Shown piece by piece: positions 1 through 56,804 of a stretch of 56,804 bases of DNA. Made by a program: the position numbers and the translations under genes. Numbering within the stretch: position 1 is the first letter of the stretch; every line of letters starts with the position of its first letter. Source of the DNA: a virus (taxonomy: Duplodnaviria > Caudoviricetes); the IMG/VR virus record IMGVR_UViG_3300032318_001198, positions 1-56,804 of that record. One strand, given 5' to 3'. The notes under the pieces were generated by a model. That model made no database searches. It saw nothing but the letters and a program-made list of their open reading frames with translations, and had not been told where the DNA came from.

Positions 1-14
1 CGGCTTCGCCACCC
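1..14. repeat. Left copy of 14-bp terminal direct repeat CGGCTTCGCCACCC (putative cos end)
   Basis: Identical to 56791-56804; reverse complement GGGTGGCGAAGCCG matches lambda cohesive end GGGCGGCGACCT at 8 of first 9 positions. Confidence 0.85.
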
Positions 15-91
15 TGCTGTCCCTTATGTTTGTAAAAGTTATCTACTCCTTTTTTATTTTGAAATGCTATGCTCATATACTTATCTTATCT

Positions 92-568
92 CTACACTAT
101 AACTACTTGTCGACTCTTGGCTATCTTCTTGTCTAGTGCATTGCGTCTTAATACAAACTGCTTGGTCTTTGCCTTCCTTAAAGGACAAGACATTGCTAAG
201 TTATAATCTATTGTCTTGTAACACTTATTGAGTAGGCGTGCTATAGCGTTCTTGTTTATCCCTTGGGAATATAATGATCTAATTACTTTTCTTCTAAGCT
301 CTACTAGGGGTGCGTCCCTTTGGGTTGATCTTAATTGTTCTAACTGAATAGGGTTAAAGTTTGTTTCTAGGTATACCCCCCCTTGCTTTTCTAGGCTATC
401 AAATAAAGTGCCCCTTATCTCTGTGGTCTTAAGTGGGTTAGCTAGGGTAAGTAGATAGAGCTTAGTAGTTAGTTCTTGGGTCTTTTGCTCTAGTGCATTG
501 ATACGTTCTAGTGCTAGGGCTAGGGCGTGCCTTAGTGGGGTGTCAGAGGGGCTACGTATATTGTCCAT
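92..568 (-). CDS. Putative HTH DNA-binding protein
   Basis: N-terminal coiled coil; LYSQGINKNAIARLLNKCYKTIDY looks like an HTH. Confidence 0.5.
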   Translation of the reverse strand: MDNIRSPSDTPLRHALALALERINALEQKTQELTTKLYLLTLANPLKTTEIRGTLFDSLEKQGGVYLETNFNPIQLEQLRSTQRDAPLVELRRKVIRSLYSQGINKNAIARLLNKCYKTIDYNLAMSCPLRKAKTKQFVLRRNALDKKIAKSRQVVIV

Positions 569-1119
569 TACTTGTCGCCTAGGGTGAATCGTGGGGCATC
601 GTCGAGCATTTCTAGGGTATCTAGGAATGTTTTCTTGAAGAGTGTCTGAACGCTTAGGGGTGCAGGGAGTGCTAGTACTAGGCTCCCATATAGGTAGGTT
701 GGTGAGTTAAAGTGGGGTGGGAACTGAGTGCTTTGGTCTATCTCTGATATAATTACTTCCTTAAGGTCGCCAAGGGCTGTGATCTTATCAGAATATGATG
801 CGTATAGCATACCAGCATTGTAAAGCTTCCTCTCCTGCTCGATAGTTCCTTCTCTCGCATCGTTAGAGTCCCACAGTTCAAAAGGTGTTAAGAGAGGCTC
901 AAAACGCAAGAATAAAGGCCAATTCTTGCCTTTGTCTTCAACGTAGTAGTAGTTCGTCCCACCCTCACTAGTCTCGTCTTCGAAACTCGCAATCATATCT
1001 CTTTTTACTTTTGTTACAGTTCCCCACACTCCAGCGAAGTTGAAATAGCCTCCTTGTCTTAGTGTCGCACCCAACATCATCCACTCATCACCCATCGTTC
1101 TGAATATGGTCGTGTTCAT
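568..1119 (-). CDS. Hypothetical protein
   Basis: 183-aa ORF, stop/start overlap with next gene. Confidence 0.6.
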   Translation of the reverse strand: MNTTIFRTMGDEWMMLGATLRQGGYFNFAGVWGTVTKVKRDMIASFEDETSEGGTNYYYVEDKGKNWPLFLRFEPLLTPFELWDSNDAREGTIEQERKLYNAGMLYASYSDKITALGDLKEVIISEIDQSTQFPPHFNSPTYLYGSLVLALPAPLSVQTLFKKTFLDTLEMLDDAPRFTLGDK

Positions 1120-1137
1120 TTGGTATAACGCATTACT

Positions 1138-1338
1138 TTATAGTTCATTTTTTGATTTCGTTAGCATTTCCCACTCAGCAGGGCGAGTATAGCCAAGTGA
1201 GAATATAAATCCTAGAACGAACCACCAAGGACTGTTTCCCATCACGAATACTACGTAGCCAGTACCACCTATGGTCATCGATAGAAAGAATATGATGTAG
1301 ATTAGATAAGTTACGACTTTAGTTAAATTTAATAGCAT
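1138..1338 (-). CDS. Small membrane protein
   Basis: Two hydrophobic segments. Confidence 0.5.
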   Translation of the reverse strand: MLLNLTKVVTYLIYIIFFLSMTIGGTGYVVFVMGNSPWWFVLGFIFSLGYTRPAEWEMLTKSKNEL

Positions 1339-2023
1339 ATATGTATTTAGCTACTCCTTTTTGGTAGGTTTTCTCCCAAGTTTCTTTGTTGCGTCTCATT
1401 CTGATTCCCTCAGTCATCCCGAGAAATTTCCAGTTGTCCGCCTTATAGATTGTGCCAGTACGAGGAGGTTCGACGAATGTAGCCATCCCAAGTAAAGTCT
1501 CCTTGTACTCGTTCGCATAGTCTTTCCTAGCTAGATTGCGGAATATCTTCAAGACTTTTGTGGCAAGATTCTTGTCGTTGCGAGTAAGCCTGAATACGTT
1601 GTTGACCACATATTGCTTCTCATCTGCTCCATCGAAGAACTCCTTGAACTTGAGATAGTTTTTGGGAGGACTAGAACAACCTATAATGCCAATAGCCTTC
1701 TTATCTAAGTAAACAAGGTAACAGAGGGCACGTCCTACGATTCCCTTCGACTCTGGATAGTGACTAAAGAATAGACTGCCAAACATTCCATTGCTCTTAC
1801 TGACTCGTTCCAAGAAAAGCCCATCTACGAAACACATCTCCTCTTGTGGTCTATCGTACATCCCCGAGTTTCCAGTCATCTTGTTAGGTCTGTCATTCTT
1901 GCAAGACGTGCAGATTAGCCTGCCGAAAGCTGAGTGGAGCCTGCCTTCTGCCCCACATTTGGAACATTGATGAGCTAAGAACTCTTTTTCTATTCTTTCG
2001 TCTTGGAGCTTGAATACTTCCAT
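1319..2023 (-). CDS. DUF4338/Mom-like GNAT-fold protein with N-terminal zinc ribbon
   Basis: CSKC..CTSC; HY..GR.L.YLV, NNVFRL, TFVEPPRTGTIYKADNWKFLG.T.G motifs typical of DUF4338/Mom-like proteins. Confidence 0.65.
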   Translation of the reverse strand: MEVFKLQDERIEKEFLAHQCSKCGAEGRLHSAFGRLICTSCKNDRPNKMTGNSGMYDRPQEEMCFVDGLFLERVSKSNGMFGSLFFSHYPESKGIVGRALCYLVYLDKKAIGIIGCSSPPKNYLKFKEFFDGADEKQYVVNNVFRLTRNDKNLATKVLKIFRNLARKDYANEYKETLLGMATFVEPPRTGTIYKADNWKFLGMTEGIRMRRNKETWEKTYQKGVAKYIYAIKFN

Positions 2024-2171
2024 ATCCTACCCTCCTTATCGAACCCTATTGATTTTTTCATCAGAAACGAATAAAGCTTATAGAATATAGAGAAATTATT
2101 TAGGATTGGGCAGTAGCAAACAATATGCCCTGCTAGGTAGAATAGGTACGATAATATGTAGCAGATAGCCC

Positions 2172-2309
2172 TCAATCGAATATACCATTACTTTCCCGCT
2201 CCTTGCGAATAGATGTTTCGAATCTGAAAAACGAAAAGTCCTTAATCTCGTCGTGCTCTTGGTCGGTTGGGGCTTCTATTTTTGGGTCTTTGGGTTCGTT
2301 TGTATTCAT
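2172..2309 (-). CDS. Small hypothetical protein (45 aa, not in ORF track)
   Basis: ATG overlaps upstream stop; MNTNEPKDPKIE...GIFD*. Confidence 0.4.
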   Translation of the reverse strand: MNTNEPKDPKIEAPTDQEHDEIKDFSFFRFETSIRKERESNGIFD

Positions 2310-2602
2310 ACTAATTGCTCCTCTGGTTGTTCTGCGAAGTTTTCTATATCTTCTGGTTCTTGTATCTCCTGAAATCTTTCTTGTTTGAATCCCCTTTCCA
2401 TATATGGGGCAACCTTACTTTTTGGATTGCCAATCTCCTCAAGCGTCACAGCAATTTGACCAGCTTCTCCGTCTATTCCAACTCCAACCCCGACATCTCG
2501 AATAGTGTATATTCTGTCTTTGATTGGTAAATGGGTATAGTAAATCATAATCTCTACTGGAAATTTATCATCCACACATACCACTTTTGAGCCAGTTCTC
2601 AT
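2306..2602 (-). CDS. Hypothetical protein
   Basis: ATGA-coupled ORF; G.KVVCVDD N-terminus common in phage proteins. Confidence 0.65.
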   Translation of the reverse strand: MRTGSKVVCVDDKFPVEIMIYYTHLPIKDRIYTIRDVGVGVGIDGEAGQIAVTLEEIGNPKSKVAPYMERGFKQERFQEIQEPEDIENFAEQPEEQLV

Positions 2603-3093
2603 TGCTTGTCGCCTAATTTTTGAATTAGTTTGTAAGAGAATAAAACTCTGTCGATGACTATTTTTGCCCTCTTGGACGGCTCCTTGGTTAAGAAGTTTCC
2701 AATCTTTCCAATCTTGTATGGAGGGACTCCAGCCTCGAGATTCTTGTCGAGGAACTTGTAGCCGTTATATTGCTCCTTAGTTGGGTCTGCAATCTCTAGG
2801 GTGTCCTTGTGAACTAGCCACCAATGCGTAGCCCTACCTCCTTCGTCCGTATAGATGGCGTAGTGGGGTTGCCATAGGCTCTTATCGAGCAAGTGCCACA
2901 AAGCCTCGCTAGCTACGTAGCAATGCCCATCCAGCGTTCCCTGCTCCGTCCTCCACCTCCCCCTTAGCAACTCTGGAGAGAGTGCTTTCTGCACCATTTG
3001 TCTCACTTCTTCGACTGAAAGGAGCGGGAGGGTTGGACTTGCACCACCATTTCCCTCTTGGAATAGAGGACGTTCTAGGATTGAACTACTCAC
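2599..3093 (-). CDS. Putative papain/transglutaminase-like Cys-His-Asp protein
   Basis: GHCYVASEALWHLL ... HWWL ... IADPTKEQ triad-like spacing. Confidence 0.45.
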   Translation of the reverse strand: MSSSILERPLFQEGNGGASPTLPLLSVEEVRQMVQKALSPELLRGRWRTEQGTLDGHCYVASEALWHLLDKSLWQPHYAIYTDEGGRATHWWLVHKDTLEIADPTKEQYNGYKFLDKNLEAGVPPYKIGKIGNFLTKEPSKRAKIVIDRVLFSYKLIQKLGDKQ

Positions 3094-3095
3094 GC
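3020..3095 (-). tRNA. Degenerate tRNA-Gly(TCC)-like element overlapping start of ORF 2599..3093
   Basis: Acceptor GCGTGAG/CTCCCGC (6/7), D stem GTTC/GAAC, anticodon stem TCCTC/GAGGG with 8-nt loop TATTCCAA, T arm GGTGG-TGCAAGT-CCAACC, ends TCCT. Confidence 0.6.
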
Positions 3096-3361
3096 ATCGT
3101 TACCTCGAGTATCGAACTAAAGTTTGGGTTGAGAGGTCTTCCAGTTTGTTCACAGAAGTAGTCTAGTCTTGATAGTGCTGATTTCGTATTTTCCTTGTCC
3201 TTGGTTGACCACTTGTGCCACGTCTCTCTCAAGCCCACCCTCATAATTACTCGTAGCATCTGACATTGATCTGCATTTGGAAATATCACCGCTTTTTGCA
3301 TAGGAGCCTTTGTTCTCCGCTTGCCCGAAACACCACAATGTTTCTGAATTACGTTTTTCAA
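3086..3361 (-). CDS. Hypothetical protein
   Basis: ORF in tightly packed operon. Confidence 0.55.
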   Translation of the reverse strand: MKNVIQKHCGVSGKRRTKAPMQKAVIFPNADQCQMLRVIMRVGLRETWHKWSTKDKENTKSALSRLDYFCEQTGRPLNPNFSSILEVTMRE

Positions 3362-3362
3362 T

Positions 3363-3602
3363 TTATAGTATCTCGCTTTCGTGTTCGATGAGAATTGCTA
3401 GCTCTCTTGTTTTTCCTTTGCCAGAGAAGTTCATTACCATAGGGAGCAAGTCCCTAAGAAATTTACCCCTCCGATTTGCAGTCACCCGAGCCAACTCAAC
3501 TATATCTTTCCTCAACTCGAGGGGAATTTCGCTGAGTCGTCTGATGGGGTACTGAGCAGTCGCACACTCCTCTGCGAACTGCATACGATGAAGTTTTTTC
3601 AA
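3363..3602 (-). CDS. Hypothetical protein
   Basis: ATGA-coupled ORF. Confidence 0.55.
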   Translation of the reverse strand: MKKLHRMQFAEECATAQYPIRRLSEIPLELRKDIVELARVTANRRGKFLRDLLPMVMNFSGKGKTRELAILIEHESEIL

Positions 3603-3967
3603 GGCTCACACTCCAGAGCAACCATAGCCATTTTTGAAACTTTCTCGTCTACCTCTGCTAGCTTGCGGAGATTCGCCTTGAGCCGTTTGTTGGACGCTTC
3701 CAAGGCTAGACAACGCAAGAAAAGTTCCTCGTTCTTTTTCCTCATACTCTCCAGTCCAGCTTGCAACACTTGGTCGCTTGCGGAGGAAAAGGTTCCCGAG
3801 GTGATAGCTGGGGTGATGCTCATTGTGTCTAGTAAACTATTGCACCGAGGAAGCTTGTTGGCAAGCTCCTTCGCAATGCTCGCTTTCAGTTGCGATAGAT
3901 GGAAATTGTTGCCACTCTTGAAGCTTGTCTCTGAGTATTCGATCTTCGGTACTGCATCTATAATCAT
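3599..3967 (-). CDS. Hypothetical coiled-coil protein
   Basis: GAGG SD upstream; C-terminal heptads. Confidence 0.55.
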   Translation of the reverse strand: MIIDAVPKIEYSETSFKSGNNFHLSQLKASIAKELANKLPRCNSLLDTMSITPAITSGTFSSASDQVLQAGLESMRKKNEELFLRCLALEASNKRLKANLRKLAEVDEKVSKMAMVALECEP

Positions 3968-4202
3968 CTTTCTGTGCCTCCTCGTTTTTGTTTAATTTGG
4001 TTTGTGATGATGCCAGCAAGTCAACGATGTATTGAGCAAGTTCGTGAGTGTCTTTTTGCTCTCTTGGGGAAACTCCTCGTAGATAAACTTTTAGAATCGC
4101 CTTACCCTCTGAGTCATAAATATCGTAATTTTGCGGTGAGGATGATGGGATTGATTTAGCAGTATGCCAAGGGTAATTGAATTTCGATGGTAGGCTATTC
4201 AT
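3837..4202 (-). CDS. Hypothetical protein (start revised to MNSLPSK)
   Basis: ATG overlaps stop of 4199..4393; PWH motif. Confidence 0.45.
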   Translation of the reverse strand: MNSLPSKFNYPWHTAKSIPSSSPQNYDIYDSEGKAILKVYLRGVSPREQKDTHELAQYIVDLLASSQTKLNKNEEAQKDDYRCSTEDRILRDKLQEWQQFPSIATESEHCEGACQQASSVQ

Positions 4203-4393
4203 ATAGTCTTGTGCCGTCCTAGCAAAGTAACTCCCTTGGATGGATGCTGACCTATCATAGAAGAGAGGCTTGCCTTGAGCTTCCACTCCAACTCCTCGTA
4301 GAAACTTTTCCCCACTCGAGAAAAGCCCTTGGAGCGAGTAGCTTTAGCCATCGACAAAGCCTCTCTCCTTACTGCCTTTTTATTGATCAACAT
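4199..4393 (-). CDS. Putative histone-fold protein
   Basis: Basic 64 aa; helix-SRV-long helix-G(V)TL pattern resembles histone-fold a1-L1-a2-L2. Confidence 0.5.
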   Translation of the reverse strand: MLINKKAVRREALSMAKATRSKGFSRVGKSFYEELEWKLKASLSSMIGQHPSKGVTLLGRHKTI

Positions 4394-4403
4394 TTTATCC
4401 CCC

Positions 4404-4586
4404 TTAGTTTGCGATATCTAGTAGATCAAGCGTGGCTCGCAAATCAAGCTGGTCAATCTCCAATTTGATTTGCTTCAAAACAATATAGGAACTTTCAAGT
4501 GCTCGAGTGGCGTGAAACAACTTCTGTCTCGTCTGAGCTAGTTCGGATTGTAGTTCTTTGATTTCTTGGTCTGAATTTATGTTCAT
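4404..4586 (-). CDS. Small coiled-coil protein (start revised to MNINSD)
   Basis: AACCAAGAAAG leader before ATG. Confidence 0.55.
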   Translation of the reverse strand: MNINSDQEIKELQSELAQTRQKLFHATRALESSYIVLKQIKLEIDQLDLRATLDLLDIAN

Positions 4587-4612
4587 TTTGGTTTTTCTTT
4601 CTTGGTTTGGAG

Positions 4613-4780
4613 TTAAACTTTGTAATGGGTTTGAGGCACTAGGATTTCGTAGCTTCCATCGCCATAACAAGAACGAAGCTCAAACTCCGAGCCGTCTAAA
4701 TTTAGTCTAGCCTCTTCGATTGTAGAGAAGTCTTGGTGAGAATAGTTCTTGTGATTTATTACGCAGTATGTGGTTTTCAT
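4613..4780 (-). CDS. Small hypothetical protein (55 aa, not in ORF track)
   Basis: MKTTYCVINHK...; same AACCAAAGAAAGG leader. Confidence 0.55.
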   Translation of the reverse strand: MKTTYCVINHKNYSHQDFSTIEEARLNLDGSEFELRSCYGDGSYEILVPQTHYKV

Positions 4781-4807
4781 TTGTTTGTTCCTTTCTTTGG
4801 TTTGGGT

Positions 4808-5011
4808 TTAGTAATCTATGCGGGGGAAGCAGTCCCGACGAGGGGAGGATTCAAGATACTTTGCATCTTCGGGATTCAACTCTGACCACGTTTTAGGGGT
4901 GTTAAGCTGGTCGGCAATCTGCTTAATTCCCTTGTATACGTCACAAAGCCTACGCAGTTCTGCATTCCGTTCTTCAAGATTCAACTCTGACCATTTTCTT
5001 TTAGTGTTCAT
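4808..5011 (-). CDS. Small hypothetical protein (start revised to MNTKRK)
   Basis: Leader motif; internal WSELN repeat. Confidence 0.55.
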   Translation of the reverse strand: MNTKRKWSELNLEERNAELRRLCDVYKGIKQIADQLNTPKTWSELNPEDAKYLESSPRRDCFPRIDY

Positions 5012-5042
5012 TTTATTAGTGCCTTTCTTGGTTAGTTGTTTC

Positions 5043-5246
5043 TTAACCGCATCCCGCATATTTACCGATCTCTAACTTTTCCCGAATTGCCAATAACGCT
5101 TCCACCTTTTTCTTGTCTTGACCAAAATCGGGTAGGTGAATGCCACTCGTCTCACCCTCGCCTAGATTAAGCTCAAGCGAGATGGATTTGAGGAGCAGAT
5201 CGATTTCGTCATATGTGAAACTTATTAGAGGTTCGAAGAATGCCAT
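5043..5246 (-). CDS. Small hypothetical protein (start revised to MAFFEP)
   Basis: Leader motif and promoter directly upstream. Confidence 0.55.
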   Translation of the reverse strand: MAFFEPLISFTYDEIDLLLKSISLELNLGEGETSGIHLPDFGQDKKKVEALLAIREKLEIGKYAGCG

Positions 5247-5287
5247 TTGGTTTGGTTTCCTTTCTTGGTTGGTTGTTTTGTAGAAGT

Positions 5288-5316
5288 AATCTACCAATTA
5301 CCAAGCTGGTTGGCAA
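5288..5316 (-). promoter_or_regulatory. Early sigma70-type promoter with operator
   Basis: TTGCCA-17-TAGATT; TGCCAA-CCAGC-TTGGTA dyad. Confidence 0.75.
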
Positions 5317-5429
5317 GAACTATTTTGTCCCTCGGTGAACAAGCTTGCGAGCCTATTCGTCTGAAATAATAATTAGCAATGTGAAGAATACTATGTAGCC
5401 GAATCCGCAAAGAAGCCAGATAGCGTTAC

Positions 5430-5855
5430 TCATCCGTGTACTTTTTCGAGCCAGTTGAAACTAGGGAAGGAGTCGTAGGGTCTGCGAAACTCATCAGTCC
5501 CATTAAACTCCTCTGATACGCAGTTTAGGACTTTTGCTGGTTGCCCCCATAGGGCAGTAAATCCGTGCCATAGGTTAGGAGGGATGGTTAGCACTTGGGG
5601 CTTGCTTGCCGTCATAAAGAACTTCCAACTCATATCCCTTTGCTCGTCGTAAATTCCTACCAGCATCGTTCCCTCTATGACGCAGAATCGATCAATCTGA
5701 ACCTTGTGTAAATGCCAAGCCTTTACTATGCCCGAAGCACAGCCAGTAATGTAAACTTGCTTTATCTGACCATTATAGGAGTGCCTAATGATTTCGTGAA
5801 GTACGCCCCTTCCGTCTACGAAAGTGGGTTTGTCCTCTATAAAAGGCTCATTCAC
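5430..5855 (-). CDS. rfbC: dTDP-4-dehydrorhamnose 3,5-epimerase-like cupin
   Basis: DGRG.L.E, KAWHLH..Q.D.F, IPP.LWHGF motifs. Confidence 0.8.
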   Translation of the reverse strand: MNEPFIEDKPTFVDGRGVLHEIIRHSYNGQIKQVYITGCASGIVKAWHLHKVQIDRFCVIEGTMLVGIYDEQRDMSWKFFMTASKPQVLTIPPNLWHGFTALWGQPAKVLNCVSEEFNGTDEFRRPYDSFPSFNWLEKVHG

Positions 5856-6160
5856 TTGCTTTTAGCCATCTCAGTAAGGATGTTTTCTAATGCCCACACC
5901 GCTTTGTCGTAAGCCGTCATATTTTTGTTGGCGTGCTGGATTAGAACTTCCGTGGAGGTCTCGTCGATGTCCACGTCCACTCGTACCATTGCTACTTTTT
6001 GTGATCTACCAAAATGTACGTAGCCCCCACCTTTCTTAGCAGGGATTTGCTCGCTCCCGCCTCTGGCAGAACGAAGTGTTTTGACTTTTTGGCCTTTGCC
6101 TTTGCAACAATCTTTTGATTTCTCTCCAGTACAGATTTTCTTGTTTTTTTCATTATTCAT
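5852..6160 (-). CDS. Hypothetical protein (start revised to MNNEKN)
   Basis: ATGA-coupled to upstream gene. Confidence 0.5.
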   Translation of the reverse strand: MNNEKNKKICTGEKSKDCCKGKGQKVKTLRSARGGSEQIPAKKGGGYVHFGRSQKVAMVRVDVDIDETSTEVLIQHANKNMTAYDKAVWALENILTEMAKSK

Positions 6161-6486
6161 AGTTTTTTCTTTAGGTCGATGAAGACTGGAGTGCCTTCGC
6201 CTACCCAAGCTCCGAGTTGATTAAAGTAGAAGTAATCCATCGCCTCTAATCCAGTCATTCCACTCTTCTTGAGTTTTTCGATGATCTTCCATTTATCGTA
6301 AGCAACAACCTCGTCCATATTCGCCCTCTCACACCAACCGATAATGCAGTCATTGAACCCATCCATTTTCATCGCTTCCGTCCTCTTGGGGCTGAGGGTC
6401 TGGATATCCGTATCGATTGATTCTTTTTGCTGAGGCGATGGCTTTTTCCTCGATAAAACTGATTTCGATTTCTTTCCCTTCTTCAT
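6157..6486 (-). CDS. Conserved phage hypothetical protein
   Basis: DGFNDCIIG...YD..KII..L...M...EA.DYF.FN.LGAWVGE.TP.F pattern; true start probably later. Confidence 0.7.
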   Translation of the reverse strand: MKKGKKSKSVLSRKKPSPQQKESIDTDIQTLSPKRTEAMKMDGFNDCIIGWCERANMDEVVAYDKWKIIEKLKKSGMTGLEAMDYFYFNQLGAWVGEGTPVFIDLKKKL

Positions 6487-6583
6487 CCTTCGCTCTTAGT
6501 ACTCGTTGCTTTCCGTCTTGGCAAGCGATTTCCGCACAGATTCTTTTTCCGTTGTCGCTAAACCAGACTATCGTTTTCGCCAT
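6350..6583 (-). CDS. Hypothetical protein
   Basis: ORF fills gap in operon. Confidence 0.4.
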   Translation of the reverse strand: MAKTIVWFSDNGKRICAEIACQDGKQRVLRAKDEEGKEIEISFIEEKAIASAKRINRYGYPDPQPQEDGSDENGWVQ

Positions 6584-6584
6584 T

Positions 6585-6863
6585 CTATTCTAACCCCATC
6601 GTTTCGCAGAGTTCTTCCGTGATGAAAGAAAATCCCACCGCTAGGATTATTGACCGCATAGGTTCTGCAATAGTTTCTTGTATGATAGATTTCTTAACTT
6701 CCCAAATTTTCTTGTTCCTCTTTGGATTAGCCTCTGACCCATTCTTAATCCCAAGGAGCCATATCGAGCCATTCTTAACGTGTTCTCCGCAGTCCTCGCA
6801 TAGCTCGCTATTCTTGGCAAAGGGTTCTTTCTGACACACCGAGCACAGAAGGTCTTTATTCAC
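6585..6863 (-). CDS. Zinc-finger-like hypothetical protein
   Basis: CSVC..CEDC. Confidence 0.55.
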   Translation of the reverse strand: MNKDLLCSVCQKEPFAKNSELCEDCGEHVKNGSIWLLGIKNGSEANPKRNKKIWEVKKSIIQETIAEPMRSIILAVGFSFITEELCETMGLE

Positions 6864-7179
6864 GTCCTAGTTCCTCTGCCAATAACCACGCTGGCTTGGG
6901 CATCAAACCGCATTCTACTGCCCACCTACGCTCTTTGTGTGCCTTATCGTGACACTTGCGACAAAGTCCTATCCAATTCTTCACGTCATTCAATAGTTTG
7001 CCAACCCTGCCTAGTTTATGATGTATGTCCGTAGCAGGAAACCCACACCACCAGCATTTAGGGTTTTTGAGTAAGTACTCTTTACGTAGTTTAGTGTAGG
7101 TCTTGTTATCCTTAGCCCTTTTAGCCGTTGCGAACCTCATTTCATCTCTCGCTTTCTCTTCCGCAAGTAGTCTATCCAT
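6856..7179 (-). CDS. HNH endonuclease (NinG-like)
   Basis: CWWC..ATDIHHK..GR..N.IGLCRKCH..H. Confidence 0.8.
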   Translation of the reverse strand: MDRLLAEEKARDEMRFATAKRAKDNKTYTKLRKEYLLKNPKCWWCGFPATDIHHKLGRVGKLLNDVKNWIGLCRKCHDKAHKERRWAVECGLMPKPAWLLAEELGRE

Positions 7180-7370
7180 TCCTCGGATGCTTTCTTGGCC
7201 TCGTCAAATTTCTTGAACGAATAGACTAATGGTGGAGGAATCCCACCCATTGAATATCGATCTCCGAGTGGCTCGTCTGAGTTGTCGGTTCGTATGTAAA
7301 GCTCCCAATTCCCATCTCCATCTGGACAAGGGTATACATCAATATCGCTTAGGAACTTTAAGCTATTCAT
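7137..7370 (-). CDS. Hypothetical protein
   Basis: ORF in operon. Confidence 0.5.
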   Translation of the reverse strand: MNSLKFLSDIDVYPCPDGDGNWELYIRTDNSDEPLGDRYSMGGIPPPLVYSFKKFDEAKKASEEWIDYLRKRKREMK

Positions 7371-7985
7371 TTATAGTGACTTGTAAATCTCGACTATTGG
7401 CTCGAGGTCTTTCTTTATCAATACCTTCCTTTCGTTACTCCAGTTCTCGATGGGGTTTTTCCTGACCTCCTGTTTGAGCCAACGCAAGCCTTCCTGTGTC
7501 CAACTCACTAGATTGAAGCTTTTACTATACGTATCCTCCTCGGAATACTCAGCGAGACTTTTCCTCATATTTACTCGCAGTTCCGATACAGTCCACTCCT
7601 GCTCCAATGCTTTTGTTAGCCATACCTTCTGATCTTCTGGAGACAAGGGACATACTTCCCGATGGTGACTCCAAGAGAGTCCATACACTCGATTAGCCGA
7701 TGGGATTTTGCCCGATACGAAGTTGCAAGCCTTCAAGTAGTCTTGACGATGATTAGTGATTGTCTCAGCTTGAGAATACTTTTGTCCGTAGTTATGCTCA
7801 CCGAACACTAACCAATCGCCAATCCACCAGTTCAGCGAGGACTCCATTCCAGTTAGAAGCTTTCCAGCCTCTAGCCATTGTTCGATGGTATGCTCTCCTT
7901 CGATGATTAGTTCGAGGGGATTGAACTTGAATCCGTTGAGTTGTAGCTGTGTACTCGTAGCACAAACTATATTATTTTTTTTCAT
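7371..7985 (-). CDS. LmbU-like DNA-binding protein
   Basis: WWIGDWLVFGE..YG.KY, LSWSHHREV, WL..A....WTVSELR. Confidence 0.6.
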   Translation of the reverse strand: MKKNNIVCATSTQLQLNGFKFNPLELIIEGEHTIEQWLEAGKLLTGMESSLNWWIGDWLVFGEHNYGQKYSQAETITNHRQDYLKACNFVSGKIPSANRVYGLSWSHHREVCPLSPEDQKVWLTKALEQEWTVSELRVNMRKSLAEYSEEDTYSKSFNLVSWTQEGLRWLKQEVRKNPIENWSNERKVLIKKDLEPIVEIYKSL

Positions 7986-8511
7986 CTTTTATTTTCCTAT
8001 GGTTAGCGAGTCTATATGATTCCCTAGATAACTGACTCTTCATCAATCTAGGGGGTGGCAGATCAAGTTTTTCGCAAAGCTGAACAAGTTGCTTGTCCAA
8101 AGCCTGCTTAGAGATTCCGTACTTTTTAGCTAAGTCTGTTAGAGTAATCCCTTGACGTAGTCGTAAGCCAGTCGCACAAGCGTACAAATCTGCCGTTTTC
8201 CTAGGATTGGATGAGTCCACAATGTTCCCCAAAACTTGTGATATTGCTTCCCAAACTCGTTCGGATAAGGAACTTTCAACATATTGGGTAAGGGCTTTTT
8301 CCACGGAGGTATGATTAGTGGATTGCGATATTGCTGACAAGTAAATCTTTTCGACAACCATTCTGAATCCCACCAATGTCGTCGGTAGTTCGGCATCGAA
8401 AGCATAAATCCTTTCCCTAATGAGGTCTTCGATTGTGTCGATCTTTTCGCTGGGGTCATCTCTATATGACGCACTCGGCAGTAAACTAGGGTCAATGCCC
8501 TTTTCGTCCAT
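7972..8511 (-). CDS. HTH protein (sigma region-4-like), candidate transcription regulator
   Basis: C-terminal ITLTDLAKKYGISKQALDK. Confidence 0.6.
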   Translation of the reverse strand: MDEKGIDPSLLPSASYRDDPSEKIDTIEDLIRERIYAFDAELPTTLVGFRMVVEKIYLSAISQSTNHTSVEKALTQYVESSLSERVWEAISQVLGNIVDSSNPRKTADLYACATGLRLRQGITLTDLAKKYGISKQALDKQLVQLCEKLDLPPPRLMKSQLSRESYRLANHRKIKDEKK

Positions 8512-8526
8512 CTGATTAGTCTTAGA

Positions 8527-9249
8527 CTAAGCATTGTTCCTGTCCACATATATCTTAGATACTCTATCAGTTAGCTCTTTGTCTTTAATAGCCTCAAGGC
8601 ACTTCATAATTGTCTCCTTGCTGTATGTTGCCAAGGCTACGGTCAAGACTGCCGTAGACTCCCTCCTAGCGTGATTTAACACCATTGTAGCGTCACGTAC
8701 CGAGTCCTCGAACTCTACTGGAGGTGAGTAGCAGGAGTTGATTTCACTTGGCTTGGTCGGTTCTTGTGACTTAGCGAACCATTGCCGTAGGGTTTCTCTC
8801 CAGTCGATTTCCCTTCCAGCCTTATTATGCCAGTCCATTTTATTGTAGTAGTCGTAGAACCTACGGCACAGAGATTGCGGAGCTTTGATCTTAGTTCCAT
8901 AGTCCATAATCTTGTTTAGGGTTGTATTTGTTCCTCGTTTGTCTTCTTTCTCACGTATCATCCGTCTGCAATAGATGGTTCCTTCCTCAGTCCTTGAGAA
9001 TATGCTATGCCATTCTAGTTCCTCGATACACTTCCTAACTTTGCATTCGTCTGAATTTACGAGCTTGGCAAGAGCGGAAATGGATAGTCTTTCTCCATTC
9101 CAGCCTACTAGAACTCCGTACTTATCTACGTTCCGCATAAGGCCGAGCATCTCGAACCAAAGCCCCCGAGCTTCTAGGCTAAGTTGCTTGATTCCAGAGT
9201 CGCCCCGCCAAGCTTGCCAATCCCAATAGAATCCTCCCTCAAGGGACAT
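8527..9249 (-). CDS. Replication initiator-like protein
   Basis: W.GD..IKQLSLEARGLWFEML..M, IFSR...G.IYCRRM, FYDYY...W. Confidence 0.65.
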   Translation of the reverse strand: MSLEGGFYWDWQAWRGDSGIKQLSLEARGLWFEMLGLMRNVDKYGVLVGWNGERLSISALAKLVNSDECKVRKCIEELEWHSIFSRTEEGTIYCRRMIREKEDKRGTNTTLNKIMDYGTKIKAPQSLCRRFYDYYNKMDWHNKAGREIDWRETLRQWFAKSQEPTKPSEINSCYSPPVEFEDSVRDATMVLNHARRESTAVLTVALATYSKETIMKCLEAIKDKELTDRVSKIYVDRNNA

Positions 9250-10030
9250 TCGTGTTGCCTTCGGTGTGAGGCCAATACTTATTGCTCCATTGCCAGTAGG
9301 CTACGAGTCCTAGGAAAGCTAGTTTTGCTTTCTTGGTTTCCTCGTCACTCCACCGATGAAGCTCGATAGCTAAGTCCTCCGTGCTGGAGAACATAATGTT
9401 TGCGGTAGGTATATCTTCGCCCAAGGCAATTAAATAAGCCGAAAGCTGTACGCAGTAGCTAGGCCAAGGAACCATCTTGCCATCCTTCGGCACGCACGTC
9501 TTAAGGTCTAGGAGAACTCTCTCGCCAGTCTTCGTGCCGTCTTTCATTCTAGCTAGTGTATCGAACCTTCCTGCGAATCCGTACTCCTTAGATATAACAA
9601 CGCTTTCTTTCTTCTCTATCGATAGAATGTTTTTTTCTTTCCAGTCAAGTAGCATCCTGCATCTCTTTTGGTCTAGTTCGTTTTCCTCTTCGATCTTGAG
9701 CTTAATCTCGTCGAGGTTTTCGAATAGATTGTGAATGTGAGTACCTTTTTCCATTGCCCTAGATGAATGTTCGTTAGCACCTTCGTCTGCCCGATCAATA
9801 AACTGCTCGTCAGTCTCTCCACGAATCCGAGGAGTCGTTAGTAATGATAGTGCGAATTGCTCCCGCTTGTAACGTTCTAATCCGTAGTTTTTAGCAATGG
9901 ATTGAATGGTTGTGACGCTAGGGAAAGCCCTGCAAGGTCTAGCCATCCGTAACCCACCTTGTACTGCCATACCGTACTGGTCATAATAATGTCCGAACGA
10001 TTCTTGTTTCGACGCTGGAATAATACTCAT
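9239..10030 (-). CDS. PD-(D/E)XK exonuclease
   Basis: PSVTTI, GT.IH, GFAGRFD, LLDLKT, QLSAY; next to ERF. Confidence 0.8.
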   Translation of the reverse strand: MSIIPASKQESFGHYYDQYGMAVQGGLRMARPCRAFPSVTTIQSIAKNYGLERYKREQFALSLLTTPRIRGETDEQFIDRADEGANEHSSRAMEKGTHIHNLFENLDEIKLKIEEENELDQKRCRMLLDWKEKNILSIEKKESVVISKEYGFAGRFDTLARMKDGTKTGERVLLDLKTCVPKDGKMVPWPSYCVQLSAYLIALGEDIPTANIMFSSTEDLAIELHRWSDEETKKAKLAFLGLVAYWQWSNKYWPHTEGNTNVP

Positions 10031-10042
10031 ATTTTTCTTTCC

Positions 10043-10075
10043 GCAGAGCAGGAGGGGTAGAACCTCCAGCCCCGC
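10043..10075 (-). other. Intergenic hairpin with T-loop-like heptaloop
   Basis: GCGGGGCTGGAGG-TTCTACC-CCTCCTGCTCTGC. Confidence 0.5.
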
Positions 10076-10078
10076 TAA

Positions 10079-10792
10079 TTATGCTAGTTCTTGTGCCTTA
10101 TCTTCGGCGAGTCCAAGCTCAATCTGAGCTTTATCTAACTCTGTCCGAAGTGCTATATCAATAGCATTCAGTTTTCCCTTGAAGGGTTGTGGTTGCCATT
10201 CCTTAATCCACCATCTAAGCGAGTTAGAGGTCAAGCTACCGAGCGATTTCCCCTTGGATTTTCCAAAGTGAATTATCGCTTGTTTCCAGTCTGCGGGAAC
10301 TGCTCTTGGCTCCTCCGTAGGCAATGTAGAGAAGTAAGCCTCCTTCGGCTCGCTCCTGTCCATTTGCTTAATCTGCTGAGTCGGCTGTGCTGTCCTACCC
10401 ATTGCTGACTCCCCATCATCGTCCTCTGAGACGATTCCGAGCATCGCACTTAGGGCATACCTACGAGCGTACGTCACAGCACTTCCCATACTCTGCGGGT
10501 CTGCCTTTACTGCCGTGATGGGATAGTAGCCACGAATCCATTGCCCCGAAACGTGGTGAAGGGTTGTGACTAATACCATCTGGTTTAGCTCGATAGAGGT
10601 GCTTTGAGTAACCACTAAGTCGTTACTAATGAGTGCCTCCCTGCTCGCCTCCGTGATAGCCGATAGGTCGGCGTACCTCGAGTGAAAGAAGGGATTCTCT
10701 GAATCCTTCCTAGCCACTTTGATTTGTCCGCTGGCTTTCGTTAGTGCCGTCACTAGCTCTGCCGTTTTTTCAGATTGTAGTTCCATATTCAT
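10079..10792 (-). CDS. erf: ERF-family single-strand annealing protein
   Basis: KDSENPFFHSRYADL, HVSGQWI, DPQSMGSAVTYARRYAL. Confidence 0.9.
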   Translation of the reverse strand: MNMELQSEKTAELVTALTKASGQIKVARKDSENPFFHSRYADLSAITEASREALISNDLVVTQSTSIELNQMVLVTTLHHVSGQWIRGYYPITAVKADPQSMGSAVTYARRYALSAMLGIVSEDDDGESAMGRTAQPTQQIKQMDRSEPKEAYFSTLPTEEPRAVPADWKQAIIHFGKSKGKSLGSLTSNSLRWWIKEWQPQPFKGKLNAIDIALRTELDKAQIELGLAEDKAQELA

Positions 10793-10800
10793 TTTCTCCT

Positions 10801-11112
10801 TTAGTTAAATGCAAGTTCTGGATGTTGCTCGCACTTGGTATTACCCGCATCGCTTTTCTCCGTCCTCCAGAAGAACGACACTAACTTATAGGGTGCGGTT
10901 CCTCTTTTAGAAACGAATGCTTTATTGTTAAGGATGACTCCATCCTCGGGTTTGAATACTTGCGTACCAACTCCCTCGACTTCGAACCGAATGTTCAGTC
11001 CTAGGTTTTTGCATCGCTCCACCTCATAGTCTCTAGCGTCTGCTAGTTTTCCGTTGAATAGTCTCTTCAACTTTTTGGTGAAGGTTTTCGTCTTGAACTC
11101 AAACTGCTTCAT
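10801..11112 (-). CDS. Hypothetical protein
   Basis: GAAAGGA SD upstream. Confidence 0.6.
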   Translation of the reverse strand: MKQFEFKTKTFTKKLKRLFNGKLADARDYEVERCKNLGLNIRFEVEGVGTQVFKPEDGVILNNKAFVSKRGTAPYKLVSFFWRTEKSDAGNTKCEQHPELAFN

Positions 11113-11248
11113 ACTTTAGTTCCTTTCTTTTTGCCCATCTAAGTTTTGCGTTGGCTAGGTTAGCGATGGTCTTCTTAGGACTCTTCGCCTTTCCTCCCTT
11201 TCGCCCAATCTCTGATAAGTAAGTTTTGACTGAGTTATTTAGTTTCAT
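11099..11248 (-). CDS. Small basic KGG-motif protein (49 aa, not in ORF track)
   Basis: MKLNNSVKTYLSEIGRKGGKAKSPKKTIANLANAKLRWAKRK; promoter 6 nt upstream. Confidence 0.65.
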   Translation of the reverse strand: MKLNNSVKTYLSEIGRKGGKAKSPKKTIANLANAKLRWAKRKELKYEAV

Positions 11249-11254
11249 ATTTTT

Positions 11255-11282
11255 ATTATGGATGACGGCTTGGCATAGTAAA
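11255..11282 (-). promoter_or_regulatory. Leaderless promoter with operator half-site
   Basis: TTTACT-16-CATAAT-6-ATG; TGCCAA in spacer. Confidence 0.55.
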
Positions 11283-11289
11283 GAAGTTT

Positions 11290-11312
11290 CTGGCAGGGGT
11301 CGAACCCGCCAG
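11290..11312 (-). other. Intergenic hairpin with canonical T-loop
   Basis: CTGGCGGG-TTCGACC-CCTGCCAG. Confidence 0.55.
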
Positions 11313-11320
11313 AGAATCCT

Positions 11321-12304
11321 TTAGGAGATAAGCATATCCTCCATTTTTACTCCCGAGAGTTTCGCCCCTAGGACGAAAGCCCTCTGCTTGACTTGGGAGC
11401 CTTGACCGAACCATATGCTACCGAGCCGATTCTCTTGTCCGCCCCGAGGGTTGCGATGATGGTCGATATACTCGGTGATTGCGTTGTAGGTTCCCCAAGC
11501 TGTGCCACGCACACCTCGGATATCCGAACCCACACCAGTTTCCACCAGTTCCTCTACCTTCTCGACGCTAGCCTTTAGCTGTTCACTCTCGTCTTCGAGG
11601 GTTTTGATAACACTTCGGTTCGATAGCGATTTCATTATGTACTGAGTCGATTCGCTAGCCGAGAGGCTACGATTGGCGAGTGCCTTGAAGATGGGCTTAG
11701 TCTCGTCGATCATCGCACCAGTCATTCTCAGCATCGCTCCAGCGAGCTTGAGCTTTTCTTGTACGTTGCCAGTATGCTTAACCCGAATTTTGTCAGTATT
11801 CGAGGCTAAGGCAACCTTCAACGTGTTTTGACATACCACTCGAATAGGCGTGAACATTCCAGTCACAGACGTGAACCCATCGTGTCCGTGATAAAGGAGT
11901 AGATAGGGTTGAACTTGGTCTTCACCAAGAACGGAGAAGTCGCTACCTTCTACCTTGGCAAGCATCCAAACTTTCTCGCCTTTACCTAATGCTCCCACGG
12001 TTTCAAAGATCGCACTCCTATCCTTGATTGCTTCATCGAAGAAGCTGAATGCGTCTCGGTTTTGGAGTATCTGATACCCCTTGCCTACTACACCGAGTAC
12101 CTCCTTAGTGTCCTTGCGAATTACCGCACGATGCGAGGGGATTTCGATTGAGGATGTTGTCTCAATTTCTAACTTCTCAACTTCCCAATCTAAGCCTCCC
12201 TGCTTCAATGCTTCCTCGCTTGTGAACCTATCTTTCATTCGTGTGCCCATTCCGTGCCAAGGCACTTCGTTGGCGTATGCGATACTATTTATATTTGCTG
12301 GCAT
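11321..12304 (-). CDS. DUF932 family protein
   Basis: PWHG.G, GLDWEV, Y..LQN.DAF.F, HDG, TPIRVVCQNTL, GTAWGTYNAITEY.DH. Confidence 0.9.
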   Translation of the reverse strand: MPANINSIAYANEVPWHGMGTRMKDRFTSEEALKQGGLDWEVEKLEIETTSSIEIPSHRAVIRKDTKEVLGVVGKGYQILQNRDAFSFFDEAIKDRSAIFETVGALGKGEKVWMLAKVEGSDFSVLGEDQVQPYLLLYHGHDGFTSVTGMFTPIRVVCQNTLKVALASNTDKIRVKHTGNVQEKLKLAGAMLRMTGAMIDETKPIFKALANRSLSASESTQYIMKSLSNRSVIKTLEDESEQLKASVEKVEELVETGVGSDIRGVRGTAWGTYNAITEYIDHHRNPRGGQENRLGSIWFGQGSQVKQRAFVLGAKLSGVKMEDMLIS

Positions 12305-12324
12305 ATGCTTATTCCTTTCTTTGG

Positions 12325-12540
12325 TTAGGGGCAGAAGGTCGAGTGAAGCTTTGTTAGGGCTAGCTCAACCTTCGTCTTTAATTCACTATCGGGTGCATTC
12401 ATAATTGCGACTACTATCGATGCCTCGAAGACTGCGTACGCACCCATCGCAGTTTCCGAGATACTCCGAGGTATAAGACTTTTTATAAAGTCATCTGTAT
12501 GCCTCTCGAGTTTTCCGTCTATCTCAGTTTGTGTAATCAT
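12325..12540 (-). CDS. Hypothetical protein (start revised to MITQTE)
   Basis: GGAGG SD, ATGA overlap. Confidence 0.5.
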   Translation of the reverse strand: MITQTEIDGKLERHTDDFIKSLIPRSISETAMGAYAVFEASIVVAIMNAPDSELKTKVELALTKLHSTFCP

Positions 12541-12773
12541 ACCGAACCCTCCTTTTCTTTGTATAGTTTCAAGCAAGACTTTAGAACTTCGGTCTCCTCG
12601 TATAGAGAGTCGAGGAAGCGGAATATGATAAGACTTGCCTCCTCCTTGGGATTCATATTTTCCCAATGCTCCTTTACCGATAGGGAAAGACACATCGCAG
12701 TAAATATCGTTCCCTCCAGTAAGGAGGTAATCGGTATCTTGGTATTTCCCGAGCGGTAATTTTCTGCCTTCAT
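12537..12773 (-). CDS. Hypothetical protein (start revised to MKAENY)
   Basis: ATG 6 nt after -10 box. Confidence 0.5.
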   Translation of the reverse strand: MKAENYRSGNTKIPITSLLEGTIFTAMCLSLSVKEHWENMNPKEEASLIIFRFLDSLYEETEVLKSCLKLYKEKEGSV

Positions 12774-12779
12774 TTCGTG

Positions 12780-12807
12780 AGGATAAGACTTCGAAGCGGT
12801 TTGGCAA
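12780..12807 (-). promoter_or_regulatory. Early leaderless promoter with operator
   Basis: TTGCCA-16-TATCCT-6-ATG. Confidence 0.65.
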
Positions 12808-12811
12808 GACA

Positions 12812-13021
12812 TTATTTTACTCCCTCGAGAAGTTTCCGATACTGGTAGGAGTCCAGCCCTTTAGTCACGACTGCCTTTGCCCATATCAAACCAGCAAGCC
12901 GTTCACTATCTTCGGACTTTTCTAGCGTTGCGGTTAGAATGGTCTCGAGGGTAAGCAGGGTTTTGATATAGCTTTGCCTCGAGGTGCTCATTACTTTGAC
13001 GTATCCTTGTTTTGATTTCAT
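12812..13021 (-). CDS. Hypothetical protein
   Basis: ATGA-coupled ORF. Confidence 0.55.
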   Translation of the reverse strand: MKSKQGYVKVMSTSRQSYIKTLLTLETILTATLEKSEDSERLAGLIWAKAVVTKGLDSYQYRKLLEGVK

Positions 13022-13260
13022 AGGGTTACGTACCTCCGCCCGATGGGTTGGTTGCTGGTTGTGACGAGGATGGGCAGGAGGAGCTTGAACGAGTTGAACC
13101 CGAACCGCTTGTCCTTCTTTCCGTCCTTATCGTATAACCGCATTTTGTGTTTCTTGCCCTCGCAAGTATAAGTCTCAATGCAAGACTTGAAATACCCTCC
13201 AGCACTAAGAATGCCTAGAGCATCCTTTGTCTTTTGGGATTGATAGGTTGGTTTAGTCAT
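13018..13260 (-). CDS. Hypothetical protein
   Basis: GGAGG SD; ATGA overlap. Confidence 0.6.
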   Translation of the reverse strand: MTKPTYQSQKTKDALGILSAGGYFKSCIETYTCEGKKHKMRLYDKDGKKDKRFGFNSFKLLLPILVTTSNQPIGRRYVTL

Positions 13261-13616
13261 ACTCCCTCCTTCCAGAATACCTTCCCGAAAAGCTCAACGT
13301 AATTGTTGTTTACTCCTAGGGGAAGGTGATCATCCTCTTTCCGCTTTGCTCCAATATCTAGGCACTCTTGATTGTTGTAGCGTGCGGTTAATGCTGTGGT
13401 CAAAACTAGCTCTCCCTCCTTGAAGGAGTGGCTAATCGTCGAACCCTTTCCTTGGGCTAGGCTAACCCCAACATAGGATTTGCCGTTAATGTCTTGCCCC
13501 TTGTAGTCAACACTCGCCACCTTGGAAAGCCGTCCGTAGGGGTCGAGAGTAAGATTGCCAACGCTGAGGGTCTCAACGTACTTCTTGGTTGGCTTGAATC
13601 GGATTGGGTAATTCAC
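13257..13616 (-). CDS. Hypothetical protein
   Basis: GGAGG SD, GTG start. Confidence 0.6.
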   Translation of the reverse strand: MNYPIRFKPTKKYVETLSVGNLTLDPYGRLSKVASVDYKGQDINGKSYVGVSLAQGKGSTISHSFKEGELVLTTALTARYNNQECLDIGAKRKEDDHLPLGVNNNYVELFGKVFWKEGV

Positions 13617-13988
13617 TTATGCCACCTCCAGTTGAATAGGGAAAGTTTGCAAGGGAGCACTTGAGCGACGAGGGAACTCGTAGCTCTTGTAGGCGTGGGC
13701 TTGGTAGGCAATCTCTCCGAGTTGGTCACAGTAGACTCCCTTGACCTCTCCCTTGATAGTGACTTTCCCGCCCCGCTTGAATACCCGACGAACGATGTAA
13801 AGGTCGTTCTCGAGGTCGATAGTCACCGAATATCCGTAGCTGACTGGAAGAGTGATTCCAGTCTCACGATAAATTACCCGCCCGCCCGAGATGGCGAAAA
13901 GATTGTTTCGTCCGAGTTGGCTTACAATTACTTTAGCTTGTTCTAATGCATTCACTTTTGCTCCTCCGTTGTTGGTTGTTTCATTCAT
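13617..13988 (-). CDS. Hypothetical protein
   Basis: Directly downstream of promoter. Confidence 0.65.
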   Translation of the reverse strand: MNETTNNGGAKVNALEQAKVIVSQLGRNNLFAISGGRVIYRETGITLPVSYGYSVTIDLENDLYIVRRVFKRGGKVTIKGEVKGVYCDQLGEIAYQAHAYKSYEFPRRSSAPLQTFPIQLEVA

Positions 13989-14274
13989 TACTTGGATACT
14001 CTACATCGTCCGAAGCTGGTTGGCAAGCATAATCTTTTCTTATTTTATGCTCTCCCTGCCTCCAATGAAATGCTCCTAGGTCGTACCCAGCCCAATACGC
14101 TAATGAGTCCGCATCCTTTATTTTCCGCTCGTTCTGGCTTAAGGGAATATCAGTCTGCCAATAGGTTCGTCCGATAAAATATCCCAATGCGAAAGAGGAA
14201 CGCTCCGCCTCGCTTTGGCGGAGTCGTCCCTCTCCCTCTCCTACTGGTGATGGCTTGTAGGGGTGGTCTCTCAT
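13981..14274 (-). CDS. Hypothetical protein
   Basis: ATGA overlap; contains strong hairpin and a promoter so reality is uncertain. Confidence 0.35.
   Translation of the reverse strand: MRDHPYKPSPVGEGEGRLRQSEAERSSFALGYFIGRTYWQTDIPLSQNERKIKDADSLAYWAGYDLGAFHWRQGEHKIRKDYACQPASDDVEYPSNE
13998..14026 (-). promoter_or_regulatory. Early promoter with operator
   Basis: TTGCCA-17-TAGAGT. Confidence 0.7.
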
Positions 14275-14918
14275 CCTCCGCCCTCCACAAACGAGTTGGG
14301 CGAATTATTAACCCAACTATCTGTATAGCCCGAGGTTATCTCGAGTTTCTCGTTCACTTCTAGCGTGTAATTCGCTATGGTGATTTCAAGCTTAACCCAA
14401 GGCAGTTCCGCAACGTCTCGCAGAATTGGAAGGTAATAGGATGGGTTTGCCAGCCCTTCGTTTAGGTTTGATGATACGCTGTCTTGCACCAAGCTTTGAC
14501 CCGAGAACTTCAATTTATGCCCATTATATTCGAAAGAAAGATTTCTTCCGTAAAGGGGTTTTTGAAGTATGCGGATTATCTGGCTAGTCTTTCCTGCCGA
14601 TATGTTGCCTTGATTGGTTTTCGAACGAACCCGCACATCTACGGTTGAGTGGCGATCTGAATTATTTAGTGGGCGTATTACTTCCCGAACAAAATAGGGA
14701 ATATATTTAGGCACACTCCGCTTAAGGTCTTTTCCTCCTCCGTTGCCATCGTGAAGGAAGTCGAGGATTTTAATTGTTCCCACCGATGCCTCTCTGTTTT
14801 GCCGATAGAGCTTTTTTAGGATAGGAGCTTTGTGCTTATCATAATAGGCAGTCCATCGCTTATTCCTCAACGCTATTCGTTTTGGGGTGTTTGGATTATA
14901 TGTTGTTTTGTTGTTCAT
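14271..14918 (-). CDS. Hypothetical basic protein
   Basis: 215-aa ORF with AACCAAGAAAG leader. Confidence 0.65.
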   Translation of the reverse strand: MNNKTTYNPNTPKRIALRNKRWTAYYDKHKAPILKKLYRQNREASVGTIKILDFLHDGNGGGKDLKRSVPKYIPYFVREVIRPLNNSDRHSTVDVRVRSKTNQGNISAGKTSQIIRILQKPLYGRNLSFEYNGHKLKFSGQSLVQDSVSSNLNEGLANPSYYLPILRDVAELPWVKLEITIANYTLEVNEKLEITSGYTDSWVNNSPNSFVEGGG

Positions 14919-14942
14919 TTTATTTGGTTCTTTCTTGGTTAC

Positions 14943-15248
14943 TTAACTTGACCAGTAGGTTTCAGAGGCGGGGTTACAGGCGTTTGTAACGATATTCCGA
15001 GTGATTTTTTCCCTCAGAGCTTTCTCGGTAGTCACTCCGTACTCCTTGAACTTGACCGATAGGCGGAGGGCACGACTGACTTTTGCCAATGCCTTCTCGT
15101 TAATCCTGCTTCTATAAGCCGCGAATACGTTTGGTGAATCGGCCAACTCAGCGGGAGGGCGAACATATCCACCAGTCAAGATTGCATATTCATCAGAGGT
15201 TAAACGGACTTTTATTCCGTACGTCTTTTTGCTGTTTTGATTTTTCAT
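14943..15248 (-). CDS. Hypothetical protein, possible ribbon-helix-helix N-terminus
   Basis: KKTYGIKVRLTSDEYAIL; leaderless start. Confidence 0.55.
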   Translation of the reverse strand: MKNQNSKKTYGIKVRLTSDEYAILTGGYVRPPAELADSPNVFAAYRSRINEKALAKVSRALRLSVKFKEYGVTTEKALREKITRNIVTNACNPASETYWSS

Positions 15249-15254
15249 ACTTGT

Positions 15255-15283
15255 AGAGTAGCATATGCGAACCAGCTTGGCAA
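15255..15283 (-). promoter_or_regulatory. Early leaderless promoter with operator
   Basis: TTGCCA-17-TACTCT-6-ATG. Confidence 0.75.
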
Positions 15284-15328
15284 GAACTATTTTTATGTAC
15301 TTCGTAACCCCCTATCGTACAAGGGGGA

Positions 15329-15679
15329 ATGGCATCTAAACTGGAGCAAAAATTTAAGCTATTGTGGCGAGCTAGCGGGGGAGCGATTCTCGAGGAGGAG
15401 TTTATGTTCTGCCCTCTGCGTAAGTGGAGGTCTGACTTCTTCCATCGTCCGAGCAATACCTTAATTGAGATAGAAGGAGGAATATGGAGCGGGGTAGGAC
15501 GGCATACTAGCGGAAAGGGCTATACCTCCGATGCTCTCAAATATAATGTAGCCTCGTATATGGGCTATCGGCTGTTCCGCTTAACTTCAAGTCTTCTTAC
15601 ATTGAGTTATGTTCAAGACATTTCCAAGATTTGTTTACGGCAGACACCTTCCGAGCATTTCGTTTTGGCAAAGAAATAG
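15329..15679 (+). CDS. PD-(D/E)XK endonuclease (DUF559/Vsr-like); only convincing plus-strand gene
   Basis: E..F...RKWRSDF, IEIEGGIW..GRH..G.GY..D..KYN.A...GY. Confidence 0.8.
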   Translation: MASKLEQKFKLLWRASGGAILEEEFMFCPLRKWRSDFFHRPSNTLIEIEGGIWSGVGRHTSGKGYTSDALKYNVASYMGYRLFRLTSSLLTLSYVQDISKICLRQTPSEHFVLAKK

Positions 15680-15974
15680 GCTTCTTTTTTATCAAACGGT
15701 AGTGAACGATGGGACGAACTAGGGAGTATTCTTTGTTTACAAGTATTGCAAACTTTTTGGTTTCTACTCTTCCTTGGCTAATCATAAGTGCGAGGAGCCT
15801 TTGAGTCTGTGCTCCTCGCAGGGCAAATAGATTTGATATTTGAGTCATAGTTAAATACTCCTCGGGAACAAAATCCTCCCTACTTAAAAGGGCTTTTGAT
15901 AATTCGCCTGACCAACTATTCTTTAGGTTCCTATGCATCATTATATTTTTTTGAAGTTTGTCGATACCATCCAA
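15597..15974 (-). CDS. Hypothetical protein (winged-helix-like)
   Basis: VPEEYLTMTQI..F; follows phosphoesterase; start probably near 15941. Confidence 0.55.
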   Translation of the reverse strand: MDGIDKLQKNIMMHRNLKNSWSGELSKALLSREDFVPEEYLTMTQISNLFALRGAQTQRLLALMISQGRVETKKFAILVNKEYSLVRPIVHYRLIKKKPISLPKRNARKVSAVNKSWKCLEHNSM

Positions 15975-16675
15975 TCTCCAGAAGTCTTTCTCGCTTGATT
16001 CACTATGAAGTCTCCGTTATCAAAAAGCAATCCATATAAGAATCCGTGTTCGTGGGCTAGGGATGCGAGGTTCCCTCGGTTGTACTGGTAGTCTATTTTG
16101 CATAAACAACCCGATGCCCAACCCTTCCTAGGACTTAATCCCTCGATGGTAGTTTGATGGTTGCTGTGAATGTGCCCCATACAAATCGACTCTCCGTAGC
16201 TAGTGAGAGTCTTCCGAAGGGCATAGATTCCCGAGCAGTATCCGTGTATAAACAAAAGCTTTCCCTCTCTATGGATTCCCCTCCTCTTGTCATATGGGTA
16301 CATCTTGGTTCCCTGCTTCTTGCATAGGTCTTCGATTTCTTGGACTCCCTTTTGGCAAGCATCCCGCTTTAAGCCGTCACCAATTTCTCCCTCTGCCATA
16401 TCCCACAGACGCTCGCAATGATTGCCACGAAGATAGATTTGCGGTTTGAACTTACGAAGAAACTCTTGCCCCATCATCACATCGTCTGCCAAACTCTCCG
16501 CCTGCTCTGCCTTGTCTGCCTTCCTACGAATCGCACGGAAGTCGAATAGGTCTCCTCCAAAGATTTTGATATCTGGCTTGAACTCTTTTGTGAAGGAAAG
16601 GATTTTATTAACCGCATCCGTATCCTGCATATCTCCGTGCAGATCAAAGCCCGCTACAAATTTTCTATAGTTCAT
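15941..16675 (-). CDS. Calcineurin-like metallophosphoesterase
   Basis: DLHG, GGD.FD, GNH, HG, GHIH motifs. Confidence 0.9.
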   Translation of the reverse strand: MNYRKFVAGFDLHGDMQDTDAVNKILSFTKEFKPDIKIFGGDLFDFRAIRRKADKAEQAESLADDVMMGQEFLRKFKPQIYLRGNHCERLWDMAEGEIGDGLKRDACQKGVQEIEDLCKKQGTKMYPYDKRRGIHREGKLLFIHGYCSGIYALRKTLTSYGESICMGHIHSNHQTTIEGLSPRKGWASGCLCKIDYQYNRGNLASLAHEHGFLYGLLFDNGDFIVNQARKTSGDWMVSTNFKKI

Positions 16676-17421
16676 TTAGTTTCTCCAGTAATTACTACGT
16701 GCCATAATCTTTCGAGTGCAAATTTAGCATCCTTAAATTCTTTTGCTTTTTCGAGCACGATTTGATACCACTCAATAGGATTCTTTCGAATTGCGTTGCT
16801 AGATGCCATAAATTGCCCTCCTGCTGACCAGCACGATTCCCTAGTCTTTCTTCCTATGACATCAGAAAAGCTGATCGCTAGTTGTCCGTGATCATCCTTC
16901 TCGAGTGTTGATGGCTCGGATTTTGGAATTGTACAAAACTCTGAGCCTAAGTTTAGAAGGACATTCCTTGTAAAATTAGGGGAATGATCTAGCGGATAAC
17001 CCTGCAAAAATATGGTTATGTCGGCAAGATTGTCGTATTCATTTATGATATGCGTTAGAAAATGATTCGCCTCGCACAAGTTTGTATTGTTTTCTATCCT
17101 TATAATCTTGTGAGTTCCTATGTGTGATTCGTTTGTTTTCTCATATGTCTCAAGCAAGCTAAACGCAGTTCCTATTTCATCTTTAATTCTTTTCCCCTCT
17201 GCTATTACATTGTGAAGCAAATCGATGAAAGAATCTATATCATTACCTCTTTGGACGAATGGTTTGTGATGTTGAGGTTGCCGTGGATGATGTGGACGAT
17301 GCTTAAGATTACTAGTTTTGTTATCTGATGTAGAGTATTCCGTTATAATTGACTCAAGCCCTACTGCCCATCCTAAGTTAGTTCCGTGATTGGCTATCAC
17401 TATCTCTATTGGTTTAGCCAT
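16672..17421 (-). CDS. DUF3431-like protein
   Basis: EANHFLTHII..YDNLAD.TIFLQG.P.DH, GGQF..S...IR, LERLWH. Confidence 0.7.
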   Translation of the reverse strand: MAKPIEIVIANHGTNLGWAVGLESIITEYSTSDNKTSNLKHRPHHPRQPQHHKPFVQRGNDIDSFIDLLHNVIAEGKRIKDEIGTAFSLLETYEKTNESHIGTHKIIRIENNTNLCEANHFLTHIINEYDNLADITIFLQGYPLDHSPNFTRNVLLNLGSEFCTIPKSEPSTLEKDDHGQLAISFSDVIGRKTRESCWSAGGQFMASSNAIRKNPIEWYQIVLEKAKEFKDAKFALERLWHVVITGETK

Positions 17422-17459
17422 CTATGCAATTCCTATATGTCAACAACTTGTTCGTATTG

Positions 17460-17735
17460 TTACGTCTTCTTGAAAAGGTCTTCGATCTTCTTTTTGAGTT
17501 GAGGTAGGTTGTTGCTTACCCTCGCAAGCCTCCTAATCTCTTCTATCTGGAACATCAATACAAGAAAGTAATTGCTTAGGTCGAGTATCTCCTCGAGTAC
17601 CTCACCCATCAATGGTTTTTCTTCTATCTTGGTTTTGTACTTCAAGTAGCCTTGGATATACTTCTCATACATAAGCCTCTGCATAGTTTTCGATAGCATT
17701 TTTCCGTGCTTCTCTCGGTCTGCTGGTAGCTTCAT
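17460..17735 (-). CDS. Conserved phage hypothetical helical protein
   Basis: KY..G..KY...EE.LD..NY pattern. Confidence 0.6.
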   Translation of the reverse strand: MKLPADREKHGKMLSKTMQRLMYEKYIQGYLKYKTKIEEKPLMGEVLEEILDLSNYFLVLMFQIEEIRRLARVSNNLPQLKKKIEDLFKKT

Positions 17736-18220
17736 CTTAACCCCCTTCCGATGACCTTACGTGGCTTTGTACTGGCAGGAGCCTTGAGCGTCACAGAAGG
17801 GGCTTTCCGCTCGATTGTGGGCACTTTAGCTAGGTCTCTCCAGCTAGCCACCGAGCCGTCCTCTAGGTGCGGTGTTTCCCAAGAAATAGCCCTAAGCCCT
17901 AGCTTGGCTCCGATAGCCTGTGCCCGAGCGTAGGTTTTATCATCATCCCAATCCGCCTTGCCGTCCTTAAGCGGGACGTAGTCGATTGCCCTGCCGTAGT
18001 TGTGAAAGCTTTGCCCACCCCTAGCATTTGTAATAATTCGTCCAGCCTCGGTTCTGCCTTGAGCATATAGGTCGTCTTGTTCCTTAAACGTCCGAAGTCC
18101 GCAATAGATTAGTAGCTCGATTCCGTCTGCCTCACACTCCGCCCACCAGTCCTCGACTTTTTTTCTAAAGCTTGGCTCCAACCCCGAGAGGTTCGACAAG
18201 CTTCTTTCCCGAGTTGTCAT
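17732..18220 (-). CDS. Endolysin, M15 L-Ala-D-Glu peptidase
   Basis: GLRT..EQ..LYAQGRT..G.I.TNA.GGQSFHNYG.A.D, WETPHLE. Confidence 0.92.
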   Translation of the reverse strand: MTTRERSLSNLSGLEPSFRKKVEDWWAECEADGIELLIYCGLRTFKEQDDLYAQGRTEAGRIITNARGGQSFHNYGRAIDYVPLKDGKADWDDDKTYARAQAIGAKLGLRAISWETPHLEDGSVASWRDLAKVPTIERKAPSVTLKAPASTKPRKVIGRGLR

Positions 18221-18456
18221 TTATTCTTTTCAACTTCTAGCTGGTATTGTAGCTCGTTTACAACGTCGAGAGTATCTCTAGCCCAACCCTTGACGTTATC
18301 GTTAGATTTCATAACGTCTTCAAACCTATAATCCCTTGTAAGAAAAGTGACCGAATCGGAGGGAGGTGGAAACTGCTGTGGACTAACGCAACCACCAACC
18401 AACACCATCAGTACCAGAACCAAAAGTTTTGTTGATACGTTCCCTAGTCTGCTCAC
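18217..18456 (-). CDS. Lipoprotein, putative o-spanin
   Basis: Signal peptide with LVGGC lipobox; lysis cassette. Confidence 0.6.
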   Translation of the reverse strand: MSRLGNVSTKLLVLVLMVLVGGCVSPQQFPPPSDSVTFLTRDYRFEDVMKSNDNVKGWARDTLDVVNELQYQLEVEKNK

Positions 18457-18547
18457 GTTTCTGCTTTGCCTCCTTTTCCTTCACCTCCTTCGGTGTAGGC
18501 ATAAACCGAAGAACAAGGTCTATCACCGCACCTAAGAGTCGAATCAT
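18383..18547 (-). CDS. Putative i-spanin-like peptide (54 aa, not in ORF track)
   Basis: MIRLLGAVIDLVLRF + charged helix; overlaps lipoprotein gene. Confidence 0.45.
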   Translation of the reverse strand: MIRLLGAVIDLVLRFMPTPKEVKEKEAKQKREQTRERINKTFGSGTDGVGWWLR

Positions 18548-18726
18548 TTCTTTTCGTCGATGTGTAGTCCAACTGCTTTTAGGAACCCCACAACTTTTTC
18601 CAAGATTGAGTCGTCGGCGGGAGTAGGAGTTAGCTTCACAATGATTCTAGCCAGAATCACAACCGCTCCAGCAATCGCCACAATGGTAGTCATATTATCG
18701 GTAATCCAAGGTAGAATGTTATTCAT
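18544..18726 (-). CDS. Putative holin
   Basis: TM helix then LTPTPADD; start revised to MNNILP. Confidence 0.65.
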   Translation of the reverse strand: MNNILPWITDNMTTIVAIAGAVVILARIIVKLTPTPADDSILEKVVGFLKAVGLHIDEKK

Positions 18727-18770
18727 ATACACCTCTAAGAATGTCAATTCAAAACCTACTTATTGTTATC

Positions 18771-19562
18771 CTAGAATGAGTTAGATATGTCATAGCCGAA
18801 GCTATTGGCGTAGTTTATAAGCTCTAGGGATATCTCCAGTCGAACTTGAGAAAGCTTGAAGATTGGTGCACCAACATTGCCCAATATCCTTGAGTTAAAG
18901 GGAACATCCACGCTAACGCTTTGACCGCTTTTCCCTAAGAAGTCCAATAGAGGCTCGATAGGGTCTTCTATTCTGTGAGTGTAGGACACCTTTCCAGAAT
19001 CGATAATCTTTTGGTTCCAGTCTATCCAATGACAACAAGCAACTTCATAGGGGTTTGGGGTGTGTGCAAGGTTGGTATGCCGTGATATAAAATCTAAGAA
19101 TTTGTTTTGCTTTGTGTTTCTTTGGCTCGATCTAAAAAGTCCGCAGAAGTTTACCATAGAGTTTATTACGCTTATCGGATTTCTTATAACGTGAATAATC
19201 TTTGAATCAGAGAGAAGCGGACTAGTTAAGAATGGAGCACTCATAAAAGATGAGTCAGCAACTATTGTAAGGGGGTCAATATATTTATCGATTAGAGTTG
19301 TGTTGGCAAACCTTCTTTCGGTAGAGCATTGACTCAATGTAATGTGTTTACAATAGTGCCTATTTAAGCTGTCTTCCTTAAACTCTTTCGTGGTTGCCTT
19401 GTTTTCCCCTAAAAGCTTTAATCTAATTTCCGCAATTTGTTTTTCGCCAAGTCCAAAGATAGTTTCGTGACCGCACGGTATTCCAACTTGGGAAAGTAGC
19501 CGAGCCATATACGCAGTACCCGATCTTGCCGTTGCGGTAACTACGTAGTCTAACTTCTTCAT
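18771..19562 (-). CDS. Sulfotransferase-fold protein
   Basis: TATARSGT (5'-PSB), GHE, IHVIRNP...INS (3'-PB). Confidence 0.75.
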   Translation of the reverse strand: MKKLDYVVTATARSGTAYMARLLSQVGIPCGHETIFGLGEKQIAEIRLKLLGENKATTKEFKEDSLNRHYCKHITLSQCSTERRFANTTLIDKYIDPLTIVADSSFMSAPFLTSPLLSDSKIIHVIRNPISVINSMVNFCGLFRSSQRNTKQNKFLDFISRHTNLAHTPNPYEVACCHWIDWNQKIIDSGKVSYTHRIEDPIEPLLDFLGKSGQSVSVDVPFNSRILGNVGAPIFKLSQVRLEISLELINYANSFGYDISNSF

Positions 19563-20131
19563 ATGAATCTTGGGCTTACCCTTTTGGCCTTAGCAAACGT
19601 ATCCTCATCTTTCCAATAAAATAAGACTCCCTCGAATGATAGCATCGATATATCAAACCCATTGCAAATCCTAGGGAAGAACTTTTCAAAGTCTCTCCTG
19701 CTCCTTCCGAAGACTTGGAATCCGTATCCAGCCAAAGAATTTAGCGTCTCGTTTACTTTCCGCCCCTTGCCTTGATCTTCCCATATGCAGAATATGTCAT
19801 AGTCCGAAGCTGGATTAAAGTCTCCCCTTGCTCTTGAGCCGAACAACCAAAGCTCCTCGATTGTCGCCTTAGACTTTCTAAGTCTTTCAATTAGTCCGAG
19901 TAGGTTCTTATCCAGAGGGGGGATATACTCTGTATCTAAAAGACGATTCTTGTCTCTAGGGGATTGAATTACCAAAGGTTGTGATACTCCGACTCTCTTT
20001 GTCTTAAGTGACCGATGCATTCTCCCTCTAATTCGTGCCTGCCCATTGATACATAAATTTCTTCTGTTCTCTTTCCATCCTTGCTCACCCTTCTTTTTAC
20101 GTGGTCGCAAGCGATATGAGGAATGACGCAC
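19559..20131 (-). CDS. Minimal nucleotidyltransferase (Pol-beta/MNT)
   Basis: LWLFGSRARGD...SDYDI; true start probably near 19975. Confidence 0.8.
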   Translation of the reverse strand: MRHSSYRLRPRKKKGEQGWKENRRNLCINGQARIRGRMHRSLKTKRVGVSQPLVIQSPRDKNRLLDTEYIPPLDKNLLGLIERLRKSKATIEELWLFGSRARGDFNPASDYDIFCIWEDQGKGRKVNETLNSLAGYGFQVFGRSRRDFEKFFPRICNGFDISMLSFEGVLFYWKDEDTFAKAKRVSPRFI

Positions 20132-21003
20132 ATCTTAATATCGTTAGGATGCCACCTATGCCAGCACAGAAACAAATCTTGAGTTCCCTTAAGCTCGTAT
20201 CCGTCGAACGTGGCGAGCGATAATGCCTTCTTGTTCATAAGAGTACATCCAAGGCCAACCCAATCGGTAGGAACTATTGCACCCCTTCCTATTGCTGGAT
20301 AGGCAGAGTCCATCCATCCCCTTTTTTTCCACTTCTTAGAGTTAAGCTCGAAGACATTTCCAAGAGGCGGGCACTCCTTAATCTCCTTCTCAATTTGCCG
20401 AGCTTCTTCAATCGCCGATTCGGTTGGTTTTTTCCTTGCCTCTTGGAATTTAACAAATTTCTCTTTAATCTTTTTATGTCTTTCCTCGAGTTCTTTTGGA
20501 ATTTTTCTTTCACTTTCTTCTGCGTCTTCACATATGTTTTTACTTGGGGTTCCTCTGCCACCTAGAAATTGTCCATTGCAATATGTAACCATTCCAACCC
20601 CATAATAGCCGTCATCGAACTCAAGAGATTGAATAAGAACTTTAAGAGAGTTTGGCGGAACAAGGACATCACTCTCGATTGACCAGAAGTAATCTGCACC
20701 AATTTCTCTGCCTATAGAAAATGCCTTGTTTTGAATGCGTGCTATGATTCTTTGAGCGGACAAATCGTAGGCTTTTTGATCATCGCTTCCCACGTCTGTT
20801 GCTACGTGTCTGCAAGTCCATCCAAAATGAATAAGTTTTTCCGATATGTTTTTTGCCTTTTCCTTGCACAACTCGGAGGTGTCGGTTGAAATTACAAGAA
20901 CTCCAGAAAATCCGTTTACTGCGGAACAGAAATGCTCAAGCCAAGAATCGATTGAATAACACCATTTTTCTGTAAAGTAAGTTGCACAACATATTTTTTT
21001 CAT
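19969..21003 (-). CDS. GT-A fold glycosyltransferase
   Basis: DYFWSIESDV, DWVGLGCTL, CDH. Confidence 0.65.
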   Translation of the reverse strand: MKKICCATYFTEKWCYSIDSWLEHFCSAVNGFSGVLVISTDTSELCKEKAKNISEKLIHFGWTCRHVATDVGSDDQKAYDLSAQRIIARIQNKAFSIGREIGADYFWSIESDVLVPPNSLKVLIQSLEFDDGYYGVGMVTYCNGQFLGGRGTPSKNICEDAEESERKIPKELEERHKKIKEKFVKFQEARKKPTESAIEEARQIEKEIKECPPLGNVFELNSKKWKKRGWMDSAYPAIGRGAIVPTDWVGLGCTLMNKKALSLATFDGYELKGTQDLFLCWHRWHPNDIKMCVIPHIACDHVKRRVSKDGKRTEEIYVSMGRHELEGECIGHLRQRESEYHNLW

Positions 21004-21037
21004 AAGTCAGTTATATGTCGGCATATAAAAGTATCAA

Positions 21038-23458
21038 CTAGAAACTTGGGTCTGAAAACTGAGCCGTCACGTCTTGCTGTGGATAGCCACCTACGAGTTC
21101 TCCTACACTTCCTCCAGCAAGTCTATTTGTATTTATATGTCCGTAAAAGCCAAGCCAAGAAGTAGGACAAGGTCGAACATATGCTAATGGTGTTATGCTG
21201 AGTCCGTAATAACCAAATTCTCCTCCTACTATCGGTCTAGCATCACCGTTTTGTTTATATCCTAGGTAGCGAGTTACTGAGTAGGGTATAGCTGATTGGG
21301 GGGAAAGATCACCAGCTAAAAACCCTCTTTGTGTTCTAGTCGCAGAATTTCCATTTGAAGAGAAATCACTTACAATATATGCTTCGTTATCTGGAGTGAG
21401 ATAAGTGAGTGCATACGTTGCTAGTTGTGCTGTTTGTTCCCAAATCGGAAAGCCAACAGCTAAGTCCTTATAGCCAGTTTGCAGCGCACCAGCAGTACTC
21501 CATCGCATTGCGGATGTCCCGCTTGTTATAGTTGCCGTTGGATTGCTTCTTTTGTTTGCCGTAGTTATTGAATAAGTAGGACTGGTTCCAAAATTATATG
21601 TGATAAACCGAGTTGTTCCAGTAGCGTTAAATGGATTTGATAGCCAGCTAGCCGTTGTATTTTGAGTGGGAGGACAAGAGGCATTTGTGTTTCCAAACAC
21701 GTCATCTCCATAATTTGCACTTAGATTTAGTCTATGACAAGGCATAATAGGATATAAATTATTTCCGTCTCCGTTTCCTCCGTTGATTACTGCCATATCT
21801 CCAACAAGATTGTCCGTATAATTAAAGAAGTTTGCTGGATTTGGGTATCCTGCTGTAATTAATCCCATAGTATTGAATCCTCCTAGAAGTTCTTTAGCTA
21901 TAGGATATGCGGTTCCTTTGCTATATGGGTCTTGCAAAAGAAAATCAATTAAGTTGTGCTCGTTAAAGGTAATTTTCAATCCGTCTCCCCTCCCGCTTAC
22001 TCTTGATGCTCCCATCGGATACCCAAAAACAAAAGCAGAGGAGTAATTAGTGTAGTAGCCCTTGCTATGGCTATAAGCAGTAGAGCCAGAGTTAGTAAGA
22101 CCAAAACCACCTCCACTTCCAGTTCCAGAGGTGCTACGGTTACCGAGGAGCCCACTCTGTCGTGTTGTTTTTACTGTGAATAGATAAGGGTAAGACTCAG
22201 TCGAGCTACCATAAAAACCGCTTCCTCCGATTCTAGTTTTGTATGTGTAGATTCCAATAAAGGTTTCTATTGTTATGTTCCCATAGCCTGCGTTGTCTCC
22301 ATAATAACCAACAGAGGTATCGGGAGCACCATACAATGCCTCGTTTATCTGTTTGTCAGTATTTCTGAATGCGGCGGTTCCAAGAGCACCTGTATAGTTG
22401 GCACTAGCAATCTGAGCAGTATTACTACTTGTTGTGCTTAAGTAATTAATACCACCCAAACCCTGAGAAAACGCTGGAGAAGAGTGGAAGGATATAGCAA
22501 CGTTGGATGTGTCGTACTCGGCAACATACTTATACGTATTGTTGGGATCTGTACTCAAATCCTCTCCAGCAATATAGGTTACCGCTGATGGGGGTATAAT
22601 GTCTTTATGTTCAGTTGCAAAGGTGTAGTCGTTTGATGTTGTAAAACCAGCATCAATCGGTGCTATGTCAGAAAAAAGATATAATCCGTTACTATTAAAA
22701 GATGGTTGACTAGTGTTTTTAAATAGAAATGTTTGATTTTGGGAGAGTGCAAAGAAATCTCCTCCTTCGTAGAGTGGAGTATATGCCTTAAATACTTTTT
22801 TGTGTGATCTTTGGCAAGTTTCTGTTGTAGTAGACACGGCAGATATACTGGTAATTTCGGCATAACTTGAAACTGGTCTTTTAGCAGTACTTGTATAAAC
22901 CAACTCAGTTCCGAGAGTATTGCTTGGTTCGGTTGTTAAAAACCAAAGTCCATAATAATCATTAGGATCGGTACTCGTTGCTGTTGTATATGCAAGGAAA
23001 GGCGACGAAACTAATGTAGTTTTTTCGAATGTTGCTGGGTCAAGAGTGTACGTACCACTACCAGAATAACTAGTTCCATAAGTTGCAAGCCCGCCAGCCC
23101 CTCCATTTTGATTGTACGTGCTTGTAAAAGTTTGTCCGCTGATTGTTTCGCTAGATGAAGTTCTTCCACTTATTTCTGCATCTAATCTTTCATTTATGGC
23201 ACTACTGGAGCGTGAGTATGAAGTTACGCCTCCATTAAAATTTCCGCCTGTACCGACGTTTAGGAATGAACGACTTCCAGAAGTGCTTGCAGTTGTTGAC
23301 GCAGTTGCTTGATTTATGTTTGAAGAGTAATAAATTGTACCTCCAGCTTGGTCATTTCCTAGGGAATCAGTTGTTGTCCCGCCACCAGTTGCTCCAGACT
23401 TATAACTGTCGTATTCAAAGGGTATCCCTGCGGCAGTTGAGGCAATTACAAAGCCCAT
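21038..23458 (-). CDS. Ser/Thr/Gly-rich tail or receptor-binding protein
   Basis: 806 aa, last gene of tail module. Confidence 0.55.
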   Translation of the reverse strand: MGFVIASTAAGIPFEYDSYKSGATGGGTTTDSLGNDQAGGTIYYSSNINQATASTTASTSGSRSFLNVGTGGNFNGGVTSYSRSSSAINERLDAEISGRTSSSETISGQTFTSTYNQNGGAGGLATYGTSYSGSGTYTLDPATFEKTTLVSSPFLAYTTATSTDPNDYYGLWFLTTEPSNTLGTELVYTSTAKRPVSSYAEITSISAVSTTTETCQRSHKKVFKAYTPLYEGGDFFALSQNQTFLFKNTSQPSFNSNGLYLFSDIAPIDAGFTTSNDYTFATEHKDIIPPSAVTYIAGEDLSTDPNNTYKYVAEYDTSNVAISFHSSPAFSQGLGGINYLSTTSSNTAQIASANYTGALGTAAFRNTDKQINEALYGAPDTSVGYYGDNAGYGNITIETFIGIYTYKTRIGGSGFYGSSTESYPYLFTVKTTRQSGLLGNRSTSGTGSGGGFGLTNSGSTAYSHSKGYYTNYSSAFVFGYPMGASRVSGRGDGLKITFNEHNLIDFLLQDPYSKGTAYPIAKELLGGFNTMGLITAGYPNPANFFNYTDNLVGDMAVINGGNGDGNNLYPIMPCHRLNLSANYGDDVFGNTNASCPPTQNTTASWLSNPFNATGTTRFITYNFGTSPTYSITTANKRSNPTATITSGTSAMRWSTAGALQTGYKDLAVGFPIWEQTAQLATYALTYLTPDNEAYIVSDFSSNGNSATRTQRGFLAGDLSPQSAIPYSVTRYLGYKQNGDARPIVGGEFGYYGLSITPLAYVRPCPTSWLGFYGHINTNRLAGGSVGELVGGYPQQDVTAQFSDPSF

Positions 23459-23467
23459 ATTTTTGCT

Positions 23468-24061
23468 CTAAGATGCAAAAAGCCATTGATACGTCGAGTC
23501 ATAAGGTAATTCCACAGCCGTACTTGGAACTTTAGGTGTTCTCATAAGCTCTTGAGGCATTGCAAGAATACTGCTCTTTCCTATCGTTCGGTATGCAACT
23601 CCAGTAGCAATAACATATATAAGACAAGAGTAAGTTGTTGGTGCAGAGTTTAGAGCAGTACCTATAGATGGAGAGGCTGATTCGACTGCGATCTCTGCCG
23701 TTGTTATATTTTTTCCCGAAGTAGTTCCCTTAACTACAATATATTTGACGTATGTGGGGGTAACGGCTGGAAGTGTTAGCACATCACTATAATTTGAAGG
23801 AAGCAGTCCATTGATTGTTCCAGCTTGAAACTTACATCCAGTAGCGGTAGGAAAGCTTATCTTAAAAGGGAAGTCGTCCTCGGCTATTTGGGTTCCTCCT
23901 CCTCGAGACTTAGGAACCGTGATGGTTGTCCCTCCTAATCCCCTAGAGAATTGACCTCCAACTACGGAAGTAACTCTAAGCTCGTTAAGGGCATCGATAA
24001 TCGTATTCATTTTCTCCGCAGTTATGACTTGGCCTTTGGCTACTTTAGATATGAGGGGCAT
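23468..24061 (-). CDS. Tail tip structural protein
   Basis: KGQVITAEKMN.IID N-terminus; position. Confidence 0.55.
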   Translation of the reverse strand: MPLISKVAKGQVITAEKMNTIIDALNELRVTSVVGGQFSRGLGGTTITVPKSRGGGTQIAEDDFPFKISFPTATGCKFQAGTINGLLPSNYSDVLTLPAVTPTYVKYIVVKGTTSGKNITTAEIAVESASPSIGTALNSAPTTYSCLIYVIATGVAYRTIGKSSILAMPQELMRTPKVPSTAVELPYDSTYQWLFAS

Positions 24062-24075
24062 AAGATTATTCTTTC

Positions 24076-24807
24076 TTAAGGGCTAGGAGCAGAGGTTGCC
24101 GCTCCGTAGATGTACGTATTCCAGCCTTTTGTGTCTGAGGCTCGATAGTCTTGGGTAACATCATAAGTATTGCCCTTTTTTTGATATGCAATAGCCGTTA
24201 GTAACCAAGTTCTAGGAGATTGGATAGAAGGGAAACCCGCTTCTGAATTAATAATCTTTCCAACTTTTGAGAGGTCTGGTTTCGTATTTGTGGTAAAACT
24301 TCTTCGAAAAGTTACTGCTGGGTTAAGATATGAAGTCACTCCGAAAAGATTGCGTTTTGCTCCTTTGTTGAAATGACTAAAGGCTCCGTCTGCATCGAAT
24401 ACTGCGGCTCCACCATTGCACGTAGTTCCAGCAGTAATCGACCCTCCAGCAAAATCAACAATACTAGCTGAGGCATCGTTAGAGACTAGGAAGTTAAGGT
24501 TTGTTGCAATAGGCTCCTCTCCAGTTGCGTTAGTAACATCATACTGAATACTTGTTGTAGAGCTTTTCCCAAGATACGTAGTTACAACCTCCTTAAAGTC
24601 TGGATTAGCTATTTCAACACTAACGTCAGTTATTTTTAGAGTTTGACCATCGATGGTTATACTCGCTCCTATTACTGGAGTTGTTACATTTTGATCGGCT
24701 CGAATTAAATTCCTCACGGTATATTCAACAAGTCCGTCCTTGTTTTCCTTGTAGGAAATTTCTCCATTAAGACTTGACCCGCTATATCCTATGTATGTGG
24801 CTGACAT
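24076..24807 (-). CDS. Tail tip/hub protein, paralog B
   Basis: EEPIAT, AVFDADGAF, N.FGV.S.L.P shared with 24811..25539. Confidence 0.6.
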   Translation of the reverse strand: MSATYIGYSGSSLNGEISYKENKDGLVEYTVRNLIRADQNVTTPVIGASITIDGQTLKITDVSVEIANPDFKEVVTTYLGKSSTTSIQYDVTNATGEEPIATNLNFLVSNDASASIVDFAGGSITAGTTCNGGAAVFDADGAFSHFNKGAKRNLFGVTSYLNPAVTFRRSFTTNTKPDLSKVGKIINSEAGFPSIQSPRTWLLTAIAYQKKGNTYDVTQDYRASDTKGWNTYIYGAATSAPSP

Positions 24808-24810
24808 AAA

Positions 24811-25539
24811 TTAGTCCGTGTAATAAATTACGTTATTCCATCCCGAGTTTCCACTTCCTCTGTATTCCTCGGTAATTTCATATTGACCGACACTTCCGTT
24901 GCCATTGTTTTTCCAGTTCAATGACGTAAACATCCAGTTTCTTCCAGTAGGTAATGTAGGAGGGTCTCCAGCAACAGCAGTAATAATATGAGATACTAAG
25001 TTAGAATTGCTTGCCGATGGAGCAGTTCCAGCGGAATAGACCCTTTTATAAGATACTTGCGGAGTAAGAAAACTAACTACTCCAAAGAAATTGTTTGTTG
25101 CCTTTTTGCTAAAATATAAAAATGCTCCGTCTGCATCGAATACCGCACCAGCAGAAGCAGGGGTTCCTTCCGTAGTTGAGCCACCGCAAGCATCAATGAT
25201 AGAGGTTCCGAAGCCTGCCGTTGCAATCGTAAATGCAACGTGAGTAGCGATGGGTTCCTCCGCAACTTGAGCAACTGCTTCATAGTATTCTGGAATGGTG
25301 TTATCCCCTCCTACGAAAACACTTGTAACCTCGCTGAGTCCGTTCTTTGTGTTTATATTAATGTCTACTAAAGTTAGGGTTTTGCCCTCCTTCGAAGTAG
25401 TTGTCCCTATGCTTGGAGTAACTTGAGTCCCTTGAAGATAGACTTGCGTTCTGGAGTACTGAACAAGACCACGATCATTCTTTGTTGTGCGTTCAGAGAT
25501 AGTCGCTGGGAAAGACCCTCTTATTCTTGGGACTGCCAT
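24811..25539 (-). CDS. Tail tip/hub protein, paralog A
   Basis: Directly after tape measure. Confidence 0.6.
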   Translation of the reverse strand: MAVPRIRGSFPATISERTTKNDRGLVQYSRTQVYLQGTQVTPSIGTTTSKEGKTLTLVDININTKNGLSEVTSVFVGGDNTIPEYYEAVAQVAEEPIATHVAFTIATAGFGTSIIDACGGSTTEGTPASAGAVFDADGAFLYFSKKATNNFFGVVSFLTPQVSYKRVYSAGTAPSASNSNLVSHIITAVAGDPPTLPTGRNWMFTSLNWKNNGNGSVGQYEITEEYRGSGNSGWNNVIYYTD

Positions 25540-25543
25540 AAAA

Positions 25544-27688
25544 TTATTCGAACTTTGTTGTTCCAGCCATTAAGAAATTACTAGTCATATTAGAGGGTTG
25601 TGGTTGAAACATAGTTTGTCTATCTTTGATTGCTTTAGTGTTTTCCTCTGTAGCTTTGGTCTGCTTTGTCATAGCGTTTGCCAAGGGGTCGCCCGCAAAC
25701 GCTCCGCCACCTCCTCCGATGCGTTGTAGAGAGGATACCGCCGCTCCCGACATAGCACTTTTTGCAGAACCCTCTTTGGCTCCTAATTGTGCCGTCCCGC
25801 TTGCCTCAGCTATTGCCTTGCCAGATGTTTCCGCCATCTCTGCTTGAAATTTTAAGTGATTTGTTAGTTCTTGTATCTTCTTTGAATCCTCCTCAGACAT
25901 ATCTCCAAACGAACCTAAGCTTTTTGTAATAATATCGATTGTTTGCGTGATTGCTGGAGCTAATGCTTTGAACGCATTACCAGCTTGATCTAGTCCCTCC
26001 ATTGCCAGAGGAGCACCCATCTTTGATATATTTTGTGTATTCTTTTCGTGGATATTTTCTGGTGACAAAAGTAAACCAGTTTTTTCTAGTCCTCCACGCA
26101 CGTCCATCATTTTCGCAAAATCTACTCCAAGTGCTGAGAGAATACCCCCAAATGGAATTATCGCATTTACCAGTCCCTCGCTTAATGCGACAACAATCTC
26201 CTGAACTATATTATCGAATACATCTTTGAAATATATAAGCGGTTCTTCAAAACCTTTAATTAAAAGACCAGTCAATGCTTTTGCCGTGCCTATCAATCCG
26301 TCTAGCAAGCTACTCATTATAGTCGGAATAATGTTAGAGTTCATTATTGCACCAAATACGTTTGACCCATATTGGAATGCCCTGCTCAGAAGAGACTTAA
26401 AAGTAATAGTGGCAATCTCAAAGACTGAGTTCATTGTGCTTAGGATTGACCCGCTTTTGAATGCACCGATAAATACATCTATTGCAAACTTAAGCTGTGC
26501 CCCGACTTTTGTACCAAAATCTGATAGGAAGTCTCCGCCCTTTGAAAACATAGCAAATAGTTCAAGTATTGAAGGAGCTACAGAACCAGCTAGCGTTACA
26601 AAGAAGTCCCTAAAGAATGCACCAGAATCTCTTAATTGAGCCGATATTTTGGCAAAGTTTTCTGCATTTTTGGCTAGATTTTCTCCAGTTTTGCTAAAAT
26701 TTACTCCTAACTTTGAGAAGGCTTCATCCTTCATAACTGCCTTAAGGTTCATTCCAGCCCGCCCAAACATTTCGAATAGTGCCCTAGTCTGCTCGGTTTC
26801 AGAACCTAGCTTTTTGATTGCTCCAACAACCATAATAAGTTGTTGCTCTGGAGTAAGTTTTTGTAAATCGGCGAAGTTGAGTCCTAGCCGTTTAATCATT
26901 TCGTTAGTCGGTTGCCCAAGCTCGTTCACTCCGCCCAAAGACCGCTGTAGACTTAGTATTGCTGTGCCTGCGGTGCTCGCATCCATCCCATTATTTTTAA
27001 GGATTTTCCCAAAGTCGTATAAGAAAGGAATAGATGCTCCAGTCCTTTTTGATAGCACATCATATTGATCACCAAGCTCAATCGCACTCATAATCCCAAT
27101 CTTAAAGAAGTGATCTAAAGCTCCCAACGCCACGCCCAAGCCTCCGATTGCTTTCGCACCAAGCCCAACAATTCCGCCTAACGCTCCAACCGCACCTCCG
27201 AATACATTTTTGATAGACCCCGCAACTCCTCCCGCAACAGAACCAACGTTCTTTATTGCACTAGAAATAGAGCTAAAAACCCCTCCGCCAACGCCCTTTA
27301 ATGCACCTACTGCCTTCACGACTCCGAAGATTGCTACTCCAGCAACGCCAGCCACCACTCCAATTTTAGCTAGTGCTGGAGATATTGATTTAATCTTATC
27401 GTACGCCCCTTGAGCCGTTACTTTTACTTTTTCGAATAATGACGGCATATTTTGGATTATAGATTGTACTGACTTAACTCCATCGGCTACGTTTCTAAAA
27501 GCACCAGCAATAGTATTTATCTTTTCGGAGAACCCAACCATTTTGTTAAACACTCCACTAGCTACTTGAGCATAGGAGCTTACTTGTTTTATCGTCGCAC
27601 CGAATGAAACTAGCTTAGTCTTTGCACGCTCGATTGGCGTTTCGAACTTAGACGTATCGGCAATTAGGGCACAATTAGCGGTTTTCAT
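25544..27688 (-). CDS. Tape measure protein
   Basis: 714 aa Ala/Gly-rich helical, after chaperones; SSLQRIGGGG C-terminus. Confidence 0.85.
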   Translation of the reverse strand: MKTANCALIADTSKFETPIERAKTKLVSFGATIKQVSSYAQVASGVFNKMVGFSEKINTIAGAFRNVADGVKSVQSIIQNMPSLFEKVKVTAQGAYDKIKSISPALAKIGVVAGVAGVAIFGVVKAVGALKGVGGGVFSSISSAIKNVGSVAGGVAGSIKNVFGGAVGALGGIVGLGAKAIGGLGVALGALDHFFKIGIMSAIELGDQYDVLSKRTGASIPFLYDFGKILKNNGMDASTAGTAILSLQRSLGGVNELGQPTNEMIKRLGLNFADLQKLTPEQQLIMVVGAIKKLGSETEQTRALFEMFGRAGMNLKAVMKDEAFSKLGVNFSKTGENLAKNAENFAKISAQLRDSGAFFRDFFVTLAGSVAPSILELFAMFSKGGDFLSDFGTKVGAQLKFAIDVFIGAFKSGSILSTMNSVFEIATITFKSLLSRAFQYGSNVFGAIMNSNIIPTIMSSLLDGLIGTAKALTGLLIKGFEEPLIYFKDVFDNIVQEIVVALSEGLVNAIIPFGGILSALGVDFAKMMDVRGGLEKTGLLLSPENIHEKNTQNISKMGAPLAMEGLDQAGNAFKALAPAITQTIDIITKSLGSFGDMSEEDSKKIQELTNHLKFQAEMAETSGKAIAEASGTAQLGAKEGSAKSAMSGAAVSSLQRIGGGGGAFAGDPLANAMTKQTKATEENTKAIKDRQTMFQPQPSNMTSNFLMAGTTKFE

Positions 27689-28065
27689 TTTGTTTCAAAA
27701 GTAGCAATAGCTTTCTCTAGGGCATTATCAAGTTCTTCTTGTTTTCTCTTAGACATAAGCCTACCAATTAAGCCGTCTGCTTGCTTCCTCTTGTCTAGTA
27801 TATAATTTCTTCCAGCCCATACAACGTCTGGAACACGCCACCGATTAGTTATATACCACTTCTTGCTATCGAAAGAGAACCACTCCCTGCCCTTTCGCTT
27901 CCCATTAGATAGCTTGGCTTTTGTTCCCATCGTATTCCTCCAAGCCTTTTTAGCGTCCTCGTCGAGACGACAAGCTGACTTATCAAGTTGTTTATTAACG
28001 TCTCCTGTAAGAGAGCTAAGGCCGAACAATAAACGCTTATCATCCCATTGAATTTCCATATTCAT
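27685..28065 (-). CDS. Hypothetical morphogenesis protein
   Basis: Basic ORF between chaperones and TMP. Confidence 0.5.
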   Translation of the reverse strand: MNMEIQWDDKRLLFGLSSLTGDVNKQLDKSACRLDEDAKKAWRNTMGTKAKLSNGKRKGREWFSFDSKKWYITNRWRVPDVVWAGRNYILDKRKQADGLIGRLMSKRKQEELDNALEKAIATFETK

Positions 28066-28244
28066 ATACCTATCAACCTCATAATGTCATCTTTTCTTTT
28101 GCTCACTCGATTACCCCATTCTGTGTTAATTCCGTGCATCCTCCAAACGGAATGTTGATACTGAAATCCCCTAGATAGAGGTAGTTCAAAAAGTATGAAC
28201 TCTTCGCTCCATCCAGTTTGACTTGCCAGAGTGATGACGTACAC
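28062..28244 (-). CDS. Tail assembly chaperone, frameshift extension (gpT-like)
   Basis: In -1 frame relative to 28265..28681. Confidence 0.7.
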   Translation of the reverse strand: MYVITLASQTGWSEEFILFELPLSRGFQYQHSVWRMHGINTEWGNRVSKRKDDIMRLIGI

Positions 28245-28264
28245 CGATATCCACTCTGGCTCGG

Positions 28265-28681
28265 CTAGTTTGGGCTTGCGTCTCCTCCACCCTTACCCTC
28301 GATTGGGCTAGCAATGGCTAGACCCGAAGAAACAATAATCTCTTCAATAATTTTACCAGCTTGTTCTAATTCTTGAACCTTAACCTTGTCCGCCCATTCA
28401 AGAACTGCTTCCCAAAATCTCTGCTTATCAAAAGACTTATACCGAACCTCGGCTAAAGGTGCGGTGTGGATATAGATAAAACTCAGAATATCGAACTCTG
28501 CGTTGTCAGTTTGTCCGCCCATTATAAGGTGATTGCCTACCTTCTTTAGAATCAAAAGACTTCCTGCCGTAAATGGTCTGAGCTTGAGTTCTCCGATCTT
28601 AAAGTCACTCTTGATAAAAGAGTCCGTGCGTTTTGTGCTAGATTGAATTGCCTCGTCGTCAGTCATTAAGTCTGTATTCAT
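28265..28681 (-). CDS. Tail assembly chaperone (gpG-like)
   Basis: Position; ends at slippery site. Confidence 0.7.
   Translation of the reverse strand: MNTDLMTDDEAIQSSTKRTDSFIKSDFKIGELKLRPFTAGSLLILKKVGNHLIMGGQTDNAEFDILSFIYIHTAPLAEVRYKSFDKQRFWEAVLEWADKVKVQELEQAGKIIEEIIVSSGLAIASPIEGKGGGDASPN
28268..28274 (-). other. -1 programmed frameshift heptamer C CCA AAC
   Basis: XXXYYYZ immediately before TAG; -1 frame is open (PKLAEPEWISVYVITLA) into downstream ORF. Confidence 0.8.
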
Positions 28682-29055
28682 AGTTTTGTCATTATCTTTC
28701 TTTTTTGTTCAGCCGTTGCGTTTTTTGGGTAGAGCAATACCTTATCTCCACTAACTACTCGAACCATAGGAGTTGCTTGTTTGATCTCATCTAGTAGACG
28801 ATCTCGATTGTGAGCATAAGCCCATAGGTATGCAAGGGGTTCCTCTGCTTCCATTGCCTCTAGCCCTCCAGCCCACTTCCTAGCGTCAGCACTAACTAAA
28901 CTACCAGCATCGTTGAATGCAAAATAGATTTGCTTATTATTGTTAGACTCAATAATGCTGGATTCTCCCTCTAGGAATTTATGCCCTAACGTGAATAAGG
29001 CACAAGCCAGCTTTAGATTATTGGTTGTAAAGATTAGGTCGCCAGCTTGTAGCAT
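28678..29055 (-). CDS. Hypothetical protein
   Basis: FTTNNLKLACAL.TLG motif. Confidence 0.6.
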   Translation of the reverse strand: MLQAGDLIFTTNNLKLACALFTLGHKFLEGESSIIESNNNKQIYFAFNDAGSLVSADARKWAGGLEAMEAEEPLAYLWAYAHNRDRLLDEIKQATPMVRVVSGDKVLLYPKNATAEQKRKIMTKL

Positions 29056-29081
29056 TTTAGGAATCTCATTTTAGGTATCTC

Positions 29082-29435
29082 TTAGGCTATGCCGTCTCGG
29101 GCAACAATTTTATATTTAAGCTTAGTAAAGTCTTCGCTTGATTTTGTCAAAGTAACTTCCTCTAGGTAATATGCTCCGAGTCCGTTAAATCCAGCAAGAT
29201 TAGTTGGGGCAAGAGAACCTCCGATTGTAACAGAGTTTGTTGAGGTCATAAATCCCTCAACATTGTATTCGGCTTTCTTGCCGAAGTATACCACCGTCGA
29301 GGTTCCTCCATTAATGTTTTTCGCTTCCGCCTTATTCGAGGTTCCAGAGGCTTGTGTGCTTGTAACTTCCATCGTCCCTTGTGCTGCGACAAGTCCGAAG
29401 CAAGTTGATGTTCCGATAATTCTAGGGGCTGCCAT
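29082..29435 (-). CDS. Putative tail tube protein, paralog B
   Basis: Beta-rich 117 aa; similar layout to 29452..29820. Confidence 0.55.
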   Translation of the reverse strand: MAAPRIIGTSTCFGLVAAQGTMEVTSTQASGTSNKAEAKNINGGTSTVVYFGKKAEYNVEGFMTSTNSVTIGGSLAPTNLAGFNGLGAYYLEEVTLTKSSEDFTKLKYKIVARDGIA

Positions 29436-29451
29436 TTAAGTAGTTCTTTCT

Positions 29452-29820
29452 TTAGCTTGTGTTCCCAAGGTTTTGCCATCCCATAGCCGTGATGGTCGTT
29501 TCAGTAAATCCATCGTTAGTCGCATTACGTGAGATATTTTCAATATAATAAGTCGAAATTCCAGTCATTGTTAAAAATGTATTGCCAGTAGTTAGTAGAG
29601 CAAGAGAGGCTCCGACAAGTCCAGTCGCAGTACCGCTAATAATTGTTCCGTTAATGGTTACTTGTGCGTTAGGATATGCTACTGCTTGAAATGTTCCATT
29701 CCCATTCATAAGCTCTACTGGTTCGCATTTATAGGTTTCTTCATAGGAGGAAACTACTTGTGAGCCAGCTTGAGCGGTTCCGAAAACGAGGGTACTTAAA
29801 CCGATGGTTGTGACTGCCAT
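29452..29820 (-). CDS. Putative tail tube protein, paralog A
   Basis: MA...IG...FG, NG, YY.E.......F shared; position before chaperones. Confidence 0.55.
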   Translation of the reverse strand: MAVTTIGLSTLVFGTAQAGSQVVSSYEETYKCEPVELMNGNGTFQAVAYPNAQVTINGTIISGTATGLVGASLALLTTGNTFLTMTGISTYYIENISRNATNDGFTETTITAMGWQNLGNTS

Positions 29821-29839
29821 ATATGAATTACTATATGTG

Positions 29840-30064
29840 TCAACCTTTGCCGTGGAAAGATTCTTTCACCCATTCCCAAATCATCGTAGTTCCGAGTCCA
29901 ACTACGGCAATCATTCCCAAAGCCCTGTGCTTCAATGCTTCAAGAGAACTAACTCGGTTGGCAAGGTCTCCAAAGCTAGCCATACTTTTTTCTACCATTG
30001 CATAAAGCTGGACTTGTCTTTCTTCCATTCTTGCAAGCCGTTCTTTTATTGTTATGTTAGTCAT
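29840..30064 (-). CDS. Coiled-coil + C-terminal TM protein (holin/XhlA-like)
   Basis: ERLARMEE, RVSSLE, TM helix. Confidence 0.55.
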   Translation of the reverse strand: MTNITIKERLARMEERQVQLYAMVEKSMASFGDLANRVSSLEALKHRALGMIAVVGLGTTMIWEWVKESFHGKG

Positions 30065-30234
30065 TTTTTCCACCAGTCTGCACTATCTGGAATATGAGCT
30101 AGGATGGCTTTCTGTGCTTTTCTTAGGCTCGTAGTGAGGAAAACTGCGGGTTCCTTGCCGATATAGCCCAAAGAGATGAATCCCTCGTCCAGAAGGTACT
30201 GCAAGGCTTGACAAGCTTGGTCGTCTTTGTTCAT
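30061..30234 (-). CDS. Small hypothetical protein (57 aa, not in ORF track)
   Basis: ATGA overlaps at both ends; MNKDDQACQALQYLLDEGFI. Confidence 0.6.
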   Translation of the reverse strand: MNKDDQACQALQYLLDEGFISLGYIGKEPAVFLTTSLRKAQKAILAHIPDSADWWKK

Positions 30235-31124
30235 CGATAGAAAAGAATTTTAATTGCACCTTTCCCGCCAGCACCTCCCACACCACCAATCCCAACTCCA
30301 TCTGCGTGTCCACTCGCTCCTCCACCCCCGCCTCCACCTCCACTTGCCCCACCCGCACCTCCCGCTCCTCCGTTAAGATTAAGTGCTCTAGTTGCCCCAC
30401 CACCACCACCACCACCACCACCTCGAATATAGGGTTGATTTACTACGTTGGCATAAGTAGTTCCCGCCCCTCCCGCTCCACCCTGCACGCTTATCTTTCC
30501 ATCTCCACCAACCGCTGTACCAGCATTTGTGGGAAAACCACCATTGCCACCATCTCCACCACTCTTAGCGGCATCCGCATCCGTGTTTACTCCACCCGCA
30601 CCTCCGCCCGAACCAGCATATCCACTTCCCCCTCGTTGGGCTTGTTGACCAGTAGAGCTATTTCCTCCACCACCAGAATTATTCCCTTGCCCTCCAAGTC
30701 CGTTGAAAGTCGTCCCACCCTCTCCCCCACAACCTCCGATTGCCCTCAAGGTAAGACTTCCTATGGCTAAATCAGTCCTTACACCCGCAACTCCATCTCC
30801 TCCATATCCACTATTCACACCTGAAACCCCTCCGCTTCCGCCAGCTACAGAAGCTCCGATTGTGTAGCTTATAAGCTGACTAGCACCAAACTCGGCACAA
30901 GGGAAAAGCATATCGAGGTATTGTCCTGCTCCACCGCCACCGCCTCCGTACTTACTAACTGTTATACTCGCCCTAGCCATTCCACCCCCACCACTACCAC
31001 CTCCACCAAACATAAATATCCGCATAAAGCGAAATGAGCTTATGTTTGCACTTGTAGTGCCAGTAGTATCAGCTATGATTTCTAAAGAAGGAACAAGTGA
31101 AATGCTTGGTATAAAAAGAGGCAT
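30231..31124 (-). CDS. Glycine-rich virion protein
   Basis: GGGG(S/A)GGG repeats typical of glycine-rich tail/fibre domains. Confidence 0.75.
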   Translation of the reverse strand: MPLFIPSISLVPSLEIIADTTGTTSANISSFRFMRIFMFGGGGSGGGGMARASITVSKYGGGGGGAGQYLDMLFPCAEFGASQLISYTIGASVAGGSGGVSGVNSGYGGDGVAGVRTDLAIGSLTLRAIGGCGGEGGTTFNGLGGQGNNSGGGGNSSTGQQAQRGGSGYAGSGGGAGGVNTDADAAKSGGDGGNGGFPTNAGTAVGGDGKISVQGGAGGAGTTYANVVNQPYIRGGGGGGGGGATRALNLNGGAGGAGGASGGGGGGGGASGHADGVGIGGVGGAGGKGAIKILFYR

Positions 31125-31133
31125 CGCCTACTC

Positions 31134-32504
31134 CTAGCTAATTTGCGTTACCCTAGCCGTTCCAGCCGTTGCAAATACAGCCGAGTGCGTGATGGTTGTC
31201 TGATGATTTGGTACTTCGTAATAATCTCCAGTAGATAGACGCACTTGGTAGGCAATAGTGGTGCAAGTTGCCCCTGCACAAATATGAAGATTGCCAGCCC
31301 CCTCGTTAAAAATTGTCAGCACTTCCCTTGTCGCATTGAAAGAGGCCAGCACGGTAGATGGGTTGGTGCTGGTAAAGTTAGAGGTGGTGACTGCCGTGCC
31401 TTGGACGGCGAAGGTGTTAGCGGTGACTGTGCCAGAGATAGGTTGGTTATAATTTGACCCATCGACACGTATCGCACCAACCGCAGAAACGTGGGCTATA
31501 TTTCCAGTCGTAGATGTTCCAGTATGACCGCCTATTTTTACGAATGTTCCGCTTGCGGTTAAACCTTCGGTTGCAACAACTGATTGCATTAACCCAAGAT
31601 TCGCCGTCACCGTCCCACTAATTGCAGGAAGCGAGCCAATGGTGACGCTATTTAATACTTGAGTTGGAAACGGCATCACCTCGCTAGTTGTTCTGAAAAC
31701 GCCTAAAGCATCACTTTCCCATCCTATTAAAACACCATTGGCAGTAGTTGTGCTTTGTCCAAATTCAAATGATACCTTGCCCAAATTCGCTGTGACTGTT
31801 CCAGAGATGGCAAGTGGAGTCCCACCGCCAAGGACATTGTTCCCAGCGTCTTTAATATGAACTCCAACAACATATTCTGCACTAGCCTCATCGTAGAACT
31901 CAATCGTGTTGTTTAGGTTGCCAGCCACGTTCGCCGTCACCGTGCCAGAGATGGGCATAACACCTTCGTTTAGTGTGAACTCCAAAAGCCCATTTCCTAT
32001 TGTTTCTGCAAAATTATTTCCAGCATTCGCAGTAACCGTGCCAGAGATGGCTGGGAGAGAAGAGATTGTGAGGCTGTTAGAAATGGATGCTGTAACGCTA
32101 CCAATCTGTGCCGTCCCTGCTCCGATAGTGACTGTCCCTGCTCCAATCGTCACAACGCCGATGCGATTTGTGCCAGCGGGGAGGGCAGAGCCGATAGTAA
32201 CCGTGCCAGAGATGGGAACATTAATTGCACTTCCAAACGCTTCTTTAATACTAACGCTTACAGCTTCGCCACCATCCGTTAGGGGAATTGGATGAAAATC
32301 GCCAATATTTACTTTATCTTCTCCAAATGCATTCGCCGTTACCGTGCCAGAGATGGCTATTCCGCTTGAGACTGCCGAGAGAATATCTGTCTTCGCTTGA
32401 GTACCTAGGGATACAACTGTATGGGCTGGGATATGAGCAGAACTAACTACTATAGTAGAGAGTGTCGTTGCTGATTGGTTTCCGTCTAAAATTACTAGTG
32501 CCAT
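31134..32504 (-). CDS. Repeat-containing fibre/virion protein
   Basis: Seven ISGTVT(AN) repeats. Confidence 0.7.
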   Translation of the reverse strand: MALVILDGNQSATTLSTIVVSSAHIPAHTVVSLGTQAKTDILSAVSSGIAISGTVTANAFGEDKVNIGDFHPIPLTDGGEAVSVSIKEAFGSAINVPISGTVTIGSALPAGTNRIGVVTIGAGTVTIGAGTAQIGSVTASISNSLTISSLPAISGTVTANAGNNFAETIGNGLLEFTLNEGVMPISGTVTANVAGNLNNTIEFYDEASAEYVVGVHIKDAGNNVLGGGTPLAISGTVTANLGKVSFEFGQSTTTANGVLIGWESDALGVFRTTSEVMPFPTQVLNSVTIGSLPAISGTVTANLGLMQSVVATEGLTASGTFVKIGGHTGTSTTGNIAHVSAVGAIRVDGSNYNQPISGTVTANTFAVQGTAVTTSNFTSTNPSTVLASFNATREVLTIFNEGAGNLHICAGATCTTIAYQVRLSTGDYYEVPNHQTTITHSAVFATAGTARVTQIS

Positions 32505-32520
32505 ATACGTATTCTCCTTG

Positions 32521-33036
32521 TCAAACTAGTGCTACGTATTGAGAGTTCAAGTAGTTGCTAAAGTCTAAAAATCTTAGACCATCTCCAATAGCCGATGGGG
32601 TAACAATAGCTGTAATAACTAGGCTTTGTTTGTGTCCTCTATTTGTCTTTATGCTTGGTGTTTGAGACGTTATACGTGCCATATAGGTCTTAAGATTGGT
32701 TGAGTTGAATTGTATTTTTTGAACTAGCGTTGTAGCTTCGTCATAGAGCAATGCTACTACATATTGATATACTTCATCGATTAGGGATGCATTAAATGTA
32801 CGCATAACCACTTCGATTGTTGCCTCCATTTCATATACACCGCTATATGGTTGGATAAGTTGCCTTTGGGTTTTAGCCGATATCGTGATATATGGAGACA
32901 CTTTTGCTCCTATCCTATTTTGTGTATAGATCGATATTGCTGGACTAGTCGTTACGTCATTATTTATGTCGGCTAGTATTCCATATATTGCTTGTTCTAG
33001 CTCATATTCGTGCGAGTTTGGAAGCGTAACACTCAT
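32521..33036 (-). CDS. Tail terminator-like protein, paralog B (start revised to MSVTLP)
   Basis: IYTQN..G, PYI.I.A.T.R.LI.PY.G..E..ATI shared with 33033..33452. Confidence 0.55.
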   Translation of the reverse strand: MSVTLPNSHEYELEQAIYGILADINNDVTTSPAISIYTQNRIGAKVSPYITISAKTQRQLIQPYSGVYEMEATIEVVMRTFNASLIDEVYQYVVALLYDEATTLVQKIQFNSTNLKTYMARITSQTPSIKTNRGHKQSLVITAIVTPSAIGDGLRFLDFSNYLNSQYVALV

Positions 33037-33452
33037 TTTGTAGTTGCCTTTATGTCGATCACAATGCTTTTTGACCAAGTCCTTGTCTTAGAAGTAATTG
33101 TTGGATTTACACTCACAACATCTGCTATATAAAATTCTAAGGTTGCAGAGTTTGTTGTCATTTCACTTGCTAGGCTTGGGTCTCTATATAATTGCTCTAG
33201 TAGTTGCTGGAATAGTGTATCAAATTGTAAATTGGTGGTTACGTCTGCCCTCGCCGTAAGAGTTATGGTCGCCTTGAGTTCAAAGATTCCAGTATACGGA
33301 GCAATTAGCTCTCTATCGGTCTCTGCCTCGATAAGTATGTACGGAGTTTCTCTTGGTGTTCCTGCAAGGTTTTGTGTGTATATATTCGGGGTAACTCCAG
33401 CTATTACGCTATTAAGCTGGTTTATTGCCTCAATCTCGATGCTGTACGCCAT
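33033..33452 (-). CDS. Tail terminator-like protein, paralog A
   Basis: Position after head-closure gene. Confidence 0.55.
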   Translation of the reverse strand: MAYSIEIEAINQLNSVIAGVTPNIYTQNLAGTPRETPYILIEAETDRELIAPYTGIFELKATITLTARADVTTNLQFDTLFQQLLEQLYRDPSLASEMTTNSATLEFYIADVVSVNPTITSKTRTWSKSIVIDIKATTK

Positions 33453-33453
33453 C

Positions 33454-33780
33454 TTAAGCCGTCTCGTTATCGGCTATGTCTATCGTGTATGATATTCCGT
33501 CCGAGGAAAGGCTCCATCTGGCTATCATTCTGGCTGTGCCGTCGATGGTTAAGGTATCTCCCACGACAGGCGAAGAACTAAAGTCCGTAGCACCCATTAT
33601 AACGCTTTGGCTTATGTTATAGACCTCTCCGCCAACCTCGAGTTCTGAGGCAAATTGAAAGTCCGTAAGGCTAGCCGATGCGGTTCCGCTTACTTGATTG
33701 CCAGTCACGGATACGTAGAGGTCGGCTATCATCCCATTAAGATCGCTTTGAAGCACCGATGTAGATAGGAGTCCAGCCAT
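33454..33780 (-). CDS. Head-tail joining (gpFII-like) protein (start revised to MAGLLS)
   Basis: PVVGDTLTIDG motif; TTGACA-15-ATG. Confidence 0.6.
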   Translation of the reverse strand: MAGLLSTSVLQSDLNGMIADLYVSVTGNQVSGTASASLTDFQFASELEVGGEVYNISQSVIMGATDFSSSPVVGDTLTIDGTARMIARWSLSSDGISYTIDIADNETA

Positions 33781-33856
33781 ACTATACGTATCACTTGTCA
33801 ATAAAGACGTGCTGGTTGGCACATAAGCCCATTTCTAGGGGCATTCTGGAGCGATT

Positions 33857-34600
33857 TTAGGGTATTGTGGCGTATAAAGTCACTAGGTTAGGGTTTATGT
33901 AGGTTCCCCCTGCTGTTCGGTTGAACTTTACGTGCTCGCAATCCCCGCCCTCATACCATAAGTCCTTGATTACGTCCCACCGATAAAAGCCAAGCCCCCC
34001 AAACGAGCTATTGTAGAATCCCTCGGACACTTCGCACGTTTCTGACTTAATTATAGGAACGCTAGTATTGGGGTAATCAACTCCATCAGCACCAGTCCAT
34101 CTTGGACGAGTTCCATTTTTATACTCTAATGCGAGAAGATCATAATAGACGTATTCTCCTTGTGGCTTTGATGGATACCAATTCTTAATATAAGAAGTTG
34201 GCATAAGTCCAACCGAGGTCTCGATAGAATGAGTCTTGCAGGGTTCGTAGGTTCGGAGTCCCTGAAACGACACCATATCCAAATCTGCCATAACGACGAT
34301 ATCTGGCTGTGCTTTTCGAGCACACTCTAGCCCTATGTTTCTTAGGTACGCCATTCTTTCGTAGCGTTCTTGCGGAAGAGTTCCATTGATATTCGCAAAC
34401 TTAAGTCCACCAACATTCATAGCCCATTGATTCAAGAAGTGACGAGTTCTATCCGTGCTTCCATTCTCAACTATGACTCCCGATACGTTGTACCGATAAA
34501 AAAGTGGCGTGATTCCGTGAAGACAAGTAGCGAGGGATGGAGCACAATCCTTGGCTAGCCCAACAAAGAATAGGTTAAGATTTTCTTTTGAAATGGACAT
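33857..34600 (-). CDS. Glycosyltransferase (GT-A)
   Basis: VENGSTDRT, RMAYLRN, DLD, YYDLLA, SSFGGLG.Y, CEHV. Confidence 0.8.
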   Translation of the reverse strand: MSISKENLNLFFVGLAKDCAPSLATCLHGITPLFYRYNVSGVIVENGSTDRTRHFLNQWAMNVGGLKFANINGTLPQERYERMAYLRNIGLECARKAQPDIVVMADLDMVSFQGLRTYEPCKTHSIETSVGLMPTSYIKNWYPSKPQGEYVYYDLLALEYKNGTRPRWTGADGVDYPNTSVPIIKSETCEVSEGFYNSSFGGLGFYRWDVIKDLWYEGGDCEHVKFNRTAGGTYINPNLVTLYATIP

Positions 34601-35177
34601 CGCACTCCTTGTTTACGTTGTCTGGACAAACATTCGTTTCGAATCCTCTTTCGTACAGAAATTCTTCAATTTCGTTCCATCCGTTATTACATCCGTCATA
34701 GAGCTTTATGTTATAGCTTGCCTCGCATTTTCCAGCTTTAACGATAGACAAAGATTCCCCGAAGGATTTAAGCACCGAAAAGTCGTTTCCTTGGGCATCA
34801 ATCCATAGATATTCAACACTTGTAGCTTTAGAAATATCGACGAGTTGCTCGCCAGTAATGCAAAGAACATTGACGGAATCAGTCATCTTGAAGTCGTCTC
34901 TTCCGTCCCAAAGCTCTCCTATTTTTGGATTGAATTGGTGAAGAGAACCGCATCCCCAATCGTGCTGACCCGCTATGTTAAATTGCCTTATACCGAACTT
35001 TTCATCTACCGCTGTACCAAGAATTGTAATTTCTGGAACATTCTTGAACCTATCCCGAAGATTATTTAAGAGGTATGGGACTGGCTCGCACGCAAATACA
35101 GGAAGCTTGTATAATTGATATAACGCAAGGGTCGAATCTCCGTTGTTCGCTCCTATTTCAAGCACCACTTTTGACAT
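34575..35177 (-). CDS. FkbM-family methyltransferase
   Basis: EIGANNG, EP.P, LWIDAQGND. Confidence 0.85.
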   Translation of the reverse strand: MSKVVLEIGANNGDSTLALYQLYKLPVFACEPVPYLLNNLRDRFKNVPEITILGTAVDEKFGIRQFNIAGQHDWGCGSLHQFNPKIGELWDGRDDFKMTDSVNVLCITGEQLVDISKATSVEYLWIDAQGNDFSVLKSFGESLSIVKAGKCEASYNIKLYDGCNNGWNEIEEFLYERGFETNVCPDNVNKECDVHFKRKS

Positions 35178-35883
35178 ATTCTACGTATTCCTTTAGGTCT
35201 TCTGGAGTGCCGAGTCCGTGCATAAAGTCTACATAGAATGGTATAATCTTTCCTCCTGCTTTGACCATCTGATTATAGACTGGAGCGATATAAAACTCTT
35301 TGTTAGTTCGAATGTTTTTACCGATCATCTCTTCTGCGTATTTTACAAAGTCGCACCCCCGCCGATACCAATACACACCGCACGTAGCAATGTCAGAGAT
35401 GGGTTTTTTTTCGGCTACTTGAGAAACATACCCTTCCGTATCTAGTTTTAGGAATGACCACTTTGGGTCGGTTGCTGTAAAACCAAGGATGATTCCATCC
35501 ACCGAAGTCAGCTTTCGGACATAGTCAAAATTCTTCTTTTGATAATCGATAACTTGATCTGCATTTGCAATTAGTAGCTCGTCTTTGTCGTTAATAAGCT
35601 CCTTAGCTAGTAATGCCGTGCAACAAGCTCCCTCAGTAAGTGATTCAACCATCAGTACCTTTCCGTTGCCACCAATCTTAGTCATCAGAGATGCAAGGTC
35701 TTTTTCATTGCCCGCAAAATGATCTGATCTGGTTAGGAATATAAATTCGTGTTCTATGCCTAGATTCTCGACGACTCTCTCGATCATAGTCTTACCAACC
35801 ACATCGATGAATGGCTTGGGTTTGGTATATCCAGCCGTCTTGAATCTTGAGCCGTTACCCGCCATAGGAATTAGTATCTTCAT
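35158..35883 (-). CDS. Sugar-phosphate nucleotidyltransferase
   Basis: IPMAGNGSRF..AGY..PKP, EKKPIS, EFYIAPVYN, LGTPEDL. Confidence 0.9.
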   Translation of the reverse strand: MKILIPMAGNGSRFKTAGYTKPKPFIDVVGKTMIERVVENLGIEHEFIFLTRSDHFAGNEKDLASLMTKIGGNGKVLMVESLTEGACCTALLAKELINDKDELLIANADQVIDYQKKNFDYVRKLTSVDGIILGFTATDPKWSFLKLDTEGYVSQVAEKKPISDIATCGVYWYRRGCDFVKYAEEMIGKNIRTNKEFYIAPVYNQMVKAGGKIIPFYVDFMHGLGTPEDLKEYVEYVKSGA

Positions 35884-36492
35884 TTAGAATATCTCTTGAA
35901 TAAAGGAGAGGGTGATGTCCTTATGATTTGCAATCTTTCGAACATCGTAGCCTCCTAGTTTTGCACTATCTACGCACGCTTGTAGGTCTTCAAAAATCAC
36001 GCAGTCCTCCTTGCTTGCCTTGAACTTTTCCAAGCAAAAGTCATAGCCATCTAAGGACGGCTTATTACTTTGCACGTCCTCGTTGGTAACTAGCAAGTCG
36101 ATGTAAGAAGCTAGTCCACTTTTCTTTAGCATCTTAATTGCCGTATCACGGATTGAGTTTGTGACGCAAGCGATATGTACGCCTCTGGATGATAGGTAGG
36201 CGAGCACCTCATTCTTCTCGTAGTCGTAGAGGCAGTTGGTTTCAATTATCCTTAGCGTTTCCTCTTGTTTTATGATTGAGATAAGCTCGATATCCTCCTC
36301 GAGAATACACTTTTTCTCTACCAACATCTTGAGTTTTGTTTTTGTCGGAAGTCCATTGTAGGTTAAGAAGTGTTCCTCGTCGGGAATAAAGTAATTGCTT
36401 ACCCTTTTTAGGGCTAGGTTAAGAGCAATCCTATGCCATTCGCACGCATCTACGAGGACTCCGTCGAGGTCAAATATAGCTAGGGTCTTCAT
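35884..36492 (-). CDS. HAD-family phosphatase (start revised to MKTLAI)
   Basis: FDLDGVL, TNS, KP, FED. Confidence 0.88.
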   Translation of the reverse strand: MKTLAIFDLDGVLVDACEWHRIALNLALKRVSNYFIPDEEHFLTYNGLPTKTKLKMLVEKKCILEEDIELISIIKQEETLRIIETNCLYDYEKNEVLAYLSSRGVHIACVTNSIRDTAIKMLKKSGLASYIDLLVTNEDVQSNKPSLDGYDFCLEKFKASKEDCVIFEDLQACVDSAKLGGYDVRKIANHKDITLSFIQEIF

Positions 36493-37124
36493 TGACTGCG
36501 TCTCGAATCTAGCATCAGATATTCGTCCGCTACAAGCTTTACTCCGTTCTCGGTAAGCCGAAGTGAGTATTCCAAATCCTCTTCCTGTCCGTGCGAGAGA
36601 GTCTCGTTCCACTTGTACTTCTTGAAGAGTTCGGTTTGTGCAAAAATCCCTGCTCCCGATATGTACGTCCAGTTATCTTGAGGTGATTGAAAGTCTTTAT
36701 GTCGAAAAACGTTTCGAATATCACACCAAGTAAATGATCGAGCGTGCTGTTCTTTTATTTGCCCCATTTCGTCGAGATAAGCAGTACGCACAGAAGCGTA
36801 AGGAGCAACTGCTGTATTATTATCATATTCTCTTGAAACTGCGAGGTCATAGAAGTCTGGTTTTGGTGTTACGTCAGAATGAAGCATAAGACAATACTTC
36901 TCCTGAGCATTCTCTGCTCCTATGTTTTTCTTATGGCATATGAGTCCTCCCTCGTCTTTCCCATTATCCCAATACTCGTAGTACCTAAAGTTATGCTTCT
37001 TTGGGTCTAGCTTGGTGTGCCCAACTACCGAAACGTTATATCTTTTATCTAGTCCCGCTAGATTCTCCTCGAGCCACCGATCTTCCTCATCGCTAATCCG
37101 AGTTATCCAAACTAAATCAATCAC
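36489..37124 (-). CDS. Glycosyltransferase (GT2-like)
   Basis: KKNIG, HSD, WNE.L...EED.EYS.RL. Confidence 0.7.
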   Translation of the reverse strand: MIDLVWITRISDEEDRWLEENLAGLDKRYNVSVVGHTKLDPKKHNFRYYEYWDNGKDEGGLICHKKNIGAENAQEKYCLMLHSDVTPKPDFYDLAVSREYDNNTAVAPYASVRTAYLDEMGQIKEQHARSFTWCDIRNVFRHKDFQSPQDNWTYISGAGIFAQTELFKKYKWNETLSHGQEEDLEYSLRLTENGVKLVADEYLMLDSRRSQ

Positions 37125-38830
37125 GGATTTCTCTCCATAAATATCTTCTTACCTAGGTCGTAATTTGATATTGCGTTATGCTTAATAAAAATATCATCCT
37201 GCGGGGCTTGGGTGAAGAATGGATTCAGGTGTTTGAAGACTAAGTCTTTTGCTTCTACTTGAATGTCTTTTGTTCGATGGGTAAACTCGTTGTCCGAGAA
37301 AATTCCACTACAAACTTGGTAGGCTGGGTCGAATAGGTTGCCACCAAATCTATTATCGAGTGTTACCTTAGTACAAATTGCCATACAGAGTAGATCGTCT
37401 TTTCTGAAACCATCCGATACTGCTAGCACCGCTTCCTTTGTTGGGTCGGGAAGTCTTTGTCTAATCTCATCGTCCCATCCGTAGGGAGGTATCCAATCGT
37501 CGGACATCTGAACTATGTACTTACCTTTAGCGTTTCTGGCACAAGCATTCCACGCTCCAACGCAAGAGTTCTTACCAGAAACAATGTGGTCATATCCATC
37601 AAACTCTTCTGAGTGCTCGTCAATGCCGAAGATATGTTGGATTCGATTTGGATTTACGGCTTGAGACATAAAGTTCCACCGATTCATCTTAGCCACTTTC
37701 GGTCTTGCCGTGGCGTGGCAAAGAGTGATGTCATAATCTCCAAAATTCTTTGTTCTATCTTCATCCAGAAATCTTACTAGCTCGTAATCCTTTAGTGCTC
37801 TAGCACAACGTAGGTATAAATCTGGAGCCTCCCAATTATAGATAAAGTTTTTCTGAGTCCAGTAGGTAAGATTTGGTTTCGGGATTGAGCAAACTGACCG
37901 AGCTAACGCTAGGGAATCAGAAAAAAGCCTCCTATTAAAATAATCTTCGGCCAAGTAGAACAATGCCTCCGCTCGATGAGGCATTAGAGCATAAGCTTCG
38001 AGTAGCTCTTTTCGCTTTAGAACAGGGTCTACGTAAAGCCTACCAAGCATCGTATGGCATTGCGTTCTCATCACAATATCGATTCTCGAGTCCGCTAACG
38101 TCCTCCTGCACCATTCAGCCGAATCTTCATACTTGCCCTCTTGGAAGTACTCATCTGCTTTGTAGTAGTTATATAGATGACTTGCATCTAAGGAGTAATC
38201 TAGGATGGCGTGGTTTCTAACTACTGACGCTTTCTTGTGATCGATTGGGGAGTGCATTACAAGCGGGTGATGAGTACCGATAGCTTTCAATCCAGCACTA
38301 TCTATTGGCTTTAATTGTTCGTGGACTGGATACAACCAGTGCATTTTTCCTTTTCTGCTTAGTCGTTCTCGAACTGGAATAAGTCCAGCCAAGGGAACTT
38401 GATATCCGCAGAATACGCAGTCGTGATTTTCTTTTGCTTTGGATGTAATCTCCCAAAGAACTTTCTCTGCACCATCAATCAATAGGTCGTCGCAGTCGAA
38501 CCACATAGCCCACTCGCTAGTGCACGCTTGTAGGGCTTTGTTCCTAGCGTTGCAGAAGCTATCGATATGCTCCCAATCGGCGTTTCTAGGGGCATTCTCG
38601 TACGAAATTACCCTAGCTCCGTACCTCTTTCCAACTTCCTCGAGTATCGGCAAGCCCTCAGCGGTATGCTTTCCCATTGCCGAGCACAGAACGATCTCGT
38701 CTGGCTTTAGTACTTTGAAGGATTCAAGTGCTCTCGCTACATATTTACTGGCACACTCTCGAGAAACTATTGCGTAAAGGGAAAGGGTAAATGGAAATTT
38801 AGTTGCGGGTTGTGTCTGTGATTCGTTCAT
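37121..38830 (-). CDS. GT2 - TPR - GT2 bifunctional glycosyltransferase
   Basis: F..ARN, W.DCDD, VHE; TPR-like middle (RAEA); C-terminal HATAR, SDD. Confidence 0.8.
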   Translation of the reverse strand: MNESQTQPATKFPFTLSLYAIVSRECASKYVARALESFKVLKPDEIVLCSAMGKHTAEGLPILEEVGKRYGARVISYENAPRNADWEHIDSFCNARNKALQACTSEWAMWFDCDDLLIDGAEKVLWEITSKAKENHDCVFCGYQVPLAGLIPVRERLSRKGKMHWLYPVHEQLKPIDSAGLKAIGTHHPLVMHSPIDHKKASVVRNHAILDYSLDASHLYNYYKADEYFQEGKYEDSAEWCRRTLADSRIDIVMRTQCHTMLGRLYVDPVLKRKELLEAYALMPHRAEALFYLAEDYFNRRLFSDSLALARSVCSIPKPNLTYWTQKNFIYNWEAPDLYLRCARALKDYELVRFLDEDRTKNFGDYDITLCHATARPKVAKMNRWNFMSQAVNPNRIQHIFGIDEHSEEFDGYDHIVSGKNSCVGAWNACARNAKGKYIVQMSDDWIPPYGWDDEIRQRLPDPTKEAVLAVSDGFRKDDLLCMAICTKVTLDNRFGGNLFDPAYQVCSGIFSDNEFTHRTKDIQVEAKDLVFKHLNPFFTQAPQDDIFIKHNAISNYDLGKKIFMERNP

Positions 38831-38869
38831 TCACCTTCTTATATTGAAAGACGGATAGATGGCAACAAC

Positions 38870-38901
38870 AAAAAGCCCCCTAGCGGTTAGGCTAGAGGGC
38901 T
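38870..38901 (-). terminator. Rho-independent terminator after major capsid gene
   Basis: AGCCCTCTAGC-CTAACC-GCTAGGGGGCT-TTTT. Confidence 0.85.
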
Positions 38902-38930
38902 GTCTGTAAGAACGTGTTGTTCTAAGAGTA

Positions 38931-39884
38931 TTAAGCCTGCGTAGTGATCAACTCTGCTGCCGTGGAGTCGATGATTTTCACCACACGATTCGAGCGAACT
39001 CGGAGGATGTTGCTCCGACGATTTTCGTCACGATAGCTCTCGGTAACGAAAGGTGCACTTGCATCTTCGCTCCAGATAATCGTGCGAGCAATCCCGCCCG
39101 CCGCGAAGTCACCACCCGCAATGCTAGCAACGCTAACATAGGTCTTGGGAACAATGAATGCACCGCTGTAAGCCGCGCCCTTCGCCGCCGCGTTATACGC
39201 TGCCCGTGCAACGTAGCAATTTTCAACACCGCAAACTGCCGCGAGTTCAGCTTCGCTCAGAGTCCGACGAGAATCACTCGCCACCACTCCGAAGAACTGG
39301 TTCTGAACCAAGGTCGCACGACGAACGATGTCGAACACTTCTTGATTCATAATGACGGCATTAGGAATTACGCCTTTGAGCAAGAGCCTCTGTTTCGCAG
39401 AGGCGATGTCCGCAACGAATGATAGAGTTGCAAGATTTGCAACCGTGTATGCCGTTGTTGAGCTAGTTGCGTTAAAGGTTGAATTATTCATCACAGCCGC
39501 CGACATTTCAACTTCGTGGCCGATGGTGATGTTGCGGAGAAGAATCTTCGCAGTTTCAGTTTCGAGACCAAAAAAGCGTGCAACATCTGATGCAAGTGCA
39601 TCTGGCACAACCTCTTCCAGTCCGTATTCGAAACAGGTAAAATTATCTGTGTCGAAAGCCCTAGTAGTACGTGGGTAGCTGCTTCCAGCCTGCACCTTAG
39701 AAGCGTCAGAGTTTAGAAGCTCTGCATTTCCGAGGTTAAGCTTTAGGTATTGTCCAGCACGAACTGGCGATGTATAGATAGGGGCAACTTTTGCTCCGAT
39801 AAACGCATCGTTGTTATTTTGACCTTGGATGACGGCAGTTGTTACGTCACCACGAAGGGTTGCACCAGAGGTAATATAAGCCAT
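38931..39884 (-). CDS. Major capsid protein (lambda gpE-like)
   Basis: 317 aa after cement gene; GLEE.V, GVIPNAVIM, ESYRDE. Confidence 0.85.
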   Translation of the reverse strand: MAYITSGATLRGDVTTAVIQGQNNNDAFIGAKVAPIYTSPVRAGQYLKLNLGNAELLNSDASKVQAGSSYPRTTRAFDTDNFTCFEYGLEEVVPDALASDVARFFGLETETAKILLRNITIGHEVEMSAAVMNNSTFNATSSTTAYTVANLATLSFVADIASAKQRLLLKGVIPNAVIMNQEVFDIVRRATLVQNQFFGVVASDSRRTLSEAELAAVCGVENCYVARAAYNAAAKGAAYSGAFIVPKTYVSVASIAGGDFAAGGIARTIIWSEDASAPFVTESYRDENRRSNILRVRSNRVVKIIDSTAAELITTQA

Positions 39885-39902
39885 ATAATTAAGTTCCTTT
39901 CT

Positions 39903-40244
39903 TTAGACCAAAAATACTTCAACAACCGTATTGGCTGATTGAGCATTGCGAGCTACACCGAGTCGCACGGTTCCAGTAGTGGAAACTTGTCCAGTAGCAC
40001 CAACATAGAGAGCATCTCCTGCTGTGCAGGCATTTGCGAGGCGAGCAAAAGTGGAGGGACGATTAAGCTTAATCAAGCCAACGTCACCACTCGTCACATC
40101 GTTTTGAAGGGTTCCAATAGCCAAGCCAGCGGTTGCACTAACTTGTGCCGTGTTATCCGTGGTGCTCATAATTACTAGCGAGTTTGCTGTAACCGTTGAG
40201 GCGAACAACAAAGACGCATATCCAGAATCATATTGCGTAGACAT
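39903..40244 (-). CDS. Capsid cement/decoration protein (DUF2190-like)
   Basis: Small Ala/Thr-rich; AGD.LY...G.V, G.A. Confidence 0.75.
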   Translation of the reverse strand: MSTQYDSGYASLLFASTVTANSLVIMSTTDNTAQVSATAGLAIGTLQNDVTSGDVGLIKLNRPSTFARLANACTAGDALYVGATGQVSTTGTVRLGVARNAQSANTVVEVFLV

Positions 40245-40262
40245 ATTTTTAGGTTCCTTTCC

Positions 40263-40796
40263 TTAGATAACACCGATTCCGCCAGCATTAAGTTCTTTAA
40301 TGTACTGGTCGTTATATTTACCAACACAAAGACGAAGTGATTCGCCCTTGGAGATGTTGTTTTGTTTCATCTCGAAATTTACTAACTCGGCAAAAGTTGT
40401 GGGAGCTTTAACTTCCAACTCACTTCCGCTCGCAATAGGAGCAGAAGCGATCTTGCCAAGTTCACGCTTGATCTCACCAAGAACGGCAGAGAGTTCAGTT
40501 GTAGCCGTGCTCTTAGCAGACATTTCAGCTTGAGAAGGATTCTCCTTATCTTTCTTGATTGTGGTCGTTGGCTGAGTTTCTTTCGTGTAAGGGAATGCAC
40601 CCATCTCTTCCTTATCGGTTCCTTCGCCCTTCATAGTTCCCTCCATCTTGGCAATACGATCTTCAATCGCACCTAGGCGTACATTGAGGGCTTCAAAATC
40701 AAAGGTTTCAAAGGTAGTTGTGGGCTTAAGAGCGTCTTGTGCACGGCTCTTAGCGTCAGTACCCTCGGTAATGTCGATATCGGGCTTTGTTTGCAT
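40263..40796 (-). CDS. Nested scaffold protein from internal start (Nu3-like)
   Basis: In-frame ATG (MQTKPD) preceded by TTGACA-14 motif. Confidence 0.55.
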   Translation of the reverse strand: MQTKPDIDITEGTDAKSRAQDALKPTTTFETFDFEALNVRLGAIEDRIAKMEGTMKGEGTDKEEMGAFPYTKETQPTTTIKKDKENPSQAEMSAKSTATTELSAVLGEIKRELGKIASAPIASGSELEVKAPTTFAELVNFEMKQNNISKGESLRLCVGKYNDQYIKELNAGGIGVI

Positions 40797-41759
40797 ATCG
40801 TTAATGTTGCTGTCAACCGCTATACAACTATTTTTAGCAGAAAAAAGTCCTGTGGGGTTCGAAGCTGGATTCTGAACTAGGTCAGCAGAATACAATTCTG
40901 AGCATCGTGCCAAGTCTAATCCATCTAAGTTTTTCTCTGATTCACCCGAGAAGCTGATTGAGATTCCAAAACTTTCTGGAATAGATTTAGCTAAGTCCAT
41001 ATAATACTTAGCCCTCTCTGCTCTGCTATCTAAGAATGTTAAATCTGCCAATAGCTTAGTCCCGCTATCGTCGATTCTGAAATTGTTTAGCTTACCAATG
41101 ATGTCGCCAATCCCTGCTCCGTGATTTTCGTTTACCTTAACTCCGTTAGCATAGGACTCGGCACATTGTTTTACTTGTTCTAGCGTTACAGAATCGATCT
41201 CTAAGTTATGACCCTTTGCAGTTCCCGATGTTAGTACTGACACAGCGGGAATGGTGAATGAGGCAACTTGCGTTTCCTCTCCCTTCCTAACTGGTCGACG
41301 TTTAAGAATTGGAGTTCCGCCCCCTTCTTTTGTTCCAAGCTCTCCGTCATCGATCATCTCTGGTTCCTCTGGAGCGGTTTCCAAGGCAGGAGCGATAGGC
41401 TCGCTGTCTGTGCCAGCTTGATCATCTGAATTGTATTCTGCGTCCGCCTCTGACTCATAGATATCATTGCAAGCATCGATACGATCTTGCATATCGGGAT
41501 AGGCTTTAGCCATTGAAGCGTCCGCAATGAACCTCTTTATAAACTCGCTATAGGTTTCACCCGCCATAGGGGATAGGTCTGAGCCGTCATCCATATCACA
41601 GCAGGAACCAAAGTCTTTTGCGTGGTTCTTTAGGATGCTTTTCCCAACCGCATATCTCTGTTTCTTATCGGGATACTCCTTGATAAAAGAGGCATTGCCC
41701 ATAATTTTATTCATATAGTCTTCGCTAGTTTGTTTAGGTTTGGGTTTTAAGAGGGGCAT
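40263..41759 (-). CDS. Prohead protease/scaffold fusion
   Basis: G.AKGH, ENH, FGISISF, SADLV.NPASNP.GLFS; acidic helical C-terminus. Confidence 0.75.
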   Translation of the reverse strand: MPLLKPKPKQTSEDYMNKIMGNASFIKEYPDKKQRYAVGKSILKNHAKDFGSCCDMDDGSDLSPMAGETYSEFIKRFIADASMAKAYPDMQDRIDACNDIYESEADAEYNSDDQAGTDSEPIAPALETAPEEPEMIDDGELGTKEGGGTPILKRRPVRKGEETQVASFTIPAVSVLTSGTAKGHNLEIDSVTLEQVKQCAESYANGVKVNENHGAGIGDIIGKLNNFRIDDSGTKLLADLTFLDSRAERAKYYMDLAKSIPESFGISISFSGESEKNLDGLDLARCSELYSADLVQNPASNPTGLFSAKNSCIAVDSNINDMQTKPDIDITEGTDAKSRAQDALKPTTTFETFDFEALNVRLGAIEDRIAKMEGTMKGEGTDKEEMGAFPYTKETQPTTTIKKDKENPSQAEMSAKSTATTELSAVLGEIKRELGKIASAPIASGSELEVKAPTTFAELVNFEMKQNNISKGESLRLCVGKYNDQYIKELNAGGIGVI

Positions 41760-41819
41760 ACCAAGTTGTATCTGTCAACTTGCTATACGTATAGTAGTTA
41801 AAGTTCTCTATATGTACGC

Positions 41820-41930
41820 AAAAATCCCTCGGCCACACAAGGCGGACGAGGGACTAGTGCGATGGGTTAAATGCTAGGGGAAAAAGCAACCCTAGTTTCG
41901 GAGCATTCCTCCGAATATAACCATCACATC
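41820..41930 (-). ncRNA. Candidate structured small RNA with terminator
   Basis: Three-way junction plus GC hairpin/U-tract in a 250-bp intergenic gap, -10-like boxes upstream. Confidence 0.6.
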
Positions 41931-42012
41931 GATTCTAGTATATAAAATACAACTGCAAATAATCCTAAGTAGAAAAAACTCGCTACTATCCATCCTTTCA
42001 AAAAGTCTGCAT

Positions 42013-42273
42013 TCATTTCTGGTTACTCCTTATATGGTTTACTAGTCCTGCTAGTTTTTGTTCTATGATTCCTCTGCACCGAGAAATTGCCTCTAGCTCA
42101 CTCCGAGCATATATCGCAGTCGGGAATATCTTTAGCCATCTGCGATTATAAACGTTATAGAGGGAATACCCATTTTTCTTTTTAGAATCTCCTACCTCTA
42201 CGGCGTGCCGAACGTCGAGTAGGCTGGAGCCTCCAATCATTTGAACACCCTCTGCTAGTTGATCTAATCTCAT
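42013..42273 (-). CDS. Hypothetical protein
   Basis: GGAGG SD upstream. Confidence 0.55.
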   Translation of the reverse strand: MRLDQLAEGVQMIGGSSLLDVRHAVEVGDSKKKNGYSLYNVYNRRWLKIFPTAIYARSELEAISRCRGIIEQKLAGLVNHIRSNQK

Positions 42274-42275
42274 AG

Positions 42276-43133
42276 TTAGAATCCTCCAATCGTCTCAGCG
42301 GTAGTTTTAAGCCCTCCACGTCCCGCTGACTTTGAACGTAGGCTGGCTTGGTACTGTGCTTCAAAGCGATCATCGTCGGACTTGAACCCGATCTTCTTTT
42401 CAACATCGTCCGTACGCTTGAGGAGTGAACAAGCTTGATCGAATAGGCTTGGTTGCTTTTTGTATTCGTAAGACTTCGGCTTGTAGCAAGTTGGGAGAAC
42501 TCCATCGTCCCAAGGGATTTCGTCGTGATACCCCGAGTACCAACTCTTCCGAGAGAGTGGGGTGTACTTCTTTGTTCGGTAGTTCCAATGAAGGTTCGAG
42601 TACCACACACCATCCGTGTGCTTAACCCAACCTTCGTTGTACATAAAAGCTCCTTTTTTCGATAGGACGCAGAACTTGCCACCGAACGTGTGGATTGCTT
42701 TTAGTCCCTTGATGGAAGCAACAACCGCACCCGCCCGAGAGTCAGAGAACAGACCCGCTGGACGAGCGATATTTGCACTCTTGATTGCCTTATCGAGATT
42801 CTTCTCCCAATCTCCCCAAGTGCCGTTATGGAACAGGACTCGCTTTGCTGAACCGCTTAGTCCCTCAGAGGGATTGCGAGAGATGGGGAATGGATGGCAT
42901 AGGACTGGCTGAACCCCGCCAACCGTTGCAATACGGAAGTGAGCCACAATTTGCCCCTTCTTGGTTTGAAGGATATTGTGGATAAATTTAGCGTCAACGT
43001 TCTTGACGTACTGAGGTCGTCCATTCTCAAGCCAAGCAACGCCACCACCGTCACGATTTGAGGCTTGGCAAGCGAGAAGAGTTTCCAAGCTTGGCCGAGT
43101 CTTTTTATCTACCGATATTAGAATTACACACAT
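42276..43133 (-). CDS. Class II (Ntn) glutamine amidotransferase
   Basis: N-terminal MC, N.DG.G, HFRIATVG, HPF, FHNG, SDS. Confidence 0.88.
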   Translation of the reverse strand: MCVILISVDKKTRPSLETLLACQASNRDGGGVAWLENGRPQYVKNVDAKFIHNILQTKKGQIVAHFRIATVGGVQPVLCHPFPISRNPSEGLSGSAKRVLFHNGTWGDWEKNLDKAIKSANIARPAGLFSDSRAGAVVASIKGLKAIHTFGGKFCVLSKKGAFMYNEGWVKHTDGVWYSNLHWNYRTKKYTPLSRKSWYSGYHDEIPWDDGVLPTCYKPKSYEYKKQPSLFDQACSLLKRTDDVEKKIGFKSDDDRFEAQYQASLRSKSAGRGGLKTTAETIGGF

Positions 43134-43160
43134 TGTTTTTTTTCTCCTTTTTCTATTTAC

Positions 43161-43189
43161 ATACTACACTATGGGAAGCTGGTTGGCAA
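43161..43189 (-). promoter_or_regulatory. Early promoter with operator
   Basis: TTGCCA-17-TAGTAT. Confidence 0.75.
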
Positions 43190-43192
43190 GCA

Positions 43193-44242
43193 TTAATTTG
43201 ACCGAGTTGCTCCTGCAATGTGAGTCCGAAAGGATGGGGAGTTGAATAGGGCAACCGCACTATCGGTATTCCGTCCTTCGGTTGGGATTGCTGGAACCTC
43301 GTAATTTTGCGAGCGGAGTCGGTCAAAGTGAAGGCAAGAGGCAAACCCCCAATCGAATTGAACCTTTGCCCGAGCTTTGAGGGTGGGATAGGCATTCGTT
43401 ACATCCCGCCGAGCCGAGCGACTCCAGAAGAATCGGAAAAGCTCAGAGGAGTTGATCTGCTCCTCGCTCCACCCCGAGGTCTTCCGCTTGCTGGCTTGTT
43501 GGGCAATCGCCAAACAAGTTGTGAGAATGACGAGAACTTTTGTAGGATTCAAGGTGGTCGAGAAACTCCGAAACTCGAACGTGCCGTTCGTCTTGATCTT
43601 GGTGAAGTTGATGAGGGCGTATTTCCCGATGTCGATGAAAGGGACTCGGAGTGCCCCCGACGAGGTGTGGGACGGAGACTGGCGAAGATCAGCTTTGCTA
43701 TTCCGAATCGCCCGATCTTGTTCCCGAGAGGAAAGAACCCTGCACCAACCGCTCAAGTCCCTCCGTTCTGCATTCTGGCCGAACAGAACTGGTGAGAGAC
43801 GATAGCCAAGCTTTGCAACGGATTCACAAAAGTCGACGATCTTGGCTGGCGAGTTGGAGTCGATGAAGTTTCCAGCGTGCAGAGTGACGTGGATTCCGCC
43901 TTGAGTCTGACCCGCTTGACGAATCGGACGCTTGCCCCCGATGGCTTTTATGAAAGCTAGGAAAGCAAGGATATTCTGGATTCCAGCGTCACCCTTGAGG
44001 ATGGGCGAAACAAACTCGCACTTTTTGTAGCCATTCTGAGTACGGATTGAGGGGTCTTCGTCGGCTTTCCAACACTCACCGTTGAATGTCGGTGCAACGT
44101 GAACAACCCCATCAGAGGTTGTTACCGATCTGATAGGAAGTCCTCGTCCGTGGGAGCCAATAGAGATTTGCAAGCTCTGAGGAATTGAGGTTTCGATTTC
44201 TATTCCGAACGTCTTTTCTTGGGCGTTTTCTTGATTGATCAT
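43193..44242 (-). CDS. Amidoligase (COOH-NH2 ligase, GS-like)
   Basis: FGIEIE, D.S, EFVSPIL, G.HV, KY..IN, T.EFR. Confidence 0.85.
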   Translation of the reverse strand: MINQENAQEKTFGIEIETSIPQSLQISIGSHGRGLPIRSVTTSDGVVHVAPTFNGECWKADEDPSIRTQNGYKKCEFVSPILKGDAGIQNILAFLAFIKAIGGKRPIRQAGQTQGGIHVTLHAGNFIDSNSPAKIVDFCESVAKLGYRLSPVLFGQNAERRDLSGWCRVLSSREQDRAIRNSKADLRQSPSHTSSGALRVPFIDIGKYALINFTKIKTNGTFEFRSFSTTLNPTKVLVILTTCLAIAQQASKRKTSGWSEEQINSSELFRFFWSRSARRDVTNAYPTLKARAKVQFDWGFASCLHFDRLRSQNYEVPAIPTEGRNTDSAVALFNSPSFRTHIAGATRSN

Positions 44243-44248
44243 ACGAAG

Positions 44249-44277
44249 AGATTACCATATGCCAACCCGCTTTGCAA
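44249..44277 (-). promoter_or_regulatory. Early leaderless promoter with operator
   Basis: TTGCAA-17-TAATCT-6-ATG. Confidence 0.75.
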
Positions 44278-44324
44278 GAAGTATTTTAAGATAATTGTAA
44301 ATAGTTGTAAGTCGTTGATTCTCC

Positions 44325-44855
44325 CTAGGAGACTATCCAGCGGAGATTCTTGTCCGCATCTGATCTACTCTCATTTTTGGCGAGTCTTACGCAATCAGAT
44401 AAGGTTTTATTGCTTTTTATGTTCTCGATTTTTGTCTTCCGCCCTAGGAGAAATGTTGGTGACTGGTCACTCCCTCTCGTAGTTGCCCTATGCCGTAAGG
44501 TCTCCTCGTCCGCTGATAGTATTAAGATGCGTAGGATTGTGTTTGGGAGCGATTGTAGGGCTTCTAGGAATGAAGAATTAAAAAGCCTATCTCCCTCGAA
44601 TATCAAATTCCCCTTGGTGCGTTTAATAAACTCAAGTGCGTATGGGGCGATTGAGAATGAAAACTTATCAGTTCCAGAAAAGAGTTCCTTTTTGTCGTAT
44701 ATTCCAAGGACATAGGAACCAAGAAAAGGATTGTAAAGATGGGGTACGCTGTGATGTATGTAGGGTTTCCAGCCATCAGTCATAGCTAGGTATTGGCGAA
44801 CCAAAGAAGTTTTGCCCGAGCTAGGCACTCCACCGATGGCAGTTATCACTCTCAT
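44325..44855 (-). CDS. P-loop nucleotide kinase of the type linked to phage base-modification systems
   Basis: GGVPSSGKT, F.GTD..S, FEGDRL, RGS.Q...F..GR.TK. Confidence 0.7.
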   Translation of the reverse strand: MRVITAIGGVPSSGKTSLVRQYLAMTDGWKPYIHHSVPHLYNPFLGSYVLGIYDKKELFSGTDKFSFSIAPYALEFIKRTKGNLIFEGDRLFNSSFLEALQSLPNTILRILILSADEETLRHRATTRGSDQSPTFLLGRKTKIENIKSNKTLSDCVRLAKNESRSDADKNLRWIVS

Positions 44856-45107
44856 CGAAGTATCCAGAATCTATTTTATTTTTTTTCTTTTCTACTAGGG
44901 GATTCGTAGAGAGGATTTAGTTCGAGTCGTTCGGGGCACACCGCTTAGTTCAAATGGCTTTATGATCTCGAATTAAATAAAAAAACAATAAAAAAAACCT
45001 TTAATATGTATTTCCTTATGAAAGTAAAACTATCTATGTCTGATCTCTTAACCTCTTGGGGGGATAGTAAGGGGGGAGAATTTTAGTACGTCAAGCTTAT
45101 TCTGATT

Positions 45108-45287
45108 TTACTCAAGAGATTTAATTTTAGGCTTATCTTTTTCTCCGCCTTGAATGACTGCGGTGGGGATGGTCGACGGAGGAGTTACTCCAGTCATAAG
45201 GTCTTCCTTTTTGGGGTGGAAAATTTCAATATCATTGTCCCAATTCATACGATTTTCGAACGTATTTTCATCCCATTTGTTCTTCAT
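45108..45287 (-). CDS. Small protein downstream of ART, candidate immunity (59 aa, not in ORF track)
   Basis: ATGA overlap with ART gene stop; MKNKWDENTFENRMNWDNDIEIF. Confidence 0.5.
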   Translation of the reverse strand: MKNKWDENTFENRMNWDNDIEIFHPKKEDLMTGVTPPSTIPTAVIQGGEKDKPKIKSLE

Positions 45288-47539
45288 AGTAATTCTACCT
45301 TAGCAGAAACTAGATTTCCTACAACCTCTGGTTCCTTGGTTCCAGTTAAATTACTTTGATAAAGCGGTACTCTTGTGATTTCAGTAACTCGAAAACGTGA
45401 TTTCCTTGGAAGAATAACCTCTTGCTCTTTGGACATACTCCCAGCATTCATAAACCTTGGTACTGCCATTCCCCTGCCTTTTGCTTTGTTTATGGTTAGG
45501 TAGAGTCTCGATTTCGTGTCTCCTACTAATGGATTAACCAAAAACCCATTTCCGTTCTTTGCCATATCTTTGAAAAGGTCACTCTCGAAGAATGATGTAT
45601 CCTTATAAACATTTGATTTACCGAAAGCAGACTTTACCGCTTTTGCATCCATTTTTCCAAATTGCCCATTTTTATTATACGTACTTATCTCTTTAAGGGG
45701 GTTGCCGTCTCCGTATTCATCTATTCCTATTAGATTTGTATACAACTGACTAAGACTGGCGAACTTTGCACCGACATATGCATCCCGAGATGTCGAAACA
45801 AATCCTTTGTCTACAAACTCGGAACCAACTTGGAGCGTTGAAGCAAGCTCTCTTGTTTGTGATTGAGTTTTATTTTTTGCGTGTTTTGCTTGGTCTTCGG
45901 TCATCCCACGATAAATAGTGGATTGTTCATTATTTGGGAAAATCTTTATGGCTTTATCAAGTAGTTCTTTTTTGTCGCCGATGGTAAAGTCTGGAGAGTT
46001 CGGGTCTTTTTCTGGCTCAGAACGACTTTCACTATTCATAAGTATTGAGCCACTACCAGTATAATCAGCTACGGCATTTATCATTTCGTCTGACTTATTT
46101 TGAAGTTCAACCGATGTGTCTGCTCCGAGTCCGTCTTTCGCTACTGCCTCACTCCATTGCTTTGCTTCTCTTTGGTTTTCTGGTCTATCCATTTCTAGGT
46201 TGGGATTATCTAAAATCTTGGAGTACACCCATTCTGCTTCCTGCTTGATAGATGTATACCCCTCTCCTACTCCGCTCTTGCCCTCTCCCCTGCCTCTTCC
46301 CGAGTCGCCACCTCCAGTCCACTTACCACTTTCATCCCGATTTTGTAGCGGGTCGTATTCAAAGCTAGTCGTTATGCAGAAGTCCTTCTGATTTGTAACT
46401 TCTTCTTTGATTGCAACCAATATCTCGTCGGTAATATAATCTGCGATCTCCGAGTCGGAGGGAGTTCTGGCTAAAGTAACTACTGAACCCATAGCCTGAA
46501 AACGAGCAATACCCTTACTGGAACTTCGCCCTTGCTGTGAATTATACTCCTTTACCGCTCCCTTAATAAAACCCGCAATCCCAGCACCCGCAATTAACTC
46601 CCCCCCGAGGGCTGGATTTATTAACGCACCAATCAATATCTTATAACGATGGCTTTGTACGCTAGCGACTGATTCAATCCCTCCCTTGTAGGCGATCTTT
46701 AATGCCTTCGATATGTTGTCTCTAAGATCACGTCCTGCTGGTGATTGAAGATAGTCTCTAATCTCTCCAGCCTTACTCGCTCCGTATTGTGCCTTAATCT
46801 TCGCACCTTCTGCAATCCGCCTCAATGCCCCTTTCTTTTCCTCAACCCCCTTAGCAGGGGCATCCTTGGTCGTTTTTGAGCCATCCCCGCCCTTGGAGCA
46901 AGTGTTGCCCGCCTTGAATCCTCCGCTACCAGTACCACAGTCTAACTCAAGGAGGTCTCCGTCTCCAAAGATAGCCCCGAGAAGGTCTCCGTCTGCCTCT
47001 CTGTAAGACTTCTTAACCTCGCCTCCTCCAGCCATTTTTAGAAATTTATTAACCCGAGCGATAGCCCAAGCATTACGAGAATTAGGTGCACCTCCGCTTA
47101 TGGTCGGTCTGTAGCTAGTAGAAAAAGCTCCCGCACCCCTACGAAAGACTTTTTTCAAAGTTCCGAGAGAGGGAGCGTTGCGGTTGGGATGCCTTTTCTT
47201 GAAGTCGGCAATCTTGTTTCTAAGGGTTTCCTCTACTTGCTCCGATACTTCGATGCCTCCAGATTCGCTTCTTGTCGATGCCGTGCCCTGCGGGTTTTTT
47301 TCGGAACCTTTGATTCTGTCTTTTTTTGGTGCGGGTGTTTGAGAAATAGTTCGGGCAAGTTCTTCGATCTTATGAGGCAACTTAGCACCAGTCATCTTCT
47401 CGTATTCCTCCGCCCCGAACATCGCTATAGCGTCTTTAATCCGCTCCTCCTGCGTCTTGTTGAGTTGCTCAATAAGCCCATCAACGTAGTCGTCGTCCTG
47501 CTTCTTGTAAGCCTTATCGATTTCAGAAAGCTGTTGCAT
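45284..47539 (-). CDS. Multidomain virion effector with C-terminal R-S-E ADP-ribosyltransferase
   Basis: IYRG, FVSTS, EQEV; linkers DCGTGSGGFKAGNTC and YDPLQNRDESGKW. Confidence 0.8.
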   Translation of the reverse strand: MQQLSEIDKAYKKQDDDYVDGLIEQLNKTQEERIKDAIAMFGAEEYEKMTGAKLPHKIEELARTISQTPAPKKDRIKGSEKNPQGTASTRSESGGIEVSEQVEETLRNKIADFKKRHPNRNAPSLGTLKKVFRRGAGAFSTSYRPTISGGAPNSRNAWAIARVNKFLKMAGGGEVKKSYREADGDLLGAIFGDGDLLELDCGTGSGGFKAGNTCSKGGDGSKTTKDAPAKGVEEKKGALRRIAEGAKIKAQYGASKAGEIRDYLQSPAGRDLRDNISKALKIAYKGGIESVASVQSHRYKILIGALINPALGGELIAGAGIAGFIKGAVKEYNSQQGRSSSKGIARFQAMGSVVTLARTPSDSEIADYITDEILVAIKEEVTNQKDFCITTSFEYDPLQNRDESGKWTGGGDSGRGRGEGKSGVGEGYTSIKQEAEWVYSKILDNPNLEMDRPENQREAKQWSEAVAKDGLGADTSVELQNKSDEMINAVADYTGSGSILMNSESRSEPEKDPNSPDFTIGDKKELLDKAIKIFPNNEQSTIYRGMTEDQAKHAKNKTQSQTRELASTLQVGSEFVDKGFVSTSRDAYVGAKFASLSQLYTNLIGIDEYGDGNPLKEISTYNKNGQFGKMDAKAVKSAFGKSNVYKDTSFFESDLFKDMAKNGNGFLVNPLVGDTKSRLYLTINKAKGRGMAVPRFMNAGSMSKEQEVILPRKSRFRVTEITRVPLYQSNLTGTKEPEVVGNLVSAKVELL

Positions 47540-49817
47540 AAGTCTCCTTCACTCTTGGTGTTTGGCCTTTGCTCTTGTCTGCGTTGCCGTCTATTTGATA
47601 GCCAATATCTGCAATCCCACCATCCGTTAGCCTTCTCCAAGTGCCCAAGGCTTGTACTGCTGAACCCTTGATATAGCCATAAGGAACGTAGCGTCCGTTC
47701 GGTTTTGCAAATCTTTTACCCGCCCGAGTAAGTGCGTTCTTATCATTTACGTCAACGTGCACAATTCCAATTTTATAGCCCCACGACTTAAGAAGGTTAG
47801 CCATCCCTTCAACCTTACCAGTATTTTTACCAGTAATATCGATAATCATATTGTGACGAGCACCCATAGCCATAGGAAAGATTTGCTTCTCTGAGATGAA
47901 TGAACTCTCTTCGTGAAAAGCTCCAGCGTTCCATCCTTCATATCCCTTAAGCTGTGCCTTGACTGCGTCGGGGTCAATGATTGTTACTTGCTTGCCTCCT
48001 AGAATCTTGTCTGCATAGGGTCTGCCCACGGTTGTTTTGCCCGAGGCTGGAGAACCCATAAGAATAACCGCAATAGGATTTTCGGATACCGCTTTTGGGT
48101 TTAGCTGAGATTCAATAATCTTCTTATTGTATTCTTTTGTTTCTTTCGTTGGATTTTGAAAGGTCTGCACGATGTCTGCTGATTGTTTGTACTTGCTTGG
48201 GTCTCTTAGACTCCAATGCGTTACTGAGGCTAATTTATTATTTTCATCCTTAGCAACCTTCGCCTGCAATACTGCCATCTTCTTTAGGGTTTCAACTACT
48301 TTTGGGTCTCGATTTAATTTGTCTATAAGTCTTTGGGCTTGTCTTTCGTTTCTGGCTTCTTGTGCTTTTGTAGCCCTTCCTCCCCCTCCGCCACCCGAAC
48401 CGCTCCATCTGCCCCTCTCGTCCCTCTGCTGAGAGGGGTCGTAAAACTCTATCGGAGTGTAGCCCCTGTAATAATGTAGCCTGCCCCTTTGGAGGGAGTG
48501 GTGAATACGAGTCGGGAATTTTGTTTCGTAGCTTCGGATATTTTCTTGGTAAGCTCGTTCTCCGTCTTCTCTGGTATCTCCACCGATAAACTCGCCAACA
48601 CCTCTGACTGAAATTGCTGTTGCATTTAATGCTCCTAGTATATTGGAAACTTTAGTCAACAAGGACGCTCCTTGGTCAAGGATAGTTACGTTTGTCTTCT
48701 TTTCGTTTCCCACCAAAGTTCTAAATTTGATTCCATTTTCTGTCAATACCTTTCTAACTTCTCCCATTCCAAGCTGAGATGTAATTTTATGAAGAATGTC
48801 GTTTCCATTTTCTTTTTCTTCAAACGCTATGACTGCTTTTTGTTGTAGCTTTGAGCCTAGCTTAGATGCTGTATATTTAATCTGGTCAAAGTCCTCTCCC
48901 TTAACCTTCATAATAATGGAGTCTTCCGCACCATCTTCCCAATCTCCAACTCCACTCTCCATCTCTGCCGTCATCTTCTGCTTTTCGATTATGCTCTTAG
49001 CCATCTTCACAGCCTCAGCGTGTTTTGGGCTATCCTTTTCCGCAACTGCCTGCGGAAAGGTCATATCTTCCCTAGTATTTGGAGATACCATAATCTCACC
49101 GCTTCCAGTCCATCTACCGCTCGAATCCCTATCCTGCGATGGGTCGTAGAATGCAATCCTACTTTTTATAGGCTCCTGAATTAGAATAGGCACATAGATT
49201 AATCCCTCTTCACTTGCTAGGTTTTTTACTGCAAGAGGCTTTGGTTTGCTTCCGTTCTCGTAGATATATTTTCTAACACTATCAATATCAAATATCGACA
49301 TAGTCTTTATGTTCCGAGGATGTACCGAGCCGTCTTTTACAAATATCTTAGAAACTGCGGCCATACCAGTCTTGCCCATCATTTGTGATTTCTTGCTTGG
49401 GATATTATCTGCCACGCTTTTGAACCCTTCGGCCAATATGCCGATGATTCCTATAAGTTGTTTGCCACCGATTTTGCTAGTTTTTCCACCACGCAACGCT
49501 CCGTATTCCATCGCCAAGTCCATTGAGTCCGTAGAATATACTTTTCCTCCACCCCATACGCCTTCCTTGCTTGGTTTAATTCCCTGCTCTCGAATCGACT
49601 TTAATGCCTGAGCAGAAGTTCCGTGATAAAGCATCGTTGTCTTCTCACCAGTTTCCTTGCTAGCCCTCTCTGGATTATCTTGTGCCCACTTGGGAGTAGT
49701 AGTCTGAGCATTCGAACCCGAACCTCCACCCGAACCAGTCCACCTCCCACTAGAGTCACGATCTTGCGATGGGTCGTAGAAATTGATCTGCCTTGAATTA
49801 TAGCAAAGCGAGATCAT
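47523..49817 (-). CDS. Multidomain virion effector: H-Y ART-like, unknown domain, zeta-toxin-like kinase
   Basis: LYHGTS..VY; GSPASGKT, IDPD, HEESS; three FYDPSQ.RD..GRW repeats. Confidence 0.8.
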   Translation of the reverse strand: MISLCYNSRQINFYDPSQDRDSSGRWTGSGGGSGSNAQTTTPKWAQDNPERASKETGEKTTMLYHGTSAQALKSIREQGIKPSKEGVWGGGKVYSTDSMDLAMEYGALRGGKTSKIGGKQLIGIIGILAEGFKSVADNIPSKKSQMMGKTGMAAVSKIFVKDGSVHPRNIKTMSIFDIDSVRKYIYENGSKPKPLAVKNLASEEGLIYVPILIQEPIKSRIAFYDPSQDRDSSGRWTGSGEIMVSPNTREDMTFPQAVAEKDSPKHAEAVKMAKSIIEKQKMTAEMESGVGDWEDGAEDSIIMKVKGEDFDQIKYTASKLGSKLQQKAVIAFEEKENGNDILHKITSQLGMGEVRKVLTENGIKFRTLVGNEKKTNVTILDQGASLLTKVSNILGALNATAISVRGVGEFIGGDTREDGERAYQENIRSYETKFPTRIHHSLQRGRLHYYRGYTPIEFYDPSQQRDERGRWSGSGGGGGGRATKAQEARNERQAQRLIDKLNRDPKVVETLKKMAVLQAKVAKDENNKLASVTHWSLRDPSKYKQSADIVQTFQNPTKETKEYNKKIIESQLNPKAVSENPIAVILMGSPASGKTTVGRPYADKILGGKQVTIIDPDAVKAQLKGYEGWNAGAFHEESSFISEKQIFPMAMGARHNMIIDITGKNTGKVEGMANLLKSWGYKIGIVHVDVNDKNALTRAGKRFAKPNGRYVPYGYIKGSAVQALGTWRRLTDGGIADIGYQIDGNADKSKGQTPRVKETYATAF

Positions 49818-49822
49818 CTAAG

Positions 49823-51832
49823 TTATTTTCCTTCTCTGGCTTTGTTTAGTTGGTCTACGACAACCTTTGATCTGGCGAACCCTGCGTCTCCACCCCATCC
49901 GTTCCAAGCTTGCCACCCCTTACCCTTCTCATCCCAACTGCTTCCCTGCTTATCGACTTCGTGACGAGTAAAGAAATTCTTCATACGCCTCCAGCTTCTA
50001 GGGGATAATCTCTTGGCATTGATTATGTCTCTTGCCCTAGCAACGCCAACTTGTGTCATTCCCCGCTGGCTAGCTGGTTTCGTCGCACGCACTCGTAGTG
50101 CTGACTTTGCGGACTCAATCATTCCAGCGTTGGGAGATAAATCTATATCACCAACTGCCTGCATCTCGATAGCGTCCAAGATCATCTCAGCTTCTCTAGT
50201 CGTGATAGCCTTCGGTGTTCGCCTTGCTCTGGTTGGAACTTCCTCTTCGGTGTCTTCTTCTTTGTCGTCTACTTCCGATTCATCATTTGTGTTAGGCACG
50301 TCTGGCAATTTGGCCTCCGCCACGGAGGGCAATGGGGCTTGGGGCGGAGCAGTCGGCTCAGAGGGCTTAAAAGAGTCTGAAATACTTTCGATAGGTATTT
50401 CCATTTCTTGAGCAAGGTCGGTTGCAATACGGACTTCCTTTGCTCTTTGTCTGATAGATTCCTCATAGTCTTCTCCTTTGCTTCCGTAAATTTCAGTCAT
50501 TGTTCGGAGTCCAGCTTTGAACTCAGCGATGGCACTCTGTGAGTCACGCCCTACGTCTATGGTTGGGTCGGCGGGATATATCCATTTGCCATTTCTATAG
50601 TTAGCACTTGGAGGGATTTCCCCTTTGCTCATTCCGTCTGCGAGCACCAAGTTCTTAACCCTGTCAAAAAATCTATCTTCCATAATTGACTGCCAACGTT
50701 TGAAGGTTCTGGAAGCGAGGGACATTTCCAGCCTCACGGTTGGGCCGCCGAGCTTAGAAAGGTCGTAGCAAAAACCGAATGGGAGGTTGAATGCTAAGGC
50801 AATCAAATGAACCATTAAGTCCACATACCCTTGGAAAGCCGAGGAGGGACGATTACTTTCGAACATTTTCATTTCGCTACCCGAGGGCAAGTAGTTGATC
50901 TGCGACTTCTGCATCGTCTCGAGATTCGTTAGGTTGCCGTATGCGTCTGTGTTGGCTTGGTTAAAATATGAGGATGGGTCGTCTGCTTGTCCGCTGGTGT
51001 TGGCGATGGTCATAATCCGCATCGCCGCGTTCTTGACTGCCATTTGCTCTGCGTCGAGCGTCTCCTGCAAGTCCTTACATTGATTAATGATTGATGCTAG
51101 ATGGCTACGTCCACGCACTTCGTCGAGCCTTAAGGGGTCATAGATTAGGAGGAAAGACTGAGCGGGAACTATCTGCGGGTCGGTATAAGAGTTACCTTGT
51201 GTTCGACGATAAACTTTGTATCCAGTTGTCTTTCCGTTTGGGTCAAAGCAAACTCCCCCGATATATTCTTGGTTAGCTGTCGGCACATCTATGTTTCCAC
51301 CAATACGATCTGCCTCTACGCTTTGTAGTGCTAAAGGGCTATTTGGGTCTGCGATTCCATTCGAGGTCTCTTGTCTGGTAATTACGAACCCAACGTCTCC
51401 ATCTCTAAGCACAGAGCGGAGGGCGAGGTGGGATAAGGAATGGAAGTTGTGTCGCCCTAAGTAATCGGCTTTCTTGCACCAGTTCTCCCAATACTTTTCG
51501 TAAGCGTCATCTATCTGGTTATCTCCAGTCCTACTAGAGTAGCGAAACTGCCCGAGGGCATACTGACTGAACTTCAAAAGGATGCTACGAATGATTGAGT
51601 TGTTGTCCTCTAGGTCACGTGCCGCACGTATCAACTGAATGCGTTCGAACGTTGAAGAGAATCCCTCTCCGCCACTTAGTATTCTGGATGGTGCACGATC
51701 TGTAAGGGTATACGCACCAGCAAATCTGTTGAACTCCACTAACTTACATTTGTCTGCTAAACGTTTGATTCCAAAGGCGGGATTTACCGAGGATACAATT
51801 TTCTCTATGAAGTTCAGGTTGGGCATATGCAA
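49823..51832 (-). CDS. Portal protein (lambda family) with C-terminal extra domain
   Basis: ARDL..NN, DGDV, EADRI, RG.S.L, IDVGRD; start probably 51826. Confidence 0.9.
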   Translation of the reverse strand: MHMPNLNFIEKIVSSVNPAFGIKRLADKCKLVEFNRFAGAYTLTDRAPSRILSGGEGFSSTFERIQLIRAARDLEDNNSIIRSILLKFSQYALGQFRYSSRTGDNQIDDAYEKYWENWCKKADYLGRHNFHSLSHLALRSVLRDGDVGFVITRQETSNGIADPNSPLALQSVEADRIGGNIDVPTANQEYIGGVCFDPNGKTTGYKVYRRTQGNSYTDPQIVPAQSFLLIYDPLRLDEVRGRSHLASIINQCKDLQETLDAEQMAVKNAAMRIMTIANTSGQADDPSSYFNQANTDAYGNLTNLETMQKSQINYLPSGSEMKMFESNRPSSAFQGYVDLMVHLIALAFNLPFGFCYDLSKLGGPTVRLEMSLASRTFKRWQSIMEDRFFDRVKNLVLADGMSKGEIPPSANYRNGKWIYPADPTIDVGRDSQSAIAEFKAGLRTMTEIYGSKGEDYEESIRQRAKEVRIATDLAQEMEIPIESISDSFKPSEPTAPPQAPLPSVAEAKLPDVPNTNDESEVDDKEEDTEEEVPTRARRTPKAITTREAEMILDAIEMQAVGDIDLSPNAGMIESAKSALRVRATKPASQRGMTQVGVARARDIINAKRLSPRSWRRMKNFFTRHEVDKQGSSWDEKGKGWQAWNGWGGDAGFARSKVVVDQLNKAREGK

Positions 51833-51860
51833 GGATTATACGTATAGTATTTTATATCAA

Positions 51861-52121
51861 CTAGAATCTTCCGCCCCGAGAATAATCAGCATAGACTCTA
51901 GTTATCCTAGTCCCTGCCCCTGCAAGTCGATTTAAGGCTGAGGTCGCCTCAAGAATGGTCATCTCAAGCTCGTTTAGGTTCGCCCTTGTAAGTTGCCTTC
52001 CTCCAATAGAATACGAAGAACCAGTTGTCAAAATTGCATTGACTGCGGACAACGCATTGTCCCGAATCGTGGTGATTTGGCCTGCGGTTAGCCCGAAAAA
52101 TACGCCTTGAACGCTAGCCAT
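51861..52121 (-). CDS. Head-tail adaptor (gpW-like)
   Basis: GSSYSIGGRQLTRANL; between TerL and portal. Confidence 0.75.
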   Translation of the reverse strand: MASVQGVFFGLTAGQITTIRDNALSAVNAILTTGSSYSIGGRQLTRANLNELEMTILEATSALNRLAGAGTRITRVYADYSRGGRF

Positions 52122-52126
52122 ACCGA

Positions 52127-53950
52127 TTACGCTTCTGTCAACTCTTGCGATTTATATTCATCGCCAACTTGTTTCATTTCGGAAGAATCTTCATTTGGTA
52201 CTGGCATACAACCAAGTAGCATAGCCCCTACTAGATTCATACACTCACAGTCTCTTAAGTGATTGTCCTTGTGTATTCTATGCCAAACTAGTTTAGTACG
52301 CCCCGAGATGGGGTTGTACTTAGGCTTCTTGATTTCGCTATTGATATGTTTGTGCCATTCTTCGGGAGTGTCTAAAGGGATAAGCCAAGAACCCATCCTC
52401 TTGTTCTTTAACGCTGTAAGGATGTCTTTGATGGTCGGGTTTGACCAACGAATAACTGGACATCTCTTTTTGGATAGCCCTTCGGCTTGAGCCACCCTAC
52501 CAGTTCCGCTTAAGGGGTCGCCCCATTGAAGGGCGGAATAGGGGCGATTGATGCGGGAGGTCGGAGTTACGTGTGCGAAAAGGTGAGAGTCGGAGCCGAG
52601 CAAGCAAGTCCACCCAAACTTACAAGCTTGATAGTAAACGTCTCTGGTCTGATCTCCGCTGTCCACAAAAACCATTTTATCATCCACTTTCCAATCCAAC
52701 TGCATAACCCTTAGTGCGTCCCACGTCTCCAGCCTTCCACACCACTCCAGCCTAGAGGTTCCGTCCAACTTCCAAGCCCGCACCACCACCCACATATGAA
52801 AGCCCTTGGCTTCTTGGATGTCCGCCGAGATTATTCGCCTGTCGGCTTCTGCCCATACCTCACCCATCCTGTACCCGCTACCCTCAACTTTGTCTGTGCT
52901 TTCTTCGGGATTCTCTACCCAAGGTTGGGCGAGTACTGAATTGACGAAGTCCTGCAAGCCAACCAAGGATTTCTTGTCGTTCACAAACTTCACAGCCAGT
53001 TTCCCGAAAGTCTCCCAAGGGGAATATATTCCTGATAGGGAGTAGGATTTTACATTTGGCTCAGGGTTTGGGTTTGCTGGTTTCCATTTGCCCAACCTAA
53101 GCATCTTTGTCTTCTGACCATCAGTTATCCTTCCCTTGCACTTGGGGCACTCGTAGTAAGCCGTAGCTCGCACTCTCTCGTTATCCCACGTTCCATCCTC
53201 CCCTTTAGCCTCTTTGTCCCATTTCACGTTCGGCCAAGTCAGAACTTGGAACTCGTTGCAATGAGGGCAAGGAACGTGATAGTACCTCTGGTCGCCTCTA
53301 AGGAATGCCTGCCATATGTACCCAAACTCTGTCGTTGGCGTGGAGGTTTGAATAGTTAGACTTAGGGGATACGTCCTTGTTCTGGCTTCGGCTAGCTGAA
53401 TCGCCCCAGCTTCTCTAGATGATGCTTCGGCAAACTTATCAGTTTCATCACAAATCAAAAGTCCTACGCTACGTGATGCAAGATTTGCTGGTGAGTTACT
53501 GCCAAAAAACCAAAGTGACATACGATCAAAATGTTGTTCCATTATCTTGAACTTGTCTGCGTTAGCTGGCTTGTGTTTTGCTAGAGCAGGGCAATCGCTT
53601 ACCATAGGTTGCCAACGATATTCAGAAAAGCTTCTGGCGAGATTCTCGTTCGGCATAACCCACATTGCGGGAACTGGATTAACGTCGAGCCTATAGGCTA
53701 GTCCAGCTAGAATGGTTGTCGTCTTTGCGGTCTGTGCTCCCCAGCAAAGAACCATCGTGCGTGTATGGTCATCCTTGAAGTTTTCGAGAGGCTCCCGAAC
53801 ATATGGTGTAAGAAGAGTTGAGTACGCACCAGCAGAAGAAGATACCCTTTCCGAAAGATATAGATTAGCCTCTGCCCATTGCTGAACTGATAGTGCTTGG
53901 CGTGGACTCCAGATATTATCCACAAACTGCTCTAGGTCTAATTCATTCAA
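52127..53950 (-). CDS. terL: Terminase large subunit (GpA family)
   Basis: TPY.REP, AQTAKT, DETD, STPT, GDQRYYHVPCPHC, VDSG, NH.RDCE. Confidence 0.95.
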   Translation of the reverse strand: MNELDLEQFVDNIWSPRQALSVQQWAEANLYLSERVSSSAGAYSTLLTPYVREPLENFKDDHTRTMVLCWGAQTAKTTTILAGLAYRLDVNPVPAMWVMPNENLARSFSEYRWQPMVSDCPALAKHKPANADKFKIMEQHFDRMSLWFFGSNSPANLASRSVGLLICDETDKFAEASSREAGAIQLAEARTRTYPLSLTIQTSTPTTEFGYIWQAFLRGDQRYYHVPCPHCNEFQVLTWPNVKWDKEAKGEDGTWDNERVRATAYYECPKCKGRITDGQKTKMLRLGKWKPANPNPEPNVKSYSLSGIYSPWETFGKLAVKFVNDKKSLVGLQDFVNSVLAQPWVENPEESTDKVEGSGYRMGEVWAEADRRIISADIQEAKGFHMWVVVRAWKLDGTSRLEWCGRLETWDALRVMQLDWKVDDKMVFVDSGDQTRDVYYQACKFGWTCLLGSDSHLFAHVTPTSRINRPYSALQWGDPLSGTGRVAQAEGLSKKRCPVIRWSNPTIKDILTALKNKRMGSWLIPLDTPEEWHKHINSEIKKPKYNPISGRTKLVWHRIHKDNHLRDCECMNLVGAMLLGCMPVPNEDSSEMKQVGDEYKSQELTEA

Positions 53951-54503
53951 TATATTGTCCCTTGAGTGCCTCGCCCTCTGATATAACAGGAACTCCTTTC
54001 GGGTAAAGTATTTTCTCCTCGCTCGTCTTGCAAACTACTAACTTAGCAAACTTCAAATAGTCAAAAGCCCAATTTACTAAGGCATCTTCCATTGGCATAT
54101 TATTGTAAACGATGTCCCTTGCTGGCTTTTGTTTCCAAAGATAAAGAACTCCCTCCCGAGTTACCGAGTAAGACTCTGGAATAGGCGGAGCAATGCCCAT
54201 CCACGCCCTCGAGCCGTAACTGCCAAGAAGTTGCACTAACTCAAAATTTGCTTGCGGAGTGCTACCTCCTACAAGAACTGGAAAACCCTGCTTAGTGATA
54301 AACTTCTTATTAAGTAGCAAGGGGCAAGTATTTGGGGAAAAGAAAAATATATGAGGATACAATCCATTCAAATAGCAATTTTTAGCTAGATTGTAGGTTG
54401 CGTCTGAATGTTTGCCGTTATGTTCCCCGCAACATACTACTGCAACCTTATCACGATCAGATATAGAGAGGAGTTCCGTCTCTAGTATTTCTTCTTTTAA
54501 CAT
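53943..54503 (-). CDS. Hypothetical protein next to TET/JBP gene
   Basis: 186-aa ORF coupled between dioxygenase and TerL. Confidence 0.55.
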   Translation of the reverse strand: MLKEEILETELLSISDRDKVAVVCCGEHNGKHSDATYNLAKNCYLNGLYPHIFFFSPNTCPLLLNKKFITKQGFPVLVGGSTPQANFELVQLLGSYGSRAWMGIAPPIPESYSVTREGVLYLWKQKPARDIVYNNMPMEDALVNWAFDYLKFAKLVVCKTSEEKILYPKGVPVISEGEALKGQYIE

Positions 54504-55389
54504 CGTCTAACTCTTTCTTTAGGGTTCCACACTTGTACATATTCTCTCTATAATAGAATACGCAACTTATTCTTTCGTGGGGAACTCCGATTTTAGGAAC
54601 AAGAGGGGTATTTCCGTGCCATTCGTGGACATCGCATAAAATTAAATCTCCAGTCCGCATATTTACCGCAGTCCTATATTTCGGGAATACTAGATTGCAA
54701 CCTTTGTAGCCTCCAGCGGAGAACGCAGTCATACACCCAAACCCTTCGGCAAGGTCTCCAGCGTCCTTATGTACCGCAGTCTGCCAGTTTTTGTTTACTG
54801 TTATGGTCGTGAATACACTATTTGGAATTACCCAATCTTTAATTGTTTTGTCGCATCTTGCTTTTTGAGCTTTATATCGTTCTGGAACTAGCTCTTTGAA
54901 GGATTTGCTGATAAATTGAATAAGGGGCAGGGCTAACGCAAACTTTTCTGGATTTTCGTTAGTCCACCTAGTTGTACGGCAATACGGCATTCTCGAAGTT
55001 TTATCGGTAAAACCTATCAAACCACTTAGAATTGGCTTAGGTCTCTCCCAAACATTGCTTAGTGTTCCATCTTTCTTAACTCGATATCCACCCTTTGTTT
55101 GATTCCCTGCTACGACAAAATTACTTTTCACATCTTTCTTAATGTTTCCGCCCGCAGTTCCACGATTATAGGTTTTTGTCGCTCCAGTTCTCAGAGATGG
55201 GTAGGCTTGCTTGCAAATTGACAGAGGAATGATTCCCTTTCGGAACTTAAGCAGAAGCTCGCCATTGGGTTTATAGACATCAGTATCCTCGTCTATGATA
55301 TGATCGTAGCAGTTTTCGTGAAGGTGAGTCCCTGCTAGGCAGTCCACCTCCTCATCTGCTAGGCATTGCGTAATATGCACGATATCCAT
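54457..55389 (-). CDS. TET/JBP-family 2OG-Fe(II) dioxygenase
   Basis: PYCR.T, FTTITVNKN..TAVHKDAGD, DVHEWHGNT, RISCVFYYRE. Confidence 0.88.
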   Translation of the reverse strand: MDIVHITQCLADEEVDCLAGTHLHENCYDHIIDEDTDVYKPNGELLLKFRKGIIPLSICKQAYPSLRTGATKTYNRGTAGGNIKKDVKSNFVVAGNQTKGGYRVKKDGTLSNVWERPKPILSGLIGFTDKTSRMPYCRTTRWTNENPEKFALALPLIQFISKSFKELVPERYKAQKARCDKTIKDWVIPNSVFTTITVNKNWQTAVHKDAGDLAEGFGCMTAFSAGGYKGCNLVFPKYRTAVNMRTGDLILCDVHEWHGNTPLVPKIGVPHERISCVFYYRENMYKCGTLKKELDDVKRRNTRDGTPLYI

Positions 55390-55412
55390 ACTACCAAGTA
55401 AAATGTCAAAGA

Positions 55413-56060
55413 CTAAAGCTCAGAGTAGCATTTCTCGACACAAGACTTAATTGTGTCAGTTGAAGTTTCAGTTCCAATCGTTTCCCCTAGTTTCTTAACT
55501 TTTGCAATAAAAGAGTCGTGCTCCTCATTTGTCAGATATATGGGAACGAGTCTGATTGCTGATGGCGGAGGTGTAAAATCTCCCTCTAGGTCTGGAACCT
55601 CTCCTTTCCCTGCTTGTTCTATGTCCAGTTCGAGTGCCCCCTTCGGGATGGTCTGTGACATAAGGCGGGAAAGCTCCGCATTTGAGAATCCAGTTACTTC
55701 GATGTCCAAGTCGGAATTGTCGATTTGATCGAGCAAGTCCTTAAGGGCTGGAATGTCGAACTCACCCGAGAGATGGTTAAGGGCGAGGTTCGCTGCTCTT
55801 TCCTTTTCCAAGGGCAAGTCCACCACCCACGCTTCGATGGAGTCCCTTCCCATAGCTTGATATATTTTAAGCCTTTGATGTCCTCCAATAATTGTATTTC
55901 CAGTCCTTGCGTTGATCGTGATTGGTTGTAGGTCTCCAAGCTCTGATATCGACTTCGTAAGTCTCCCGAGTTGCTCGTTAGTAATCTTACGAGGATTGTA
56001 AGTAGCCCCCTTGATTTCACTTATCTTAATTTTCTTTAGAAGTGGGTATTCCGTTTTCAT
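55413..56060 (-). CDS. ParB-like N-terminal domain protein
   Basis: YNPRKI, PI.IN.RTG..IGGHQR, E...NLALN. Confidence 0.85.
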   Translation of the reverse strand: MKTEYPLLKKIKISEIKGATYNPRKITNEQLGRLTKSISELGDLQPITINARTGNTIIGGHQRLKIYQAMGRDSIEAWVVDLPLEKERAANLALNHLSGEFDIPALKDLLDQIDNSDLDIEVTGFSNAELSRLMSQTIPKGALELDIEQAGKGEVPDLEGDFTPPPSAIRLVPIYLTNEEHDSFIAKVKKLGETIGTETSTDTIKSCVEKCYSEL

Positions 56061-56742
56061 CTATAGTAGGCTTGATTGTTTTGTCGATTTCGTCAAGCGA
56101 AGACTCATTAACCCTTTCGCCGAACGCTCCCTTAGTTTTATGGATGATCGCAATAATCCTATCGACTCCTTCCTGCATCGCTTCCTTAGCAAGTTCGGGG
56201 TCAGAGGGATTTGCCCTTCGGCACACAGAAGATGGCAACCCTTCCATCAAAGCTCTGATGGTGCTCATATAGCGGGACATTATGTTTTTGGCTAAGTCAG
56301 TCCCAATCGTCTGACCAGTACTCCTCTGCAACTGCTCGACTCGAGTTTCCGCAGTTAGCCTTCCCATTACGCTTTCCTTGTGAGCTTTCACTAGGTTCGG
56401 AAGTCTGGCGTGGTCTCGATTTACTTGTGCTTGGTGAAGGATGGCATAAGCGACTTTCTCGCTTTGCTTTGATCTAGCTAGGCAACCATAGATATCGTCT
56501 CTCATTAGGTCGCTCGCCTCAGCCTGCGTATCTTCGGGAAGACTTTTCTCAACGTCGTCGTTGTACCCTTCCAATCCAATTTTGATTGGGGGCTTTATCC
56601 TGTGAGCCTCCATCCACTCAGTAGCTATTTCGATTGAGTCAGTAGGCATCCCCTTCATCCTCAACTTGTTTACGTACTGGCGAGTGCAACCCCAAGCCTC
56701 AGCAATCTTGATTATGCTGACTTTACCATCTGGATTAGACAT
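56026..56742 (-). CDS. terS: Terminase small subunit (Nu1-like)
   Basis: N-terminal wHTH (IAEAWGCTRQYVNKL...GMP), coiled coil, first gene after terminal repeat. Confidence 0.75.
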   Translation of the reverse strand: MSNPDGKVSIIKIAEAWGCTRQYVNKLRMKGMPTDSIEIATEWMEAHRIKPPIKIGLEGYNDDVEKSLPEDTQAEASDLMRDDIYGCLARSKQSEKVAYAILHQAQVNRDHARLPNLVKAHKESVMGRLTAETRVEQLQRSTGQTIGTDLAKNIMSRYMSTIRALMEGLPSSVCRRANPSDPELAKEAMQEGVDRIIAIIHKTKGAFGERVNESSLDEIDKTIKPTIDENGIPTSKEN

Positions 56743-56790
56743 AAGTGTAAACCCTTACCTATAAAACACTACACGTTAAGACTCTTATCG

Positions 56791-56804
56791 CGGCTTCGCC
56801 ACCC
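56791..56804. repeat. Right copy of 14-bp terminal direct repeat
   Basis: Identical to 1-14; 48 bp upstream of terS. Confidence 0.85.

Follow-up and report, generated by a model that had tools for sequence, protein, structure and literature searches.

A tRNA-Gly(UCC)-derived cloverleaf spanning the junction of two phage genes appears to be under nucleotide-level selection

A 76-nt cloverleaf derived from tRNA-Gly(UCC), recognised by its sequence, fold, homology and conservation, occupies positions 3020..3095 of the minus strand of a phage genome and spans the end of one gene and probably the beginning of the next. The reading that we favour, tentatively, is that this tRNA copy lost what marks a standard decoder and was retained, in a small clade of freshwater phages, as a structured RNA, and that the RNA would probably be cut by tRNA-processing enzymes, gating the downstream gene. 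The window analysed here is the whole 56,804-nt stretch, a 56.8-kb IMG/VR virus record (IMGVR_UViG_3300032318_001198) with an estimated completeness of 68%. All genes of the record are carried by its minus strand, and they include those for a terminase, a portal, a major head protein, a tape measure and an Erf-type recombinase, together with several DNA-modification-type genes.

Read from 3095 to 3020 on the minus strand, the letters of the element are exactly those that an earlier note on this DNA had given, and the cloverleaf drawn there is confirmed. The stems follow the 7/4/5/5-bp layout of a tRNA. The acceptor stem (7 bp) contains a U4.C69 mismatch and is followed by a discriminator U and then CCU; the D stem has 4 bp; the anticodon stem has 5 bp and is separated by a variable loop, AAAU, from a T stem of 5 bp with one extra A in its 3' strand. 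Standard pairs make up 20 of 21 in each of the three distinct sequences of the element, and 95.2% of the cells assigned to stems in the element alignment are paired, compared with 38-59% when the partners are slid. The defects listed in the same note (a D loop without GG, an 8-nt anticodon loop, an extra T-stem base and CCU at the 3' end) are also real. Where the consensus of the Rfam model reads AaUGGUA, the D loop of the element reads AAUCCUA and lacks G18 and G19, while the T loop, UGCAAGU, lacks the U54-U55-C56 series and places a G where tRNAs carry U55. In place of the usual 7-nt loop, the anticodon arm presents the 8-nt UAUUCCAA (3058..3065, minus strand, with UCC at 3060..3062), and the Infernal alignment places the insertion before U33. 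This loop is constant in all DNA relatives, and the protein variants retain the same amino acids across it. The 3' end of the element reads UCCU.

The tRNA likeness scores low by standard tools. The Rfam tRNA model (RF00005) aligns end to end with 3024..3095 at 21.0 bits, with E = 0.077 for a search of 501 nt against 4227 families and E = 0.002 for the one family against the whole record. The Infernal check that the earlier note had called for thus returned a match to the tRNA model, but one short of the gathering cut-off of 29 bits, and the copy in relative L084 (22.5 bits) also falls under it. The element was also missing from the matches when all Rfam families were run over the window (E <= 10), and ARAGORN called no tRNA gene anywhere in the window, nor at the position of the element in the loci of the relatives. 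The minimum free energy structure of the isolated 76-mer is the cloverleaf (-18.9 kcal/mol, z -1.47), and 16 of 200 shuffles fold equally well; within 161 nt of context the minimum free energy structure keeps the D and anticodon hairpins only, with the acceptor and T arms lost (z -0.18). Folding energy gives no support to the tRNA likeness, which is supported by homology.

That homology emerges from a covariance model that had the element as its sole input and was run, at E <= 0.01, against 151 genomes of the bacterial order to which belongs a metagenome-assembled genome (MAG) holding a copy of the phage contig. Matches of 74 nt appear in 79 of the 151 genomes, most at 45-57 bits. The nine best loci examined are tRNA-Gly genes, eight with the anticodon CCC and one, the best of the nine (L195), with UCC. 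The first 25 nt of the element agree with the L195 tRNA-Gly(UCC) at 22 positions, the differences being G4>U and D-loop GG>CC, and the last 11 nt agree at 10, the exception being the terminal A>U. Elsewhere, in the anticodon stem, the variable loop and the T arm, little sequence is shared with L195 but the pairing scheme is the same. The element is two bases longer than the 74-nt bacterial gene; one of the additions is in the 5' part of the anticodon loop, and the other falls within the 3' strand of the T stem. Among the 30 tRNAs of the MAG, tRNA-Gly(UCC) is likewise the closest over the first 24 nt (21/24). As a matter of sequence comparison, these likenesses show the descent of the element from a bacterial-type tRNA-Gly(UCC). 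An alternative origin as an attP copy of the 3' half of a host tRNA was rejected, the T arms of bacterial tRNA-Gly being different; a 25-nt pattern from the 3' half found a single stretch in the genome contigs, a copy of the phage contig itself.

The bacterial glycine determinants given in the available portion of PMC10464925, namely G1:C72, C2:G71, C35, C36 and U73, are all present in the element. The same portion describes a preference of the L. plantarum GlyRS for a purine at 4 with a pyrimidine at 69, where the element instead has U4 facing C69. The T loop UGCAAGU also occurs in two bona fide tRNAs of an array at another phage-like locus among those compared (L094), where all 10 array tRNAs, by reading of their sequences, carry G at T-loop position 55.

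DNA relatives of the gene came from IMG/VR, JGI metagenomes and one MAG, and they sample a shallow divergence of 87-99% protein identity (L002, L082 and L163, ~99%; L083, 93%; L085, 91%; L084, 87%). Only two bases within the element vary across them, both in the 3' strand of the anticodon stem (3053..3056, minus strand), and both changes keep the pair and alter the amino acid: 3053 G>A converts U.G to U-A and produces G14E, and 3056 A>G converts U-A to U.G and produces E13G. Among four diverged relatives, synonymous variation affects none of the 25 codons of the element, whereas the remainder of the gene, codons 26-164, shows it at 50 of 138 (Fisher p = 7e-5); nonsynonymous variation (2/25 against 24/138) does not differ significantly. 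The first 25 codons of two other ORFs served as controls and contain 5 synonymous and 1 nonsynonymous variable codons in the upstream ORF and 3 and 5, respectively, in ORF 3599..3967. The codon comparison shows, for the sequences sampled, that the nucleotides of the element are far more conserved than the surrounding coding sequence and that amino-acid changes inside it are tolerated.

A wider set of 22 full-length proteins in two 90% clusters adds the variants I5S, L6T/K, N15D and A18V, which map to the D, variable and T loops if the fewest base changes are assumed. L6T/K and A18V always occur together and, judged from the protein alone, would pair A19 with U56. Every change in the element, observed or inferred, lies in a loop or preserves a pair. 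No pair has changed on both sides, and true covariation is absent because the element is represented by three distinct sequences only.

When 76-nt segments were slid over 4220..2700, the one at the element had 1 variable column against a mean of 7.8. Segments as low as this number 102 of 1445 and fall at two places only, the element and a block at 3354..3500. The block, about 260 nt away, is even more conserved than the element and has no tRNA likeness, so mosaic identity or another local cause of conservation exists nearby. At the element itself, three diverged relatives all begin to differ 4-7 nt past the last base, a common 3' boundary that, on the alignment, fits constraint better than recombination tracts. 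An antisense ORF (2982..3161) was considered as the cause of the conservation and rejected; it is not conserved as a protein, and it cannot explain the pattern because all flanking changes are nonsynonymous in its frame. Judged by these comparisons, the element appears to be under nucleotide-level selection. The earlier note had proposed three roles for the element, as a translational control element, a decoy for anticodon nucleases or a frameshift-suppressor-like RNA; their common premise of an RNA-level function is supported by the synonymous suppression, the pair-preserving substitutions and the sharp 3' boundary, while each specific role stays a candidate. A blastn search of 1..8000 of the window against the phage collection gave no match, and a pattern for the anticodon arm found, among viral contigs, a near-identical contig only.

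The element is shared between two ORFs. The upstream ORF (3086..3361, minus strand; 91 aa from a TTG) has its last three codons and its TAG in the 5' acceptor strand of the element, and by its substitution pattern (16 of 89 codons with synonymous and 5 with nonsynonymous variation) it is a real coding gene. The downstream, YunG-like ORF (2599..3093, minus strand) begins with a GTG inside the element, and the start of the one overlaps the stop of the other as GTGAGTAG. Checking the sequence upheld what had been said of both, with the GTG at element positions 3-5, in the acceptor stem, and the TAG at positions 8-10; the encoded peptide is also as previously given. GTG 3093 is the sole ATG, GTG or TTG before codon 26 in the YunG-like frame, and 9 nt 5' of it stands a GAGG (3103..3106, minus strand) that is invariant in the relatives and has a spacing typical of the ribosome-binding sites of this phage.

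From this GTG the YunG-like ORF would yield a long form of 164 aa, whose residues 1-25 are encoded by the element and predicted to be disordered. A short form of 132 aa, the usual length of the family, would start from ATG 2997 (2599..2997, minus strand), 22 nt past the element, and an ATG or GTG at codon 33/34 is found in every DNA relative. Among the 30 cluster members listed, 22 are called from the GTG (163-167 aa), 7 from codon 33/34 (132-135 aa) and 1 is a fragment. Between the element and the second start lies a spacer, codons 26-32 (2998..3019, minus strand), in which 7 of 21 nt are variable, chiefly third codon positions, and hydrophobic positions undergo conservative V/L, V/I and M/L changes; this substitution pattern suggests that the spacer is translated. 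AlphaFold2 predicts a helix at 27-37 (pLDDT 84-96) and gives residues 1-17 a pLDDT below 50. In favour of the short form, amino-acid variability is highest in residues 26-32 (4/7 positions, against 6/25 in the element and 23/118 in the core), and at another locus, L132, an ORF is also open through a real tRNA. On balance we think that the YunG-like gene probably starts at GTG 3093 in its long form, and the long and short forms may both exist. The idea of a translational control element keeps its geometry (the GTG in the acceptor stem, the conserved GAGG and the overlap), with GTG 3093 as a putative start. No promoter-like site was found on the minus strand near the element, and no terminator-like sites in 2500..4000.

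The N-terminus of the downstream product had previously been compared to those of phage Mom-like proteins. This likeness did not hold up: ORF 2599..3093 has no Mom match in Pfam or PHROG and is YunG-like instead, and the Mom/DruA-like matches belong to another ORF, 1319..2023. Residues 31-153 match phrog_12251 (E 4e-26), and 105 YunG-like homologues, most of them 112-150 aa long, align from about residue 25. The Pfam YunG model (PF24585) does not match the product at E <= 0.1; it gives 28.9 bits for one relative (P0032) and 26.3 for another (P0022), around a cut-off of 27. Fold searches with the protein returned weak rows only (Foldseek E >= 0.08; VIA Z <= 4.8), and a literature search on 'YunG' returned surname matches only, with no paper on the family.

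We propose the following course of events. The element would be transcribed within a long same-strand message and, once folded, would be recognised by the host enzymes that process tRNA ends, with RNase P cutting at 3095/3096 and RNase Z or exonucleases acting near 3020. Cutting would split the message of the upstream gene from that of the YunG-like gene, and it would also destroy the initiation site formed by GAGG and GTG 3093 and free a stable tRNA-like RNA. On an uncut transcript GTG 3093 would be held in the acceptor stem and, because start and stop overlap, would be reachable only by ribosomes finishing the upstream ORF; initiation coupled in this way would give a YunG-like protein with a disordered 25-residue tail whose sequence is dictated by the RNA. 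Once released, the RNA may in addition be charged and read GGA codons, or serve as a nuclease-proof substitute or decoy. Two considerations speak against processing. A cut by RNase P at position 1 would, awkwardly, leave the upstream message without a stop codon. RNase P also normally reads the elbow bases of tRNAs, which are altered in the element.

Several other explanations bear on the same observations. That the element is a pseudogene without an RNA-level role, a decayed phage tRNA-Gly into which an ORF or the gene caller ran and whose conservation reflects shallow sampling or a recombination tract, seems to us rather unlikely. The sub-threshold score with its several defects, the ultra-conserved block without RNA likeness 260 nt off and the lack of covariation among three distinct sequences all suit this explanation, as do the absence of the extension from most family members and from L088 and the ORF that is open by chance through a real tRNA in L132. 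Neutral decay is nonetheless a poor fit because the stems that differ are still paired, the loops are invariant and synonymous sites are frozen (0/25 against 50/138). Pairing persists in every stem, even in the anticodon and T stems, which have little sequence in common with bacterial tRNA-Gly, a state that needs compensatory change under selection; moreover, the conserved tract stops at the 3' end of the element in three diverged relatives, and each change, observed or inferred, is in a loop or pair-keeping. At the opposite extreme, the element could be a working non-canonical tRNA-Gly(UCC) that is cut out, repaired to CCA at its 3' end, charged by a bacterial GlyRS and used to decode GGA, which we hold to be unlikely. 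It would account for the nucleotide-level conservation and for the full set of classical glycine determinants (as listed in the available part of PMC10464925), GGA makes up 45% of the glycine codons of the phage (541/1214) but 17% of those in the 43 long ORFs counted from the MAG, the G at T-loop position 55 recurs in all 10 tRNAs of L094, and natural tRNAs with 8-nt loops read triplets in yeast mitochondria (PMC3113583, in the part available). A standard decoder is nevertheless a poor fit because five functional sites (C18C19, the 8-nt loop, the extra T-stem base, U4.C69 and CCU) are altered at once. The score of 21 bits is under the Rfam cut-off and ARAGORN calls nothing, the expanded loop would carry a risk of frameshifting at 541 GGA codons, and the MAG is connected to the phage as host only through a binned contig.

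A structure for translational coupling or repression only, in which the fold hides GTG 3093 and the tRNA ancestry is incidental, is in our view very unlikely. The position of the GTG at acceptor positions 3-5, the start/stop overlap and the conserved GAGG 9 nt upstream would be expected of it; codons 26-33 evolve as coding sequence, and the helix predicted at 27-37 needs an upstream start. A hairpin would, however, suffice for this purpose, leaving the invariant D, anticodon and T loops and the glycine determinants unexplained, and the short form is possible too, with the ATG or GTG at codon 33/34 kept and used in 7 of the 30 listed gene calls. We consider it highly improbable that the element acts as a tRNA of the +1 frameshift-suppressor type, or replaces the host tRNA-Gly(UCC) as a decoy or nuclease-proof stand-in against tRNA-cutting defences. 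In favour of such roles, the element retains its fold and identity marks but has an altered decoding geometry, its anticodon loop is extended 5' in the manner of the SufJ (C31.5) insertion type (PMC4238358, available portion), and changes in the anticodon loop are proposed, in the available portion of PMC10264068, to let phage tRNAs escape anticodon nucleases. The suppressor idea of the earlier note retains its SufJ-like loop base, and neither of the two ORF pairs checked requires a +1 shift: the tail-chaperone pair overlaps in the -1 frame, and in the pair 3837..4286 / 3599..3967 the second ORF has its own strong start behind GAGGAGG. Against a decoy, the host of this phage is not known to have a defence gene or a target. 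A more elaborate version, which we regard as quite unlikely, sees in the same 76 nt the last codons and stop of one gene, the start and 25 codons of the next and a re-engineered tRNA-Gly that keeps its glycine marks, with an enlarged anticodon loop and a rebuilt elbow that sets C18 opposite G55 and, in one lineage, an inferred A19 opposite U56. The released RNA would be unusable by the tRNA-targeting enzymes of the host and would serve as a stand-in for glycine tRNA or as a decoy, and the same cut would switch the YunG-like protein between its long and short forms.

Phage tRNA genes are now viewed as weapons against host defences that cut tRNAs, and to our knowledge the catalogued phage tRNAs are those called by tRNA finders. 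The element suggests that tRNA-derived RNA can stay under tight selection and yet fail such finders, hidden in annotated coding sequence. Should it be processed, as we favour, bacterial viruses would have their own counterpart of the organellar t-elements, and the N-terminal tail of a protein would have its sequence dictated by RNA structure; should it be charged, a natural tRNA of a bacterial system would combine a rebuilt elbow with an anticodon loop of 8 nt.

The known systems closest to the element are compared here as far as the available portions of the cited papers describe them. Among phage-encoded tRNAs are some whose anticodon loop is altered (van den Berg et al. 2023, PMC10264068), and the element resembles these in tRNA derivation, in an isoacceptor type that corresponds to a codon over-used by the phage (GGA here), in the altered anticodon loop and in a host-like acceptor stem. 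Unlike them, the element stays under the thresholds of both tRNA finders, with its 8-nt loop, CC for G18G19, extra T-stem base and CCU, and its sequence takes in the stop of one ORF together with the putative start and first 25 codons of the following ORF. In plant mitochondria, t-elements act at the ends of mRNAs as tRNA-like signals for processing (Forner et al. 2007, PMC1920247), and they share with the element a tRNA-like fold at a message boundary, the departure from a standard decoder and, as proposed here, the status of a substrate for RNase P and/or RNase Z. The fold of the element indeed sits at a boundary between coding regions, covering the TAG of ORF 3086..3361 and the beginning of ORF 2599..3093. 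The element differs from t-elements in belonging to a bacterial virus and in keeping a complete anticodon arm and the glycine determinants. Among laboratory +1 suppressor mutants, sufD is a tRNA-Gly with an extra C beside the anticodon and SufJ carries C31.5 (PMC4238358); the element has the glycine tRNA background and an 8-nt loop, with the extra base on the 5' side as in SufJ. Those mutants are otherwise normal tRNAs, whereas the element is also changed in the elbow, T stem and 3' end and has no site to suppress at the two ORF pairs checked. Yeast mitochondrial tRNA-Thr1, with its natural 8-nt anticodon loop (PMC3113583, PMC4267643), is comparable in that selection has kept an enlarged loop, and unlike the element it is a proven organelle decoder.

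Beyond the immediate clade, most members of the YunG family are without an N-terminal extension resembling the element. One locus, L088, was considered as a carrier through a tblastn match reaching query residue 10 and was rejected; it has no element, and its start is a family-typical TTG. Within the 20 relatives' loci scanned with Rfam at E <= 10, no tRNA-like match lies upstream of the YunG homologues of L086-L091 and L093, which are 50-60% identical. Genuine tRNAs do stand directly upstream of YunG homologues in three loci: a tRNA-Trp type (31.3 bits, 361..429) before a family-type ATG at 440 in L132, a tRNA-Tyr (1379..1467) before a YunG-like match from 1501 in L095, and a tRNA-Thr (2906..2986) before a match from 3001 in L047. 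A fourth, L094, contains an array of 10 tRNAs in 3.35 kb with a YunG-like gene inside it and tRNAs on both sides. ARAGORN finds tRNAs in 8 of the 161 loci overall. With tRNAs adjoining these homologues, the element and its YunG-like gene look like the remnant of such an array, or a module from one, and the repeated placement of tRNAs beside genes for these putative Cys-His-Asp enzymes hints at a functional link.

Across the YunG-like family, the residues G56 H57 C58 Y59, H90 W91 W92 and D103 (numbering of the window protein, encoded at 2599-3093 on the minus strand) are invariant. The predicted structure of the window protein has a pLDDT of 86, and fold comparison of this model returned weak matches only (Z ≤ 4.8; Foldseek E ≥ 0.08), to transglutaminase/papain-like Cys-His-Asp enzymes that include TglA, LapG, arylamine N-acetyltransferase and protein glutaminase. 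A cysteine-enzyme role is offered as a lead only.

In three unrelated contigs, a tRNA ends 10-35 nt ahead of a YunG-like gene: a Trp-type tRNA in L132 (361-429), a tRNA-Tyr in L095 (1379-1467) and a tRNA-Thr in L047 (2906-2986). This tRNA-then-YunG order is also the arrangement found in the window. On the large phage-like contig L094, a 10-gene tRNA array (1-3354) encloses the YunG-like gene at 1501..1854, and ARAGORN called tmRNA genes a few hundred bases to ~2 kb from YunG homologues on large viral contigs (L006/L007, 3555-3968; L030, 5029-5384). As the L094 tRNA sequences were read here, T-loop position 55 was G, not U, in all ten (10/10). Their T loops include UGCGAAU and UGCAAGU, and the D loops were likewise unusual. 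Judged from these sequences, L094 looks like a case of a systematic tRNA elbow variant.

Near the tRNA-like element of the window (3095..3020, minus strand), a 147-nt block on the same strand (3354-3500) has zero variable positions across the window and the relatives L083 and L085, and is more conserved in this comparison than the element itself. ORF 3363..3602 has its final ~45 codons in this block, which also takes in the start of ORF 3086..3361; its folding gave z = -1.76, and Rfam gave no match there.

Over the 131 nt shared by ORF 3837..4286 and ORF 3599..3967 (3837-3967), comparison with relatives indicates coding-like evolution in the downstream frame only. Variable codons in the upstream frame comprise 1 synonymous and 12 nonsynonymous, and in relatives this frame acquires a stop further forward. 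Ahead of the tape-measure gene lies a -1-frame open stretch (28062..28292) that shares 28 nt (28265-28292) with the ORF that ends at 28265, the usual layout of a tail-assembly-chaperone frameshift.

Glycine codon usage of the phage is strongly biased, with GGA accounting for 541 of the 1214 glycine codons in all listed window ORFs; in G001, a bacterial MAG linked to the phage by binning, the count is 154/929 (43 long ORFs). Because the window carries a Mom/DruA-like gene (1319-2023), an amidoligase-like gene (43193-44242) and a DpdA-like gene of the queuine tRNA-ribosyltransferase type (54457-55389), its gene content suggests that the phage hypermodifies its own DNA.

Follow-up and report, generated by a model that had tools for sequence, protein, structure and literature searches.

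A structured element with a predicted intrinsic terminator upstream of the head genes of an uncultured freshwater phage

Introduction

Between a 30-aa ORF and the head genes of an uncultured freshwater phage lies a short stretch whose fold is exceptional for its genome. What is this stretch, an RNA of its own or the end of a longer transcript? A sequence-only reading of the virus record (56,804 bases; this whole stretch of DNA is called the window here) had described it as a stand-alone small RNA with a three-way junction upstream of a protease gene, and had considered an sRNA, an antitoxin or decoy RNA, and a packaging-related RNA. I analysed the fold of the element, the genes around it, the related loci, and the known systems that it resembles. 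The explanation preferred here, to which I give about an even chance, is that the upstream operon ends in this element, as a structured 3′ end that is specific to the lineage and as an insulating terminator. The features are collected in Table 1.

Table 1. Features of the element and its neighbourhood (window coordinates; − is the strand of the genes)
Feature	Position	Strand	Description
30-aa hydrophobic ORF	41924..42016	−	AAGGAG ribosome-binding site; start overlaps the upstream stop (ATGA)
Sigma-70-like site TTTGCA-16-TAGAAT	41932..41959	−	9/12 matches; inside the 30-aa ORF; predicted start ~41925
P1, 5′ arm	41918..41928	−	pair probabilities 0.29-0.80; covers the last codon and TGA stop of the 30-aa ORF
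P2 hairpin	41897..41915	−	41915-41909 with 41903-41897, 7 bp, loop GAAUG; pair probabilities 0.68-1.0
P3 hairpin	41874..41895	−	41895-41890 with 41879-41874, 6 bp; pair probabilities 0.97-0.99
P1, 3′ arm	41858..41869	−	partner of 41928-41918
Predicted intrinsic terminator of the element	41820..41854	−	stem 41853-41847 with 41831-41825, inner CCGC/GUGG helix (7 + 4 bp)
Conserved site	41757..41794	−	palindrome CTATACGTATAG 41794-41783, TTGACA 41778-41773, ATG 41759-41757 of the head-module gene
498-aa conserved head-module gene	40263..41759	−	followed by the 113-aa cement-like gene and the 317-aa major head protein gene
Second strong intrinsic terminator (predicted)	38874..38901	−	directly 3′ of the gene for the major head protein; end of the three-gene head cassette

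The phage and its gene order

The two ends of the window (1-14 and 56791-56804) form a 14-base direct repeat and are contiguous within one MAG contig (G001:C158). Since the ends share the repeat and are joined in that contig, the phage genome is probably complete, with a circular map of about 56.79 kb when closed, although the classification of the record is linear, with a completeness of 68%. The MAG that contains the joined ends is titled Betaproteobacteria bacterium. This gives a weak hint at a betaproteobacterial host, because two all-phage contigs were binned into the MAG. GenBank phages gave neither a DNA match nor a protein match with the major head and 498-aa proteins, and the phage therefore has no cultured relative.

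All of the large ORFs listed for the window are on the minus strand. In this direction, the genes for the small terminase, the large terminase, and the portal are followed by those for two large proteins with toxin-type domains and an amidoligase-like protein. Then come the genes for proteins of 285, 86, and 30 aa, the structured element, and the 498-aa gene. The 113-aa cement-like protein, the 317-aa major head protein, and a strong terminator end this order, and after the terminator there are glycosyltransferases, tail genes, and lysis and recombination genes. The 498-aa protein had been called a protease by the sequence-only reading. It has no Pfam, PHROGs, or PDB profile match, and a structure prediction from an 18-sequence alignment was unusable (mean pLDDT 45). 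From where its gene lies, ahead of those for the cement-like and major head proteins, it may be a scaffold or a scaffold-protease.

The two large proteins are encoded directly 3′ of the portal gene (45284-47539 and 47523-49817, minus strand). The 751-aa protein has an ADP-ribosyltransferase exoenzyme domain, while the 764-aa protein has a Zeta-toxin kinase domain and a weak PARP-like match. Their gene position suggests that they are head-associated and possibly ejected. The 751-aa and 176-aa genes are separated by an AT-rich gap of 429 nt with long T-runs and without an ORF (44855-45284, minus strand). The portal-side operon could be split there by promoters or by a terminator. Such a gap may break the upstream transcription unit, which counts against reading the element as the 3′ end of that unit.

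A strongly folded element on the gene strand

From 41928 to 41820 on the minus strand, two very stable hairpins (P2 and P3) and a weaker closing helix (P1) form a three-way junction, which is followed by a canonical intrinsic terminator. Every helix named by the sequence-only reading was recovered on this strand by a sequence check and by RNAfold, which gave the same architecture. P1 has 11 pairs with one bulged C and one G.U pair, the P3 loop is pyrimidine-rich and 10 nt long, and the helices are joined by strands of 2, 1, and 4 nt. The 126-nt stretch folds with −47.9 kcal/mol (z −4.38) and the 75-nt junction alone with −27.4 kcal/mol (z −4.47); none of 200 dinucleotide shuffles was as good in the former case, nor any of 200 shuffles in the latter. 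Thus, the earlier description of a strongly structured, ORF-free element of RNA type with a terminator on the gene strand was borne out. I also scanned the genome in 7,560 windows of 115 nt on both strands, with energies regressed on GC content. The element ranked second at −3.9 sd. The 115-nt stretch that folds best in the whole window (14180-14294, minus strand; GC-corrected, −4.3 sd) consists of clustered GC-rich hairpins in coding sequence, where the ORFs 13981-14274 and 14271-14918 meet.

P2, P3, and the terminator pair with probabilities of about 1.0, while P1 is softer and has alternative registers. When the P2-P3 core was kept and its flanks were shuffled or replaced by foreign sequence from elsewhere in the window, 72 of 2000 and 90 of 2000 trials folded as well. 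The P1 closing helix, and hence the three-way junction, is the least certain part of the fold. The robust core is three consecutive strong hairpins in a 165-nt gap, and closure into a three-way junction is likely, though no more than modestly beyond chance.

Is the element an RNA device at all? It might instead consist of DNA-level sites for protein binding or recombination, or be a neutral recent insert whose three-way closure is fortuitous. The plus strand has a fold of equal quality (z −4.85), the closing helix exceeds chance by a small margin in the trials above, relatives vary in what they have at this hotspot, and the element is an orphan. These points fit such a view. On the other hand, two G.U pairs (41926.41860 and 41843.41835) and the U-run exist on the gene strand only. 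The terminator stem is kept in a relative of 84% nucleotide identity, with changes in the loop alone, and the three strong hairpins in succession fill the 165-nt gap of a tightly packed genome. With these observations, I regard a mere DNA-level or neutral nature of the element as unlikely.

A small coupled gene ends inside the element

The upstream stop that is overlapped by the start of the 30-aa ORF belongs to the 86-aa gene, and the TGA stop of the 30-aa ORF itself (41926-41924) lies inside the P1 5′ arm. Hydrophobic ORFs of 29-32 aa are found at the same place in four relatives (L006, L082, L002, and L009), with an ATGA or GTGA overlap. Because of these positional homologues with the same overlap, the 30-aa ORF is a real gene, with a membrane protein as its predicted product. 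Since P1 begins in the stop codon of a real gene, the element is at least the 3′ UTR of that mRNA. The products of these small ORFs are of the single-helix kind, and those of the window and L082 have a common GW-I-x-ASFFY stretch.

The TATACT (41942-41937) and TAGAAT (41937-41932) boxes that had been noted just upstream of the RNA do exist there, but both are within the 30-aa ORF. The start predicted from the TTTGCA-16-TAGAAT site is no more than 3 nt from the base of P1. Promoter-like sites of this quality are not enriched in the whole window (77 found versus about 88 expected from shuffles). Thus, the boxes are a consensus match at chance-level frequency, although the placement of the predicted start is suggestive. 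The idea of a stand-alone RNA is not supported by these results, since the element begins in the stop codon of a conserved, translationally coupled small gene and its promoter boxes are at chance level.

What would a separate small RNA look like? It would start at about 41925 from a promoter in the 30-aa ORF, end at about 41820, be about 106 nt long, and act in trans, for example as a base-pairing regulator via the 10-nt P3 loop, as a protein sponge, or as a decoy. A start so close to P1 with a terminator at the other end is what such an RNA would have, and this placement speaks against the preferred 3′-end reading. The rank of the fold in the genome scan also suits a separate RNA, and phage small RNAs of such size from leader or tail regions are documented (PMC10914365, PMC7547250). 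In opposition to this, the promoter has 9 of 12 matches at the chance frequency given above, and the fold leaves almost no single-stranded seed. I compared four unpaired segments with 76 start regions of the phage. The best duplexes did not surpass those that shuffled segments form (shuffles that did at least as well: fractions of 0.25, 0.66, 0.72, and 0.12). Thus, an sRNA or decoy acting by loop pairing, as had been suggested, finds no complementarity to phage start regions above shuffled controls. A junction model described below finds the element in the window and in two copies of about 98% identity only, which is another point against an independent RNA. Such an RNA is a possible but rather unlikely explanation. 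A bolder version is decidedly unlikely: an RNA of about 106 nt from its own late promoter would be abundant, resistant to exonucleases, and the member of a new family that acts by its shape, and its terminator would also gate entry into the head cassette. For example, it might titrate a host RNA-binding protein or a defence sensor.

Predicted terminators on both sides of the head cassette

The terminator hairpin starts 70 nt past the stop codon of the 30-aa ORF, in the same orientation as the genes. It adds about −19 kcal/mol to the fold, with pair probabilities of 0.90-1.0. UUUUU follows directly after the stem (41824-41820), and a promoter/terminator scan lists the inner part of the hairpin. 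With a GC-rich hairpin, an immediate U-run, and a position after a gene, this is an intrinsic terminator by sequence criteria. The U-run has five U only, which counts against the 3′-end reading as well as against a separate small RNA. Terminator-like matches are not enriched overall (57 found versus about 51 expected). Among the listed minus-strand sites, two were judged to be intergenic and to have both a long GC-rich stem and a T-run directly after it, namely that of the element and that at 38901-38874. The three head genes are bracketed by these two sites, at 41820 and 38874.

These observations can be put together as follows. The upstream transcription unit would consist of the portal-side genes, with the 30-aa membrane-protein gene as the last one. 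While the polymerase coming from upstream transcribes P2 and P3, they would fold immediately. When the terminating ribosome leaves the stop codon, P1 could close the compact three-way junction. The GC-rich hairpin and U-run would then release the transcript at about 41820. In this way, the cassette of scaffold, decoration, and major head genes would be insulated from upstream transcription, and it has its own conserved control site and the terminator at 38874. The stacked 3′ helices would probably be a barrier to 3′ exonucleases, and a 3′ fragment of about 110 nt could accumulate, either as a by-product or as a small RNA that stems from the 3′ UTR. A difficulty for this 3′-end reading is that termination and 3′ protection would need no more than a plain terminator hairpin, which leaves the extra hairpins and the closing helix unexplained.

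Is the element common among relatives?

Relatives were collected by scanning viral and metagenome contigs with the 498-aa protein. The scan gave a phage of about 98% identity (L005), a locus of 84% nucleotide identity (L008), and many loci of 45-55% protein identity. A pattern scan of a genome collection gave one match (L094), which is a near-identical phage copy inside a MAG. In L005 and L094, both about 98% identical to the window, the element is unchanged. L005 differs from the window at 102 of 6,497 positions (1.6%), none of which lies within 41668-41971. This could mean constraint beyond a simple terminator, and would then count against the 3′-end reading, although the test is weak because the differences are clustered. 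The contig of L008 starts within the terminator, of which it keeps the stem; its two differences are both in the loop.

More distant relatives have other things at the position of the element. L082 has a spacer of 24 nt, L002 and L009 have an abutting ORF, L006 has a different spacer without a special fold (z −1.24), and L092 has other hairpins; further relatives have an opposite-strand gene. The covariance model R1, which models the junction, finds the window, L005, and L094 only. There was no other match in the remaining 76 loci. All matches had E>1 in 15 further loci searched with filters off, and the best one among 33 loci taken from a 15-base P1/P2 pattern was a partial P1 match (E 0.2). 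R1 found nothing in 150 other genomes of the order of the MAG, which is the candidate host order. Exact or degenerate DNA patterns of the P2-P3 core and the terminator had no match in viral contigs, and the 285-aa upstream protein retrieved no relatives when used as a probe.

None of the 16 distinct distant relatives whose upstream region was readable showed conservation of the structure, and a lack of such conservation was one half of what the sequence-only reading had named as refuting it. A conserved aptamer was rejected on the same R1 search, which finds nothing upstream of the homologous gene in these 16. In these searches, the element is lineage-restricted, with the junction in near-identical phages only. 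The homologous site in relatives does without the junction, which fits an accessory end-of-operon element.

Comparison with known families and systems

No Rfam family matched the whole window at gathering thresholds, so the earlier remark that the RNA belongs to no known family stands. At E<=10 there were two sub-threshold noise matches only. One is freshwater-2 (18.5 bits versus a threshold of 49.9, E 2.2), which lies outside the element at 42014-42086; this match was treated as noise because a search of 10 related loci did not recover the motif. On the minus strand, the match spans the start of the 30-aa ORF together with its ribosome-binding site. The other is CbSR14 on the opposite strand (17.6 bits versus a threshold of 172). 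ARAGORN found no tRNA or tmRNA in the window.

The suggestion of an antitoxin did not survive, since the small ORF is kept without the RNA in L006, L082, L002, and L009. A type I toxin-antitoxin pair was rejected because the RNA and the peptide gene share one strand and the peptide gene is translationally coupled to the upstream gene. Mimicry of a CRISPR repeat by P2 was also considered. No arrays were seen in 401 genomes of the candidate host order, an order assigned from the binning of the phage contigs into a MAG. The P2 hairpin pattern had single matches in 2 of these genomes, one of them in the contig of this phage, while the reversed control pattern matched in 6.

A phage non-coding RNA built around a three-way junction is known in the phi29-type pRNA. 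The element is similar to it in size and in having such a junction. Unlike the pRNA, it is located mid-genome after a coding gene. The lack of a match to any Rfam family is a further difference and speaks against a packaging-related RNA, one of the earlier suggestions. Genes for a small terminase, a large terminase, and a portal are present; thus, the phage packages its DNA along the usual terminase route.

Purine-type riboswitches have a P1-P2-P3 three-way junction with an expression-platform terminator upstream of a gene. The element resembles them in its P1-P2-P3 junction, in an intrinsic terminator within 3 nt, and in its place upstream of a gene. In contrast to them, the strands that join its helices measure only 2, 1, and 4 nt, and antiterminator pairing, an Rfam match, and conservation were not found. 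In constrained folding with the terminator 3′ arm blocked, the 5′ arm stays unpaired and no competing structure forms. A riboswitch or attenuator is therefore unlikely, since there is no alternative partner for the 5′ arm and the junction strands are short. Antitermination of the lambda Q type was rejected too, because the 285-aa, 86-aa, and 30-aa upstream proteins have no Pfam or PHROG matches.

Could the element still be a conditional-termination leader of the head genes? Such a leader would be an attenuator, a riboswitch-like element, or an antitermination target, as in lambda PR′-tR′ with Q. Transcription of the head genes would require read-through, with the short RNA left as a by-product of termination. 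The order of a promoter-like site, a short structured RNA, a terminator, and late structural genes is that of such a leader. The PR′-tR′ RNA of Stx phages offers an analogy (PMC7547250), and so do the 42 terminators reported in 5′ UTRs of Pseudomonas phages (PMC10914365). Nevertheless, there is no mutually exclusive antiterminator fold, the junctions of 1-4 nt have no obvious ligand pocket, no Rfam riboswitch matched, and no antiterminator family was found by Pfam or PHROGs in the three upstream proteins. Moreover, the conserved control site lies 3′ of the terminator, and many relatives use this site without any terminator. Conditional termination is thus very improbable.

The preferred 3′-end reading has its nearest parallels in other phages. 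In PMC10914365, ncRNA1 and ncRNA2 of phage PAK_P3 are described as stable RNAs of 120-210 nt from 3′ regions without an own start site. Like these, the element has a GC-rich hairpin and U-run after the last gene of an operon, with extra structure 5′ of the terminator. Unlike them, it is a closed three-way junction over a stop codon and is known from sequence alone, and the likeness is one of description. The same paper gives 5′-UTR ncRNA candidates from premature termination in virulent Pseudomonas phages, with mapped start and stop sites and conservation within the genus, one of them upstream of the YuA major head gene (PMC10914365). The YuA candidate and the element are both short (<250 nt) structured RNAs between a promoter, or in the case of the element a promoter-like site, and a terminator just upstream of a head gene. 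They differ in that the promoter of the element is a weak consensus match in a coding gene, and in that a separate conserved control site lies between its terminator and the head gene. In Stx phages, the terminated late leader RNA became the regulator StxS, which binds Hfq and has a defined seed (PMC7547250). The element shares with the lambda/Stx PR′-tR′ RNA that it would be a short terminated RNA just upstream of late genes; in contrast to StxS, no Q-type antiterminator, seed, or target was found for it, and it has five U. Phage small RNAs are reviewed in PMC12197685.

The element would be a new orphan among the loosely defined structured RNAs of phage leaders and tails. If it is a structured operon end only, it is ordinary, and its main use would be for the transcription map of this uncultured lineage of freshwater phages, in which the head cassette is bracketed by two terminators with a conserved control site in front. 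If it is a separate stable three-way-junction RNA, it would be an orphan addition to the few ncRNAs of virulent phages, whose functions are mostly unknown, and a compact, naturally stable RNA scaffold.

A conserved control site in front of the head gene

A site with a palindrome, TTGACA, and the ATG of the 498-aa gene is shared by the window and every one of the 17 relatives whose upstream region was readable (L001-L003, L006, L008, L009, L012, L014, L080, L082, and L086-L092). Its general layout is CTAYAYRTRTAG, 0-4 nt, TTGACA, 13-14 nt, and ATGCC. The palindrome/TTGACA site occurs once per genome in each of the five related virus records searched. In many relatives, the neighbour upstream of the head gene is on the opposite strand and the site is still present; therefore, the head gene takes its start signals from the palindrome/TTGACA stretch. 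The site is conserved more broadly than the element and is arguably more informative. A sigma-70 promoter was rejected by inspection, since TTGACA is 13-14 nt from the ATG and no fitting −10 hexamer exists. The stretch may serve a regulator, in which case the leader would be very short or lacking. A second copy of the palindrome (51826-51848, minus strand) has 12 of 13 bases identical and lies 9 nt before an ATGCCC start of the portal gene.

In the window, the AUG of the head gene is within a hairpin of −13.8 kcal/mol (41757-41790, minus strand; 7 + 5 bp), with most of TTGACA in the loop. This hairpin is weaker or absent in relatives; of 18 minimum-energy folds, 8 leave no base of the AUG unpaired. 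In L008 (1-127), there are about 36 extra bases between the terminator and the palindrome, and three ATATAG-like half-sites stand in a row, compared with two in the window.

What the first reader, a model, noticed from the sequence alone, without database searches (positions are those of the whole stretch)
45284..49817. Beads-on-a-string effector polyproteins after the portal, each domain preceded by a repeated tag
Seen: two large ORFs between portal and protease are chains of unrelated domains, and a motif YDP(S/L)Q.RD..G(R/K)W(T/S)G followed by Gly/Ser linker occurs four times (about 49735-49782, 49105-49152, 48400-48447, 46315-46360), each time directly before a new domain: H-Y ART-like, an unknown GDWEDGAEDS domain, a zeta-like kinase, an R-S-E ART. 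A second tag DCGTGSGGFKAGNTC (about 46895-46942) precedes a hydrophobic segment. Tags follow INF, IAF, IEF, SFE, LEL, resembling the ELS/EMS/LFS sites in the scaffold. Known: MuF toxins sit at this locus and T4 internal proteins/Alt use cleaved capsid-targeting peptides. No MuF domain is evident here. Inference: a modular capsid-loading tag plus prohead-protease processing that delivers a cocktail of enzymes at injection.
Basis: partly seen in the sequence, partly recalled or inferred. Interest (0 to 1): 0.9.

Follow-up and report, generated by a model that had tools for sequence, protein, structure and literature searches.

The report
Repeated leader motif in phage cargo proteins
Two large phage genes next to the portal gene encode chains of enzyme modules, each preceded by the same short peptide; this peptide recurs in many uncultured phages and prophages, between the head-anchoring part of a protein and its toxin-like cargo, and its function is untested.

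Summary
ORF1 (47523-49817, -) and ORF2 (45284-47539, -) follow a lambda-family portal gene. They are chains of modules: an ART-like module, an unknown alpha/beta module, a Zeta-toxin kinase, a hydrophobic module and an R-S-E ART. The peptide YDPxQxRDxxG(R/K)W plus a Gly-rich linker occurs four times, only in these ORFs, each time before a module.

The proteins fit the known class of phage polyvalent proteins. The tag appears undescribed and is widespread:
- A tag profile hits 1886 protein clusters (E<=0.001), with up to 9 copies per protein.
- Consensus: [YF][DSN]PxQ[PA]RDxxG[RK]W[TS]-Gly-rich.
- It lies after portal or MuF domains and before ARTs, Zeta kinases, nucleases and GNATs.
- It often sits at the N-terminus and almost never near the C-terminus.
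- Related phages shuffle modules exactly at the tags.
- It occurs in prophages of about ten bacterial phyla. One tblastn query found none in 72,556 plasmids.

AlphaFold models the tag as an unstructured element with a hairpin-like turn.

Function is inferred: a portable leader for head-internal cargo, serving loading and/or release. The prohead proteases of tag-bearing phages belong to several families, which argues against a protease-specific cleavage site. No cleavage or packaging was shown. It is a new element within a known kind of system.

The parts
47523..49817 (-). ORF1, 764 aa polyvalent protein: tag - ART-like module - tag - unknown module - tag - Zeta-toxin kinase. The ATG is preceded directly by an in-frame TAG, 5 nt after the portal stop codon.
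45284..47539 (-). ORF2, 751 aa polyvalent protein: N-terminal region with a weak DUF5824 match - Cys tag - hydrophobic M0-like module - tag - R-S-E ART. It overlaps the end of ORF1 by 17 nt, and its ATG follows an AAGGAGA Shine-Dalgarno-like sequence.
49740..49778 (-). Tag 1 (ORF1 aa 14-26, YDPSQDRDSSGRW), at the N-terminus of ORF1
49110..49148 (-). Tag 2 (ORF1 aa 224-236), 10 residues after the last strand of the ART-like module and 3-4 residues before the first strand of the next module
48405..48443 (-). Tag 3 (ORF1 aa 459-471), followed by a run of G residues and then the Zeta-kinase module
46319..46357 (-). Tag 4 (ORF2 aa 395-407, YDPLQNRDESGKW), before the R-S-E ART
46898..46942 (-). Second tag type, DCGTGSGGFKAGNTC (ORF2 aa 200-214). 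It occupies the position, relative to module M0, that the YDP tag holds in relatives.
49173..49640 (-). Module M2 (ORF1 aa ~60-215), ART-superfamily-like, with conserved YHGT, VYSTD and EYG
   Evidence: Pfam PARP below cut-off; weak NCBIfam Tpt1 match; alignment; AF2 core pLDDT 70-87; Foldseek top hits are ART toxins at E 0.07-0.3
48513..49106 (-). Module M1 (ORF1 aa ~238-435), an unknown alpha/beta domain with invariant G-W-DGAE-S. It recurs in many polyvalent proteins.
47637..48086 (-). Zeta-toxin-like P-loop kinase module (ORF1 aa 578-727)
   Evidence: Pfam PF06414, E 4.1e-17
46358..46834 (-). M0-like hydrophobic, Gly-rich module (ORF2 aa 236-394). It is 43-47% identical to the module most common among relatives.
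45368..46159 (-). R-S-E ADP-ribosyltransferase module (ORF2 aa 461-724)
   Evidence: Pfam PF03496, E 1e-11; 90% identical to the module of L012
49823..51832 (-). Portal protein, lambda family, immediately upstream
   Evidence: Pfam PF05136, E 5e-49
40263..41759 (-). Its identity is not established.
   Evidence: no family hit; ESM neighbours DUF2213, Peptidase_S78 and Mu-like_Pro at 0.89-0.90, a lead only

Best explanation
SHOWN.
- ORF1 and ORF2 are phage polyvalent proteins encoded in the head-morphogenesis module, directly after the portal gene.
- Each is a chain of independently folding modules.
- Each module is preceded by a ~14-residue short linear motif, [YF][DSN]PxQ[PA]RDxxG[RK]W[TS], followed by a Gly-rich linker.
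- The motif is conserved at the peptide level.
- By the searches run here it is found in phage and prophage contexts only, and it is very widespread.
- It lies after portal or MuF domains and before cargo (effector/toxin) modules.
- It is frequent at N-termini and almost absent from C-termini.
- It marks the points at which related phages have swapped, permuted, split or fused modules.

INFERRED.
- The motif is a portable leader for proteins that travel inside the phage head.
- It most likely acts as a recognition signal. It would keep or bring the following module inside the procapsid, and it would mark where modules are separated from the portal/MuF anchor and from each other before or during ejection.
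- The flexible Gly stretch would be the accessible cutting or hinge region.
- This is the same logic as the T4 capsid-targeting sequence, but here the signal is conserved across phages of many phyla.
- The partner that reads the motif is unknown.
For: Motif in the window.
- Four copies occur only in these ORFs.
- Tags 1 and 2 are identical peptides differing by 7 synonymous codons.

Spread.
- These hold 172 in-frame copies in 130 open segments and 146 distinct contexts.
- A 35-column profile against 1.84 billion representative proteins gives 1886 hits at E<=1e-3, 306 at <=1e-10 and 20 at <=1e-30, with up to 9 matched stretches per protein.
- At least 120 stretches occur in bacterial genomes of about ten phyla.

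Position.
- Of 68 non-redundant segments upstream of the first tag, 11 match portal families (5+3+2+1) and 6 match MuF.
- Of 103 segments downstream of tags, the hits are effector-type families: ARTs, Zeta 4, GNATs, topoisomerase IB, PBECR nucleases, Tox-REase-5 and others. No portal or MuF appears among the 25 families shown.
- Explicit architectures include portal-tag-ART, portal-MuF-tag-PBECR3, MuF-tag-module and portal-Acb1-tag-module.
- In bacterial genomes, 20 of 126 tag-bearing segments match portal families and 5 match MuF. Toxin domains include RNAse_A_bac 6, Tox-REase-5 4, PBECR2 3 and CDI EC869-like 2.

Leader asymmetry.
- In 229 proteins with 782 tags, the first tag lies within 35 aa of the N-terminus in 95. 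The last tag lies under 60 aa from the C-terminus in 5.
- The median spacing between tags is 241 aa.
- At the DNA level, an in-frame stop lies <=35 codons before the first tag in 12 of 93 ORFs. A stop lies <60 codons after the last tag in 1 of 84.

Shuffling.
- The window has T-M2-T-M1-T-M6, whereas L012 and L017 have ...M0-T-M1-T-M2-T-(M26 or M6).
- Identity to L012 differs by module: 59%, 70% and 90%.

Structure.
- Tags have pLDDT 30-54 with only an R...W bridge, between well-folded cores.

Context.
- Upstream neighbours are portals and terminases. Downstream neighbours are MuF, proteases and capsid proteins.
- No plasmid match was found.
- Some tag-bearing proteins also carry a prohead-protease domain (P0047).
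- Two cultured actinophage head-module proteins start with the tag.
Against: - No experiment or data set here shows packaging, cleavage or injection.
- Prohead proteases next to tag-bearing genes belong to several unrelated families: DUF2213 5, S78 2, S78_2 2, CLP_protease 2, SDH 2 and Mu-like_Pro 1, of 148 neighbours. Portals belong to five Pfam families. No single head protein conserved enough to read an almost invariant motif is evident.
- Proteins already fused to portal or MuF should not need a loading signal. Proteins that begin with the tag have nothing to be released from. Each half of the dual role is therefore dispensable in part of the cases.
- The Asp-Pro pair is not conserved (D 58%, P 78%; YS[DEP]DQ variants). 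Simple chemical self-cleavage at D-P is therefore unlikely.
- The plasmid test was one tblastn with a single 40-aa query.
- The P-protein set is enriched for multi-copy proteins and may contain fragments.
Confidence: 0.5

Rival explanations
1. The tag is purely a prohead-protease cleavage site, with no loading role. The head protease cuts the polyprotein at each tag into separate enzymes.
For: - It lies between anchor and cargo and between modules.
- It is unstructured and followed by a Gly-rich stretch.
- Some tag-bearing proteins carry a prohead-protease domain in the same chain.
- A cargo fused to the portal must be cut to leave the head (inference).
Against: - Neighbouring proteases fall in at least six Pfam families, yet the core is 92-99% invariant.
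- The flanking positions -1 and -3 are not conserved.
- In 95 of 229 proteins, and in 12 of 93 ORFs at the DNA level, the tag lies at the N-terminus.
- The window's 'protease' gene has no family match.
Confidence: 0.15
2. The tag acts after injection. It binds a host factor conserved in all bacteria (a protease, a chaperone or part of the entry route) that cuts, refolds or positions each module in the infected cell.
For: - The motif is nearly invariant in phages and prophages of about ten bacterial phyla with unrelated portals and proteases. A conserved host partner would explain this best.
- It precedes enzymes with very different targets.
Against: - Polyvalent proteins of conjugative elements also act in the recipient cytoplasm (Iyer 2017, passages). 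No plasmid match was found, and none of the 102 hits carries a conjugation-type Pfam domain.
- The tag also leads proteins whose job is inside the head, such as chains with prohead-protease domains.
- No resemblance to a known degron or chaperone motif was tested.
Confidence: 0.15
3. The tag is a neutral joint: a linker sequence kept because it provides short homology for recombination between module cassettes, with no biochemical role of its own.
For: - Modules are permuted, inserted and split exactly at tags.
- Module identities between the same two genomes range from 59 to 90%.
- This is analogous to the conserved junctions of polymorphic toxins (Zhang 2012, passages).
Against: - Conservation is in the peptide, not the DNA: 8 of 39 bases differ between two copies of the same peptide, and DNA identity among the four copies is 66-83%.
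- The motif is kept across genomes of very different lineages.
- It shows a strong N-terminal against C-terminal asymmetry.
Confidence: 0.08
4. The tags bind each other, or the small hairpin often found before them. Tagged cargo would then assemble onto tags displayed by portal or MuF fusions, forming an internal body.
For: - It would explain conservation and portability without a conserved partner.
- Portal fusions would display twelve tags together (inference).
- A hairpin-like turn appears in all four modelled tags.
- The loop length varies in one variant.
Against: - In this window no tag lies on the portal or on any other head protein.
- AF2 did not pair the two tags within either modelled fragment.
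- The complex predictor was not available.
Confidence: 0.07

Closest known systems
Polyvalent proteins of phages and conjugative elements (Iyer, Burroughs, Anand, de Souza, Aravind 2017, PMC5512222)
   Same: - Several unrelated effector domains (ART, Zeta-type kinase and others) sit in one polypeptide.
- The genes lie next to portal and terminase genes.
- The proteins are predicted to be packaged and injected.
- Pfam families created from that work (ART-PolyVal, PBECR, LPD) occur in tag-bearing relatives.
   Different: - The passages I searched in that paper contain no mention of a linker, spacer, boundary or tryptophan motif. Its supplementary alignments could not be seen.
- The tag was found here only in the phage branch and not in plasmids, by one tblastn.
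MuF polymorphic toxins of temperate phages (Jamet et al. 2017, PMC5576092; Bxa/Apk2, PMC11699363)
   Same: - The locus is in the packaging module beside the portal.
- A variable C-terminal toxin follows a head-associated anchor.
- In relatives the tag lies exactly between MuF and the toxin.
   Different: - The window ORFs have no MuF domain.
- They carry several modules, not one.
- No immunity gene is evident, though this was not tested.
- Jamet 2017 has no occurrence of 'motif', 'linker' or 'cleav'.
- The 2024 paper calls MuF a hypothesised capsid-targeting domain and mentions no junction motif.
T4 capsid-targeting sequence of internal proteins and Alt (recalled; only search listings seen)
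   Same: A short leader precedes proteins that ride in the head and are injected. It combines targeting with removal by the head protease. This is the working model adopted here.
   Different: - The T4 sequence is N-terminal only, specific to T4-like phages, and cut at a defined protease site.
- The present motif is internal as well as N-terminal and is repeated.
- It is conserved across phages with unrelated proteases.
- Neither its cleavage nor its targeting has been shown.
Pre-toxin motifs and domains of polymorphic toxins (for example PT-VENN; Zhang et al. 2012, PMC3482391, passages)
   Same: A conserved short element lies directly before a highly variable toxin module. It marks the cassette boundary and has been proposed as a processing site.
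   Different: - The sequence and the delivery route differ (phage head rather than a secretion system).
- It is repeated before every module.
- It is also found at protein N-termini.

Membership tests
Phage polyvalent proteins (Iyer et al. 2017) | Two or more distinct effector-type domains in one polypeptide | tested here: met
   ORF1 has Zeta_toxin, an ART-like module and a confidently folded unknown module. ORF2 has ADPrib_exo_Tox and an M0-like module.
Phage polyvalent proteins (Iyer et al. 2017) | Encoded by a phage or mobile element, in phages beside portal and terminase genes | tested here: met
   The window is a virus record. The portal (PF05136) and terminase gpA lie directly upstream.
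Phage polyvalent proteins (Iyer et al. 2017) | Packaged in the virion and delivered to the host | not testable with these tools
   No proteomic or expression data were examined.
MuF polymorphic toxins (Jamet et al. 2017) | N-terminal MuF domain (PF04233) | tested here: not met
   Neither ORF has a PF04233 hit at E<=0.01. MuF is present in relatives that carry the tag.
MuF polymorphic toxins (Jamet et al. 2017) | Gene in the DNA-packaging/head module next to the portal | tested here: met
   ORF1 starts 5 nt after the portal stop codon.
MuF polymorphic toxins (Jamet et al. 2017) | Cognate immunity gene downstream; temperate phage | not tested
   The downstream genes are a P-loop kinase, an amidoligase and a GATase-like gene. 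The life style of the phage is unknown.
Zeta toxin family (PF06414) | Profile match above the curated cut-off, with a P-loop | tested here: met
   62.7 bits against a cut-off of 22.3, aa 578-727. GSPASGKT is readable in the translation.
R-S-E ADP-ribosyltransferases (PF03496) | Profile match above the cut-off; R, S-T-S and E-x-E motifs | tested here: met
   45 bits against a cut-off of 23.4. YRG, STS and EQE are readable in the ORF2 translation. Assigning them as catalytic is recalled knowledge.
H-Y-E type ART / PARP-like (module M2) | Profile or fold match to the ART superfamily | tested here: inconclusive
   PARP scores 19.6 bits, below the cut-off of 26.7. Tpt1 matches at E 9e-4. Foldseek's best hits are ART toxins at E 0.07-0.3 with TM <=0.38. 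Conserved H, Y and E are seen in the alignment.
T4-type capsid-targeting sequence | Leader necessary and sufficient for packaging and removed by the prohead protease | not testable with these tools
   Only positional evidence is available. The complex predictor was closed.
Pre-toxin junction motifs of polymorphic toxins | Conserved short element directly N-terminal of variable toxin modules, at cassette boundaries | tested here: met
   This is a functional analogy, not sequence homology.

The most novel reading that the evidence does not exclude
The motif is a near-universal, portable 'cargo leader' of tailed phages. Under this reading it is a single short peptide, readable in phages of many bacterial phyla, that suffices to load a protein into the head and to set it free for injection. 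Any enzyme cassette carrying it could then be plugged into any phage, and the motif could be used to load foreign proteins into capsids.
Probability: 0.3. Interest if true: 0.85.

Novelty: new variant of a known kind. Interest (0 to 1): 0.65.

Why it matters
How MuF-, portal-fused and polyvalent phage effectors get into the head and out again is an open question. The 2024 Bxa paper still calls MuF a hypothesised targeting domain and says the biological role of MuF toxins is unknown.

A single conserved peptide at every anchor-cargo and cargo-cargo junction gives a concrete handle on that question:
- It can be mutated, fused to a reporter, used as bait, or searched for in virion proteomics.
- It is a practical annotation tool. 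The tag cuts giant phage proteins into modules, many of unknown family, and flags them as probable injected cargo.
- If it proves sufficient for packaging, it would be a general tag for loading proteins into phage capsids.

Tried and rejected
Asp-Pro self-cleavage. I considered it because of the YDP start. I rejected it as a general mechanism because D (58%) and P (78%) are not conserved and YS[DEP]DQ variants are common.

Portal-ORF1 fusion by frameshift or readthrough. I rejected it for this window: in the ORF1 frame a TAG directly precedes the ATG.

Further degenerate tags elsewhere in the window. None was found; the best other six-frame hit has E 0.55.

A solved structure containing the tag. 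None was found with E below 1 among PDB sequences.

An existing family model for the tag.
- None in Pfam or NCBIfam.
- A PHROG of unknown function (phrog_38358) weakly covers ORF1 aa 18-78.

Prior description of the motif.
- A full-text search for six motif strings gave two unrelated papers.
- 'find' searches in Iyer 2017 and Jamet 2017 for linker, motif, cleavage, boundary and similar terms gave nothing relevant.
- Two further literature searches gave nothing relevant.

Cultured phages.
- tblastn with two 40-aa tag segments found only weak hits (E 0.2-7).
- The informative ones were cluster-H-like actinophages.

Which side the tag travels with during shuffling.
- A pairwise test on the flanks was inconclusive. 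Tag identity was 0.59 for pairs with the same downstream module and 0.54 for pairs with the same upstream module.
- The pairs are not independent, and counter-examples were seen.

Fold of module M1.
- Only weak matches to tandem ferredoxin/ACT-like folds, and to a SAM hydrolase chain (rank 16, TM 0.46 by target length).
- A sub-threshold language-model lead points to SAM lyase (0.76).
- I keep this as a lead only.

Not done: correlating the residues before the tag with the protease family. It would be confounded by relatedness.
Full report
WHAT IS IN THE WINDOW

The window is a 56.8-kb linear virus record, and the genes examined around the finding lie on the minus strand.
- Terminase gpA (52127-53950) and a lambda-family portal (49823-51832, PF05136, E 5e-49) are followed by ORF1 (47523-49817, 764 aa) and ORF2 (45284-47539, 751 aa).
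- ORF1's ATG lies 5 nt after the portal stop codon, in another frame. An in-frame TAG sits directly before the ATG. ORF1 is therefore a separate protein, and its N-terminus is fixed.
- ORF2 overlaps the end of ORF1 by 17 nt and has a good Shine-Dalgarno sequence.
- Downstream come a P-loop kinase (Ploopntkinase3), an amidoligase and a GATase-like gene. After them comes a 498-aa protein with no family match, and then the small and large capsid-region genes.

- A regular expression for the tag, run on all six frames, hits four times and only in ORF1 and ORF2: 49740-49778, 49110-49148, 48405-48443 and 46319-46357.
- The reversed-pattern control is zero.
- An HMM built from other phages scores these four at E 1e-13 to 1e-9. 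The next six-frame hit has E 0.55.
- The repeat finder returns the same four sites as a 47-nt family of 66-83% identity.
- Tags 1 and 2 encode the same peptide with 8 of 39 bases different, in 7 synonymous codons. Selection is therefore on the peptide.

Each tag precedes a module.
- Tag 1 precedes an ART-like module. PARP scores 19.6 bits, below its cut-off. There is a weak Tpt1 hit. H, Y and E are conserved. The AF2 core has pLDDT 70-87. Foldseek's best hits are ART toxins at E 0.07-0.3.
- Tag 2 precedes an unknown alpha/beta module with invariant G-W-DGAE-S.
- Tag 3 precedes a Zeta-toxin kinase (E 4e-17).
- Tag 4 precedes an R-S-E ART (E 1e-11).

The second tag, DCGTGSGGFKAGNTC, lies at 46898-46942.

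THE PROTEINS ARE A KNOWN KIND

Multi-effector chains beside portal and terminase genes are the phage polyvalent proteins of Iyer et al. 2017. I saw the abstract start in a search listing and passages found with 'find'. The window ORFs have no MuF domain, so they are not MuF toxins in the sense of Jamet et al. 2017. I saw that paper's abstract and outline.

THE TAG IS WIDESPREAD

- Translated, these hold 172 copies in 130 open segments of 88-2811 aa, with 146 distinct 50-residue contexts.
- Cutting the segments at the tags gives 286 pieces, which fall into 93 BLAST components. The flanks are therefore very diverse.
- A 35-column profile of 125 tags against 1.84 billion representative proteins gave 1886 hits at E<=1e-3, 306 at <=1e-10 and 20 at <=1e-30. 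Proteins reach 3849 aa and carry up to 9 matched stretches.

Re-scanning the 229 proteins in hand gave 782 tags and an unbiased logo:

| Position | Residues |
|---|---|
| 0 | Y 58%, F 32% |
| 1 | D 58%, S 20%, N 12% |
| 2 | P 78% |
| 4 | Q 89% |
| 5 | P 70%, A 12% |
| 6 | R 99% |
| 7 | D 95% |
| 10 | G 99% |
| 11 | R 62%, K 26% |
| 12 | W 92% |
| 13 | T 64%, S 18% |
| after 13 | Gly-rich |

- One variant keeps Q..R and G-Q-W but has a longer loop between them (P0181).
- A slightly stricter pattern found at least 120 stretches in bacterial genomes. Most are Alphaproteobacteria. Actinomycetota, Bacillota, Planctomycetota, Cyanobacteria, Chloroflexota, Myxococcota, Verrucomicrobiota and Nitrospinota also occur.
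- Almost all protein hits are metagenomic. 3 of 102 come from NCBI.

WHERE THE TAG SITS

Upstream of the first tag (68 non-redundant segments of up to 350 aa), Pfam finds Phage_Mu_F 6, Phage_portal_3 5, Phage_portal 3, Portal_Mu 2, Phage_portal_2 1, ART-PolyVal 3 and Acb1 2, among others.

Downstream of tags (103 segments), Pfam finds the following:
- ADPrib_exo_Tox 9, PARP 5, Zeta 4, DRAT 4, ART 3 and ART-PolyVal 2.
- GNATs, topoisomerase IB, PBECR1/3, Tox-REase-5, ParB_N, LPD3 and LPD39.
- No portal or MuF among the 25 families shown, of 27 matched.

Explicit examples:
- Portal_3 (273-485) - tag 751 - ART-PolyVal (773-907).
- Portal - MuF (911-1019) - tag 1033 - PBECR3 (1075-1181).
- MuF (58-188) - tag 388 - module.
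- Portal_3 - Acb1 - tag 545 - module.

In bacterial genomes, of 126 tag-bearing segments:
- 20 match portal families and 5 match MuF.
- Toxin domains of the polymorphic-toxin repertoire appear: RNAse_A_bac 6, Tox-REase-5 4, PBECR2 3, CDI EC869-like 2, CdiA_C and EndoU.

Neighbouring genes:
- Upstream of tag-bearing ORFs, the neighbours are portals (9 of 39) and large terminases.
- Among 148 downstream neighbours are MuF 6, DUF2213 5, capsid proteins, CLP_protease 2, S78 2, S78_2 2, SDH 2 and Mu-like_Pro 1.

THE TAG IS A LEADER, NOT A TRAILER

- In the 229 proteins, the first tag is within 35 residues of the N-terminus in 95. The last tag is under 60 residues from the C-terminus in 5. Spacing has a median of 241 aa and a 5-95% range of 139-554 aa.
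- At the DNA level, where start limits are certain, 12 of 93 distinct ORFs have an in-frame stop within 35 codons before the first tag. Only 1 of 84 has a stop within 60 codons after the last tag.
- ORF1 is one of the N-terminal cases.

MODULES ARE SHUFFLED AT THE TAGS

With modules labelled by BLAST cluster, the architectures are:

| Source | Architecture |
|---|---|
| ORF1 | T-M2-T-M1-T-M6 |
| ORF2 | u-T-M26 |
| L012 | M14-T-M0-T-M1-T-M2-T-M26 |
| L017 | M30-T-M0-T-M1-T-M2-T-M6 |
| L035 | as L017, with one more module inserted |
| L009 | M14-T-M0-T-M15 |
| Another subgroup | M3-T-M0-T-M4 |

- The order of M1 and M2 is inverted in the window.
- Identity to L012 is 59% for M1, 70% for M2 and 90% for M26. 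This is a mosaic pattern.

THE SECOND TAG IS REAL AND INTERCHANGEABLE

- The Cys-flanked tag recurs in P0003, P0006, P0137/L037 and L082. It has the same kind of flanks as the main tag: a hairpin-like F.YN..I[DE]L before it and a Gly run after it.
- In ORF2 it lies 36 residues before the M0-like module (aa 236-394, 43-47% identical to M0 of L012, L009 and L052).
- In those relatives a YDP tag lies 43 residues before M0.

STRUCTURE

- In both AlphaFold models the cores are well predicted. M1 has pLDDT about 90 over aa 33-230 of the fragment. M2 has 70-87.
- All four modelled tags have pLDDT 30-54. Each shows only a single bridge between the invariant R and W, which is a hairpin-like turn, and none packs against a domain.
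- Tag 2 starts 10 residues after the last strand of M2 and ends 3-4 residues before the first strand of M1.
- No PDB sequence matches the tag profile with E below 1.

WHAT IT MOST LIKELY DOES

The facts point to a short linear signal specific to phage heads.
- It is found with portals, MuF, proteases and capsid genes.
- No match was found in 72,556 plasmids with one 40-aa query at E<=10.
- None of the 102 profile hits carries a conjugation-type domain.

A cargo fused to the portal cannot leave the head unless it is cut off, and the tag is the only conserved element at that junction. A free protein that begins with the tag, like ORF1, needs some way into the procapsid. The model closest to both needs is the T4 capsid-targeting sequence, which combines targeting with removal by the head protease. 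My knowledge of that sequence is recalled; I saw only search listings.

I therefore favour a dual leader that serves loading and release, at confidence about 0.5.

The main difficulty is that portals (five Pfam families) and proteases (at least six) of tag-bearing phages are too diverse to read an almost invariant motif. The reader of the motif may therefore be something else. Candidates are a conserved host factor, the tags themselves, or an unrecognised head component. These are the rivals listed.

Two further findings fit a 'goes inside the head' signal but prove nothing.
- Some tag-bearing chains contain a prohead-protease domain (P0047).
- Two cultured actinophage head-module proteins begin with the tag. 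They are Mycobacterium phage Damien gp10 and its Nocardia phage P3.1 counterpart. Both are very basic and are annotated as capsid maturation protease.

NOVELTY

The polyproteins are new members of a known class. The tag appears undescribed.
- No Pfam or NCBIfam model covers it.
- No relevant paper holds any of six motif strings.
- The key papers have no mention of such a junction in the passages I could search.
The domain alignments of Iyer 2017 could include the motif at domain edges, and I could not check this.

TOOLS THAT WERE CLOSED

Noticed in passing
window 46898-46942; L037, L082; P0003, P0006, P0137: A second leader type, C-x-T-G-x-G-G-F-K-x-G-N-T-C, has the same flanks as the main tag and takes its place before module M0. 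The two Cys residues suggest a small closed loop or a metal site.
   Followed up: partly
window 46358-46834 (ORF2 aa 236-394): The hydrophobic, Gly/Ala-rich module M0 is the most common module in the related phages (18 members) and is present in nearly every architecture. It may be a membrane-active core part of the cargo rather than an enzyme.
   Followed up: no
window 42276-44855: A P-loop nucleotide kinase (PF18751), an amidoligase (PF12224) and a weak class-II glutamine amidotransferase-like gene lie between the polyvalent genes and the scaffold/protease-like gene. This may be a small modification system inside the head module.
   Followed up: no
L029:1019-3085 and proteins P0062, P0095, P0102, P0083: The anti-CBASS phosphodiesterase domain Acb1 (PF23474) is fused to portal or MuF proteins. 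In L029 it lies between the portal domain and the tag.
   Followed up: no
L124:3998-4771 (Mycobacterium phage Damien gp10); L125:2995-3705 (Nocardia phage P3.1): Proteins annotated 'capsid maturation protease' start with the tag. The rest of each protein is very basic and of low complexity, which looks unlike a protease.
   Followed up: partly
P0181 fragment in alignment A7: A tag variant keeps Q..R and G-Q-W but has a loop five residues longer. This is consistent with a hairpin whose turn length can vary.
   Followed up: no
window 48513-49106 (module M1) and its relatives in at least 12 other polyvalent proteins: This is a widespread unknown domain with invariant S-P-N near its start and G-W-DGAE-S. 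Its fold is tandem ferredoxin-like. There are two weak, independent leads to phage SAM lyase/hydrolase.
   Followed up: partly
P0048 (aa 1022-1093) and an upstream neighbour: PI3/PI4-kinase-like domains (PF00454) occur in tag-bearing phage proteins.
   Followed up: no
window 40263-41759: The N-terminus of the 498-aa protein holds two copies of a ~35-residue repeat ending in YPD..(Q/D)R. The protein has no family match. Language-model neighbours include ChaB (0.91).
   Followed up: partly
L033, L066, L068, L001 (ORFs of ~312 aa upstream of the portal): In one subgroup a small tag-bearing protein (M12-T-M8) is encoded upstream of the portal as well. The portal is thus flanked by tagged genes on both sides.
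   Followed up: no
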